DNA from: Salpingoeca rosetta
Lineage: Eukaryota > Protista > Choanoflagellata
Reading direction: 5' to 3'
DNA length: 64,000 nt
Assembly (NCBI GenBank): GCA_033442325.1
Contig: JAWQFM010000004.1
Span: forward strand, 903,187-967,186
Part shown: in pieces, positions 1-64,000 of the stretch
How positions within the stretch are numbered: position 1 is the stretch's first letter
Layout of the letters: every line of letters starts with the position of its first letter
The notes under the pieces: model-generated
Databases searched by the model: none
Seen by the model: only the letters and a program-made list of their open reading frames with translations
Told to the model about the DNA's origin: nothing
Made by a program: the position numbers and the translations under genes

Positions 1-272
1 TCAAGCTCGCGCACGCGCGCCGCAAGCGTGCGCTCATAGCCACGCGGGATGTTCTTGATAAACACGAAAAACGTGTGTTTCGGATCAAGGTGCTGCTTCA
101 GTTCGGTCTCGGTCCACTGCGGGCAGCGGTTGTGTCGCGTGAGCTCGAGCGTGCGCGTGCCCAGCAGATACGCGGCAAACTTCTTCAGCGCGTCCTCCGC
201 CAGTGCCTTTGTCGGGAACCTGTGTGTATGTGTGTGTGTGTGTGTTGATGGTGAGTGTGTGTGCGTGTGTAT

Positions 273-317
<45 letters not shown>

Positions 318-1558
318 GATGGTGAGGGAACAAAGGTGTCTTCACCACACGGAATAAACCTGACCAATTCCAACCACGAGCCAAGAGGGTGGATTTGCCA
401 ACGCCTGTCCGACCAACAACAACCGCCTTAACAACAAGCTGCAAGCAAGCTTCAACAACTCTGCTCTCCCTCTCCCTGCCTTCCCGCCTCGCCACCCCTT
501 CTCTCTCTCTCTGTGCCAACATCGCCATCACCACCACCGCACCTGACAGTGGCGAGACAGTAGTCGGCGGTGCTCTTGATGGACATGCGGTCCACACGCA
601 CGGCGCCCGCATCGTACATCATGGACAGAAACTCCTCATAGTTGGACGAGGGAATGTTGCGTGCATGCAAATCGTACGTGCCACCACGCGGTGGTTGCGG
701 CTGCTGGTACTGTTGCTGCTGATGTTGCTGGTGCTGCTGTTGTTGTTGCCTGTGTTGGTGATGCAGCAGTGGTGGCTGATTGTGGGGGTGGTAGGGTGGA
801 AACGCATGCTGTTGCTGTTGCTGTTGCGGAGCTTGTGGTGGCGGCGGTCCCTGTTGCTGTGGAGGAGCAAACTGCACGTAATACCCTTGTTGGTGCGGTT
901 GTGGTTGGTAGTAAAAGGGTGGTGCGTTCACACCAGGCTGGGGCTGGGGCTGGGGCGATGCAAATGCGGGTGTGTGTGGGGACCCCTGCAGCGACTGCTG
1001 GTGGTGCTGATGCTGGTGGCGGTGCTGGTAGTGCGCGTGCTGCTGGGGCTGCTGGGGCTGATGATGGTATTCCCCTGCGTGTGACCATCCCGATGGGCCT
1101 GGCGGTCGTCGCTGCTGGTGCTGGTGCTGCTGGCGCTGGTGTGGCGGCCATGATGTTGAGGGCGATGTGTCGGTAGAGTCATGCGCCTTTTTTTCTTCGC
1201 GCACCGTCTGCACGCTCTTCTGGTAAGCGTATGAGCCAAAGCCTGCCTGCTCTCTTGGGTGTTTGGCGTGGGCAGCTTCTCCTCTATCAACAGCGGACTC
1301 CTTCGCATGCTCACTTCCCCTCTCCTGCAACAGCGTCCTGAGCTTTGGCGACGCATGGAAGCCTGTCTTGCGCACGCGGCTGAGCACCGCATGGGCCTTG
1401 AGCGCGGCGGCCTCGGAGCTGAAACCGATGCGCGCCGCGCCATTAGGAAGGAGGTCGAGCGTGTAGTCGACACTTTCGCTGTCAAGGGAAGTCTTCAGTG
1501 CGTCCGCGCTGAGTGTCGATATGATCCACAGCGAACCACCGCTGGACGGGCCACTCAT
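1..1558 (-). CDS. Multi-RRM-like protein, paralogue 1; 3' end runs off the window. Exons 1558-543 and 219-<1
   Basis: ATG at 1558 (MSGPSS). N-terminal RRM-like unit ('ARIGFSSEAAALKAHAVLSR..FHASPKL'), Q/H/P-rich linker, second unit 'YDLHARNIP...LATVR|FPTKALAEDAL'. A GT-AG phase-2 intron 542-220 keeps the frame and gives 'HNRCPQWTETEL...VFIKNIPRG'. Confidence 0.7.
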
Positions 1559-2323
1559 TCTGGCTTGCTTGACGGGTTGGGAGGTGTGGGATACACCAAA
1601 CGTAAACAAACTGGGTTGGCAAAATGTTTGTGTTGGTGCCTTCGGATTCGTTTCAAAGACAAGAAACAACACATACACAACGCAAGCGGTTTGCAACTGC
1701 ACGATGCGATTGGAAGCGAATCGCTAATGGAAAGGTCGTGGTTTCGTGAACCGCGGAGCCAGCCACTCAAGGGTTTAGCGAATGTCATCCGACAAGCAAG
1801 GGTGATGATGGATGAATGTGTGGCGGAACTGTTCTGGAGGTGTGGTGTATGTTGTTGGTGAAGGATGTGGAATGACGATGTGCAAGTGTACAGTGTGTGT
1901 TTGTTTGTGTTTTGTGAAGAGGAAAATTGGCAATATCATCCGCCCCTGAAGTCAGTGCTCACGTGCCGCCACAGCATTCAAACATGCGAGCGAGGGTAGG
2001 AGGGTTGCTGTTGTGTCTGGTTATCGTCATGTCTATGAGAGGCTACGGTGGTGTGATGACTACAAGCGCAGCAAGCGCAGCAAGCGCAGCAAGCGCAGCA
2101 AGCGCACAACGCAACAGCAGCTGAATGAATGGCATACATAAATGAACGGTGCAATGCTAGGGAAAAGAAGGCAAGGGCAACAACGATGAACGCAAGTCAA
2201 CGGCCAGCCCGAGGGGGCTTGGCCATGGCAACCAGTGCAGGAGAGCAGGAAAGAAGTAACGGGTGCAACGGTTCGGGAAGGAAAGGCAACAACGGTCAAA
2301 AAAAGGCGCTCAAAGTAAGGTTG

Positions 2324-4902
2324 TCATCCACAGCGACAAAGGCGAAGAGAGGGCAGCTCCCACGCGCGTGGCTTGGCTGTTGGTGGAGTGGGTTCGGGTA
2401 GTATCGGGTTGCCTTTGCCAGCACACGCGCGTATGGCTTGTTGTGGTAGAGGGGCACGGCGCCGCTGTGTTGCAAAGGTTGTTGAGGTTGTCGCTGGTTG
2501 TAGCTGGAGCGTGTTGGTTGGCAACTGAGACACGTCACGGTCCGTGCGCTTTGCTGACTGGGCTGCACGTAGCCACAGAGCAGCAAGAACGTCAGGGTGT
2601 AGCTGGTGCTGGTCGTGGTCTTGCTGGTGATGACGCCCTTGTTGGCGGCGGCGCATCCAAGGGTTGCCGTCATCGCCATCCTCTGGTCGCAGTGCTTCGT
2701 GCAGCGGCCGTTGATGCCACGGTCTTTCAGCAAACGCCTCTGCGTCTTGAACATCATTGCGATCCTCTGGTCGCAGTGCTTCGTGCAGCGGAAACACGCC
2801 ATGACGCGCGTGCTCTTGGTCTTGCTGGTGATGACGCCCTTGTTGGCGGCGGCGCATCCCAGGGTTGCCGTCATCGCCATCTTGTTGCAGCGCTTCGTGC
2901 AGCGGCTGCTGATGCCACGGTCTTTGCGCAAACATCTCTTGGAGGTGCTGGCGACGGTGCATCCAAGGGTTGCCGTCATCGCCATCTTCTGGTCGCAGTG
3001 CTTCGGGTTGCAGCCATTGACGTGGTGGTCTTCCAGCAAACAGGCCATGACGCGCATGCTCTTGGTCTTGCTGGTGATGATGCCCTTGTTGACGGTGGCG
3101 CATCCAAGGGTTGCCATCATCGCCATCTTCTGGTCGCAGTGCTTCGTGCAGCCGCCGTTGACGTTGCGGTCTTCCAGCAAACATGCTTGGTGCGCCGTTG
3201 TAATATTGTTGTGGGCGCTGGTGGATTTCTTGACGGCGCAGTCCCATGCCCGCAGCAAGCCGGAACATCCCTAACATGGAAAGGAGAAGGCGGCGAGTGA
3301 GTGCGCCGAACAGGTGGTGAGTGGCAGCGTAGCAAAGGCAGAAGCACACATGAAAACTCGCACACGCACACACCCACACCCACACACATGCACATGCACA
3401 TGCACACCGACACCCACACACACACACACGCACACGCACGCACCGTGCTGCAGGTCGCGTGCTGCCGCAAACCGGCGACTGCCGTCGTGGGCCCGCATGG
3501 CGTTGAGCACTGCCATGGCGCCGTCAGCTGCCGCACGTGAAGCGAAGGAGACGTACACCGTGAAAGGCTCACGCACACGCCGAAACACTCTGCCGTTGAA
3601 GAAATGCACCCAGTGCATCAGAGTGCGACCATGCTCACGCAGGATTCGAACTCTGATGTTGAACGTTCGGGCAGGGTCTTGGAGCCTGACCCTTTCAATT
3701 TCACGCTGTGGGTCCCAAGGAGCGCCGTGCTGCTGTTGGCGCCGAGCCTGCAGGATCGCGATGGAGATGATGGGGCAGGGACAGCGAGTGAGCGCGAGTG
3801 AATCGCATTCGCTTCGCCCAGACGCACAACATGAGCCCACACACACACACACACACAATCGCAGCAAAACAGGAAACACGTTCCAACCGCGAGGAACTTA
3901 CAACGTGTTCGTCGTGGAGGATTCGGGCGGCCTCCGCCAGTGCACGCGCCCCTGAATAAGTAAGCGTGTGTGTTAGTGATGGCTGTTGCGTTGACGCTTG
4001 CTTGAAGGCACGGATGAAATGGTCAAATGTTCAGGAGCATCTGCGCATAAAATGCATGGAGACAAGCACCCTCTGACACAACGCTCGTCTGTGCATACCT
4101 TCTGCACGAGCCACCATGGCCCTGCCTGCGAATGGATGACCGTCGAATTCTCGCACGGCGGCATGAGCAGCCTGGGGCGTGGGGAAGGCAGCAAGGCCCG
4201 TGAAGATGAAGTCGTCATCGATGTCGACAAAGCCGAATGGAACGCCGCCGAGTTCGCGCACTTGTCGCGCAAGCGTGCGCGGGAAGCCGGGCGCAATGTT
4301 GTCGATGAGGACGTAGGTGAGGCGTGCACAGTCGAGCTCGCGCACAAGCTCCTCATCCGTCCACTGCATGCATCTGGGGTCGCGTGCCGCATAAACGGCT
4401 TCGCCAAAGGCTTCAAAGGGGAACTCATGGAGAGCGGCCTGCGCAAGTTCCTTTGTTGGAAACCTTGGTGTGTGGTAAGCATGTGTGTGGAAAAGGAATG
4501 TGTTGCATGTGAGTTGTGTCGGAATACAGAACAACAACGGATGGGAACAGGATGAGAGGAAGGAAGGGCTTCAAACAAAGCTTGACAAGCGCATGCACAA
4601 CACAAATGTAAACAAAAGCACACAGCACGCACGCACACACAATTCAGTGCATGTACGCACTTGACTGTGGCGTTGACGAGGAAGCCGTGACGGCTTAGTG
4701 TGCGCGCGTAGTCAACGCGTGTTGCATCGTGGAAGGTCATCAGCGACCAGCGGAACAAGGGAAAATCCTCGCAAGAAAGGCCTGCGACGAACAGGTCGTA
4801 TGTGGGAGGCCCAAAAAGTGGATGGAGAGGTTGTTGCGGGAGAAGTTGTTCCAGGAGATGAAGCCGTGGCATCTCTTGTCGGATGAGTTCCATCATGTCC
4901 AT
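2324..4902 (-). CDS. Multi-RRM-like protein, paralogue 2, with a C-terminal tandem-repeat tail (~635 aa). Exons 4902-4661, 4463-4099, 3951-3902, 3747-3444, 3270-2324
   Basis: Five exons join through GT-AG sites into 1908 nt without a frameshift. RRM-like units 'YDLFVAGL...ATVK|FPTKELAQAAL', 'YVLIDNIAPG...AAFPTPQAAHAAVREFDG' and 'VYVSFASRAAADGAMAVLN'. Confidence 0.72.
2600..3185 (-). repeat. Coding imperfect tandem repeats (about 4-5 copies) of HEALRPEDGDDGNPWM-x-RRQQG-x-HHQQDQEHARHG
   Basis: Recurrent DNA blocks such as 'gcatccaagggttgccgtcatcgccatc' and 'ggtcttgctggtgatgacgcccttgttggcggc'. Confidence 0.85.
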
Positions 4903-5893
4903 GACTGCGGGCGATGACGATGGACAGCCGCTTTGGTTCTTTGTTGGTCACACAACTGGTGTCTGTGGTTTTGCAAACACACAAGACGTAGAGTGTCTTG
5001 AGTGAGAAGGGTGAAATGCGACGTGGAGAAAATGAGAATGGGTTGTGACAGACCTTGATGACGGCGATATTGGGTGGTGGTGGTGGTGATTGATTGGTGA
5101 TGGTCGGTGTGTCTGGCGGTTGGTGATTCTGGCTAAACGATGACGCATGGAGAAGCAGAAGCAAAGCAACCAACCTACCCCATCCAAAAAAAAAGAAGCA
5201 CAACAGAAGGCACTGGCAGTTGGTGTGTGACATGCCCGTGGAAGTGAAGTTGCAGATCGGGTCAATGTTGGAAGTGCGGCTCGTGCAATTTATGCAGAGG
5301 CCGTGACGATCAAATCAGTAGCGCCCAACGGTGGATCGAACTGTTGCGCGAAAAAGTGCATGTTGGGTCATTCTTTCCACGATTCGGACACATGACAGGC
5401 GTTGCGCCTTGTTGCATCACGAGTTGCATCATGGCATGACGCATTTCACACAAAATCTTCCACCATTTATCTGCGTCCACCCCAAACCTTCGTGTGACTT
5501 GGTTGCTGTCGCTGACGGTTGGGTGTCATGACACCCAAACTTGCGACCACCAGCAGACGCAAGAAACCGCAAACTCACATCAACGAGCAGACACCATGAT
5601 GATGTGTGATGACAAACCAACAGCCGAATTCACAGTCAGCAAAGCCACCACACCACTGCCCGCACACCACAGCGCGCCCACGCACACCCCGCCAAACTGC
5701 AAACACAAACAAACAAACAAACAAACAGCAACACCACCATAACCAGCAACGACCATTTACTTTTCGTTCACATGAGCTCGACCGACTCGCTTCAATGCAA
5801 ACCCAGCAAGCTCCCCGCTCCCGCCTCCCGCGCCCGCTCCCCACCTTCCCGCGCCCGCTACTCACCTCCCTTCCCCAGCCCTTTCAACCCAAC

Positions 5894-7610
5894 ATGAACC
5901 CAGACACCAAGAGCACCAAGAGCACGGAGCTGTCAATCGTCTCGACCGCAGGGTGGATCGCTTTGAAGGCGGCCCTGGACGGCGAAAATGTCGACTACAA
6001 GGTCGACCGCCTCCTGGAAAACGGAGCGGTGCACATTGTCTTTGAGTCGGAAGCAGCCGCGCTCAAGGCACACGCCGTCCTCAGCCGCGGCTGCACAACG
6101 CGCTTCCATGCGTCGCCACGGCTCAAGGCACTCGTGCTCCGAGGCAGCAGCGCCGACCCTGCACTGCCACCACAAGCACCTCTACCCACACAAGCAACGC
6201 AAGCAACGCACGCAACAACGCGTTCGCGAACGCGCCTCCGCCGCCGCTCCCTAAGCGACCCCGCACGCCCGACCTGGTTGGATTCTCAGCACACGCAGAG
6301 TCAGCAGCAAGTTGATCATCCCACACCACAACAGCATCCGCCACAGCATGGCGACTTCGACATGTCCCACGCCACTTGCCTGCTGCAGCAGTCGTTTGAC
6401 CTGCACGGCACCCGACGCACGCAGCAAACGCAGCGGTTGACACAACAATGGGGTGATCGTTTTGATGGACGCCACCCCAGCGCTGCCTTTGGCCCGCGCC
6501 AACCACCGCACCCACAGTCGTGGTCGTGGGGCAATGCAGGCCCACACAACGCACCACCATCTGAGCGGGAGCCACAAGCGAGCGGCCCCAATGGCCACAT
6601 GCCCCAGCCGCTTGCACGTTACCCACAACCACCACCACAACCAACACAGCAAGCCCCTCCTTGCAACGCACCATACGCCTTGTGTGCAAGCAACATTCCA
6701 CCCTCCAACTACGACGCCTTCATGGCCAGCATGCGCCAAGCAGGCGCCTGTTGCGTCGAGCACATTGTCACCAACACCATGACCGGCTACTGTTCGGCAA
6801 CTGTCAGGTGAGGCGTTTTGTGGATGTGGCTGTGGTTGTGGCTGTGATGTGGCTGTGGTTGTGGCTGTGGCGAGCGAAAGGAAGTGTCAACACACCACCG
6901 ACACCACCAAAACACACCACCAATACACCACCAACACACACACACACACTTTTGTATGTGTGCGAAGGTAAATGCCACCACACCGACCCACATGCATGTA
7001 TGGTAGGTTTCCCACCAAGGAGCTCGCAAGCCACGCGTTGCAGAACTTTGGCGCATATTTCCGCAGCACCGCCTGTGGCTCCCACGCGACACCGCGGCTG
7101 AACCCCAACGAAGCCTTCCAGGTGCACATCAAGAACCTTCCCGCCTGCTGCCAAGCAGAGCTCAGCGCTCGCGTCAACAACCTAAACGGCGTCATCATGT
7201 GTCCGCCGGCCCCGGAAGTCACCTACGCTGCCACGGCAGGCTTCCACACCCACACTGACGCATGCCAAGCAGTGGCCGCATTTAACACCACTCACCTCGG
7301 TGGCAGACACCTCGAAGCAGAACCAAACCACCTCGAGGGTGCGTGCGTGCGTGTGTGTGTCGGGGGATGTGTGCGTGTGTGTGTGTGTGTCTGTGTGTGC
7401 GTGTGTGTGTCTGTGTGTGTGTGAGTGAGTGTTCCCTGTGCGTGTGTGTGTGTGTGTCGGAGATGTGTGTGTGAGCGTTCTTTGTGTGTGTGCGTTGCAC
7501 AGACGCACTGCAATTTTTCCTTCTTGACGCTTCCCTCACACATGTCTTGCTCTCACGTGATCACAGGTCGATTCGTCCACATGGACGAGGCAGCAGAGAC
7601 TACCTTTGCC
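5894..7610 (+). CDS. Multi-RRM-like protein, paralogue 3; 3' end not resolved before the gap. Exons 5894-6807, 7007-7338, 7567-7610
   Basis: 'VFESEAAALKAHAVLSRG..FHASPRL' matches paralogue 1. Same 'ATVR|FPTK' phase-2 intron. 'VHIKNLP...AGFHTHTDACQAVAAFN..LGGRHL' is RRM-like. The next intron position is shared with paralogue 2. Confidence 0.7.
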
Positions 7611-7704
7611 GTGAGTGCTTGTGCCGACGTGTGTGTACGTGTGTGTGTGTGCATGTGTGTGTGTGTGTGTGTGCGTGAAGTGCAGTCACTCGCCTGTCCA
7701 CCCC

Positions 7705-7828
<124 letters not shown>

Positions 7829-8026
7829 AAAATAGACAGAGACACGGGTGGATGTGGTATCAAGAGCTTCAGCGGGGTGACGATAGATTCGGGGGAAATC
7901 AGCCGTGACTTATTAGGAGGCGATGAGGCAGGGGAGTATGACTACTCGGACTAGACCCCTAGATCGCTAAGAGAGGGATTAGGAAACAAACACACCGGCC
8001 CCGTGGGTTTTCGCCCGGAAATAAAA

Positions 8027-8126
8027 NNNNNNNNNNNNNNNNNNNNNNNNNNNNNNNNNNNNNNNNNNNNNNNNNNNNNNNNNNNNNNNNNNNNNNNNNN
8101 NNNNNNNNNNNNNNNNNNNNNNNNNN
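8027..8126. other. Assembly gap (100 N), followed by (GAA)n/(CAA)n
   Basis: Run of N. Confidence 1.
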
Positions 8127-8686
8127 AAGAAGAAGAAGAAGAAGAAGAAGAAGAAGAAGAAGAAGAAGAAGAAGAAGAAGAACAACAACAACAACAACAA
8201 CAACAACCACGAAGTGATGCATGCTGTCTATTGTGGTGTGGTGATCATGCAACTGTTTATTCTCATGCTTGGCTGTTCAGATACCCTGAAGCTGTTCAAA
8301 TGCACGTTTGAGTGTGCCCCGTGTCCATGTGCAAGTAGGCGAGTGTGTTCTTGTGAGTATGTGTTCGTGCTGCTTGCAAATCCCGTCATCCTCTCCAGTA
8401 CACGCTCGTTTCGCATTTGTCAAATGTATGGTACGGCAGCACGCAAGAAACCAACGGCATTCACACGCAAAGCAAAGCAGCAAGAAGGCAAGCCACAATG
8501 CCACCACCACGTTCACAATGTGGCGCCCCCAACACGAGTGTCCCCACTCTTGTCCCGTTCCTTGACTTTGACTATCTGCGTGTGAGTGTGGTCAGTTTGT
8601 ACTTCGTCGGATCTCAATACACAGCTGAGGCCTCACAAGAAAAAATACAGATTGATGAAGAACCGAAGATTGATCACACATGTGCT

Positions 8687-8771
<85 letters not shown>

Positions 8772-8834
8772 ACAGACACACAGACACACACACACACAGA
8801 CACACACACAGATATGCACACACACACATACACA

Positions 8835-10103
8835 TCAGCACCCCGGGTCAATGACGAGGACTGACTCGGCATCATGTGGAATGCCGTAGATGAGGCCGTT
8901 TGGTGCGAGTATGCCATCGTACCACTTGTGGCTCCCAGCAAGATCGCTGATTAACGTGACGTCGATTGCATTTGTAGATGGATCAATGATGAGGACGGAT
9001 GAGGAGTCGAATGGAATGCCAACGATGTTGCCGTTGGGTGCGAGTTCACCGCCAACCCACTTCTCAAAGCCCGTCGCATCTGCAACAACCTTGTCGGTGG
9101 CATTGGTGGCTGGGTTGATGACGAGCATCGTCGCAGACTGGTATGGGATCGTGTAAACCAGGCCGCTGCGTGCAAGCACACCGCCATACCACTTGGCGTT
9201 TGTATCGAAGCCGCTGATGGTGGTGAGGTCTATTGTCAGAGACTTTGGGTTGATGATGAGGACAGAGGAAGCTGATGCCGGAATGCAGTAGATAAGACCG
9301 TTGCCTGCCTGCACTCCGCCATACCATTTGTTCGTCTGGCTCGGGAGCCCAGACAGCGTGGTGAGGTCGGCTGTGTTTGTTTCTGGATCAATGATCAGCA
9401 CCAAGGTTGCAGAATACGGGATGCCGAAGATGAGGCCGTTGCTTGCCACCATACCACTGTACCACTTGAGGCTACCAGAATCAAGTGAGTCGATGCTTGA
9501 CGTGTCAAAGGTGTTAGTGTCTGGGTCAATGATGAGCATCGTCTCCCTGTTTGAAGCGAACATGTAGATGAGGCCGTTGTGTGCCAGCACTGCACCAGCC
9601 CATTTGTAGTTGTCCGTTCCAAGTCCGGAGATTGTTGTTGTGTCGACAGTGTTGGTGGCGGGGTCGATGATGAGCACAGAGGGCGAGTTCCGAGGTGCGG
9701 CATAGATCAGGCCGTTGTTCGCCAAAGCGCCACCCAGCCACTTTGCACCCATTGAACCAACTTGCCCAAACGTCCAGGCCCTTGGTCTTGCCAGACGACA
9801 CAGCCGCTCGACAGTGCTTTGCTGTGCAGCATTGATACCCTGCTGTGCATCGATCGTGCTCTGCTGCATTGAGACTGTCCGCAACAGCGTGCTGAGCGTC
9901 TCATGCACATTCACGCCATTCACAAACACTGGCTGGCTCATTGGATTGCTCGTGTTGATGTGAAGCGCGCCCGCATCATCCTCCACCAGCGTCACCTCTC
10001 CAACAACGCTGAGGATGGATGGCATCCAGCACACTGCCACCGCCACCAGCAGCACGGGGAGCAGCAGCATTCTGTGTGCCTGCAGGCACCCCATCGTTCT
10101 CAT
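8835..10103 (-). CDS. Secreted coiled-coil + 7-bladed beta-propeller repeat protein, copy 1 (422 aa, intronless)
   Basis: ATG 10103. Hydrophobic signal '[13 protein letters not shown]', then '[23 protein letters not shown]', a short coiled coil and seven ~45-aa repeats KWxGxVLAxNGLIYxIP...VLIIDPxTN. Ends LVIDPGC*. Confidence 0.85.
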
Positions 10104-10892
10104 CGCACAAGAAGAGTGGAAGAGGAGGAGAAGAAGGAAAGAACAGAAGTAGAAGTTAACTGTGCCTCCCTCCTTCCTCGTTCGTGTGTCTGTTTGCAGG
10201 ACAGGCGCAGCACCAAGAGAAACGAAGACAGCAGGATTGGTGGTTGTTTGTTGTTTGTGGCGTTTTGGCTGGTTGTGGTTGTGGACGATTGTTGGATTGG
10301 ATTTCCAGCCACACACAAGCAAGTTCACTGTTGTTGTGTTGTGTTGTTGTGGGAAGGATGAAGCACGTTGACATGAAACGCATCCATCATCCCTCAGGCT
10401 TCCATCCAACATGCTTCCTTCCACTCAGCCTTCCCTTCATCAGCTCATCACTGGACCAACAAGGACAGAGCACACACGGCACACGATGTCGGTGTCTTGC
10501 TGCGTTGTACCCACACCACGGCTTCATCACGCAGTGCAAAAGAAGGGCGTGAGTTGAACACATGTCAAGGAGACAGGCATCGTGACCGAAGACGACCTGT
10601 TCATCCACAGGAGTGTGCGTGTGTGTGAGTGAGTGAGAGGTCATTGCATTGCATTGCATTGCATTGCATTGCATTACATTGCTCAGCCTTATCTGCGCAA
10701 CACGCGCAAACGCATACGCACACATTACTCCAACGACACATGCTCATGTCCGTCTTCCTCTCTTCCATCACCCCCAGCTTGTGCTGGTGCACCTTTCCTC
10801 CTCTCGTGTCTGACGTCGTGTCGCTCTCGTTCCCCGCCACCACCTTCTCCACGCTGCCTCGTGCATTTCCACGCAACATTCGGTCACACATT

Positions 10893-11470
10893 ACTGCCAC
10901 CGCCACCAGCAGCACGGGGAGCAGCAGCATTCTGTGTGCCTGCAGGCACCCCATCGTTCTCATCGCACAAGAAGAGTGGAAGAGGAGGAGAAGAAGGAAA
11001 GAACAGAAGTAGAAGTTAACTGTGCCTCCCTCCTTCCTCGTTCGTGTGTCTGTTTGCAGGACAGGCGCAGCACCAAGAGAAACGAAGACAGCAGGATTGG
11101 TGGTTGTTTGTTGTTTGTGGCGTTTTGGCTGGTTGTGGTTGTGGACGATTGTTGGATTGGATTTCCAGCCACACACAAGCAAGTTCACTGTTGTTGTGTT
11201 GTGTTGTTGTGGGAAGGATGAAGCACGTTGACATGAAACGCATCCATCATCCCTCAGGCTTCCATCCAACATGCTTCCTTCCACTCAGCCTTCCCTTCCT
11301 TCATCAGCTCATCACTGGACCAACAAGGACAGAGCACACACGGCACACGATGTCGGTGTCTTGCTGTGTTGTACCCCCCACCACGGCTTTATCACGCAGT
11401 GCAAAAGAAGGGCGTGAATTGAACATATGTGAGGGAGGCAGACACTTGTGACCGAAGAATACACTGCTCA
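10893..11470 (-). repeat. Near-identical direct duplicate (offset 860 bp) of 10033-~10600: 5' flank and signal-peptide codons of propeller copy 1, truncated
   Basis: Identical ORF translations at 10100/10960, 10156/11016 and 10162/11022. Identity breaks after '...VAVAV'. Confidence 0.9.
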
Positions 11471-11646
11471 AACACAGGTGTGTGCGTGTGTGTGTGAGTG
11501 TGTGACTGCCTGTCTTTCGATCGTTCTCTCCCCACACTCGATCCTGCGTCCCTTCCCATCTCCCCTCCACACACACACACACACACACACACTCACTCAC
11601 TCACTCACTCACTCACTGGCCTGCAACGCTTCCTTTCTTGTCACAG

Positions 11647-12716
11647 ATCTATGCACCGTTGCAAGGCTGATGAATCGTACATGCTGACCCCCGACAAAAG
11701 CCCGCATTGCCGCCCATTTCACTGCCGACGACGTTGTCTGCATCGCCAAGGAGCAAAAGTGTGTGCGTGTGTGTGTGTGTGGTTAAGAAGGGTTAAGAAG
11801 CGTGCATCTGCTGTGATCTACAACACTCATCACCACCGACATCCGCGCTCATGCCCATGCCCATGCACGCGCATCCCATTTGTGTTTTCAGGGTTGTTAA
11901 GGTTGCCTCTTCCCCACGCTGCCTTCCGATGTCCGCCAACACCTCTGCCAGGTTTGCCTCATGTGCATGTGTGTGTGTGCTCGTGCTTGTGTTTGTGCTG
12001 CGGTCACGACAAACGCACCTCACCTGTGATCGTCACTCAACCCCTATTCCTCTCCTCTCTCTCTCTCTCTCACGTCTGCTACTTCCCTCCCTCTCCCTTC
12101 CCCCCTCTCCTGCGTTCAGGACGCTGTAGCCATTGGCCACTCCCTCAACCACCGCAACGCCGGCACCGTCGAGTTCCTCGTGGACACATCCGATGGCCGG
12201 TGAGCCGGTGTGGTGTTGGGGGTGGAGATGTAGATGTTGTGTTGTGGTGCGTGCATGCACTGTTTTGGTGTTGACAAACATAATCGCACCTGCCCCAACG
12301 CTCACATCAACCACCCAACGTGCGCAATAGTGTGGTGCAGCCATTGTTTCATGGAGGTGAACCTGCGCATCCAAGTCGAGCACACTTTCACGGAAATTGT
12401 GAGCTGTGGTGGTCTGTTGAAGCAGCACTGTCGATGGTACTTTGCCCACTTTGACGTTTGTAGCGCACTGGTCTGCTTCATTCCTCCCCACTTCACTTAC
12501 ACTTCCTCCATCATGTCCTTCCTCTCCTTCTCCCTCCTTTAGTCTTCCCACCAAGTGACTGGCATTGACGTTGTGCAATCGCAGCTGAAGTTTGCTGGCG
12601 GCGCGACGCTGCAAGAACTCGAGCTCGAACAGGACACAATTGCCACCTGCGGATTCAGCATCAACGCGCGCATCACCACGAAGGACCCGCTCAACGACTC
12701 TTTGGCCCTGATACAG
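11647..12716 (+). pseudogene. Pyruvate carboxylase (biotin carboxylase domain) remnant
   Basis: Exon fragments 'MHRCKADESYM', 'NAGTVEFLVDTSDG', 'FMEVNLRIQVEHTFTEI' and 'TGIDVVQSQLKFAGGATLQELELEQDTIATCGFSINARITTKDP'. Conserved NPR and TEDP are altered and most of the gene is missing. Confidence 0.8.
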
Positions 12717-12869
12717 GTGCACATGCGCTTGCGTGCGTGTGTTGGATTGAAGGATGGGAGAGAGAGAGGATTGATAGAAGCTCGTTTCCTCTTGGGAAAG
12801 GGGCACCAGTGGCGGGTGTAAGGTCCCGAAGGCACGATTCTTTTCCTTCTCAACACTTCTTACCCCTCG

Positions 12870-13644
12870 GCACCCATCATCACCCACGACCACGCGCAGC
12901 GGTACGAACCATTCACCCGGCAGCCGCCAGTCGGCCGCGACCTGGAGCCATACACAACAGCAGCACCACAACCACCGGCACATGGCGACGAGAAGGATGA
13001 GGGTGATGAGGCGTCGCTTGGGCCGTTTGACGTGCTCGTGCACCACATGGGCATGCTTGAGCTGGTGCGCGCGCTCCTTGGCAAGCAGCAAGGAGTCATC
13101 AGCATCACACCACTGGACGAGTAGCAGGGGCAGGTTGCCCGCGTCAGGTGAGCTGCTGCTCGGTGGTGGTGATGGGTGTGGTAGTAATGTGGTAAAGTTG
13201 AGGGATTGTAACCGGTTGAGGAGGTGTTCGTTGCATGCGAGGATCATGATGGGAATGACGACATGTGGTGGCGGGTAATGATGCGAGGATGCGACAGTCA
13301 AGTACTCATCATGCTTGTCTAATTCCTCTCTACATCCCGCACCGATACACCCTCAACTCATTCAAACACGTAACACACATGTGCAGCTGCGCGACGCGTA
13401 AGGTTGGCGAGCGCGTCCTGAGGGAGATGACTGACTTCCCGATTGGGCAGGTGCAGCTGACGGCCCGCCACGACCCGGACTGCCCCGCCTGGACGGCGGA
13501 CGAGCTGTGGTCCGTGTGGGTTGAGCCCGTGCCCGAAGGTCTTGAGGAGGTGCTGCCCTCGCTCGCCAAGGCAAACAGTGGCTTTCACTCCCACACATAC
13601 AAGCCGGACGGTAACCGCGTCAGGGGCACATTCAGGTAGGCGAT

Positions 13645-13688
<44 letters not shown>

Positions 13689-16600
13689 ATACGTGCACAG
13701 ACGCTCCTGCAACTCCATTCTGCATGAGCATGCGTGCGCTTCCCTCAACCACGTCCTCAACCAACCAACCAACTCCCCCTGCAACAGGTTTGTGTCACGG
13801 GAGAGCGCGGAGCTGATGGTCCGCCTGTACGACCAGCGGGAGGTGCTGGGCACGAAGCTCAACGTGTTCCCAGACCCAAAGGCAAAGAACTGGAAGAGCA
13901 AGGGCAAGGACTCCACGTCCTCCTCCCCTGCGTCCCCAACATCCATCACGCCGGCGCCTGTTGCGGGCCAGGCAAAGCGCATCACGTTCTACCTGAGCGA
14001 GGCAGCCAGGAAGCGTGACCGCAAGGGCTTGACTGCCGCCATGCCCTGGCCCACCGACACGTACCGCAGCGTGCAGGCGACGCTGGAGCGCGCTGGCGTC
14101 AACTTCCAGTCGCTGCAGGTCTTTCTGGACATGCGCTGTGCAAGCGTTGACGTGGTTGCCGACAGCGAGGAGGCGTTCCGGAGCCTGCTGCCACTGCCCA
14201 TTGACACGGCGGGGGCCTGTCGTCTGGAGGCGCGGCAGGCACCGCTGCACCGCATTGTCGTCACCTGTACCCCGCACAGCAAGCCCACCACGGGCCGCGA
14301 CATTGTGCAGGCGGTTGAGACGAACTTTGGCGACACGGCGAAGCTTGTTCCCATCCCGCAGTCCCTCAAGGACACGCTGTCCCACATCCAGCCGTTTGCC
14401 AGCACGCGCATAACTGAACAAGAACAAGAACAAGGAGCACAGCAGCAGTGTGAAGGTGGTAGTGAGGCACACGATGCTGATGCGATGCCAAATGCTGTGC
14501 ACGACCCTCATCAGTACAAGAGAGACGGCGATGCTGACAGCGACGACAGCGACGACAGCAAGAGCAGCGGCACGTCCTCTGAGACCACGCTGCAGCGCGT
14601 GTTTGTGCTGGAGATAACAGACACGCGTGCGGCGCATGCGTGTGTCCGCAGGAGGCAGTTTGCCACCTCTGTCTCGCACAAGTTTGTGGCGCGCCTGTGC
14701 TACCCGAACGACGTGCACGTGGCTGTGCTCGACCCCAAGCTGAGCGGCCTCCTGTCGGACCTCGTCGAGGCGTTCAACAAGAGCAGCGTGGCCAAGGACC
14801 TTGATGTGCTGGCGGCTGCAACCACAAATAACCGCATCTGCTTCACGAGCAGCACCGCCGTGCTGGTGTGGTCGCAGGCCAAGCTGCTTGCAAGCTTCCT
14901 CGCGCCGGCCTACCACCCGTTTGCCCGCAGCGACCGCGTGCTGGGCGACGACAAGGTCATGGAGCACGTGCTGAACGACTACGGCTTCAAGCTGGTCCGC
15001 TACCCGACGCTTGGCCTGCTGCCCTACGCAGACACGGCACACGGGGCCATGCGGGATGTGTGAAGTTTGTGCTGCCGCCGCCCGTCACCAGCACCCCGCC
15101 CATCGCATCGCCCGTGGCACCCCAGTAGGCGCTGATGCACACGCGCGACCTGGACGGCGCCGCGTCATGCTGCTGGAGTACTCGCTGTACTACTACCTGG
15201 ACCAGGACAGGGAGCGCGGGCTCAGCTACATCAACAGCACCGTCGGCGCCAACATCAAGTCGCAGACGACGATCAGCGTCACGGGCATGCAATACCGCTT
15301 CCTGGACTCGCAGCTGCTTGAGCTGGCCCGAAAGTTCCGCGTGTATGTGCGCAAGCCCAGCGCGGAGGGCAGGGACGCATGCGCCTCAAGCGTGCCCGTG
15401 AGCGTGACGGTGGAGGGCATGCAGCGGCAGCTGACGGCGTTTGACAACGCGGTGCAGGACACGCTCAAGGAGCACCTGTGCCACGTGCTCGGGCTGCCGG
15501 TCATTGACACGTCGCACGTGCCGGAGATGACCGAGGCGGACGTCACCTTCCTGAAGCGCAAGCTGTTCAATTACCTGACCAAGGCCAGCCGCACCGTGTG
15601 CCGCAGCAAATACGGCGTGGTGAGCTATGTTGCGCCGCAGGACGTGATTGGCACGCCCTCTGAGCGCAACGTGTGGATGGTGGCTGGCCGGCGCGATGTG
15701 ATGCAGACGGTCATCCCGACGATGGAGTCGACGTTCCGCACCATTGCCCACATCCGGCCCACGCGCTACGTGTGCCAGATGCCGGTGTCCGTGGCCAAGG
15801 AGCTGAAGCGTCTGCGCAAGAAGGCGTTGGTGCTGATGCCAGTTATACCGCAAGCACGGGCGCTGCTTCGGCAAATTCTGCTGGCACTGCTGCTGGCGAC
15901 GATGGTGTTGGCTTGAGTGAGCGGACCGCGTACACAGGAGTGGGATCACAACAGCGAGCACAAGGTACTTATGATTCTGGCAGGGGTGACAGCCTGTCGA
16001 CCTCAGTGCCCACGCAGTGCTTGAAGGCTCGGGCATGGAGATGGCGGCGGCATCGGAAGTGGTGTTGCTGACAGCATGTGAGAGGCTGTTCCCGGCCAAG
16101 GTGAAGCAGGCCGTGTGGGGGTAGAGCTGTACCTGTACCACACCATCAGCGAGACGCTGCCCGTGGTGCAGCTGCACGCGGAGATTTGCGAGGGAAGCAT
16201 CAACAACGACCGCGACATGAACGCCGAGAGGAGCGGTCCCCTGCGGTACAACGAGGCGCGCGTGACCACGTCCGGTCCGCTGGCCCTCTCGTCCAGCATT
16301 GAGCACGTGCTGTACGTGGTTGCGCCAAACTATGTGCCCGAGTTTGGCAGCAAGGTGACGCAGACGGCTGCGGACCTGAAGACGGCGTTCCGCGCGCTGC
16401 TGACGACGGCGCGGGACAACAACATCCGCTCGCTCGCCACGTGCGCGCTCGGCTGCGGCGCCCTCCGCTGCTCCCCATTCGCGTCTGCGCGCGAGATGCC
16501 CAAGGAGATGACAAAGCCGTGCGGGCGCTTCCCCGACAAGTACCTGCACAAGGGACACTACAAGATGAGTGAGGAAGACGCCGCCCGCGTGGTGGCCGAT

Positions 16601-17933
16601 GCGCGTGCAACCGCGGCTGCGGAGGATGAGCGCAACATGCGCCGGACGGTTGATCCAGATGTCCTGCAGCGGTGGCTGGAATACAAGAATCGCAAGGCGC
16701 GGAAGTTGGTGTGCTTCTTCAAAATCTAGTGGTTGACCGGTACTTCACGGTGGACTTCCAGGAACACTGGGTGTACATGAGTGGAGCACGTGGGCATGCA
16801 CGTGAACGACCTGCGCCTGACATTGAGCGCGTGCGGCGGGTGGTGGACGAGCAGCGGTCGAAGCTGAAGCCACAGGCCATCTTTGAGATTCCTGACCGCT
16901 GGGACATGCGCGAGGGTCAGCTGCTTGTTGATGTAACCAACGAGGGCGAGCTGGGCCGCGTGCGCGCGCTGTTGGAGCCGCTTCGGCCCCGAAACCTGCT
17001 CATGCAGCGTGTGCAGAACGTGTCGCTGTTCAAGCGGTACTTGGAGAGCGTGCACCGCGTGTACTGGCGGCCCGCGCCACCAAGCCTGCCCAACGACATT
17101 GCGCCGCTCTCTGGCGACGATGACGACTACAACGTGTTTGAGCACCACTTGCTGCACGTCATCTGCAAGAGCGAGCTTGGCCTGGCCATAATTACGCCAG
17201 TGCGGAGGGCTACTTTGGCTCAGGCCTGTACTTCAGCCGCGACCCGTCGTTTGCTGTCAAGTATGGCCACCACGAGGGCAGCGCAACAGACAAGAACGAC
17301 ACCACCAGCGAGCGGCGCGTGTATGTCGATGTGTCGGCGCCCCAGTCGAATGACGTTGCTGTTGGCGTTGCTGATGATGATGTCGCTGCAACTGCTGTTT
17401 CTGCTGCTGCTGCTCGCCATGGTGGTGACGAAGGAGAAGGAATTGGCCGAGCTGCCGCGAGTGAAGAGAGTGAAGGCACCTCGGGTGGTGCTGAGAGTGC
17501 TGGTGGATGCATGACTGCTTCTGCTGCTGCTGGGAGCGTGTTGTACGATTCCGTTTGCGGTTTCGACGGCGATACGGAGATGTTTGTCATCTACGACAAC
17601 GGCATGTGCTACCCGAAGTACATCATCTCCTTTGACGATGATGCTGTTGATGTGGAGGGGGAAGTGAACGGGGACGAGGAGGATGCGGAAGAAGGATTAG
17701 TCGCGCCAGTCGTCGGGGAGGGGGAGAGTGATGATGACCGTGGAGATGATGCTACTGCGAACGTGGAAGATGCTGGAGTGAGGGCATGCGACTCACGGCT
17801 GGGGATGAGGATGGTGGTGATGATGGTCGTGATGGTCCTGGTCACGGTGGCGATCAATCACAACGACCTTCGCCACCCCACAACGATGTTTCTGGTGATG
17901 GTGCTGTCGCTGGGAACAACGGCTATGGGGTGA
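12870..17933 (+). pseudogene. PARP14-like macro-PARP (RRM-like repeats, possible KH-like region, Macro, WWE, ART catalytic), disrupted
   Basis: RRM exons ~12870-13147, 13387-13635 and 13788 onward. Macro 'EARVTTSGPL..IEHVLYVVAP..LKTAFRALLTTARDNNIRSLATCALGCG' (16180-16480). WWE-like 'WLEYKNRKARKL..YFTVDF' (16670-16830). ART motifs 'RVQNVSLFKRY', 'EHHLLH', 'GYFGSGLYFSRDPSFAVKY' and 'YDSVCG..MFVIYDNGMCYPKYIISF'. In-frame TAG at 13122 and ~15125, plus several frameshifts. Confidence 0.8.
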
Positions 17934-18841
17934 ACGGAATCAGAGGCAGCCCCCACCCCAACAACAATAATCCCAACAACAACAACCAGAACATTCTTGG
18001 CAACGCCAGCTAACGTATCTGTCTCAGCCTTGGCTACAGTCAGGTCGCTGCTGGTACCTTCTTGAACGACTAAGCTAGGCTAGCGACAGGTGGGTTCGTT
18101 TGGTGTTGGCCTGTTTTGTGTTTGTTCTTCTCCCCCCCCCTTCTTTCCTGTTCTTTGTTGGTGTTGCTGTGCAAGACTGCACAACGTGTTGCTGTGCAAG
18201 ACTGCACACGCCGTTTGTCATTCACACATTCCTTGGAGCTAACCAAGCTCACGTTTGGTGCGTGTGTGTGTATTTGACTGTTGAACCATCTTAACTTCTT
18301 TCTTCTTTGTCGTGTCTTGTGCCAGTGGATACATGCTCGCACTCAGCGCATTCGGTCTTGATTGAGTGTGCGCGTTGCTGACAAGCTTAACCGTGGCAGT
18401 TGTCGTGAACTAAAATGCAATGAAATGATACACGTGTATGAGCCGAACAATGAAGGCATAGCGCGTGGGTGGAAGAGAGGGTGGGGGTGTGTAAATGTGC
18501 GGTTAAATCCGTGTTGAACCCCATGCTGATGTCACGTGGATGAATGTTCATTGGCTTGCGTGCTGATGATTCGAAGAACTGTGGTTGCCTTGTTGTCCTG
18601 GAAGTGTTGTCTCTTTTCCCCCTCATGATCACTTCGCGTTGCACAGTTGTGGAACAGCTTCTTCCACTATCACAATGCATGCACATACTCGGTTGAGGTT
18701 GAGGTTGTTTCAATTTGAAGTAAAAGAACGATGAGCAGCGGCAGGTACACAGGACGCTGTCACAGGGTTGAGGGAAGGAAGAAGAAAGATGCAAAAACGG
18801 CACGCAAGTGTTCGCACGCACACAGACACGCGCGGCAACAA

Positions 18842-20140
18842 TTAGCATCCCGGGTCAATGACAAGGACAGATTCTGCGCCGCGTGGGATGCCATAGACGA
18901 CGCCGTTGTTGGCGAGCACGCCATCATGCCACTTGAAGCCCCCGCCAAGATTGTTGATGGTCGTGGTATCGGTGGTGTTGGTGCTTGGATCGAAGATGAG
19001 GACGGCTGAAGAGTCGTGCGGGATGCCAATGACGTTGCCATTGGGCGCGAGCACACCGCCAATCCACTTTGCAGAGGTGCTTTCCTCCGCGACAAGTACC
19101 TCCCCAGTGGCGTTGGTGGCTGGGTTGACGACGAGCATCGTCGCAAAACGAAATGGGATGCCGTAGATGAGGCCATTGCCTGCAAGCACGGCGCCTCGCC
19201 ACTTTGCGTTTGTACTGAAGCCACTGATGGTGGTAAGGTCCATTGTCAGTGACTCTGGGTTGATGATGAGGACGGAGGAAGCTGTGACAGGCAGACAGTA
19301 GATGAGGCCGTTGTCGGTCTGAACACCGCCATACCATTTGAACAGCTGGGTCGACAGCCCGGACAGCGTGGTGATGTCTGTCGTGTTTGTCTCTGGATCA
19401 ATGATCAACACAGACGTGGCAGAGTACGGAATGCCGAAAATGGGGCCATTGCTCGCCACCACGCCACTAAACCACTTGTTTTCGCCGGCCCCAAGGGAGT
19501 GCATGCTTGATGTGTCAAAGGCGTTGGTGTCTGGGTCGATGATGAGCATCGTCTCTCTGTCTGATGCAAACATGTAAATGAGGCCGCTGTGTGCCAGCAC
19601 AGCGCCAGCCCACTTGTTTGAGTCCGTTCCCACACCTGAGATTGTGGTCGTATCGACGGTGTGGCTGCTGGGGTCGATGATGAGAACAGAAGGAGAGTGG
19701 TATGGTACGGCATAGATCAGGCCGTTGTGTGCCAGCACACCGCCAAGCCACTTATTTCCGCCCGAGCCGAGCTGCCCAAACGTGCTGGCACTCGGGGTGC
19801 ACACTTCCCCACGGACACGGTCGATCGCCCTCTGCTGGGCATTGATTGCGCTCTGTTGTGCATCGATTGTACTTTGCTGGGCAGCGTTGATTCTAAGTTG
19901 CTCCGAAACGGTACTCATGAGCGTCCTGAGCGTCTCGTGCACATTCACGCCGTTCACAAGCACGGGCTGGCTCATTGGATCGCTGGTGTTGATGTGAAAC
20001 GCGCCCGCATCATCCTCCACCAGCGTCACCTCTCCAACAACGCTGCTGATGAGCGGCATCCAGCACACTGCCGCCGCCACCACCAGTAGCACGGGGAGCA
20101 GCACCAACCCACGTGCCTGCAGGCACCCCATCGTTCTCAT
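18842..20140 (-). CDS. Secreted coiled-coil + 7-bladed beta-propeller repeat protein, copy 2 (432 aa, intronless)
   Basis: Close paralogue of 8835-10103 with seven KW-repeats, ending LVIDPGC*. About 750 bp of upstream sequence (20140-20900) also resembles 10103-10870. Confidence 0.85.
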   Translation of the reverse strand: MRTMGCLQARGLVLLPVLLVVAAAVCWMPLISSVVGEVTLVEDDAGAFHINTSDPMSQPVLVNGVNVHETLRTLMSTVSEQLRINAAQQSTIDAQQSAINAQQRAIDRVRGEVCTPSASTFGQLGSGGNKWLGGVLAHNGLIYAVPYHSPSVLIIDPSSHTVDTTTISGVGTDSNKWAGAVLAHSGLIYMFASDRETMLIIDPDTNAFDTSSMHSLGAGENKWFSGVVASNGPIFGIPYSATSVLIIDPETNTTDITTLSGLSTQLFKWYGGVQTDNGLIYCLPVTASSVLIINPESLTMDLTTISGFSTNAKWRGAVLAGNGLIYGIPFRFATMLVVNPATNATGEVLVAEESTSAKWIGGVLAPNGNVIGIPHDSSAVLIFDPSTNTTDTTTINNLGGGFKWHDGVLANNGVVYGIPRGAESVLVIDPGC

Positions 20141-21672
20141 CCTCCCATCCAAGTGGGTGGAGAAGAGAAAGGAAGAGGGGAAGAGTGCCTCCTTCCTCCT
20201 TCCTCGTTCGCGTGTGTGTTCGCAGGACAGGCGCAGCACCACGAGAAGAAGAGAAGACAGGGTTGGTGTGGTTCGTTTGTTGTTTGTGGCGTTTTGGCTG
20301 GTTGTGGTTGTGGACGATTGTTGGGAATCGTGCATTGGATTTCCAGCCACACACAACACAAAAGTTCACTGTTGTGGGTGTGTGTTTGTTGTGGAAAGGA
20401 AGCACGTTGTAACGCATCCATCCATTCATCCATCCCATCCATCCACTCTTCCATCCCTCAGCCTTCCTTCCATCCAGCCTTGCCTTCATCAGCTCATCAC
20501 TGGAACAACAAGGACAGAGCACACACGGCACACAATGTCGGTGTCTTGCTGTGTTGTACTCCCACCACAGCTTCATCACGCAGTGCAAAAGAAGGGCGTG
20601 AATTGAACTCATGTCAAGGAGGCAGGCATCGTGACGAAAGAATACACTGTTCATCCAAAGGTGTGTGCGTGCGTGCGTGCGAGTGTGAGGTCACTCCATT
20701 GCATCACATTGCATTACATTGCTCAGCCTTATCTGCGCAACACGCGCAAACGCATACGCACACGTACTTCACACATTGTTCCAACGACACGTGCTCACGC
20801 CCATCTGCCCATCTTCCATTGTGCTGGAGCACCCTGCCTCCTCTCGTGTCTGACATGGTGTCGCTCTCGTCCTCCCGCCACCACCTTCGACCCGCTGCCT
20901 CGTGCCTCTGTGAACATAGTGTACACACAGCCAAGGACGCGCATACGTGCGCCTGATGCACGCACGTGATGCAGCGGTTCCCCTCTGTCCAAGACACTCC
21001 CCAGCCACTGCTGCCGGTACAATGAGGAGTGTGTCCTTCCTCCCTCCGTCTGGTTGGCACCAGCGTGCATGCGTGCAGCGCCAAATCCTCCCCACCAACA
21101 TGGCGCGCTCCTCGCCAGGACAACTGCAAGCATGCGCGATGTTGAGAATGGCCAGCTGCCAGACCGTGGATGGACGAGCAGAAGAACAACGTGAACCTGC
21201 TGCTGCTGCATGTGGCCACTTGGCTCCACCACCACCACAACAACAAGCATGGCAGCTCTGCAGGCAAAGTCCACCGTGGCATGTGGCTCGTGTGCCCAGG
21301 GCAATGCGGCCATCGTATGCGACAGCAGCAGTGTGTCGGGCCAACGGTGATCAAGACCACACCCATGATCGAACACAAGACGGTTGCTGTCGAACATCTT
21401 GCAGAGGTGTCACCCGATGAGCTGGCAGACATTGTCCGCGAGGGGCGGGTACTCCGTTGAAATCGTCTCACCGCCACAGCAGCGTGAATAGGAGCAGGCT
21501 GTTGATGAGGTGTCAACCTCCTCCACTTCAGCTACGAGCACACCTGAGAAGAAAGAACCGGCGCCTTCCGACGATCGCCATGATGCTGTTGCGGACACTC
21601 TTCGGAAAGCCATCACCCCACCCCAGCACAGCATCAGCCCCCCCCCACGACTCTGGGGTGCGTGCATGCACT

Positions 21673-21816
<144 letters not shown>

Positions 21817-21899
21817 GTATATACACATCTCCGTCTATCCGCAAATTCCACACACACTTCTCGCTGGTACACACTGCATTTACCGCTGCGCTGCACTAC

Positions 21900-22830
21900 A
21901 GGCATGTCGTGCGCCTCGTGCGTGCCCAACATTGAGGGCGCATGCGCGGCATGCACAGCAACGTGTCGTGTGGGCCTGCTGGCTGGCACCGCGCTGGTGA
22001 AGCCCTGCAGCCATCATCGCCAGCATTGGCCAGGTCGGCGGATACAAAGGCCCACAAAGAAACGCATACACCAGCACAAGGCATGACGTACCTCAGCATG
22101 CGGTATGCGATGTGCGCGGCACTGCATCTCTGCTTGTTCTCTTTTGCTTGCATGCACGCACGACTGCTTGTGTGCACGCATGCCTGCTTTCCACTTCAAC
22201 CTCTCACCCTCCTGCTGCTGCTGCTGCTGCTGTTGCTGGACATGCATGACAGGCGACGCTAAGGGCCCTGCCCGATGTTCAACGGTGCAGGTTGATGACG
22301 CGTCGGGCCGTGTGGAAGTCAAGCACGAGACCTACGCGACATGGTCACACGTGCGTGCGTGCGTGTGTGTATGTGTGGGTGTTTCTGTACTTGTACATGT
22401 CGCTTCGTCTTGCTTCTTCTCTGCTCCCCTCCAACCGCATCCCTCCAACTGACTCTGTGTCTGTCTTTGCTGCAACGCCTTCTTGCCACCCACCACCACT
22501 TGCTCACAAGAATGCCTTGTGTTATGCACTTCACACAACACCCATTTGTGACTGCAGCGCGCTGAAGGAACTCAGAATACGCAACGGAGCTGGAGCACGA
22601 AGCACCACCACCCACAGGAGCGAGATCCACTTCTGCCCCATCACCTTTATCGCGTGCGCCACCGTGTTTCTTCGTCGCGTCCATCATCGTGGCCACATGT
22701 GGCCGGACTCCTGAGATGCGCGCATCGTCGATGACATGTCGCATCCTCATGCTGCTGGGTTTGATCTCCTTCATTTTCCCGGTCGGCCGTTTCTAGTATC
22801 CGTGGTGCCTAGACGTCCTCACTGTGTATG

Positions 22831-22875
<45 letters not shown>

Positions 22876-23931
22876 TATGCATGGTTTGTTGCGACTACAT
22901 ACGTCCGCGTGTTCTCTTCAAGTCCACCACTACAGTGAACGAGAGAGCGTTGCACGTGCCTTGTTCTTTGCTCAAGTTTGCATGCGTGCACCCGTGTCGC
23001 TGATCCACGTGCACTTGCCCTTGCGTTGTTACAAATCCACCACAGAGCCGCGTACCTGTACTCCCTGGAGGTCCTCATTGTTGCACCCGCCGCCCACGAG
23101 GATTTCGACTGGTGGTGGTGGTGGCGACCTCTTCCTTCAGACCGGCATTCTCCCTCTTCACCTTTGTGTCGCCCGGGCGGTACATCGAATACCTCGCCAA
23201 AGGCAACATCTCCAGCCTGATGAAGGAAGATATAGTCAAAGGCAATCGCATGGAGGAGCGAATTGACACCGAGCTCGTGCAGCGCGGCGACAAACTGCAG
23301 GTGCGTGATGAGGGGGTTGGGTGTTGGAGTTGGTGCTGGTGCTTACATGTGGTGGTGGGTGATGGGCGGGTGGTTGGTTGTTGCAACCCTCAGCTGAGAT
23401 TGTGGCAGCAGCCGCCCGATAATGCACTGTGGTTGCATCTCGCTCACCCTTCCGCACGTTCTTGTTGGCAGATGGTGGCTGGCAACAACGTGCCTGTGGA
23501 TTGGATGGACGCGTGCTGAAGGGTGCAGGTGAAATGGACGAGGCCATGATCACGGGGCGAATAAACACTCGTCTCGTCTTCAAAGGCGTTGATGACATTG
23601 TCATACGGGCGGCACCATGGTATATGGTCTTTGAGGCCAAGATAATTGGCAGTGAGGATGCTCAGCTGTCAAAGGCGCCCATCCAGCAGGTGTGTGTACT
23701 GGATACAACACGCTAAAACCCCCCTTTCACACGTGCCTGTCACTGTTTCTGCAGACGTTTCCACTCTCACACGTACCCGCACAACCTCCCCTTTCCTTTC
23801 CCTCCTTGTTCTTTCCCAGACAAGCTGGCGGGGCGCTTTGTGTCAGGCATCGTGCTGCTGTTGGTGTGTGGGTTGCGCCGCTGACCTCGGGTGCCGCTGA
23901 CACATTGGTCTGACGAAGGCGACGTTCAACT

Positions 23932-23982
<51 letters not shown>

Positions 23983-24910
23983 ATCTGTGTGTGTGTGTGT
24001 GTGTCTGTGTGTCTGTGTGTCTGTGTGTCTGTGTGTGTGTGTGTGTGGTGCCTCGTACTGGTGCTCGCGAGTCGTGGTTAGAGAACACTAACACACTCAC
24101 TCACTCACACCTCCATGCCCACACACATACACACACATTCACACACACACTCTCTCTCTCCCGCTCAATCCCCCCCCCCCCTGCTCACAGGCCGTGCTTG
24201 ACAAGATGAGAACGCTGACGGTTGGATCGCCAAAAGTCATGTGTGCACGTGCTCGGCGATGATGACACGTGGACGGAGGACGGCACCCCGTTGAAGCTGG
24301 TGGCGGCTGCAGAGGCAAACAGCGAACATGCCCCTGGGCCAGGCGATTGTGGCGCACGGCGGCGCTGTCTCCCGCAACCGACTCCAAGACGGTATCTGGT
24401 CGCAGTATCTCGGCAACCGTGGATGGTATGGCATGCACATTGTCATTGGCATGCCCATTGTGATGTTGGCAATCCCACGCCATCAGCGGCAAATAGCGGC
24501 AGACGATGCACGAAGACGAGGAGACACGTGGCTACACGGTTGTTGCGTGCTCGGCAGACGACAAGCTTCTGCCTGGATTACGTGGGGTCTCGCTGACACG
24601 TGCAAGCCCCAAAGGCGAAGAGAGCGGTGCGCCTGCTGCGCCCGCACGGCCTGCGCCTGGTCATGCTCACGGGCGACAAGGAGGGTACTGCGCGATCTAT
24701 TGGAGACAGAGGTTGGCATCGACGACGTGTTTGCAGCAGCGTGCAGGAGATGGAGGCGAAAGGACGACGTGGTGGCGATGGTTGGCGACGGCATCGACAT
24801 AGAGTCCGCGCACGTCGTTCTGATGATCAAGGACAACCTGCTTGCTGGATGTGTTTTCTGGCCATGCACCCTATCGCGTGCGACCGTGCGCCACATCTAC
24901 TACAACGTTC
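21900..24910 (+). pseudogene. Copper-transporting P1B-ATPase (ATP7/CopA-like) pseudogene
   Basis: HMA 'GMSCASCVPNIE', 'GRYIEYLAKG', 'ELVQRGDKLQV', 'DEAMITG', 'AQLSKAPIQQ', phosphorylation motif degraded to '[14 protein letters not shown]', 'AEANSEH/PLGQAIV', 'AMVGDGID' and 'LSRATVRHIYYN'. Many frameshifts. Confidence 0.85.
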
Positions 24911-26259
24911 ATCTGGGCCGTGTGGTGCAGGTGGTGGACACAGCAACGCGTGCGCTGCCGTTGCCTCCTTGAACGACTCCGCTGACGTTTGTGGCTTCGC
25001 GGCTTTGCGGAAGCAGCCATCGACTGGTCGTGGCGAGTGGCCACCTGTCCAGTGACGCCGACAACGGAGTGCACGCGATCCGCCAAATCACCAGCGTCCA
25101 CGTCTCGGAGATCCAATCCATCGCAGCAGCCGCCACTTCGTCACCTTCTCCTGTGCTCCTGTGGCATCATTTTGGCGAGGGCGATGGCTTCATCGGCACC
25201 ATCAGCATGTCTGCGAGCGGGGAGCAGCTCCTGCTTTTGCCGGAGGCCTGTGTTTTGGCAGCGTACATCCTGACCTCCTCCTCCTCCTCCTCCTCGTCGT
25301 CGCTCGTGTCCCTGATCCACACACCTCTTGCAGCAGTGTGTTCCTGGTCGCTGGCGAATACGGTGGCGCAAAGTGCTTGAGATCTGGACAAGCCCTTGTC
25401 GTGTGGCCGCTCGGCCGCCCTCCGTTTGGTGGCCAGCACGATCGATTAGCGGCAACAGCGGGGGTGTGCACCAGCTCGGATGGCGAGCGCGTCCCGACCA
25501 CGCACATCCTGGAGCAGTGGAACATGACATGTGTTGTTATTGTGCTGTGGAGCATGCGAGGCTGGCAGCCCATCACGCAGCACCACGCCGGCCAGTGCAA
25601 GCTTCGAGTCAGCCACTTGGACACGCGACGCCAAGCACGTGCTCCTGTATGGCCGAGCTTCGCGGTGCCGGCTGCGTATTGTGTACTCACAAGCTTCAAC
25701 ATGGGCAACACCATAACGGCCGTCACAATCCGCCCTGTTGGCCATCTAGGTTGACCCAAGGCACGATGCCTGGCGCCGTTGCCCTTGTTACCCACCACGC
25801 CGAGGCTGTGCCCTGAGCTGCCAATCACCTCCCGTCGAATTGACGTGGGCAGCGTTGCTGAGCTGCAGCGAGCCCTGTGCATGTTCCCTGCCACCGTGAG
25901 CACTGCCGTGGAGGATGCCGAGACAGACACGCCGCTGTCTCTGTTGTCGTTTGCGGCCAGCAATGCCAGCCACGCGCCCGCACTCCGCGCTCTGTGCCTT
26001 AGCTCTACTGCAACACAGAGCAGTGCGTCGTGGACAAGGTGTGTGAGGCCGCCATAACCTTCTTCAACCTCGGAGGGTAACAAGCCCTGATAGCGAAGCC
26101 CTGGTCACTGCGCGTCGTCCCTGACGCACACACTCGTAGCAGACATCATTCTGCTGGTGTGCACGTTTACAAGTGGGCTTGCGCTTGCAGCGTCCACCGC
26201 CGACAAGCAGTACAACCACCAGCAGCGGGCATGATTGTCTCACTGGGCCAGACAGGACA

Positions 26260-27221
26260 TTCATCAGCGAGATGCGCAGCCGTGCGTTTTGGCACAACCT
26301 GCTGAAGTCATCTGGTGAGCTGGCCAAGCTTGAGGACGCTGGGGCGCGCGTGGTGCCACTGGCGCGTGCAGGTGGTTTTGTGAATGACGGTTTTCAGTCG
26401 ACGGACGAAGCGGAACTGTTTGGCAGCTTCATTGTACGCGTCAGCACTGGCGTGGTACATGCTCACCGTCGTCCTCATCAGTGGCAACGACGTGGCACAG
26501 CTGCTGCTGGGTGCAGCCGACGACAACAAGTCGGTGGTGATCATGCTGGTGCTGGGTGTGCTGGCTGGTTGTGGACATGGTGCAGGAGGTACGGCAGTCG
26601 CCGCTGGTTGGAAGTGATGGATGTGGTGTTGGTGTTTGTGGTGCGTGGCACGTGCTCTTCCCAGCACGCACCCTTCCCAGCACACACCCTTCCCAGCACG
26701 CACTCTTTCCCAGCACGCACACACGTTCCTTCCACTGCTGTACCACCTGCAGCCGTTCCAGCCAGGGCATGATCCTGGCCCATCTGCTTCGACATGCGCT
26801 ACTTCCTGCTCTGCTCGTCCTCGGCATCAGCAATTTGGCTGGGTGGACGTCGTTCCGGCTGCTGCTCAACGACAACACACTGTCGGCCAACGGCCTTGCT
26901 GCTCGTGTTCAACAACATGCTGCTGGCGGACTTTGACCTGTGGATCCCTTTGACGGCGACTACAGTGGCGGTGCTGGCTGCTGCGCATCCTGTGTGTCAT
27001 CTCCATGGTGCTGCTGAACCTGCTGATTGCGCTCATGTCGGATTGCGCAGATGTTGAGTTCCAGCTGCTGCGTGACTGATGCAGGAGGAGAGGAGGACAG
27101 ATGTGCGACGCTTTTTTCAAGCGGTGGCTGCAGCGTGCAGTGGCAGGGTGTGCTGCATGCGCTGAAGAAGGAGATGCAGCGCAGCACGTGCAGAACACCG
27201 TTGCCGACCATCACAGAATGA
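26260..27221 (+). pseudogene. TRP-like cation channel remnant (pore and S6 region)
   Basis: Frameshifted hydrophobic segments, 'FNNMLLADFD', and S6-like 'ILCVISMVLLNLLIALMSD' at ~26990-27045. Confidence 0.55.
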
Positions 27222-27388
27222 GATGTGACGTGACATGTCTTGAATTTGATGGGTTGTGATGGTTTGTCTTTGCGTTGGTGTTGGTTTATTGCTTGCACTT
27301 TGCGTCGTTCCAAACCCCGCAATACATGCATGCTGAAGACACGTTCACTCATGCGTACACAAGAAGAGGAAGCGAGTGCACACACACT

Positions 27389-27448
<60 letters not shown>

Positions 27449-27458
27449 CACAACTCAC

Positions 27459-28045
27459 CCTCACTGTCTTCAAACCGCAACCGCTTCCCTTCCGCCATCA
27501 AGTTGCTGATGGTGGCGAGGATTGGTCCCCGATACCCACTCCCCTTCTCCTGCTCGATCAGATCAGGTTGTCGCTGCGTCCCCACCTCCCACATCAGCAC
27601 GCCAAAGCTAAACACGTCTGCCTCGAAGCTGTACTTGTCGCCCGTCAGTGCCTCTGGTGCCATGTACAGTGGCGTGCCCACACCAGCCGTCAGTGTCATG
27701 CTGGTCATCGTCTGCAGCCCAGCCTGCTGGCTGTACTGAGGGTAATCATCATGGCTTGAGGACAGGCGTATCCTTTGCTGCTGATTTCTGTCACGTGTGA
27801 AGCACTGGCGAATGGACCCAAAGTCCGTAATCTTGGCGCGAAGGGAAGCAGACACCAGCACGTTGCCGCTCTTCAGGTCTCTGTTTGGGTGTAGTTGGGG
27901 TGAGGGTAGGATGGTGCGGTGGGCAAGAGTACGTACCCGCATGCAAGCATGTATACGCAGCTTCAAGCACTCACACACACTCACACGTTCACAAACATAC
28001 ACAAACATAAACACGCACACACACACACGCACACACACACACACA

Positions 28046-28100
<55 letters not shown>

Positions 28101-31100
28101 TCACACACGCACACACACATACTCACACATACTCACACACGCACACACACATACTCACACACACACACACACATACTCACCGGTGCATCTGGTCGAGGCT
28201 GTGGATAAAGGCCATCCCACTGGCAACATCGCGCAGTAGTCGCAGCTTCAGACCCCACACAGTCATCAAACCAGGCCTTCTGTCGCGTCCTGTGCTCACC
28301 AACGTCAATTCCTCACCCACGATCTCTGATGCTGTCACACCCTGCCCCAGACTTTCTTCACCACTTTGCTTCCGTTGCTCCACCTCCGTTAACGCTTGCT
28401 CCACGTCCTTCCCCAACAAATCTTTAAGGGACCCCATCGCCACAAACTCCAGCACCAGGAACGGGCTGCCGTTGGGATCTGTCCCCGCACCAAAGAACCG
28501 CACCACATTCGGGTGCCGTGTCCGCTGCAGGAACTCCACCTCCTTCTCAAATTCCAACACCGTGCTCTCACCAAATGCCATGACGGCTTGCTGCAGCACC
28601 TTGACGGCCACCGTCACTGTGTCCCACTCTGCCTTGAACACCACGCCAAATGCGCCCGCAGTAACTCGCTTCATCATTTTCAGCTCATCATACCCAATCT
28701 CCCACGCCTTCTTCAGCGCCATCACCTCCTCGTCCATCTCTACCAGCAATTGGTCCTTGAGCGCGTTGTCTGCTTGTAAACGCCTTTGCCTCTTGTACGT
28801 GCGGTACCCGATGAACAGCAACGCTTGCAGTGCAAGCACGCCAGCGAGCGTCCCCAGCACAGCCGGCACAATGTCGAGCTCAATTGGTTCGCACCGCTCG
28901 CGTCGCATCTCATGCCCTTGTGAGCACTGGCAATGAAAGGAGTACACAATCTCAGTGACTGAACCAACTAGCCCAGGGATCGTGTTATCGAAAAGATCAA
29001 AGTCTCCGCTCGAGAGTTGAAGCGCGCAATCGATGGGAGCGTCTTGCAGTTGCAGCACTGGCGCTCGAGGCCTGCGAGGAAAAACTCGTCCGTTGCGGCG
29101 GAGATTTGATTCGGATAGGGCGATCTCGTGTCCCACGATTCGGTTGACTTCGACGGGGTCATTCAGCCACTTGTTCCCCGAGAGATCAACCACATCAAGG
29201 AGAAACAGGCATGTGGAAATGGTAGCCGGAGCAGACGCCGAGTTGAAGTTGCTCTCGGCCCTCAGGTTCCGCGCAAAGAAAACACGGCGGCCCCACCGCG
29301 TGCACAAGGCAGTGCTGGGCTGAATGCGTGTGTTGCTGATGTCCAACACATCGATGAACGGCGCGTCAATCTGAGTTAACTGCGTGCAATCGGACGCGTT
29401 CAGCTCTCTCAGCGCACTGGGGACGATGACCAGCTTGAGGTGCTCGTTGCGTTGGATCTGAACAGTTTGGAAGGTTTTGTTCGCACAGAGATGCAACCTC
29501 GTGTGCCGTGTGTTGACGAGGCGAAACACGTCCACCTCGTCTGCCAGTACATTGCATACCATTTCCAATGGCAAAGTGCGGTTGTCGGCGCCTGGCCATC
29601 CCAGTCCAATCACTCGAAGCTGAAGTGGCAGTTGCAGCAGGTGGCCAAGCACCTCACTCACGTCCACGTGTTGCAAGCTGAGGGTGCGCAGGTGTGGAGA
29701 AGGTGTCAAGTTGGTGGCGTCCAACACTGCTCTGCTGGTTCTGTCGTCATCATGCGCTGCGTCCAGCTCGACAGTTGTCAGATTTGGAAGAGTCAGAAGC
29801 GGTGTAAGATCGATCCTTTTGACACCGTGGTTCTGCATGCGCAGCACACGAAGAGCAGGCGCTTTCGTCATGTCTGGCATGTATTGCATGGGATTGTCGC
29901 CCAGGACGAGGGTGTGCAGGGAAGGCCATGGGTTGGGAATGAGAAACTGGGTCAGTTCGTTCGCCGCCATGTCAATGCGCTCGAGGCGTGGAAACTCTGT
30001 GTCAAACAGCCCGTCGACGTGCCGAAGGCGATTGTTGTTGAAGCTTATCGTCCGCACGTTGGGCGTGTGTACAAAGAGGTCGGGCGGTAGCACACTTGAG
30101 ACGGTTATTGTCACATTCAAGCTGGTCGAGGCGAGTGCATGAATCAAGCAATCCACCGGGCAATGCTGTCAATTGGTTGTCTCTCAGGCTCAAGTCGCTC
30201 AGGGAGATTGAATCTCGAAACAGAGTTGGCTGCAGTGATGTCAAGCGGTTGTTGTTTAAGGACAGGTGCCGTAGAGAAGTTAGCCCAGCAAAGATAGAGC
30301 CTGGGAGGGACGTGAGGAGGTTCCCTTCGAGAACGACGTCATTCAATCGGCGGTTTGTCTGAAAGATGGTGGGTGGCAGGGAGGTCAGGAGGGTGCCACC
30401 CACATTCAATGTGTGCAGCTGCGTTAGGCCAGCAAACACGTGTGCGTCTAGCTGCCGAATCGGGTTTGCGCCCAGCTCCAGCCACGTCAAGTGTTTCAGT
30501 GAATGAAACGCGCCAGTGGGAATGTTGATGCTGTTGGAGTGGAGAAAGAGCTCACACAGGGCTGTGAGGTTCTCGAATGCATCTGCTTGGATGCGCGGAA
30601 TTTTGTTGCGGTCCAAATCAAGCTCGACCAGGGATGTCATCCCTGCAAGTTTTGGAACCGATGCAAGGGAGTTGTTTCGCAAACGAAGCGCAAACAGCTG
30701 TGCCGCATGCTCGAACCCCCCTGTGTCAACTGCCTGGAGTAGTGTGCTGTGCTCGATAGTGATGGCATCCAGGATGGGAAAAACGTTGAGCACGCTCAAT
30801 TGAAACACTGGGAACTGCACACCAGTGATGCGCACCGTCGTACACATGGTCCAGTTGCCATGGTTCACAATCCACTGAAGCACCTCTGCTTCAACGTGCC
30901 CTTGCAAAGACAAGTGCCTCACTGTCATTGACGCCGCTTGCAAAGTACTCGTGTCAGTTGTGCTGTTCACTGCTTCGTGGCCAGAAACCGTGAGGTCAAG
31001 TACACCACTGGTGCTAGCTCCAGGGCACGAGCCATCAAGGATGCTTTGCAGGGTGCACTGGCCAGCATGCTGTTCGTCGCTATCAGCGCGGCGCACGCGT

Positions 31101-31390
31101 GTGCATGAGGGGTGCGGTTGTGCGCTCTTGAGGAGGGCAGCGGATGCCATGTGTGGTTGAGATGGGCTGCCTTTGATGGGTGCTGGTTTCCCTCTTCAAC
31201 ACCGTTGCTGTTGCAGCCAAAGAGAAGGCGTTCATCATGCGTTGGATCGATGACAGGTCAATCGTGGTGGAAGGAGTGCTTCGTGGACGCAACTGTCCCG
31301 TGGCGAACAGCACGCGATGCTCCTTGAGCGTGGTTTCCAGTTGCTTCAATGTTGTGTCCACGGAGGGGGACAGCATGCGGTCCTTGGCGT
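27459..31390 (-). pseudogene. LRR receptor-like kinase (TKL family), frameshifted and apparently lacking its last kinase exon
   Basis: LRR ectodomain (LxxLxLxxNxL repeats), Cys-rich juxtamembrane region, TM 'IVPAVLGTLAGVLALQALLFIGY'. Kinase 'AGAFGVV..VAVK..HR|DLKSGN..DFG..GTPLYMAPE..DVFSFG' with intron 28180-27881. One extra base near 30097 breaks the LRR frame. No subdomain XI exon was recognised after 27458. Confidence 0.8.
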
Positions 31391-31711
31391 TGTGAAACGG
31401 ACGTGGAGAGGTGAAGAGGTGGTGGTGTGGAGGTGTGAGTCAGTGGCAGCTGCAAGTGCAACCGTGAACAGAGCAAAAGGCACATCGTGGCAAAGAAGCA
31501 AGACGCGAGGACAACAAGAGCATACACACTTACACACTCACTCACACACACACACACACACACTCACTCACACACACACACTCGCTCACTCACGGCATCC
31601 TTCAAGCAGCCGCTGCCATGGACACGAGTCATCAAGCAGCCATGATGCCATGGACACGAGTCACCGAGAAGCCTGCCAACAACAACAACAACAACAGCAG
31701 TGGTGGAAACT

Positions 31712-31760
<49 letters not shown>

Positions 31761-32759
31761 CTGGGAGAGGAGGAGGAGGTGGTTGCGGCATGTCACCAAA
31801 GGAAGGACAGGGAATGGAAGCAAGGAAGGTGGAAGAAAGAAAAAGCACACAAGAGAATAACAACACAATACACCAGGGAAGGAAAGGATTCCCAGTTTTG
31901 CTGGCTTTGTTTCCTTCTGCGCAAACACTTTCCTTCCTCACTTGGAATTGCCCTGCGATGATTTGCTTTGCAAGAGAAAGAAAAAACTGGTACTTTTGGC
32001 AACACACGCAAGTTGGCCAGACTGCAGAATAGAAAACATGAAGTGGGGTTTGTTTGTTGTGCTTTGTGCTGTCGCGCACGTTGGCTTGGGCTGGTTGTGG
32101 ATCAACAACAGCACTGTCGCTTCCACACTGCACACCACATCAGTTCCTGCTGCTCCCATCATCATCACCCGCACAGACAGCGAACCACGGCGTGATTCCA
32201 AATGTGTGCTGCAGCTGCTACCTTCTTCCACCTCATCGTTTACTTCCATACTTCCGAATGATGACAGCCACTGGCAGTGGCACACTCAAGGACGCATGCT
32301 GACAGCAGCAGCAGCAACAACCGTGAAGGCAACTTGCGCAGTGTAGCGACATCTCTTTTCTGCACTCCGTGCAAGGCCACAGCTCACTTCCCTTTCCTTC
32401 ATCGTCATCATCATGGACGGCAACCTTTCTTCGCGCTGCACTGGCTTGGCAGTGGATGCAACCACCATGTGAGAACAGTGCGCAGCGTGTTTTGTTGCCC
32501 TTTCTCTTGTCGCCATGCTTTCTCTCAGACATGCGTGCACACAACTGAACTGTGCAGTGCAGCGATCTCACGTTCACTGTGCGTGCACCTTCCTGCGACC
32601 ATTACTCTCAGTGCTCTCTTGCAGCGCGAGTGCTTTTGTAATGACACCACCATCCACAGCCAACTCACTCAGCAGCTCTCTCGAGCTCATACACGTCGTG
32701 CTCGATGCGTGCATGCGTGACGATCTATGCTGCACGCACACGCTGGAACAGAGCAGCAT

Positions 32760-33330
32760 GTGGTGGCTGTTGGCCAACACGCACCTTGGTGCTGACGCTG
32801 CGGGAGGAGAGCAGCAACTGCAACGTGGCTATCCGAAGCTGGGACTGGACGATTGACGCGCTGTCTGTGCGCCAGGCAAGAGGAGCCGTCGTCTGTGTGT
32901 GGAACGTTGCTGGCCGCGATAGACGGCAACACAGCGCACAATCACCCCTCTTCACCGCGCAGAGGCGATGCGGGCGTTTGCGGACGTTGCATTGGTGGCA
33001 TCCTCGCATACGTTGCAGCTGCTTCACGAGGGCATGCACGTGTTTGTGCGCGGGGGACGGATGGCAACGTATTCTTCGCCGCTTGATTCGCCACATGATA
33101 CCCCGCATGATTCGCCGCATGATCCGCCATTCTTCCTGCAACAGGCGTTTGTGGACAAGCAGCTGTGGTACGACTGGCAGGTGACAACGCTTTGCAACAG
33201 CAATATGCCAGTATCCAGCATCGATGCTGCGCATGGCGTTTGATTGTGGATCACGATTTGCTGGATCAGAGGAGGTGCTGGACAGCATGGCATCAACTGT
33301 GCGTGTGTGTTGTACGCTGCACCAGGGCAG
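32760..33330 (+). pseudogene. Tyrosinase (type-3 copper protein) remnant
   Basis: 'CNVAIRSWDWT' resembles PYWDWT. CuB-like 'HEGMHVFVRGGRM..SPHDPPFFLQQAFVDKQLWYDWQ' has HH changed to QQ. Frameshifts and stops. Confidence 0.7.
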
Positions 33331-34888
33331 AGCCCCACCGTGCAATGAGACAGCCTGCGGCGGCACGCCTGAGACGGGAGAGATACTGCGTGAACACGGC
33401 GTGGCTGTGGTGCGGCGTGGTTGTGGGGACGTGCTTGTGAACGAGAACAGCGCACGCAGCCAATGTAATTGCACTGCATTCTGTGACGTGCAAGCGTGGC
33501 AAAGAGCACACTCATTCACTGGCATACGACTACATGTGCGCGATGTGCACCGCTTGCAGCGTGGTGTGGATGAGCGCATCCAGAACAGGACGCATCAGCC
33601 GGCCACTGCAGCCGCTGGCAAAATGGTGGAGGAACAGCAACTGCATGCGACGTGGCAATGCACGAACGATGCCGTGTCTGGGCACACGTACCGCAACGAG
33701 TTCACGCGCGGCGGTTGCAATCGATTTTGCTGCAGGATGCATTGACCTTGTGCTTTGATGCTGGACGGTACATGCAAGCGAACTGACTGCAAAGTGCCGA
33801 AGACACGACGCTCATTGTGTATTGTATGACACGCCAACCAGTGGTTTCTGGGATTCGTTGTGTGCGAGGACGCGACAATGCCGTGGCAACACGTCGAAGT
33901 GTTTCGGTGGCAATGACATACATGTGAAAGAGGGGCTGGAAACACCTGTATGTTTGCACATGCAAGGATTGTCCATGCATGGAGCACACCTTCATGTGTT
34001 TGTGCGCGCGTTTGAGTTTGTTCATTGAAGGTAAACATTCCACTGGTAGNNNNNNNNNNNNNNNNNNNNNNNNNNNNNNNNNNNNNNNNNNNNNNNNNNN
34101 NNNNNNNNNNNNNNNNNNNNNNNNNNNNNNNNNNNNNNNNNNNNNNNNNACAGCGTGGCATCAACTGTGCGTGTGTGTTGTACGCTGCACCAGGGCAGAG
34201 CCCCGCCATGCAACGAGACGACCTGCGGCGGCACGCCTGGGACGGGAGGGATACTGCGTGAACACGGCGTGGCTGTGGTGCGGTGTGGTTGTGAGGACGT
34301 GCCTGTGAACGAGAACAACGCATGCAGCCACTGCAATTGCACTGCATTGTGTGACGTGCAAGCGTGGCAACGAGCACACTCATTCACACACGTGCGTGAT
34401 GTGCACCGCGTGCAGCGTGATGTGGATGAGCGCATCCAGAACAGGACGCATCAACCGGCCACTGCAGCCGCTGGCAAAATGGTGGAGGAACAGCAACTGC
34501 ATGCGGCGTGGCAATGCACGAACGATGCCGCGTCAGGACAGACGAACCGCAACGAGTACGTGCGTGGTTGCAGTCGGTTTTGCTGCGGGATACATGAGCC
34601 TGTGCTTTGATGCTGGAGAGTACATGCAAGCGAACTGACTGCAAGTGCTGAAGACACGACGCTCATTGTGTATGACACGCCAACCAGTGCTCTCCAGGAT
34701 CCGTTGCGTGCGAGGACGCGACGATGCTGTGGCAACACGTCGAAGTGTTTCGGTGGCAATGACATACATGTGAAGGTGTGCGCCTTTGCACATGTGCAAA
34801 CGAGGACTGTCCATGCATGGAGCGCACCTTTATGTGCTTTGTGCGTGTGTTTGAGTTTGTTCATTGAGGGTAAACATTCCACTGGTAG
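33283..34888. repeat. Diverged tandem duplication, 33283-34049 vs 34150-34888, separated by a gap
   Basis: Both copies translate as 'MASTVRVCCTLHQGRAPPCNET...'. They differ by many substitutions and small indels. Confidence 0.85.
34050..34149. other. Assembly gap (100 N)
   Basis: Run of N. Confidence 1.
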
Positions 34889-34969
34889 CCACACTATGTG
34901 AACGTGACCAACAGACACACAGACACCATAAGGGTGGGAGTGACATGCGCAGCGATCGATCGAAACGCA

Positions 34970-35069
34970 NNNNNNNNNNNNNNNNNNNNNNNNNNNNNNN
35001 NNNNNNNNNNNNNNNNNNNNNNNNNNNNNNNNNNNNNNNNNNNNNNNNNNNNNNNNNNNNNNNNNNNNN
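34970..35069. other. Assembly gap (100 N)
   Basis: Run of N. Confidence 1.
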
Positions 35070-35149
35070 CAACACACGGTCACAGCCCAAGCAACAGCAA
35101 CACACCATGAGAGTTCAAACAGGTTCATGAAAAGGAAACACAACTGATT

Positions 35150-35257
<108 letters not shown>

Positions 35258-35286
35258 ACACACACACTCGCCCCTCTTCGTCAGTT

Positions 35287-36527
35287 TTAGCATCCTGGAT
35301 CCACCACGAGGCACGTGCCAACGCGGTATGGGATGCCGTAAATCAGACCGTTGTCTGCAAGCACACCTCCGTACCATCTCGCGTCCCCACCGGGGATTCC
35401 GCTGATGCTTTGCTGTGTGGCTCGGTTGGTGATGGGATCGATGATCAGCGCCTTGTAATAGTCGCGAGAGATGCCAACAACAAACCCGTTCTTCGCTGTC
35501 ACGGCTCCATGCCATTTCTGGTAACCCGAAATGCCGCTGATGGTGGTTGTGTCAATCGTCTTTGTGTTGGGGTTGATGATGAGAACAGAGCGCGAGTCGT
35601 AAGGAATGCCATAGATGAACCCATTGCCGCCCAAGGCGGCACCATGCCACTTGCGCCCACCAGAAATGCCTGTGATGGTGGTTGTGTCTGCAGTTCGTAG
35701 CTTCGGGTCAATGATGAGCACAGACTTTGAGCTGTAGGGAACAGAAAAGATGAGCCCGTTGCCAGCCTGAGCAGCGCCTTCCCACGTGCCACCACTTATT
35801 CCAGCGATGCTCGTTGTGTCAACAGTGTTGGTGTTTGGATCAATGATCAGCACAGCAGGACCACTTCTCGGAATGCCGTAGATGAGGTTGTCGTCCAAGC
35901 GCAGTGCAGAATTGTAGGACCCGCCGACACCGACGTCTGGGATTGTTGTCACGTCGGCGGTGTTGGTCGCTGGATCAATAATGAGCACAGAGCGCTCATG
36001 CCGGGGCAAGAAGTAAATGAGGCCAGTGTGGGCAAGCGCCCCTCCGTACCACTTTGACATCCCCGCCGGAGGGATGAAAGGCCAGTAATTGAGGTTCTGT
36101 CAGCAGTGTTGGAGTTTGGGTCGATGATGAGGATCGCCGTGACAGCGGCAGGGATGGCGTAAATGAGGCCATTCGGGGCCAAGACGCCCCCATTCCATTT
36201 GTAGTCTCCAGAACCAGCGGAAATGGTGCTCCTTGCAGACGCTGGGCAGGACGCGGAACGGAAGACGTTTAAGGTGTTGCCCAGTGTTTGAATCGCCATG
36301 TTTTGGGCTCCAAGCATGTCCTGCTGAACTTCAATGAGCTTCTGTTGCTCCTGCAGCCTGGTGTACATCTGTTGCACATCCATTCCGTTCACAAACACTG
36401 GCTGCTGGTCAGGATCGCTCGTGTTGATGTGAAACGCTCCCGTGCCGTCCTCCTCCAGCACCACGTTCCCTGGGCACACGCGACACAGCGCTCCCACCAC
36501 AAAGACCGCCAGCAGACCTCGTATCAT
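35287..36527 (-). pseudogene. Secreted 7-bladed beta-propeller protein, copy 3 (divergent), with one frameshift near 36065
   Basis: ORF 36527-35949 (signal, 'VVLEEDGTGAFHINTSDPDQQPVFVNG', coiled coil, repeat 1) and ORF 36060-35287 (repeats 2-7, ending LVVDPGC*) overlap in different frames. Could be a sequencing error. Confidence 0.75.
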
Positions 36528-36889
36528 GACTGATGGTGGGAGAGTGATGGGTGGTGTTTTGGTGAAAACGGACGATTGGCGATGTGCTCACCTGGATCTT
36601 CACTCTGTTGTCCGGATGTTGTGGGTGCTCCACACAAGAGCACGCAGAGCACGCAGACGCTGCATGACATAGAGCTGAGAGAGCTGAGAGAGCTCGCTCC
36701 TCATGCCACTTCCAATCCGCACAACTGGCATCCGGACCAAGTTTGCCGTCAAATCGAAGCACGGAGATGTGTTGTGATGTGAGAGCAGGAGAGCACGAAG
36801 CCCTCCGCGCACAAAACAAGCGTCAATTCGTTCATCGCAAAAGATGGCGTCAATGAAGTTGGCAAGGTGGAGGAGGGGCGTTCCACAAC

Positions 36890-37200
36890 GCCCGAAACAC
36901 GGCCTGGCGAGCGAGCCAACGAGAAGGTCAACGCTGCTGCTCAAGGAGCCACCAATGGACGGCAGGGGCGTGAGGTTGGTGTTGGTTGCTGAGATTGGCA
37001 GCTTGCTTAGTTGCTTGCAGCTGCGCAGGTTCTGAAACTCTCCTTGAACCGTGACCCGGCGCTGAGAGGCATCTGCTAGTCTGCTAGTCTGCTGGTGCTT
37101 GCTGTCGGTGCCTCGAACTGCTTTGCTTGTAGCCAATCTTGTTGCCCCTGCGTTGCATCCACGCAAGGCGTGACAGACAGACCCCCCAGCCCAAGAGCTC
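36890..37200 (-). repeat. Internally deleted copy of the 48900-50050 region (L-domain fragment fused to an RRM paralogue 4 fragment)
   Basis: 'VTVQGEFQNLRSCKQ..SIGG' matches 48950-49050, and 'gcgttgcatccacgcaaggcgtgacagaca' matches ~50005-50035. Confidence 0.75.
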
Positions 37201-37747
37201 AGGCAAGACTTGCTGACTTGAACTTGGCATGTTTTTGTTTGCTATGCCAGTGCTACAGTGCAGCAGCAGCAACAGGGTGCCACCGTCGCTGTCCCTTGTC
37301 GCTGTGGAAGCGCCACACGCCACGGCCGAGTGCACCTCACCGCACCCCTGTACAGCCTGTACTCCTCCTCGTGGGCCACCCCACGTGCCAGTGATAGTGC
37401 GGATAGTCGCCGCACTCTTCATCATCCAGCGTCCAGGCTTAACGTCGCGAAAAAAGAGAACTAACGCCGCTACACGCGGTCAAAACGCACAAAACACTCG
37501 TGAAGAATTATTCATGTCATCATCTCATTGCGTTCTTATTTGCATGTTGTTGTTGTGCGTTGTTGTTGTTGTCTGACGTGAGTGCAGTTCTCTTCTCCTC
37601 GCTTCTTCTTGCAGTGCCAGTTGACGATAGCGCCAATCTTCCTTCCCCCAAACCACAATCCCCACCAACCCCCCCCCCAACCAAGACCAGTCAACCTATC
37701 ATCGACGCTTAACACCACCTCCCCCTCCAGCCCCTCTCCAGCAGATC

Positions 37748-38616
37748 ATGCCAGCATCGCCAGCCTTCTGCTTGGTGCTGTTGGTGTTGCTACTCGTCAC
37801 CTTCCTCTTCAACACCGGCGCGCAAGAGCACTCAGAAGACCCAAACAATGCATCCATCTACATTGACGAGGCTGGTCACATGGTGTTTGAGGACAGTGAG
37901 GGGCAGGTGTCGCTGAAGGACCTGCTGCAGGCACTGGGAACACTTCAACAGAGCGTGTCCACGCTGCAGAACGACAACGCTGGGTTGAGAAACCAAAACA
38001 GCCAGCTGGAGGCTCGGTTGATGACTGTGGAAGAACAGCAGCAGCAGCAGCAGCAGCCAGAGCCATGCATTGCCTTCACGGCAAAGACGGCCATGACAAC
38101 ACCTGGCACGTTCAATGTTTCTCTGTCTTTCACGCAAGGCACCAACCTCCCACGCAACGTGTCTCTCTACATCGAAGTCGGTGGTGGAGGCGGGGCGGGT
38201 GCTTCGGCGGGCTGTTCCACCTACAACCAAGCCGGCGCATCCACCTCATTGGTGCAGCCCTCGGCAGCCACGACATGGCTATCCGCAACCGGTGGAGACG
38301 CCGGCAAGTACACAGCCGCGTTCGGTGTTGGCCATGGCTATGGCGACGAAGGACCAATTCGCATGGTTGGACGCGGCGGCGATGGTGGCGGTGGCAGCAG
38401 CTACATGGACTACACCAGCCATAATGGTGGAAACGGCGGCTACGCAGCCGGCGTGTTTCAAGTGGACTCCGCCTGGTCACGCATCTCGAGGCTGTTGTTG
38501 GAATAGGTGGCGATAGTGGCAGCGGATGCTCGTATCGCGGCCGCAAAGGATCGGACGGTTTTATCATCTTTCACCATCCAGCCCACCTGAACATCACCAT
38601 CACCACGCCTTCGTAA
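37748..38616 (+). CDS. Secreted coiled-coil + glycine-rich domain protein, probable frameshift near 38485
   Basis: Signal 'FCLVLLVLLLVTFLF', 'SIYIDEAGHMVF', coiled coil, 'VGGGGGAG..ATGGDAG..GGNGGYAAG'. The Gly-rich pattern continues in another frame as 'VVGIGGDSG..GRKGSDGFII'. Confidence 0.65.
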
Positions 38617-38627
38617 CAAGGCACGCT

Positions 38628-38718
<91 letters not shown>

Positions 38719-39031
38719 CGCGCGCTCACTTCGTCCTTTCGTCACGTCTGTGTCATCGTCATGAACTTTTCACGACATGTCATGTCACATCACAATCAAG
38801 GCCTACTTTCGGACAGCACAAATTATGTATGTCCATGAACCTTTTCGGGGTGATCTCACCATTTATTGCTATGCGGAGTCACTGGTGCAACTTTCGTCCA
38901 TGTCACACGCAGACACACCAAACATCAAACACGCAGCAGGCCGCCAGATCAAATACAAACAAAAGCACGCCCTTCCGCGCCCCCAGGTCCATTCACAGCC
39001 GAAGCGCAGCTCAGTCAGCAGAGACAGCACT

Positions 39032-40410
39032 ATGAGTGAGGCGGCATCCTCCTTTGGTCTCGACACCAATCAACTGCGACAAAACCTTACTCCGTGGAGC
39101 GACAGCGCTTGGAGACACCGATCTGACGACGTTCATGACGACACACCAACCCAAACACTTTTTGAGAGAAGGGGCCATGGAGAGACATGGTCTGTGCCAG
39201 ACAGAGAGTCCATTGTGGTTGAAGGCGATGACTCTGTTGTGGTTGAGCGCTGCGCTCAGACATGCCAAGGTGAGACTTGTTGAAAACTTCATCGGCTTGT
39301 GTGAACGCAGGTGCTGATGCATGGGCACAGCACATGTTCACATTGCAACATTGTTGATATGGACCGTAGGACTGTTGTCTGCTTGATTGATCATTGTCTC
39401 ATGACACTGCTTTCTTGCATGGTCAAGTGTATTCATGTGAGGACACGCGATTGCATGCACCTCGCCCCGATCTCACCAAACAGAAGGTGTGTGCGGTGTG
39501 TGTGTATGTGTGTGTGTGTGCGTGTTTGTGTGTGTGTGTGTCTGCTGTGCGAGTGTGCGTTGGCGCGTATGTGTGTGAGTGAGTGTGTACGGTCCATCCG
39601 TCCTTGTGTCTCAATGTTGTGTGTTTGACAATTGCTAAGGCATCCTCCGTGAATACCTCTTCCTCACTGGTTTGCAACTGTGTGTCAGCTGACAACAACA
39701 ACGCGTGAGCTGGTCGAGCTTCGCCAACCCCTACAGGCTGCGCGCACAGGCTTCATGCTTGTGGGTGGGGGACATTCCGGCAAGACGACCACTCTCCACT
39801 CCCTAATGGGTGACGACTTCAGGGAGGACAAAGCTCGCGTCATTGGCACCGACAAGCTGGATCGTTCTGTCGTCGTGACATCCATGGACATCTGCAACTG
39901 GCAGGTGTGTGCGTGCGTGTGTGTGTGTGTCTATTGTGATCGCAGCTTGTCACTTACTGGAGGGCAAGTATCTTTTCCAAGCTCACATGTGCACCTGGAT
40001 TCCACCATGTCACAACAGCCCCTGACGCACGACATCAGTGAATTCGTGCGCACGCTGTCGTACACGGCCCTGCAGAGGACGATTGACCAGCAGCAACAGC
40101 TCAAGGAACAGGTGCAACCTGCAGAAGGCCATGGCATGCAAGACGACAAGCCCCGCCCCTCCTTCTCCTTGTCGCTCAAGCATGAGCGGTCTCATCACAC
40201 ATCTACGACACAAGCCAGCAGGTGTTGCCCCACTGCCTCCACCGAGGAGATTGAGAAGGCAATCAAGGGCATGAACATTTATCTGCCCATCGAGGCAAGC
40301 AAGCCTGGGGTCACCTTCAAAGTGTTTGACCTGGGAGGCCAGTCCACCTTCCACATCTTCTACCCGTTCTTCTTCACCAAGTGAGTGGGATGTATTTGCA
40401 TGTGCGTGTG

Positions 40411-40491
<81 letters not shown>

Positions 40492-43456
40492 GACCACCGC
40501 TCCCCCGCACCACCGCAATTGCCTTCACCCCACACCCTCCTCACTCCACACCACTCCCACAACAGGTACGCGGTGTACCTGCTGGTGTTTTCCATGGAGG
40601 ACCTGCTGCACCAAGACGAGAGCAAGCGAGCAGAGGCGTGGGAGTTTATGGAGCACTGGTTGTCTTCCCTCCACCTTCACGCGAAGGGCGCACCCATCCT
40701 CATCGTCGGCACCTTCGCTGACAAGATCAACGAGCGGAAGCAGCACGAGGGCATCTCACGTGACATTTACAGTCGCCTGCGCCACAATCCCGCTTTCCCT
40801 GGCGTCATCCACAATGACAAGCACGGGCTGTGGTTCTGGCCCGTTGACAACACCAAGTCCATCCGTGACCCCATGATCCAGGACCTGCGCCAGACCATCT
40901 CCTCCACAGCACTGGCGCAGGAGTACGTGAGCCAGGAGGTGGCTGTGCCGTACCTCCACCTCTACGACAAGCTCAACGCCATTGCCCGCGACGAGAAGCG
41001 GCCGCTGCTCACGTTTGATGAGGTGGTGCAGATTGCACGCACATGTGGGCTGCCCACATGCGAGGAGACGAGAGCCTGCCTCCAGTTCCTGCACCTGTAC
41101 TCCATGGTGCTGTACTACGACCACGTGCCAGGCATGGAAGACTATGTGATCCTGAGTCCACAGTGGGCGGTGGACACAATGACGCGCGTCATCCGCAACT
41201 TCGACCTGCACCGCGATGTGCGGGATGGCGAGGCGAGGGCCGTTGGCGCGCAGGTGTGGGACGACCTCGTTGACCGCGGCATCCTGCACCGTCGCCTGCT
41301 TGATGTTCTATGGAAGGAGTTGGGAGGTGACATGATTGAGCCTTTCATTTGCCTCATGAAACATTACGGCCTGTGCATGGAGTACACAACACCAACGGTG
41401 CAACTACCCAGTCATCAACAGCAACATCAACACCACCAACAGTACCTGGTTCCTGCCGTTCTGCCAATGACGATTCGCCACAACACCAGCACGGTGGCGT
41501 CCGTGTCACTGAGCACGACGGCAGCACAGCAGGTCAACCCATATGTTGGTTATGAGGAGAAGACGGCGTTTATCGCCTTCAGCCTGAAACCATTCAAGCG
41601 AAGTGCGAGCGTGCGAGTTGAAGATGCGCAGCAAGCGTCATTCCTGCCAGAGGCTTTGTTCACCGTTGTACTGGCCCATGTGATGGCGCATGCACAGCAC
41701 GGTGCATCGCAGGCGCCCAAGCTGAGTCGCACCCATGCCATCTGCTTCATGGAGTCGACCAAGCTGGAGCTGCAGCTAGTGCCGGCTGTTGGCGGCATCA
41801 AGATGAAGATCACGAGTGCACAGCCGCGCGCCATGCTGCACATGCTGCACACCATGATCAGCGAGGCCGCCAGAGAGCGCTACCCGGAGCTAAAGAGCAG
41901 CCTGTTGGTGCCATTCGACGCCAAGACGCTGCTGTTCTTCGAGGATGTGCTGCACCACCACAAGAGCAAGCAGGACATGTGGGTGCACGAACAGCTCCTG
42001 TCACCCGATGACCTGATCACCAAGTATGACCCTCTCCTGCCCGTTCTCGGCCTGCAGGACAAGTACGACGTCTTCATCAGCTACAGGTACGCTCTGCGGT
42101 TTGTTGTGCTGACACTGCAAATGTTTTGCAGCACCTTGACGCAAATGATGCGTCCGCTTCCTCGTTCAGACTTACCCTTCCTCAATGCTTGAACACTCCT
42201 TCAGGCTCGAAGAGGTCTTCGCTCTCTTGTCAGCAATCGCCAACTTGCAAGGCGCACAGAATCGGCTCAAAGTGCGCGCAGATGCGTGCGACATACTTCC
42301 GACGCCATTGCTGCGACGCACGACCCTGAACGCGTTGGCCCAAAGCACCGTCGTTTGTCCCGTCATATCTGTCTCATCGATCGAACAGATTGTGAAGGAC
42401 TGTCATGACGGCAAACCGAGTGAGCTCCTGCTCGAGTGGACAGCTATTCTTAGTATGAAGGATCTCGTCCGCGGCGACGACAGCGCAGCTGCGCAGAAGC
42501 TACGCCTGCGAACCGTCATTCCAATTATCGTGGCAGCCCCATCTCACCGGAGCGATGATGCCGCCGTGCCAGCCTCACATGAAATCGTGGTTGTGATGCA
42601 GCGGGCCGCAGCGCAGTTGCCGGACACTTCTCATGACCCAACAATGACCACGCTTACTTCGGAATGGAATGTGGGCGTTCAGCTGCCATCGAACCTGCCG
42701 ACACCGCACGTGGTCGTTACAGAGTTGATGGGGAGGGCCGAGGCTGCCGCTGTACCGGTGCTTCAGTCACAACATGACGACTTCGCCACCAACATCGAAC
42801 GATACCTTCTCATTATCATGGACTCTGTACAGGAGCACGGACAATCTGTACACACACGACCAGAAAGTGCAAAGCAACTGCGACAAAAGGCAAAACAATT
42901 GTTCAACCAAACTTACCGACTGCTATGGGGCTTGTCACGGAAGGATCGCGTATTTCTGGCTCAGGAGTGCGACATTGATGCACCCGTGGACATGACGATT
43001 CAGGACCTCATTCGTGGCCTCACAGACACAGTACCTGAAGATGACCCGCTTGGCCTGCCTTTCTTCCATGCGGACAGCCGCCTTAAATGTTTGCTGGAGT
43101 GCGCTGAACGTAGCCTGGGTCCAGACAAGGAAGTGTGCACACGGATTCGTCAACGGCAACAGATCCTGGCACAACTGGATGGACAAGCAGGCTCATCTTC
43201 GGCCGAGGACCAGTCTGCTCATGGCTTGCCTGGTTTTGTTCCGAGAGTTCCATTGCTGTCCTGCTTCCTGCTTCTTGCGCTGTTCTTTGTCTTTGGTTAC
43301 GGTGCGTTCTTCGCATCACTCAGTGTCAGTGTCAGTGACTTGTGTGCATGGCTTCTGCACTGGATCGGCCTTGTTTGAGCAATACAGCTTGTGTTTCTCG
43401 TTTCATAAATGGCAGTGGTCATGTCACTCACAGAAGCATTTCGTGCAAAGGAGTAA
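39032..43456 (+). CDS. ROCO-family protein: Roc GTPase - COR - TIR - X domain - C-terminal TM (~1177 aa). Exons 39032-39269, 39428-39486, 39689-39904, 40019-40380, 40566-42086, 42205-43301, 43416-43456
   Basis: P-loop 'MLVGGGHSGKTT', G3 'FDLGGQ', G4 'LIVGTFAD'. COR 'VILSPQW', 'GIL', 'YLVPAVLP', 'FLPEALF'. TIR 'YDVFISYR|..ALAQSTVVCPVIS..LLLEW..VIPIIV'. Exons join in frame through GT-AG sites (3534 nt). The first two exons and the last exon are less certain; unspliced, the stop is at 43378. Confidence 0.82.
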
Positions 43457-43629
43457 ACTGTTTCCAATAAAGGCAATAATTTCCTTCGACGAAAGGGGAA
43501 AGGAGGTGGTGTTCTTGAAAGAACCTTGAGGAATTTTGTGCGAGGTTTCGTGTGAGGATGCACTTCACAAGCAGAAGCACTTCATTTTCTGCATGTATGT
43601 TGTTCACTGTCACTGACCCAACATCCAAC

Positions 43630-45681
43630 ATGCCGACAAGACGGGAGATTAACTCTGCGTTTGCCAAAATCAAAGGCGAACTGTGGGACCTATCACCTGG
43701 TGACATTGTCAAGCTGGCATCGGCTTGTGGTTTCAGGGGCAGAAATCTTTCTGGACCAGATCTTATCTACAAGCTTGAGTCCCATGTGCCCGAGAATGAG
43801 TCATATCCGTACCTCAGTCCCAAAAGCACCATGCAAACTCTTCTGGAGATTGCTCAGGATTCGTTGGGTGTGGAAGGCGCTGAGCCCCGGCTTTGTCTTC
43901 TTTTGATTCGGTGGCAGGAGGTGTCTGGCCTTCGACCACAACCCCGTGCTGAACCTGAAGTCGTTGTCAATCCCCCACGCCTTGAGCCACGGCAACCCGC
44001 AGCACACCAACCTCCTCAGGCAGCATCGGCGGAGGTTCCACCACAGCCCCAAAGACAGTAAGTCACTTTCGATTCAAATGCTGCTGTCATGCATTGTGGT
44101 GTTCCGGTCCTTGTGCCACACTCATCGTGCTGTGCGTAATGTTGCTGTTTCAGAGTTGTGGAACAAGCCGAGGAAGACACCAGCCAGACCAGTCCTCTGC
44201 ACACCGCTCCACCACAGCAGTTGTTGGAGTTTATCGAGAACGAAATTGTCAACCTCGAATCACAAGACAGGGCGAAGCTTGCCAATGAATGCAGACTGGA
44301 CAGCACCTTGAAACCAGCGGAGCTGGTGCACAAGCTGAAAACAACACGAATTGGACGATATCCAATCCTCAGCGGTGATGGCGACATGGATCCACTTTTG
44401 GCAGCTGTGGAACGCGCCCTGCCCCGAGATCACTTGCTGGAGAAGCTGATTCAGCTGTGGCAAGTTGCTGCAGACAAGAAACCTGGCGATCGAGACGAAC
44501 TGGCAACTGCGCTGCTAACACAATTCTGTCCCTTCCAAGTGCCTGCTGAAACAGCTCCACCGTAAGCCGCTCTCCATTGCTGTTAGACTCAAAATTACTT
44601 GACTTTTGCGCTGTTCCTTGTTCATCCATTCGCAACACGACTGCTTTTACCCACCCTCACGGCCACCACTTGTACGCGCTTCGTTCCTTGTCAACATAAC
44701 AGGGTTGTGATCGTTTGTGCCAAGCCATACGAGTTTGAAGCCATGAACCGCGCACTTGCTCGTTTGGCGGACGTTCGCCGGCACCCGTCTTCAATTGGCC
44801 ATAACTTTGAGAGTGGTTACCGCGGCGAGGAGCGTCTGCCATTCAATCGCTACGATTTCATCATGAGGAAGCGCGGGAAATCGATTCCCATCACTGTGTC
44901 GCGGTTCACTGCAAAGCTGCAAGGTCCAGTTGAGTGCGGCATCCATGCAGGCCAGGTCATCACCACGCTCAAGCCGTCGCACATGGGCATGATTGGCGTC
45001 TGTGGCGGTCATCGCCTCGGAGACATCATCATCGCCACCGAAGCCAAGGACGCTCGTGCCGGGCGCATGGTCATCTCCGCGGACGACGCTCTTGAAAGCG
45101 TGGACCCCGTCGCCTACGACCCAGACTTTCAGGGCTACTTGCAGCGATATGTGTTCAAGCGAGCCAAGCGCCATGAAGTCACGTCCACCTGGACCGGGTC
45201 GGGTGTGGTGGCTGACCACCTGGCGAACACATTCCATCCAACCTCGAGTGCCAACGTACACAAAGAGTCAGTGCTTCACACATACCCTCAGGTGCGTGAG
45301 GACTGCGCGGGACTTGTTCAACTGGACGAAGGCTTGGACATGGAGGCATTCCCGTTCTTCAAGGCCATTCATATGGCAAACGACTCCAAAGCGTACGACA
45401 TTACCGCGCTTCCGGTGATGAAGGCGGTGAGCGACACCAGTGTGCTAGCCCTTGGTGAAGGCAGTGACGCAGCTTTGCAAGAGAGGCAGGACACCAACGA
45501 CTCTGTGTTCTGCCAGGCGCTTGGTTTGGATCTCGCAGAGTTCAAGAGGCAAAAGCAAACGGCCCAGCAAGACCCCAAGCTGCACGAGAAGCGTCGCAGG
45601 CGCTTCCGAACCATTGCCGCCGCTAAGGCCGCCGCCGTCATGGCCGATTTCCTCGACCAGGCCCCATTCCTTCGGAAGTGA
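43630..45681 (+). CDS. X-X-PNP protein: two DED-like helical domains plus a PNP_UDP_1/Pfs-type nucleosidase (604 aa). Exons 43630-44057, 44154-44561, 44703-45681
   Basis: Two GTAAG...AG phase-2 introns join three ORFs in frame (1815 nt). PNP motifs 'VIVCAKPYEFEAM', 'GPVECG', 'MIGVCGG..LGDIII', 'GLDMEA', 'VMKAVSD' and 'AAAKAAAV'. Confidence 0.85.
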
Positions 45682-46931
45682 TGGCTCTCATGCCGCGCGA
45701 GTGTCTTCGTCATGTCATCACGCTTGCTTCCATCTCACTGCCTGTGACGCCTCACTCAACTGGCATTTGTTTCACCTGTTGTATTGTCCGTTGTCGCTTC
45801 CACGTTGCCCACCCTTCCACACGCCGCCTTTGGTGTTTCCTTCGCTTTTTTCGTTCACTTCCTCGGTCAGTTGCAGAGCTGTAGCCTCTTTTCATCTTCT
45901 TACAACAACGTTTCTGAAGCACCATACACTGGTCTTTCTCAGTCCCTCGAATGCATAGAAGCAACGGTCACACAGAGCCAAAAGAGGGCACGATTAGACG
46001 CGCATGGGCCTCTTGCTGTCGGTGCAACTGCCAGCACCACTCAGCACATCTGCGATCTTCTTGTTGTGTGTGCGACACAAAGAGCGCGGTTCCATTGCCC
46101 ACTGCATCGTGGAGTGGCTGCCACTGCTTGTGCAACAGATCAATAACACACGCGCAGCAGCTGTCCCTCTTCTATTGTTGCACCACAGCGACGAGCTGCT
46201 TGCTGGCTGGCCAGCTTGCGTGAACGCGTGGAAGGCCTTCTTTGTGATCGCATCCACAAACCATCCAAGTGCGTGTGCTTGCTCGTTTGCTGTCCTTTGC
46301 TTCTTGTTGGCGAAAAGAGTGGCGCTCACATTGACAAAACGCACCACGCTGTTTGCTTCCTTCTTTGCTTGCCATGTTGACAGAGAAGGAAAATCCTTGC
46401 GTTTCTGGCAACACCTGCCACCCGATTTGGAAGCACTTTCCCGCCCTGCAGCACAAAGCAAAAAGATAAAACAACACAACAATACACAATACACCACAAC
46501 AGTTATTGTGTTGTCGCACACACTCTCCACTGCCACAACAAGCCAACGTGCGCTCGCTCTGTTGTGCGACGCATGTGGACGCCATCCGTGCTCTTCTTCA
46601 CCTTCTTGCTCGTTTGCTGCACTGATGGCTCTTGCCACAGACACAGACAGGTGCACCACGGCGGTGGCAGGATCATGTGTTGTGCAAGAGAAAGCGTGGC
46701 GGTTGTTGGGGAGGATCAAAGTTGTGATTGACACAAGAAGGTCGGCACCTTCCCTTCCACATCAACGCATCAACACCAGCCATCCATCCCACTGATGGAC
46801 TCAAGTCAGTCCAACGGGCATGGTGGACGTGAACGGTGTGCTTGCACCAGTGCAGCAGAGAATGGAGCACAGTGCTGCAGGAGCACCCATCAGCCAATGG
46901 CGAGGACGCCTCATAGACAACGCACCATCGT

Positions 46932-47597
46932 GTGACACGCCTGAAGAGGCAAGTGATGTGCATCACCTCAGCAAACCACAGGGGATATGGCAACGTGGCA
47001 TGGGTGGTGTCGTGCCCACCCCCCCCACAACAACAACAACAAGAGCAACAGCTTGACCTGTGCGCAGAGACGTGTATCTGTGCCCTCATCGATCCCTACC
47101 ATCCACCCCTGTTTGACGCAGCGACCACAGTTCCAGCGAGAAACGGCCTCATCTACATGCTGCTCAGCACCTCTTGTTACAAACAAGGACAATGCCCTCA
47201 TCAGCGACTGCGACACTGTATCCACTATCCTCGATTGATCCAAGGACCACCAACACAGCTGTCTGATGAGGCACGCCAGCTGGAAACGGCATCATCCACT
47301 ACTGCTGCATCCCACGAAGCACATTCGCTGGCACTCTTGGTGCGGGAGGCAACCTCACAGGCATTCAACGACCTCATCTCCAACGTCCCAGCCAGCAGAT
47401 CGTTCGACGACGACGATGCTTGCCATCGGCACAGCTCCACATACAGCGATTACAGTACAGTGGGCTGGCGGCGTGCTTGCGTCAAACGGCAACATCAACG
47501 ACCAGCATCAGGAGGCGTGCTTGCTATGAATGGCCTTGTCCACTGCATTCCTCCCGCCAACGCCGTGTCTCTGCTCGTCATCGACCCAGTGTGCTGA
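46932..47597 (+). pseudogene. Degenerate copy 4 of the beta-propeller family, opposite orientation
   Basis: 'ALIDP', 'ARNGLIYM' and 'GGVLAMNGLVHCIP..LLVIDPVC*', with frameshifts. Confidence 0.7.
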
Positions 47598-48349
47598 TGT
47601 GACGAAATGTGGTACGCGTGTATCGTGCATGGGTGCTTGTCTTCTTCTCCACTTGTGTGTCTGCTTCCCTGCTCGGCTTAGATCTTCTTCGTGGGCTGTG
47701 TTTCAGCGCCTTTCTGTTTCTTCCACCACTTTGTTCTGTCTCCCTTCCCTCCTCCCTACTAGCCTCCCTGGAGCCACTTTGTGCGCACCCACTGCTGCTG
47801 TTACGTCACCCTTCTTCTTGCTTCTGTCCCACGTCATTCTTTCCCTCCTCCTCTTCACCTTGTCTTCCTTTTTGCACGCTCACCACCCTTGCCGCGTGTA
47901 CTCCTTCCGTTTTGCCGTGGCTCAAACCAATACAGTGAACCTGCAGCGTTTGCGACCATGTTGTGCACTTGCTCTTCATCGTGTGATGGAATCCACGACA
48001 TCTTTTGAAACTACTACTTCAGAGCTTGCCCCTCATCGTGAAGATCCCTTGCGTTTGGTGCTGAGCACTCACAGCTTCGCACAACACTGACAAAGGTGAA
48101 GAAGGAGATGATCTTTGCTTCTCGTCTTCTTGCGGGTGGCCTCCATGATGAGCACGAGCAAAAGCAAGCTGCGCCTCACCCCCAACTGGATTGAGGTGGT
48201 CACTCCATCGATCAACGCCCATGCGAGCTGTTGCTGTTGCTGTTTATTGCTGCGGTCTTGTGAACAGCGCACGAAAAGATGGAACGGAACAACAGCGCAA
48301 GAATCAATGAAACATGCAAGACATGCGCAATACGAGAGCACTTAGACAC

Positions 48350-48414
<65 letters not shown>

Positions 48415-48420
48415 ACACAC

Positions 48421-49100
48421 TCAACACGGTTGTGGGCACTGAATGGTGGACACGCTGGAATCGGCCCTGATGCACGAGCCGAGGCCCCTGCAGTCGAGCT
48501 GGGTGAGGTCCGTGTCCGTGACATCAAGGTAGCCAGAAACGGTGGTGAGGGCTCCAAAGTTGATGGTGTTGAGGAGGCTGTTTGTGCTGCAGTCCAAGTA
48601 GCCGTCAATGCGGACGAGGACAGAGCCAAAGTCGATGGAATCAAAGTCGTTGCTGCTGAGGTCCAAGTAGCCGCCCACGTGTGTGAGCTTGGGAAAGGTT
48701 ACATTGCCCAGCTTGTCGTGGAGGTATGGTCAAGGAATCAAAAGGAAGCCGCCGATGTGAGCGAGGCTCTTGGAGTTGAAGGCGTCGAGTGAGTTCAAGC
48801 CAATGTTCAGGCTGCCGCCAACGCTGGTCAGGTTGCGCAGGTGGGATGAGGTGGGTGTGGTGGTCAATGCGAGATCCACGGAACCCGTGACACTGGTGAG
48901 CGAGCAAAAGTCAACGCTGCCGATCGAGTTGTCAACGCTGCTGCTCAGTTAGCCACCAATGGACGCGTCAGTGGCGTGAGGGTGGTGTTGGCTATTGGCA
49001 GCTTGCTTGCAGCTGCGCAGGTTCGGAACTTCCCCTTGTACCGTGACACGATGTTGGTCATGCTCGTCAAAGAAGCTGTGCCGGACACGCCGCCAGCACT
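48421..49100 (-). pseudogene. Receptor L-domain-like leucine-rich repeat protein remnant
   Basis: Repeats 'LTSVTGSVDL', 'LTSVGGSLNI', 'LAHIGGFL', 'FPKLTHVGGYLDL' and 'LTTVSGYLDV', interrupted by in-frame stops. Confidence 0.65.
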
Positions 49101-49409
49101 CAACCACAAACGCGTGGATATGACGGGTGACATGCTGCATCCCACAGCACACCAAGACCTTGTGCGCCCTTCATCTGTTGTGGGTGTGGCAATAGACAAT
49201 GATGGAATGATGCGACGGTGAGGGGAAAGGGTGCACAGTGGCGCGAGATGGACAAGGACGCGGCCGCTAGCGAAGACACTTGCGTGAGCCCTCCAACATG
49301 CATATGCACACGTGGAAAAGGGTCTGGTGCCGCGTTCATCGCATGCCACGCCAACAAAATCCTGCTTCTGGTAGTCTGGTGGCCTTGCCGAGTGTCGCAA
49401 AGGATCTGT

Positions 49410-49580
49410 ACGCTAAGTGTAGCTGATACAGCAACAGCCATCAATGTCCGCGAGTACAAGTTCAACATCCTCATGACCCCTGAACCTGCAATACGCGAGA
49501 TCACAAGTGAGCGCACCTGTGAGAATGCATATGCGCCCGCTCACATCATGATACGGTCATACGGTCGTCTATTATCACAC

Positions 49581-49661
<81 letters not shown>

Positions 49662-50353
49662 GCACGCACGCACGCACACACATACACACACACACACACA
49701 CACAAAACATCGTCTTACCGAACAGCGACGACGTCTGCTTCTGGGAGACACTCAATGTCCACTACACCATCGTGATGCGCAAGTATGGTGCATAGCTCGT
49801 GCAGACCCATGGGACACGCGGTAATGCGCACTTCAAGACCCTGCTGGAGTCGAGGCCCACCACGTCGGTGCTGCTGTCCTTGGGTCTTCTCGTGGGGTTG
49901 TTGTTGCGTCTGTTGTGACGGCTCACGCCGCTGAGAGGAAGCTGCTGGTGTGCTTGCTGTAGGCGCCTCAAACTCCTTTGCTTGCAACCAACCGTGTTGT
50001 TCATGCGTTGCATCCACGCAAGGCGTGACAGACACCCCAGCAATTGGCACGTGCTGTTGAAGGCGCGCATGTGGTGCGTCTCGATGGTGTGCGACCAAAG
50101 CGTTGATCCGAGGGGACGCGACAAAGGCGCAATGAGCACAGCGGCTTGTCAGCACGTCGTGTGCCTTCAACGCCGATGCTGCGCAAACCCATGTGACACG
50201 AGTCGTCGTTCCATCGCCTTGCTCATCCACGAACGTGAAGCTCACATGCTCCTGCTGGAACAGCGCCTCCAAATCGCACGCACTGCGAGGACAGATGATG
50301 CCAAGGTGATCAGGCACATCGGGGTCAAAGACGAGAGGAAAAGGATCAGCCAT
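49410..50353 (-). pseudogene. RRM-like paralogue 4, probably degenerate. Exons 50353-49719 and 49485-~49410
   Basis: 'AASALKAHDVLTSR..FVASPRI' matches paralogues 1 and 3. Same phase-2 'VAVR|FRGHEDVELVLADIDG' junction, followed by a stop or frameshift. Confidence 0.6.
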
Positions 50354-50920
50354 GTGGCGCCTTCGTGCGGTTCGTTGGGCGGTGTTGACTGTTGACTTCT
50401 TGGTGGCAACACCGCAAGGCAATGCTTCGACGGCTTGTGGTGAGGCGGTGAGTGCAGGCCTGCGAGTACACAGAAGCGAGACGGTGGAAGCGAAATGTAA
50501 ACAAACAAAGGCGTTGGCGCGCATGTGGTCGGGTGCAGCGATGTGTGGTGTGTGCTGCGGTGATGTGGGTGAACGAACCTGCAGACGTAAATGTGCATGT
50601 GTGTGCATGACGAGTTGACGCATTGTTGTTGATCACCACGTGTGTGGAAGGGATGTGACTAGCGGAGTCATTGGGGAGCACTCATCAAGCAAAGTCAAGC
50701 GGGAGACCGATTCGGGCTGGGGGGGCGGATGCGTGAGCAACAATTGCGTGCGGTGGGCTGGAACATGCACACTGTGTGGGTGGCGTCACGCACAAGGTGC
50801 GATTGCCTCAAACACAAGATGCGCGAGGGATGGGAGGGGAGAACAAGGAAAGTCAGCGTGAGCGGTGTGATGTTGTGATGCAGCGTTCTCGCTCCTCAAG
50901 TCACCCTGCCAACAGCAGCA

Positions 50921-64000: not shown

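Follow-up and report, generated by a model that had tools for sequence, protein, structure and literature searches.

Do two neighbouring genes of the choanoflagellate Salpingoeca rosetta, here called A and B, form one signalling-and-effector module, and is the small domain that both carry, called X below, what joins them? Both genes lie on the forward strand of a window of 64,000 nucleotides, the whole stretch of DNA that was analysed. Based on the evidence presented here, we lean slightly towards a positive answer, in which A and B would be separate genes acting as one module through X as a lineage-specific death-fold adaptor.

Gene models and the domains of gene A

The features of the two genes, with the evidence on which each is based, are the following:

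39032-43378, + strand: gene A, 6 exons, 1189 aa (spliced X4 contigs, translation, GT..AG introns, identity to P0001)
39707-40725, + strand: Roc GTPase domain, aa ~106-345, exons 3-5 (Pfam Roc)
40726-42030, + strand: COR domain, aa ~346-780, exon 5 (Pfam COR-A, directly after Roc)
42046-42553, + strand: divergent TIR-like domain, aa ~785-915 (TIR_2, PDB profile search, family alignment)
42869-43177, + strand: X(A), putative death-fold (DED-like) domain, aa 1021-1123 (X profile, E 1.6e-32; family fold)
43226-43336, + strand: C-terminal hydrophobic tail of A, aa 1140-1176 (Kyte-Doolittle hydropathy)
43466-43471, + strand: polyadenylation signal AATAAA between A and B (sequence)
43630-45681, + strand: gene B, 3 predicted exons, 604 aa, X-X-PNP (in-frame GT..AG model, paralog start, trace RNA)
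43630-43935, + strand: X1(B), putative death-fold (DED-like) domain, aa 1-102 (AF2 model; VIA-align)
44191-44481, + strand: X2(B), putative second death-fold domain, aa 156-252 (X profile, E 3.8e-30)
44704-45456, + strand: PNP_UDP-fold nucleosidase domain, aa 280-530 of B (Pfam, Foldseek, VIA, PADLOC)
45457-45678, + strand: C-terminal helical tail of B, aa 531-604 (alignment; model helices 255-319)

The coding sequence of gene A comprises 3570 nt in six exons (39032-39269, 39428-39486, 39689-39904, 40019-40380, 40566-42086 and 42205-43378), and its introns are all GT..AG. The joints E1/E2, E4/E5 and E5/E6 are listed directly by spliced contigs of RNA run X4; E2/E3 and E3/E4 were deduced from the piece coordinates of the same X4 contig. 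The spliced contigs also added exon 2 (59 nt) to the model, which is required since the frame is otherwise lost. An alternative start is the in-frame ATG at 38900. Four RNA runs were examined, and expression differs between conditions: gene A is silent in two deep runs. The raw runs X14 and X15 cover the Roc-COR exon only, with reads that differ from the window; these therefore derive from paralogs of gene A and carry no information on the co-expression of A and B. Gene B has three predicted exons (43630-44057, 44154-44561 and 44703-45681). Its start methionine aligns with the start of the stand-alone paralog PTSG_05953, and an alternative in-frame ATG is found at 43558. The gene is barely expressed, as the four runs yielded only two low-depth contigs, in exons 1 and 3. 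The initial annotation had placed two co-oriented, closely spaced genes here, both splicing in frame, and had proposed RNA-seq as a check. Their positions and orientation agree with our models (the spacing is 251 bp), and the transcripts bear out the joints of gene A; the predicted splice sites of gene B are canonical and in frame. The domain order of both genes is also as first described, with the difference that the TIR domain is divergent.

The product of gene A contains, from the N-terminus, Roc, COR, a TIR-like domain and X, followed by a probable C-terminal membrane anchor. Against the Pfam Roc model, the exon piece alone reaches 30.8 bits and the spliced protein 45.7 bits (cutoff 27); the P-loop GGGHSGKT and the switch II motif DLGGQ are both present, separated by an insert of ~95 aa. 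COR-A is found at 64.2 bits (cutoff 35.3), and COR-B matches weakly (13.8 bits). By its Roc motifs and profile and the adjoining COR, gene A is assigned to the ROCO (Roc-COR) GTPases. The genome holds at least 40 paralogs of exon 5, at 70-88% nucleotide identity. Gene A lacks the Ank/LRR region that its paralogs have.

Concerning the TIR-like domain, it is interrupted by the intron 42087-42204 directly past the YDVFISYR strand. On gene A alone TIR_2 scores 15.4 bits (E 0.027), under the cutoff of 28, whereas the same model reaches 29.5 bits on the paralog PTSG_09165 (P0007), which is 34% identical to A over the region. Bacterial TIR chains lead the PDB profile search, weakly (E 0.2-0.9), and the language-model neighbours of the region, which we treat as a lead only, are all TIR. 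Glu876 aligns with the family Glu in DNVLLEW, conserved in 19 of 20 paralogs; by the SARM1 motif, this position would be that of the catalytic TIR glutamate. The BB-loop Gly is replaced in gene A, according to the family alignment. The C-terminal tail (aa 1140-1176) is the sole stretch of the protein with a Kyte-Doolittle value of at least 1.6 over 19 residues, and is probably a tail-anchor transmembrane segment.

Distribution of X and its neighbourhood at the nucleosidase loci

The three X copies of A and B are ~100 aa long and mutually 26-30% identical, and each matches the family profile at E 1e-30 to 1e-34, so the earlier suggestion that both genes carry the same domain is well founded. 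A profile search of 1.84 billion representatives returned ~15 copies of X, all of them in S. rosetta and none outside it; the other matches are repeat proteins. The copies are found in several architectures. X is C-terminal on the Roc-COR-TIR proteins (gene A and PTSG_09165) and on the LRR-Roc-COR proteins PTSG_05954 and PTSG_06832, and N-terminal on a NACHT-like STAND ATPase (PTSG_12916) and a Rad50/SMC-like ATPase (PTSG_07399). A tandem X precedes the PNP domain in gene B and PTSG_05953; in gene B the two copies are separated by a Pro/Gln-rich linker of ~55 aa. The presence of X on NTPases and on an effector is the pattern of an adaptor common to sensors and effector. In the sense used for EAD-type domains, the same small domain is found on NTPases and on an effector encoded at the same locus.

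At each of the four PNP loci in the genome, a ROCO-X gene lies no more than a few kb away. PTSG_05953 and PTSG_05954 are arranged head to head, and 497 bp separate their start codons. The ROCO of gene A is only remotely related to theirs (E 0.008); two unrelated ROCO lineages are involved. This adjacency at four of four loci strengthens the initial idea of a functional pair. In the X tree, X(A) groups with the ROCO-TIR X of PTSG_09165 and not with the X domains of B, and the pairing of A and B is therefore not a product of local X duplication. X2(B) and the X2 of PTSG_05953 form one clade (support 97/96). The pair of loci on contig 18 arose by recent duplication, and the adjacency at the other loci may be inherited in part from one ancestral pair.

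The strongest competitor of the A/B module, which we consider unlikely, accepts X as an adaptor but not A and B as a dedicated pair. B and its paralogs would then be a common effector pool for any X-bearing NTPase (ROCO, NACHT-like or Rad50-like), or A would signal via its TIR domain while X serves autoinhibition or self-assembly at the membrane; the genes would be neighbours as a leftover of a linked pair in an ancestor. The numbers fit this, with at least seven X-bearing NTPase genes for three or four X-PNP effectors, and so do the recent duplication on contig 18, the position of PTSG_09165 (the closest relative of A) without a PNP neighbour, and an X tree that shows no matched cognate pairs within a locus. 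However, the adjacency has been kept at every PNP locus despite PNP identities of ~50%, a change in orientation and two ROCO lineages, and one of the pairs is laid out as a bidirectional promoter of 497 bp.

The nucleosidase, the gene boundary and the fold of X

In gene B the effector domain matches Pfam PNP_UDP_1 at 30.6 bits (cutoff 25.1). Its predicted structure, a model of only medium quality (pLDDT 64.7), matches PNP and MTAN in Foldseek (E 9e-10, that is ~1e-9), and MTAN and futalosine hydrolase in VIA (Z 17.5 over ~208 residues); at the level of the model, the PNP_UDP/MTAN fold is confirmed. The motifs QGP, GMIGVCGG, DME (E493) and VSD (D523) are invariant across sequences that are 33-54% identical, and presumably correspond to the MTAN catalytic residues. 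A word-index search retrieved only the S. rosetta paralogs and one metagenomic protein, and a PDB sequence search found nothing. The helical tail that follows the domain is conserved too, in every paralog as well as in the metagenomic relative.

The best profile match of the domain is a bacterial defence-candidate model (PADLOC PDC-M60C, E 5e-10), and no housekeeping model of NCBIfam matches it, in keeping with the initial annotation. These matches bear on another reading, which we regard as improbable: the PNP would be a regulated salvage or signalling enzyme for nucleosides or nucleotides, controlled by the ROCO in choanoflagellate life-history transitions and unconnected with defence or death. 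The nearest solved folds are indeed metabolic MTANs, expression is condition-dependent, and immunity has no functional support here. Besides the profile matches, this reading is opposed by the lineage-specific expansion, the modular shuffling and the association with TIR, NACHT-like and death-fold domains, all typical of conflict systems.

About as improbable is the possibility that A and B are one gene, encoding a single Roc-COR-TIR-X-X-X-PNP protein whose X copies act within the chain. This is how the public annotation has them: model PTSG_02681 fuses A and B, and gene A is its 5' portion. The genes are co-oriented with only 251 bp from the A stop (43378) to the B ATG (43630), a usable GT donor (~43302) and AG acceptor (~43677) are present, and gene B is nearly without independent RNA support. 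An X4 contig, however, runs unspliced from 42202 to 43420, continuous through both introns that the fused model needs, past its donor at ~43302 and through the A stop codon, which argues against a fusion. Also, downstream of this point the X4 depth drops about tenfold (40.6, then 4, then ~1 across the region), and AATAAA is found at 43466. Under the fused model X(A) would lose 39 aa, with its first helices, and X1(B) its first helix, and the stand-alone X-X-PNP protein PTSG_05953 has its Met at the position homologous to the start of B. Two genes, as initially proposed, are therefore better supported by the contig, the depth, the signal and the paralog. With the two genes separated, the public model PTSG_02681 is corrected and its blank regions are explained.

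Concerning the fold of X, the copy modelled was X1(B), and the AF2 model is confident (pLDDT 87.2, pTM 0.77), with helix 3 coming out as a loop. The best VIA-align match is the DED of PEA-15 (rmsd 2.4 over 82 of 90 residues) at Z 9.3, and Z ~9 falls in the range where small helical bundles match through arrangement alone. In the exhaustive structural search DEDs occupy ranks 1-9 (Z 7.5-9.3; PEA-15, caspase-8, MC159 and FADD), followed by DD, PYD and CARD entries. Of the 48,161 chains compared, the 50 that match best include ~40 death-fold entries, with nearly the whole domain aligned. The DED of PEA-15 is also the best Foldseek match, at E only 0.38. No convincing match came from the atlas library or the viral structure library (a herpesvirus vFLIP is at rank 8), and a language-model atlas search gave nothing useful. 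At the sequence level, 11 X copies match no Pfam model at E up to 10, EAD and bDLD included, and a PDB sequence-profile search retrieved no death-fold chain. The DED-type RxDL motif or charge triad was not seen in the last helix when the 11-copy alignment was inspected by eye.

Within the explanation favoured here, X is most likely a death-fold adaptor, by its predicted structure closest in shape to death effector domains. Its identity as a death-fold domain is new and was not previously recognised; adaptors of this death-effector-like kind have been regarded as confined to animals. That X is a lineage-specific helical bundle resembling the death fold by chance, in genes from an expanded family that may be in decay and without a shared function today, would account for the missing sequence-level link to death-fold families in Pfam and PDB profiles, the Foldseek E value and the low expression, but is very improbable given the near-full alignment to so many death-fold chains, nine intact exon frames, conservation of the motifs expected to be catalytic, and the placement of X, which corresponds to that of the death-fold domains of NLRs, DAPK1 and caspase-8.

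Proposed mechanism and comparison with known systems

In the module as we propose it, gene A would encode a ROCO GTPase switch that is held by a tail anchor and carries a TIR-like domain and a single X, and gene B a tandem X ahead of a PNP/MTAN-fold N-glycosidase. Roc-COR could provide the trigger, through its GTP state or by dimerising, or else a TIR-TIR contact with the ~40 sensor-bearing ROCO-TIR paralogs could do so. X(A) of the activated protein would nucleate a homotypic X-X assembly with the tandem X of B, and the assembly would concentrate the PNP domains. PNP-fold enzymes are oligomeric, with active sites at the subunit interfaces, so concentration could switch the enzyme on. The PNP would then cleave adenine nucleotides, most likely ATP/dATP by analogy with Cap17, DtcC and the sponge DDAN, and the infected or stressed cell would stop growing or die. 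The initial annotation also had the pair couple NAD+ and ATP depletion, for which NADase activity of the TIR and ATP nucleosidase activity of the PNP would be the putative steps. When X1(B), X2(B) and X(A) were put together in a complex prediction, the score was 0.00, which speaks neither for nor against binding.

The closest parallel is FADD with caspase-8 (DISC), where a single DED-like domain on the platform (here A) faces a tandem DED-like pair before the enzyme (here B). Since X is DED-like, the proposed X-X recruitment gains a known precedent, and by this analogy X-X contacts most likely serve A to recruit B and raise its local concentration, the effector here being a nucleosidase. There are also differences: a PNP-fold nucleosidase takes the place of the protease, the platform role falls to a ROCO-TIR protein, the X domains of B would sit on a flexible ~55-aa linker and are not packed together, X has neither the RxDL motif nor sequence similarity, and the assembly is here only proposed. 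Gene A itself resembles DAPK1, in which Roc-COR is followed by a death-fold domain, and MyD88, in which TIR and a death-fold domain share one chain; unlike these, it has no kinase or ankyrin region and is probably tail-anchored, orthology was not detected, and its presumed partner is a nucleosidase and not an IRAK kinase.

According to the initial annotation no such arrangement had been described, which is too strong. Death-domain-PNP proteins are found in the sponge Amphimedon queenslandica, an architecture first noted in PMC3879445, and the PNP domain of the sponge DDAN cleaves ATP and dATP in vitro (bioRxiv 10.1101/2023.01.24.525353). In Figure 4 of the same preprint, the architectures given for eukaryotic homologs of PNP include Roc, COR and LRR; S. 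rosetta and Roc were not found in its supplement. Bacterial Death-like domains are fused to TIR or PNPase (PMC8195603), and for brown algae a role of ROCO proteins as immune receptors has been suggested (PMC11378527).

The sponge DDAN and the coral and fungal PNP-NLRs share with gene B a death-fold adaptor fused to a PNP_UDP effector, and DDAN comes from a closely related lineage. The S. rosetta adaptor differs in being invisible to Pfam, DED-like and tandem, with the adjoining ROCO as presumed partner; the two are compared here by architecture. The bacterial Death-like/EAD systems (Kaur et al. 2020, 2021; PMC7159879, PMC8195603) likewise have the same small adaptor on NTPase sensors and on TIR/PNPase effectors of one locus, as well as lineage-specific family expansion and variable flanks. 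In contrast to these, the S. rosetta genes are eukaryotic and contain introns, the NTPase is a ROCO GTPase and not a STAND/MoxR ATPase, and X has no Pfam EAD/bDLD match. Cap17 of CBASS and DtcC of Detocs are also PNP-fold effectors of immune-type modules, and the gene B model is equally close in shape to plain MTAN-like PNP clusters and to those that carry Cap17-like_N, receiver or EAD1 domains (TM 0.54-0.56). Gene B has neither the Cap17-like N-terminal domain nor the receiver domain, and its proposed activation is by death-fold assembly, not by cyclic nucleotide or phosphotransfer.

More tentatively, and with rather less confidence than in the A/B module, S. rosetta may possess a complete but cryptic death-fold network, in which several kinds of NTPase sensor (two ROCO lineages, a NACHT-like STAND and a Rad50-like ATPase) share one DED-like adaptor and through it act on the same executioner, a nucleosidase. 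In such a network gene A would be a MyD88-like bridge, taking TIR input from the ~40 Ank/LRR-ROCO-TIR paralogs, with X relaying it from a membrane platform. Signalosome assembly would then be pre-animal, or have arisen in parallel in the sister group, and the original output would have been nucleotide destruction and not caspases.

According to comparative studies, Death and CARD domains are absent from all choanoflagellates (PMC6040629), and X as a death-fold adaptor contradicts this published absence of death-fold domains. Because S. rosetta is amenable to genetic work, the proposal is open to direct tests. If it is true, a profile-invisible death-fold adaptor on ROCO, NACHT-like and Rad50-like NTPases and on a nucleosidase would change that picture, and the module would be a pre-animal or parallel case of adaptor-mediated recruitment of an executioner.

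Gene models and transcripts

We searched the 55.4-Mb S. rosetta assembly, in which the window lies on contig 4 (903187–967186), and placed four public sequencing runs over positions 39001–45000 as transcript evidence. Genes A (Roc–COR–TIR-like–X with a hydrophobic tail) and B (X–X–PNP) are in the same orientation on the + strand. Run X4 was taken as RNA because its contigs are spliced, and run X1 as genomic DNA because of its unspliced contig and flat depth. One X4 contig (depth 9) links 39001–39265, a 61-nt piece at 39424–39484, 39687–39897, 40016–40380 and the sequence from 40566 onward; in a second (depth 40.6), the end of exon 5 is followed directly by 42205 and then by unbroken sequence as far as 43420. 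The exons of gene A, with joint ambiguity allowed for, and those predicted for gene B (604 aa; GTAAG. donors and CAG acceptors) are as follows:

39032–39269 (+), gene A exon 1 (exons 1–5 from the X4 contig)
39428–39486 (+), gene A exon 2
39689–39904 (+), gene A exon 3
40019–40380 (+), gene A exon 4
40566–42086 (+), gene A exon 5
42205–43378 (+), gene A exon 6
43630–44057 (+), gene B predicted exon 1
44154–44561 (+), gene B predicted exon 2
44703–45681 (+), gene B predicted exon 3

All five introns of gene A are GT..AG; the coding sequence is 3570 nt (1189 aa), and keeping its frame requires the 59-nt exon 2. X14 and X15 are deep runs of raw RNA; their reads over gene A are confined to 40337–42087, are 95–99% identical to the window and diverge at their ends: they derive from paralogs, and gene A is silent in both samples. 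These paralogs are well expressed there. Gene B is represented by two short X4 contigs (depth ~3, exons 1 and 3) and, in X14 and X15, by a raw read or two. Spliced contigs bear out the initial model of gene A; for the predicted gene B the support from RNA is thin. Gene A introns 2, 3 and 4 (39486–39551, 39898–39939, 40400–40496) are taken up by long (GT)n/(CA)n microsatellites, as is the upstream region at 38571–38745; read mapping is interrupted at all of them. Both start codons are predicted: an in-frame ATG at 38900 (within 38777–39031) would add 44 residues to gene A, and one at 43558 (within 43558–43629) would add 24 to gene B. Further upstream, at 37748–38506 (+), lies an ORF of 252 aa that is unrelated to the module; it opens like a signal peptide, contains a poly-Gln tract and is rich in Gly over its C-terminal half.

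The public protein PTSG_02681 (P0001, 1593 aa) presents genes A and B as a fusion. It begins at gene A residue 122, lacks 39 aa of the gene A copy of X, X(A), and its joint (...GYG / ELWDL...) bypasses the gene A stop codon and the first 16 residues of gene B. An X4 contig is unbroken across both introns which this protein requires and across the stop codon (43376–43378), depth past the end of gene A drops from 40.6, first to 4 and further on to ~1, and an AATAAA lies at 43466, between the stop and gene B. The paralog PTSG_05953 is a stand-alone X–X–PNP protein whose first Met aligns with that of gene B. Two genes, as the initial annotation had claimed, are better supported than a fusion; a minor fused isoform may exist beside them.

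Fold and distribution of the X domain

The three copies of X in the window are 26–30% identical. A profile built from 11 copies finds ~15 loci in the S. rosetta genome; among 1.84 billion representative proteins, EukProt entries included, it returned only repeat-protein noise outside this species, and X has no Pfam match at E up to 10. The 11-sequence alignment gave a confident AlphaFold2 model of the first X copy in gene B, X1(B) (pLDDT 87.2, pTM 0.77), with five DSSP helices and a loop at the position expected for death-fold helix 3. When it was aligned exhaustively to 48,161 PDB representatives, death effector domains (DEDs) ranked first: PEA-15 (Z 9.3, rmsd 2.4, 82 of 90 residues), the caspase-8 DED and MC159 (both Z 8.5) and the FADD DED (Z 7.5), followed by death domains, pyrin domains and CARDs (Z 4.5–6.5). 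Death-fold entries make up ~40 of the 50 best matches, and PEA-15 is also the best, though weak, Foldseek match (E 0.38). From the predicted structure we conclude that X is a death fold, nearest to DEDs in shape. We do not class it as a member of the DED family, since it has neither a sequence-profile link nor the RxDL motif. X is found in the following positions:

C-terminal, Roc–COR–TIR: gene A, PTSG_09165
C-terminal, LRR–Roc–COR: PTSG_05954, PTSG_06832 and a near-copy
N-terminal, NACHT-like STAND (NPHP3_N, 49.5 bits): PTSG_12916 (P0005), G000:C31:339961-343634 (-)
N-terminal, Rad50/SbcC-like coiled-coil ABC ATPase (AAA_23 weak): PTSG_07399 (P0006, 1082 aa)
In tandem ahead of PNP: gene B, PTSG_05953
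In short proteins

These sites match those of death-fold domains in NLRs, DAPK1 and caspase-8, and the distribution fits the criterion of Kaur et al. for effector-associated adaptors (PMC7159879, PMC8195603). In the X-domain tree the first copies, the second copies (X2) and the ROCO-TIR copies form separate clades, so X–X–PNP is an old architecture and X(A) is not derived from gene B. PTSG_12916 also has a TANC1-type winged helix, an NLR-like layout in a choanoflagellate, and PTSG_07399 is a further candidate sensor with the same X adaptor.

Enzymatic and switch domains

Gene B's PNP_UDP_1 domain is above the Pfam cutoff, and no housekeeping NCBIfam model matches it. AF2 modelled it with medium quality (pLDDT 64.7, pTM 0.71); Foldseek retrieves PNP and MTAN structures at E 1e-9, and in a structural alignment the best matches (Z 17.5 over ~208 residues) are MTAN and futalosine hydrolase, of the hydrolytic branch of the fold. 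The columns invariant in four sequences (33–54% identical) include QGP, GMIGVCGG, DME and SD, which presumably correspond in E. coli MTAN to the sugar-binding loop, Glu174 and Asp197. The domain matches the PADLOC defence-candidate model PDC-M60C (E 5e-10). Its nearest atlas clusters by shape include PNP with Cap17-like_N, with a receiver and with EAD1, at a TM equal to that of plain MTAN-like clusters. Outside S. rosetta a single relative of this PNP subfamily was found, P0015 (395 aa, on a 1396-bp JGI metagenome contig), 33% identical to the gene B domain; its N-terminal ~100 aa are unassigned, gave no match to the X profile and may form a different adaptor domain.

Roc and COR-A of gene A are clear Pfam matches. 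After COR, KYDVFISYR is a typical first TIR strand, interrupted by the intron at 42087. The TIR scores 15.4 bits, under the Pfam cutoff, which PTSG_09165 (34% identical in this region) passes at 29.5 bits. Bacterial TIR structures rank first in a weak PDB profile search, and language-model neighbours, a lead only, are TIR clusters throughout, including one bacterial COR-B/TIR cluster. When gene A is aligned to 20 paralogs, its Glu876 shares a column with the Glu of the conserved DNVLLEW, presumably the NADase glutamate of the SARM1 motif, and the BB-loop glycine is not retained in gene A. The sole hydrophobic stretch (aa 1140–1176) is at the C-terminus, so the protein is probably tail-anchored. 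Gene A lacks the Ank/LRR region present in its paralogs. Exon 5 (Roc–COR, 40566–42086) has at least 40 genomic copies at 70–88% nucleotide identity, the genome contains 37 TIR-like loci, and all 22 annotated relatives retrieved are from S. rosetta, most being Ank/LRR–Roc–COR–TIR_2. The ROCO-TIR genes are a large lineage-specific expansion of ~40 members.

Pairing of ROCO-X and PNP genes and its meaning

PNP loci of the gene B type number four in the genome, all of them with a ROCO-X gene close by:

Window: genes A and B, tandem, 251 bp between
Contig 15: PTSG_05953 (-) and PTSG_05954 (+), head to head, start codons at 726396 and 726893
Contig 18, ~585–596 kb: PTSG_06832 (-), free X1-like ORF (+) at 588454, PNP gene PTSG_06833 (+) at 595546
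Contig 18, ~495–501 kb: partial PNP (-), ROCO-X (+)

The free X1-like ORF (G000:C18:588454-588738) has a Met start and, ~6.8 kb upstream of the PNP exon, precedes a long CT/GA microsatellite; either PTSG_06833 has here a first exon that was missed, or the ORF is a remnant. Both contig-18 loci are recent duplicates, which leaves about three independent PNP lineages. These may all descend from one ancestral pair, against which stands the comparison of the Roc–COR regions of gene A and PTSG_05954, barely alignable at E 0.008. That two distinct ROCO lineages adjoin PNP effectors argues for functional coupling over accident.

By analogy with FADD/caspase-8 and the principle of effector-associated domains, the activated, membrane-bound product of gene A would nucleate assembly of the gene B product through X–X contacts; clustering would switch on an oligomer-dependent nucleosidase, which would then break down adenine nucleotides. 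The TIR might act as a second enzyme, directed at NAD, or as a docking site for sensor-bearing ROCO-TIR paralogs, which would make gene A a MyD88-like bridge. The initial observation of the two genes is confirmed and its interpretation partly supported.

The arrangement had also been thought undescribed, which does not hold in full. Death-PNP proteins have been described from Amphimedon (PMC3879445), and the PNP domain of one sponge protein of this kind (DDAN) acts in vitro as an ATP/dATP nucleosidase (bioRxiv 10.1101/2023.01.24.525353). In the Figure 4 legend of the latter, the PNP architectures of eukaryotes include Roc, COR and LRR; going by that legend, the ROCO–PNP combination has been drawn before, perhaps as PTSG_02681 itself. 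Bacterial Death-like domains are fused to TIR or PNPase (PMC8195603), and brown-algal ROCO proteins have been proposed as immune receptors (PMC11378527). What appears to be new is the two-gene structure, the recurrent ROCO-X / X–X–PNP pairing, the wider X network and, judging from the model, a choanoflagellate domain, X, of death-fold identity, contrary to explicit statements that choanoflagellates are without Death and CARD domains (PMC6040629; PMC6792448). The ROCO-X / X–X–PNP module, a relative of known systems, is relevant to how death-fold signalling in animals arose.

What the first reader, a model, noticed from the sequence alone, without database searches (positions are those of the whole stretch)
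42880..44465. Shared ~90-aa helical domain X in three copies, with a DED/death-fold-like pattern
Seen: X1 (~42880-43170) 'LWGLSRKDRVFLAQEC..QDLIRGLTDTVPEDD..LPFF..LLECAERSLG'; X2 (43630-43920) 'LWDLSPGDIVKLASAC..PDLIYKLESHVPENE.YPYL..LLEIAQDSLG'; X3 (~44210-44465) 'IVNLESQDRAKLANEC..AELVHKL..YPIL..LLAAVERALPRDHLL'. The consensus LxxxDxxxLAxxC...[DE]L[IV]xxL...P...LL resembles the death effector domain pattern (LsxedlxxLkflC..ldlfxxLe..RxDLL). One copy on an adaptor plus a tandem pair before an enzyme mirrors the FADD and procaspase-8 layout. DEDs are usually regarded as animal domains, so a DED-like or convergent effector-associated domain here would be notable (inference).
Basis: partly seen in the sequence, partly recalled or inferred. 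Interest (0 to 1): 0.85.

Follow-up and report, generated by a model that had tools for sequence, protein, structure and literature searches.

The report
Death-effector-like adaptor domain in a choanoflagellate
A choanoflagellate, from a group reported to lack death-fold domains, has an unannotated ~100-residue helical domain that is predicted to fold like an animal death effector domain and sits on both switch GTPases and a nucleotide-destroying enzyme, like an animal cell-death adaptor.

Summary
The window is Salpingoeca rosetta. It holds three full-length copies of one ~100-aa domain, X. An HMM built only from 11 copies elsewhere in the genome finds X2, X3 and X1 (E 1e-23, 2e-19, 3e-15) and nothing else in the window.

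RNA contigs show two separate genes, not the single fused public model PTSG_02681:
- Gene A: Roc-COR, a TIR-like region, X1 and a hydrophobic tail.
- Gene B: X2, X3 and a PNP_UDP nucleosidase, with two confirmed in-frame introns.

The genome has at least 15 X copies, on Roc-COR, NACHT-type and Rad50-like NTPases, on PNP enzymes and on a membrane protein. All four PNP genes of this clade carry or follow X and lie beside a Roc-COR-X gene.

Most likely X is a divergent death-fold homotypic adaptor that recruits an ATP-nucleosidase-type effector. Binding is inferred, not shown. A giant-virus-like contig encodes X-only proteins.

The parts
39680..40380 (+). Gene A, Roc GTPase exon (P-loop GGGHSGKT). 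The public model starts here, and upstream exons are possible.
   Evidence: Pfam Roc E 3.7e-7 and 3e-12 on the spliced model. An RNA contig joint 40380|40566 marks a 185-nt GT..AG intron holding a (GT)n repeat.
40566..42086 (+). Gene A, rest of Roc plus COR-A/COR-B. The exon ends in the motif YDVFISYR, where the TIR-like region starts.
   Evidence: Pfam COR-A E 1.6e-17. RNA reads here come mostly from near-identical paralogous exons, with many variant letters and loose ends at 42087.
42087..42204 (+). Intron of gene A (118 nt, GT..AG).
   Evidence: Joint in the RNA contig of run X6, and direct reading of the sequence.
42205..42853 (+). Gene A, TIR-like region and linker.
   Evidence: No Pfam hit in gene A itself. 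The region is homologous to the TIR_2-to-X end of paralogue P0007, which includes that protein's sub-threshold TIR_2 region (BLASTP E 2e-17; TIR_2 E 1.5e-5).
42854..43180 (+). X1, a death-effector-like domain at the C-terminal end of gene A.
   Evidence: for the sequence relationship. AF2 model pLDDT 95.8 and DED top hits. A continuous RNA contig over 42202-43420 shows it is not spliced as in PTSG_02681.
43240..43378 (+). Hydrophobic C-terminal tail of gene A (possible tail anchor) and its stop codon at 43376-43378.
   Evidence: Translation. The RNA contig runs through the stop and ends near 43420.
43630..43929 (+). Gene B, likely start codon (ATG 43630) and X2.
   Evidence: The start is placed by analogy with paralogue PTSG_05953 and the Microstomoeca X-PNP protein, both of which start just before X. 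An in-frame stop lies at 43516-43518.
43930..44057 (+). Pro/Gln-rich linker between X2 and X3.
   Evidence: Translation.
44058..44153 (+). In-frame intron of gene B (96 nt, GT..AG).
   Evidence: Joint 44057|44154 in the RNA contig of run X4.
44194..44490 (+). X3, the second death-effector-like domain of gene B (exon 44154-44561).
   Evidence: It is positionally orthologous to the second X of PTSG_05953 (32% identity).
44562..44702 (+). In-frame intron of gene B (141 nt, GT..AG).
   Evidence: Joint 44561|44703 in the RNA contig of run X4.
44703..45681 (+). Gene B, PNP_UDP-type nucleosidase domain with a helical tail. The stop codon is at 45679-45681.
   Evidence: Pfam PNP_UDP_1 at 30.6 bits against a cut-off of 25.1. 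AF2 model (pLDDT 68) matches MTA/SAH nucleosidases and PNPs at Foldseek E about 2e-9, prob 1.0. PADLOC PDC-M60C E 5e-10.

Best explanation
X is a previously unannotated, very divergent member of the death-fold class, closest in shape to death effector domains. It probably works as a homotypic adaptor.

The window holds a two-gene module:
- Gene A is a switch or sensor: Roc-COR GTPase, a TIR-like region, X1 and a hydrophobic tail.
- Gene B is an effector: X2, a linker, X3 and a PNP_UDP nucleosidase of the kind shown elsewhere to destroy ATP.

Proposed mechanism (inferred): a trigger makes the Roc-COR/TIR-like part of gene A oligomerise, which clusters X1. Clustered X1 nucleates assembly of the tandem X2-X3 of gene B. 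Proximity then activates the oligomer-dependent nucleosidase, nucleotides are depleted, and the cell is arrested or killed.

Shown here: the domain family, its predicted fold, the gene structures, the separate transcripts and the genome-wide coupling of X to NTPases and effectors.

Inferred: X-X binding, the trigger, ATP as substrate and the outcome.
For: Family:
- An HMM from the non-window copies finds exactly X1-X3 in the window.
- The genome has at least 15 copies.
- Only 16 proteins among 1.84 billion representatives match at E<=1e-3.

Fold:
- AF2 gives pLDDT 95.8 and pTM 0.85, and all five models score at least 94.5.
- Foldseek's top hit is the PEA-15 DED, prob 0.87.

Adaptor-like distribution:
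- X is found at the C-terminus of LRR-Roc-COR proteins and of Roc-COR-TIR_2.
- X is found at the N-terminus of a NACHT-type NPHP3_N NTPase, a Rad50/SbcC-like ATPase and the PNP enzymes.
- X is also found on a membrane protein.

Linkage:
- The genome has exactly four PNP genes of this clade.
- Each carries or follows X exons and lies within about 6 kb of a Roc-COR-X gene, in tandem or divergent orientation.

Separate genes:
- The RNA contig of run X6 covers 42202-43420 at depth 40 with almost nothing on gene B.
- Run X4 covers spliced gene B and nothing over 42167-43545.

Conservation:
- Microstomoeca roanoka transcripts encode X-PNP.

Effector:
- PNP fold.
- Residues E10, G98-G102, M213-E214 and S243-D244 are invariant in five sequences.
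- The sponge Death-domain-PNP protein DDAN is an ATP nucleosidase (bioRxiv 10.1101/2023.01.24.525353).

The pattern matches the 'EAD principle' of Kaur et al. 2021 (PMC8195603).
Against: - There is no sequence-level link to any death-fold family. Pfam gave nothing at E<=10. The Pfam DED and Death HMMs find nothing in the genome. PDB profile searches gave only chance hits.
- The model has five helices, not six. The DED RxDL motif and the helix-2 hydrophobic patch are not conserved in alignment A3.
- The fold rests on one AF2 model made from a 14-sequence alignment. The complex job's ESMFold2 runs, which did not use my alignments, were unsure of the fold of X2, the partner chain (pLDDT under 50).
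- No evidence of X-X binding was obtained.
- Gene adjacency at the four loci could partly reflect block duplication.
- Two raw RNA-seq runs show no reads over X1 or gene B.
Confidence: 0.6

Rival explanations
1. X is an adaptor or effector-associated domain that arrived at a death-like helical packing independently. It would work like a death-fold adaptor but share no ancestry with animal DED, DD, CARD or PYD domains.
Against: Among 48,161 chains the top nine hits are one sub-family (DED), and 14 of the top 15 plus three more down to rank 20 are death-fold. A gap of 2.6 Z units separates them from the first unrelated fold, and nearly the whole DED is covered. The functional context is also that of death-fold domains: NACHT, TIR-like and tandem-domain-plus-enzyme architectures, and sponge Death-PNP.
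Confidence: 0.22
2. X is not a homotypic adaptor. It is a shared regulatory or ligand- or target-binding module, for example an autoinhibitory cap, or a docking site for one common third partner or for a pathogen product. Genes A and B would then act independently.
For: Binding was not shown (one search gave no verdict). The most conserved part of X is a surface loop rather than the helices that form DED interfaces. X-only small proteins exist (C15:322911; a giant-virus contig), which could be ligands or regulators. In the runs examined, genes A and B are not co-expressed.
Against: All four PNP genes carry or follow X and lie beside a Roc-COR-X gene. X is placed terminally on both NTPase cores and effectors, which is the signature of recruitment domains. 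The tandem X in the effector is conserved by position between paralogues.
Confidence: 0.13
3. X is a SAP/HeH- or homeodomain-like nucleic-acid-binding helical module, and the death-fold resemblance is an artefact of modelling.
For: The first half of X (L-x-x-L-S-x-x-E-x-x-x-L-A-x-x-C-G) gives weak partial hits to unrelated helix-turn-helix-like segments: the MATa1 homeodomain at E 0.5, a metagenomic repeat protein P0011, and fish repeats P0009 (hhalign prob 81 over 59 columns only).
Against: Those hits cover only helices 1-2 and are at chance level. The full 100-residue unit is conserved as a whole. No SAP or HTH structure appears among the top structural matches. The fusion partners are NTPase switches and enzymes, not chromatin proteins.
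Confidence: 0.04

Closest known systems
Tandem-DED proteins: procaspase-8, cFLIP, and viral FLIP MC159 with FADD
   Different: - No detectable sequence similarity, and the RxDL motif is not conserved.
- Helix 3 is replaced by a loop, and an extra conserved loop sits before helix 5.
- X2 and X3 are joined by a ~60-residue Pro/Gln-rich linker rather than packed as a rigid tandem.
- The enzyme is a nucleosidase, not a caspase.
- The upstream partner is a Roc-COR GTPase, not a DD-DED adaptor.
DDAN of the sponge Amphimedon queenslandica (Death domain plus C-terminal Cap17-like PNP ATP nucleosidase; Rousset et al. 2023, bioRxiv 10.1101/2023.01.24.525353)
   Same: The architecture is a death-fold domain N-terminal to a PNP_UDP domain. 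The PNP fold and an immune-like context are shared.
   Different: DDAN has a Pfam-recognisable Death domain, whereas X is DED-like in shape and matches no Pfam family. Gene B has two copies. ATP nucleosidase activity and membership of the Cap17 clade were not tested for the S. rosetta enzyme.
Bacterial effector-associated domains and bacterial Death-like domains (EAD1-12, bDLD1-3; Kaur et al. 2020 and 2021, PMC7159879 and PMC8195603)
   Same: The organising principle is the same. One small helical domain is fused either to effectors (PNPase, TIR, trypsin, membrane proteins) or to NTPase cores, with several copies per genome and often in neighbouring genes (one search compared). A sludge metagenome protein even has a trypsin-like end followed by X.
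   Different: X occurs in a eukaryote with introns and on Roc-COR, NACHT-type and Rad50-like proteins. No bacterial protein matched the X profile over its full length among 1.84 billion representatives; P0011, of unknown origin, matched over helices 1-3 only. The relation to bDLD profiles could not be tested here.
ROCO proteins carrying a death domain (human DAPK1) and brown-algal ROCO immune-receptor candidates (PMC11378527)
   Same: A Roc-COR switch is combined with a death-fold-type domain at the C-terminal end.
   Different: DAPK1 has a kinase and a canonical Death domain. Gene A has a TIR-like region, the X domain and a hydrophobic tail, and it is paired with a separate effector gene.

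Membership tests
Death-fold superfamily (structural class) | Compact antiparallel bundle of six helices with Greek-key order, about 80-100 residues | tested here: met
Death-fold superfamily (structural class) | Homotypic binding or filament formation | tested here: inconclusive
   The X1+X2 complex prediction gave 'no answer' (score 0.00, partner fold uncertain). It needs an experiment.
Death-fold superfamily (structural class) | Found on both upstream sensors or adaptors and downstream effectors of one pathway | tested here: met
   X is on Roc-COR, NPHP3_N (NACHT-type) and Rad50-like NTPases, and also on PNP and membrane proteins. All four PNP genes lie beside Roc-COR-X genes.
DED family (Pfam PF01335) | Significant match to the family profile | tested here: not met
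   hmmscan of nine X copies at E<=10 gave no DED hit. The PF01335 HMM finds nothing in the genome at E<=1. PDB profile searches found no DED chain.
DED family (Pfam PF01335) | RxDL motif at the start of helix 6 and the E/D-RxDL charge triad (feature recalled from the literature) | tested here: not met
   In alignment A3 the equivalent place reads G-x-[D/E/R]-H-[I/V]. Only X3 has R-D-H-L-L. The residue equivalence was judged by eye, not from a structural alignment.
DED family (Pfam PF01335) | DEDs are the nearest structural neighbours within the death-fold | tested here: met
Effector-associated domains / bDLD (Kaur et al.) | A small non-catalytic domain fused alternately to effectors and to NTPase cores, in several copies per genome and in neighbouring genes | tested here: met
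   The principle is quoted from PMC8195603.
Effector-associated domains / bDLD (Kaur et al.) | Sequence-profile membership in EAD1-12 or bDLD1-3 | not testable with these tools
   Their alignments are not on hand. No bacterial protein matched the X profile over its full length in 1.84 billion representatives.
Cap17-like immune ATP nucleosidase (PNP_UDP_1 clade) | PNP_UDP_1 domain and fold | tested here: met
   Pfam 30.6 bits against a cut-off of 25.1. Foldseek to MTAN/PNP at E about 2e-9, prob 1.0.
Cap17-like immune ATP nucleosidase (PNP_UDP_1 clade) | Placement inside the defensive Cap17/DtcC clade, and ATP/dATP N-glycosidase activity | not tested
   The only supporting data are PADLOC PDC-M60C at E 5e-10 and a weak CBASS PN-superfamily effector hit.
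ROCO proteins | Roc GTPase followed by COR | tested here: met
   Roc E 3e-12 and COR-A E 4e-17 on the spliced gene A.
TIR domain | Match to a TIR profile | tested here: inconclusive
   Gene A has no Pfam TIR hit. It starts with the motif YDVFISYR and is homologous (E 2e-17) to the paralogue region that scores TIR_2 at 25.9 bits against a cut-off of 28.

The most novel reading that the evidence does not exclude
X is a true homologue of animal death effector domains that survives in choanoflagellates. On this reading, death-fold 'sensor NTPase - adaptor - enzyme' signalling, here ending in nucleotide destruction rather than caspase cleavage, predates animals. Giant viruses of such protists would then carry X-only, FLIP-like decoys that block it.
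Probability: 0.3. Interest if true: 0.9.

Novelty: new variant of a known kind. Interest (0 to 1): 0.74.

Why it matters
Surveys of choanoflagellate gene content state that neither Death nor CARD domains occur in any choanoflagellate (Richter et al. 2018, PMC6040629). [quoted passage not shown] 2019, PMC6792448).

- It would move the assembly logic of animal cell-death and innate-immune signalling to before multicellularity.
- It would connect the sponge Death-PNP ATP nucleosidase to an older module.
- It would give a genetically tractable organism, S. rosetta, in which to test this.

It also shows that profile-based domain censuses miss such families, and it corrects a fused gene model (PTSG_02681). 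The giant-virus homologues suggest a host-virus arms race around this domain.

Tried and rejected
- Complex prediction of X1 with X2: 'no answer', score 0.00 with the partner's fold uncertain. This is not evidence either way.
- ESM Atlas shape search with the X1 model: all TM below 0.46, nothing useful.
- ESM Atlas feature search with X1: no usable hit.
- Foldseek against viral structures, BFVD: nothing significant.
- PDB sequence-profile searches with A3 and A4: only chance-level hits (triosephosphate isomerase, MATa1 homeodomain).
- Pfam on X copies: none.
- PNP-domain homologue searches: only S. rosetta paralogues and one metagenomic protein. The test of whether the nearest PNP relatives carry Death domains therefore failed.
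- phmmer of the PNP domain against PDB sequences: none.
- Search of IMG/VR for the virus-like X protein: the alignment was too variable for patterns, and the single protein found nothing.
- Supplement of Rousset et al. searched for the S. rosetta accessions: absent.
- Two raw RNA-seq runs (X16, X17): no reads over 42167-43939 (X1 and the first gene-B exon) and under one read per base over the rest of gene B, so they say nothing on its ends.
- A profile-profile test against DED/DD/CARD/PYD profiles could not be run. No tool here supplies those family alignments, and I did not type sequences from memory.
- I considered using the second structure job for the tandem X-X. I rejected this because the two copies are separated by a long low-complexity linker.
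Full report
**What the sequence is**

The window is eukaryotic. It has (GT)n/(CA)n microsatellites, GT..AG introns and 49-64% G+C in 2-kb windows. Its predicted proteins are letter-for-letter those of Salpingoeca rosetta: PTSG_02681, PTSG_05953 and others. The assembly is 55.4 Mb in 68 contigs, and the window is C4:903187-967186.

**Check of the observation**

The three copies exist at X1 42854-43180, X2 43630-43929 and X3 44194-44490.
- BLASTP gives X1-X2 E 1e-10 (34% identity over 89 aa) and X1-X3 E 3e-4. X2-X3 is not significant alone.
- An HMM made only from 11 copies elsewhere in the genome, searched against all 986 six-frame open stretches of the window, finds X2 (1e-23), X3 (2e-19) and X1 (3e-15) over its full length. 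Nothing else scores at E<=10.

The repeat is therefore real and far beyond chance.

**Gene structure**

The public model PTSG_02681 (1593 aa) fuses everything from Roc to the enzyme. It also splices out the first half of X1 and the first helix of X2. RNA-derived contigs contradict it.
- One contig (run X6) joins 42086|42205, a 118-nt intron inside the TIR-like region. It then runs unbroken from 42202 to 43420, through X1, the hydrophobic tail and the stop at 43376-43378. Depth is about 40 there and almost nil over gene B.
- Contigs of another study (run X4) cover 43697-45900 and show both in-frame introns spliced (44058-44153, 96 nt; 44562-44702, 141 nt). They show nothing over 42167-43545.

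There are therefore two transcription units.
- Gene A is Roc (Pfam E 3e-12), COR-A (4e-17), a TIR-like region, X1 and a hydrophobic tail. The TIR-like region has no Pfam hit itself. It is homologous at E 2e-17 to the paralogue region that scores a sub-threshold TIR_2.
- Gene B most likely starts at ATG 43630. This is by analogy with its paralogue PTSG_05953 and the Microstomoeca protein, which both begin just before X. It encodes X2, a Pro/Gln-rich linker, X3 and a PNP_UDP_1 domain (30.6 bits against a cut-off of 25.1).

Two raw RNA-seq runs had no reads over X1 and the first gene-B exon and almost none over the rest of gene B. Their reads on the COR exon come from near-identical paralogous exons that continue into other downstream exons.

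**The family**

The genome holds at least 15 X copies. By Pfam and by reading the models, X is found in these places:
- at the C-terminus of two LRR-Roc-COR proteins, of a third Roc-COR-type copy at C18:501495 read from its open frame, and of a Roc-COR-TIR_2 protein;
- at the N-terminus of an NPHP3_N (NACHT-type) NTPase and of a Rad50/SbcC-like ATPase;
- N-terminal to PNP enzymes;
- on a small protein with C-terminal membrane helices;
- on small solo proteins.

The genome has exactly four PNP genes of this clade.
- The window copy is one of them.
- C15:724138-725097 has a tandem X-X in front, positionally orthologous to X2 and X3 at 41% and 32% identity.
- C18:595540-596532 has its X exon 7 kb upstream, across an inserted gypsy-type retroelement.
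- C18:494840-495457 is a truncated copy with a partial X.

Every one of them lies within about 6 kb of a Roc-COR-X gene. The pair is tandem in the window and divergent at the other three loci.

Outside this genome the family is very rare. Among 1.84 billion representative proteins, 16 match at E<=1e-3.
- Most are S. rosetta proteins.
- Microstomoeca roanoka transcripts encode an X-PNP protein of 452 aa.
- A few are metagenomic proteins.

Profile-profile comparison of the S. rosetta set with the metagenomic set gives probability 97.4% and E 9e-12 over 102 columns.

**Fold**

X matches no Pfam family at E<=10 and no PDB sequence. The Pfam DED and Death profiles find nothing anywhere in the genome.

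AlphaFold2 with the 14-sequence alignment gives a very confident model: pLDDT 95.8, pTM 0.85, and all five models at least 94.5. Its helices are at residues 6-25, 29-38, 49-58, 78-88 and 93-108.

Foldseek's best PDB hit is the PEA-15 death effector domain (prob 0.87, TM 0.52/0.60), but at a non-significant E of 0.78.

The exhaustive VIA-align search of 48,161 chains is clearer.
- FADD DD (6.4), AIM2 PYD (6.0), other DD and PYD chains, and CARDs (4.8) follow.

Differences from DEDs:
- The helix-3 position is a loop.
- A 17-19-residue loop with the family's most conserved motif (C-P...P-Y-L-S-x-D-S-D-L-x-P-L) is inserted before helix 5.
- The RxDL motif is not kept. The consensus is G-x-[D/E/R]-H-[I/V], and only X3 reads R-D-H-L-L.

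Homology with animal DEDs is therefore open (about 0.5). Membership of Pfam DED was tested and not met.

**Effector**

The PNP domain model (pLDDT 68) matches MTA/SAH nucleosidases and purine nucleoside phosphorylases at E about 2e-9, prob 1.0. The residues invariant in five sequences include E10, the G-x-x-G-G stretch, M-E at 213-214 and S-D at 243-244. From my own knowledge of MTAN, these correspond to catalytic and ribose-binding motifs; I did not test this mapping. The best defence-library hit is PDC-M60C at E 5e-10.

Rousset et al. showed that Cap17-like PNP domains of bacterial defence systems cleave ATP and dATP. They also showed that the sponge protein DDAN, a Death domain plus C-terminal PNP, has this activity. 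Gene B has the same architecture with X in place of Death.

**How it most likely works**

This is inference. The distribution is the 'effector-associated domain' pattern that Kaur et al. describe for bacterial death-like domains and that animal death-fold adaptors show. I propose that activation of the Roc-COR/TIR-like part of gene A clusters X1. Clustered X1 would recruit and nucleate the tandem X2-X3 of gene B. Induced proximity would then switch on the nucleosidase, depleting ATP or another nucleotide. Gene A's hydrophobic tail suggests that this happens at a membrane. X-X binding, the trigger and the substrate are not shown, and the one complex prediction gave no verdict.

**Virus link**

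This was noticed in passing and partly followed. One X protein with three tandem copies lies on a 17-kb metagenomic contig of 25% G+C, with densely packed intron-less genes. The two genes next to it hold one and two further X copies and nothing else recognisable. Two paralogous genes on that contig match Nucleocytoviricota major-capsid-like clusters (feature score 0.97, TM 0.57), and DUF5771 and a Hint module are also present. This is most simply a giant virus encoding X-only proteins, a situation that recalls viral FLIPs. A decoy function is speculation.

**Literature**

Richter et al. 2018 state that neither Death nor CARD was present in any choanoflagellate studied. Lopez-Escardo et al. [quoted passage not shown] My searches found no paper describing this family or a choanoflagellate death-fold domain.

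**Verdict**

X is a new, unannotated, DED-like death-fold family used in an adaptor-like way in a choanoflagellate. It is a new variant of a known kind of system. Interest is high because it bears on the pre-animal origin of death-fold signalling and can be tested directly in S. rosetta.

Noticed in passing
L040:8001-10020 (ENA metagenome contig k141_8485246, 17.4 kb): A contig of 25% G+C with dense intron-less genes has two Nucleocytoviricota capsid-like paralogues, DUF5771 and a Hint module. It carries three adjacent genes made only of X domains (3, 1 and 2 copies). It looks like a giant virus encoding FLIP-like X-only proteins.
   Followed up: partly
window 39680-45681: The public model PTSG_02681 (1593 aa) fuses two genes. 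It removes the first half of X1 and the first helix of X2 as false introns. RNA contigs show an unspliced X1, a stop at 43378 and separate expression of the two genes.
   Followed up: yes
G000:C18:588445-596532 (L034): In this paralogue the X exon and its PNP exon are separated by about 7 kb. The gap holds a full-length gypsy-type retroelement (gag, protease, RT, integrase, chromodomain) and an (SL)n repeat. The gene is interrupted or has a very large intron.
   Followed up: partly
G000:C18:494840-495603 (L025): A degenerate copy with a partial X (profile positions 35-95) overlapping a PNP domain that lacks its first 124 positions. It is probably a pseudogene, and it lies next to an intact Roc-COR-X gene at C18:501495.
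   Followed up: no
window 40394-42166: RNA reads on the COR exon carry many fixed differences. They run on at 42087 into other sequences, so they come from near-identical COR exons of paralogues with different downstream exons. This is an exon-shuffled ROCO family.
   Followed up: partly
P0020 (JGI metagenome 3300030741, 395 aa): The closest non-choanoflagellate relative of the PNP domain has a ~95-residue helical N-terminal region. By eye it looks CARD- or death-like, but it has no Pfam match.
   Followed up: no
P0009 (Umbra pygmaea, 560 aa): A fish C2H2 zinc-finger protein has three ~100-residue repeats whose first half resembles helices 1-3 of X (hmmsearch E 1e-8; hhalign prob 81%, E 1.3e-5 over 59 columns). 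It could be a distant animal relative or only a shared helix pattern.
   Followed up: partly
P0016 and P0015 (activated sludge metagenome ERZ937805): Two short contigs from one sample encode X. One has X after the end of a trypsin-like peptidase (Trypsin_2 E 1e-4), which is another effector-X fusion in an unknown organism.
   Followed up: partly
window 44491-44561 and PTSG_05953 residues about 235-270: The stretch after X3 begins like another X helix pair (L-W-x-x-A-x-D-K-K-P-G-D-R-D-E-L-A-T-A-L-L) and is conserved in the paralogue. It may be a short conserved helix linking X3 to the enzyme.
   Followed up: no
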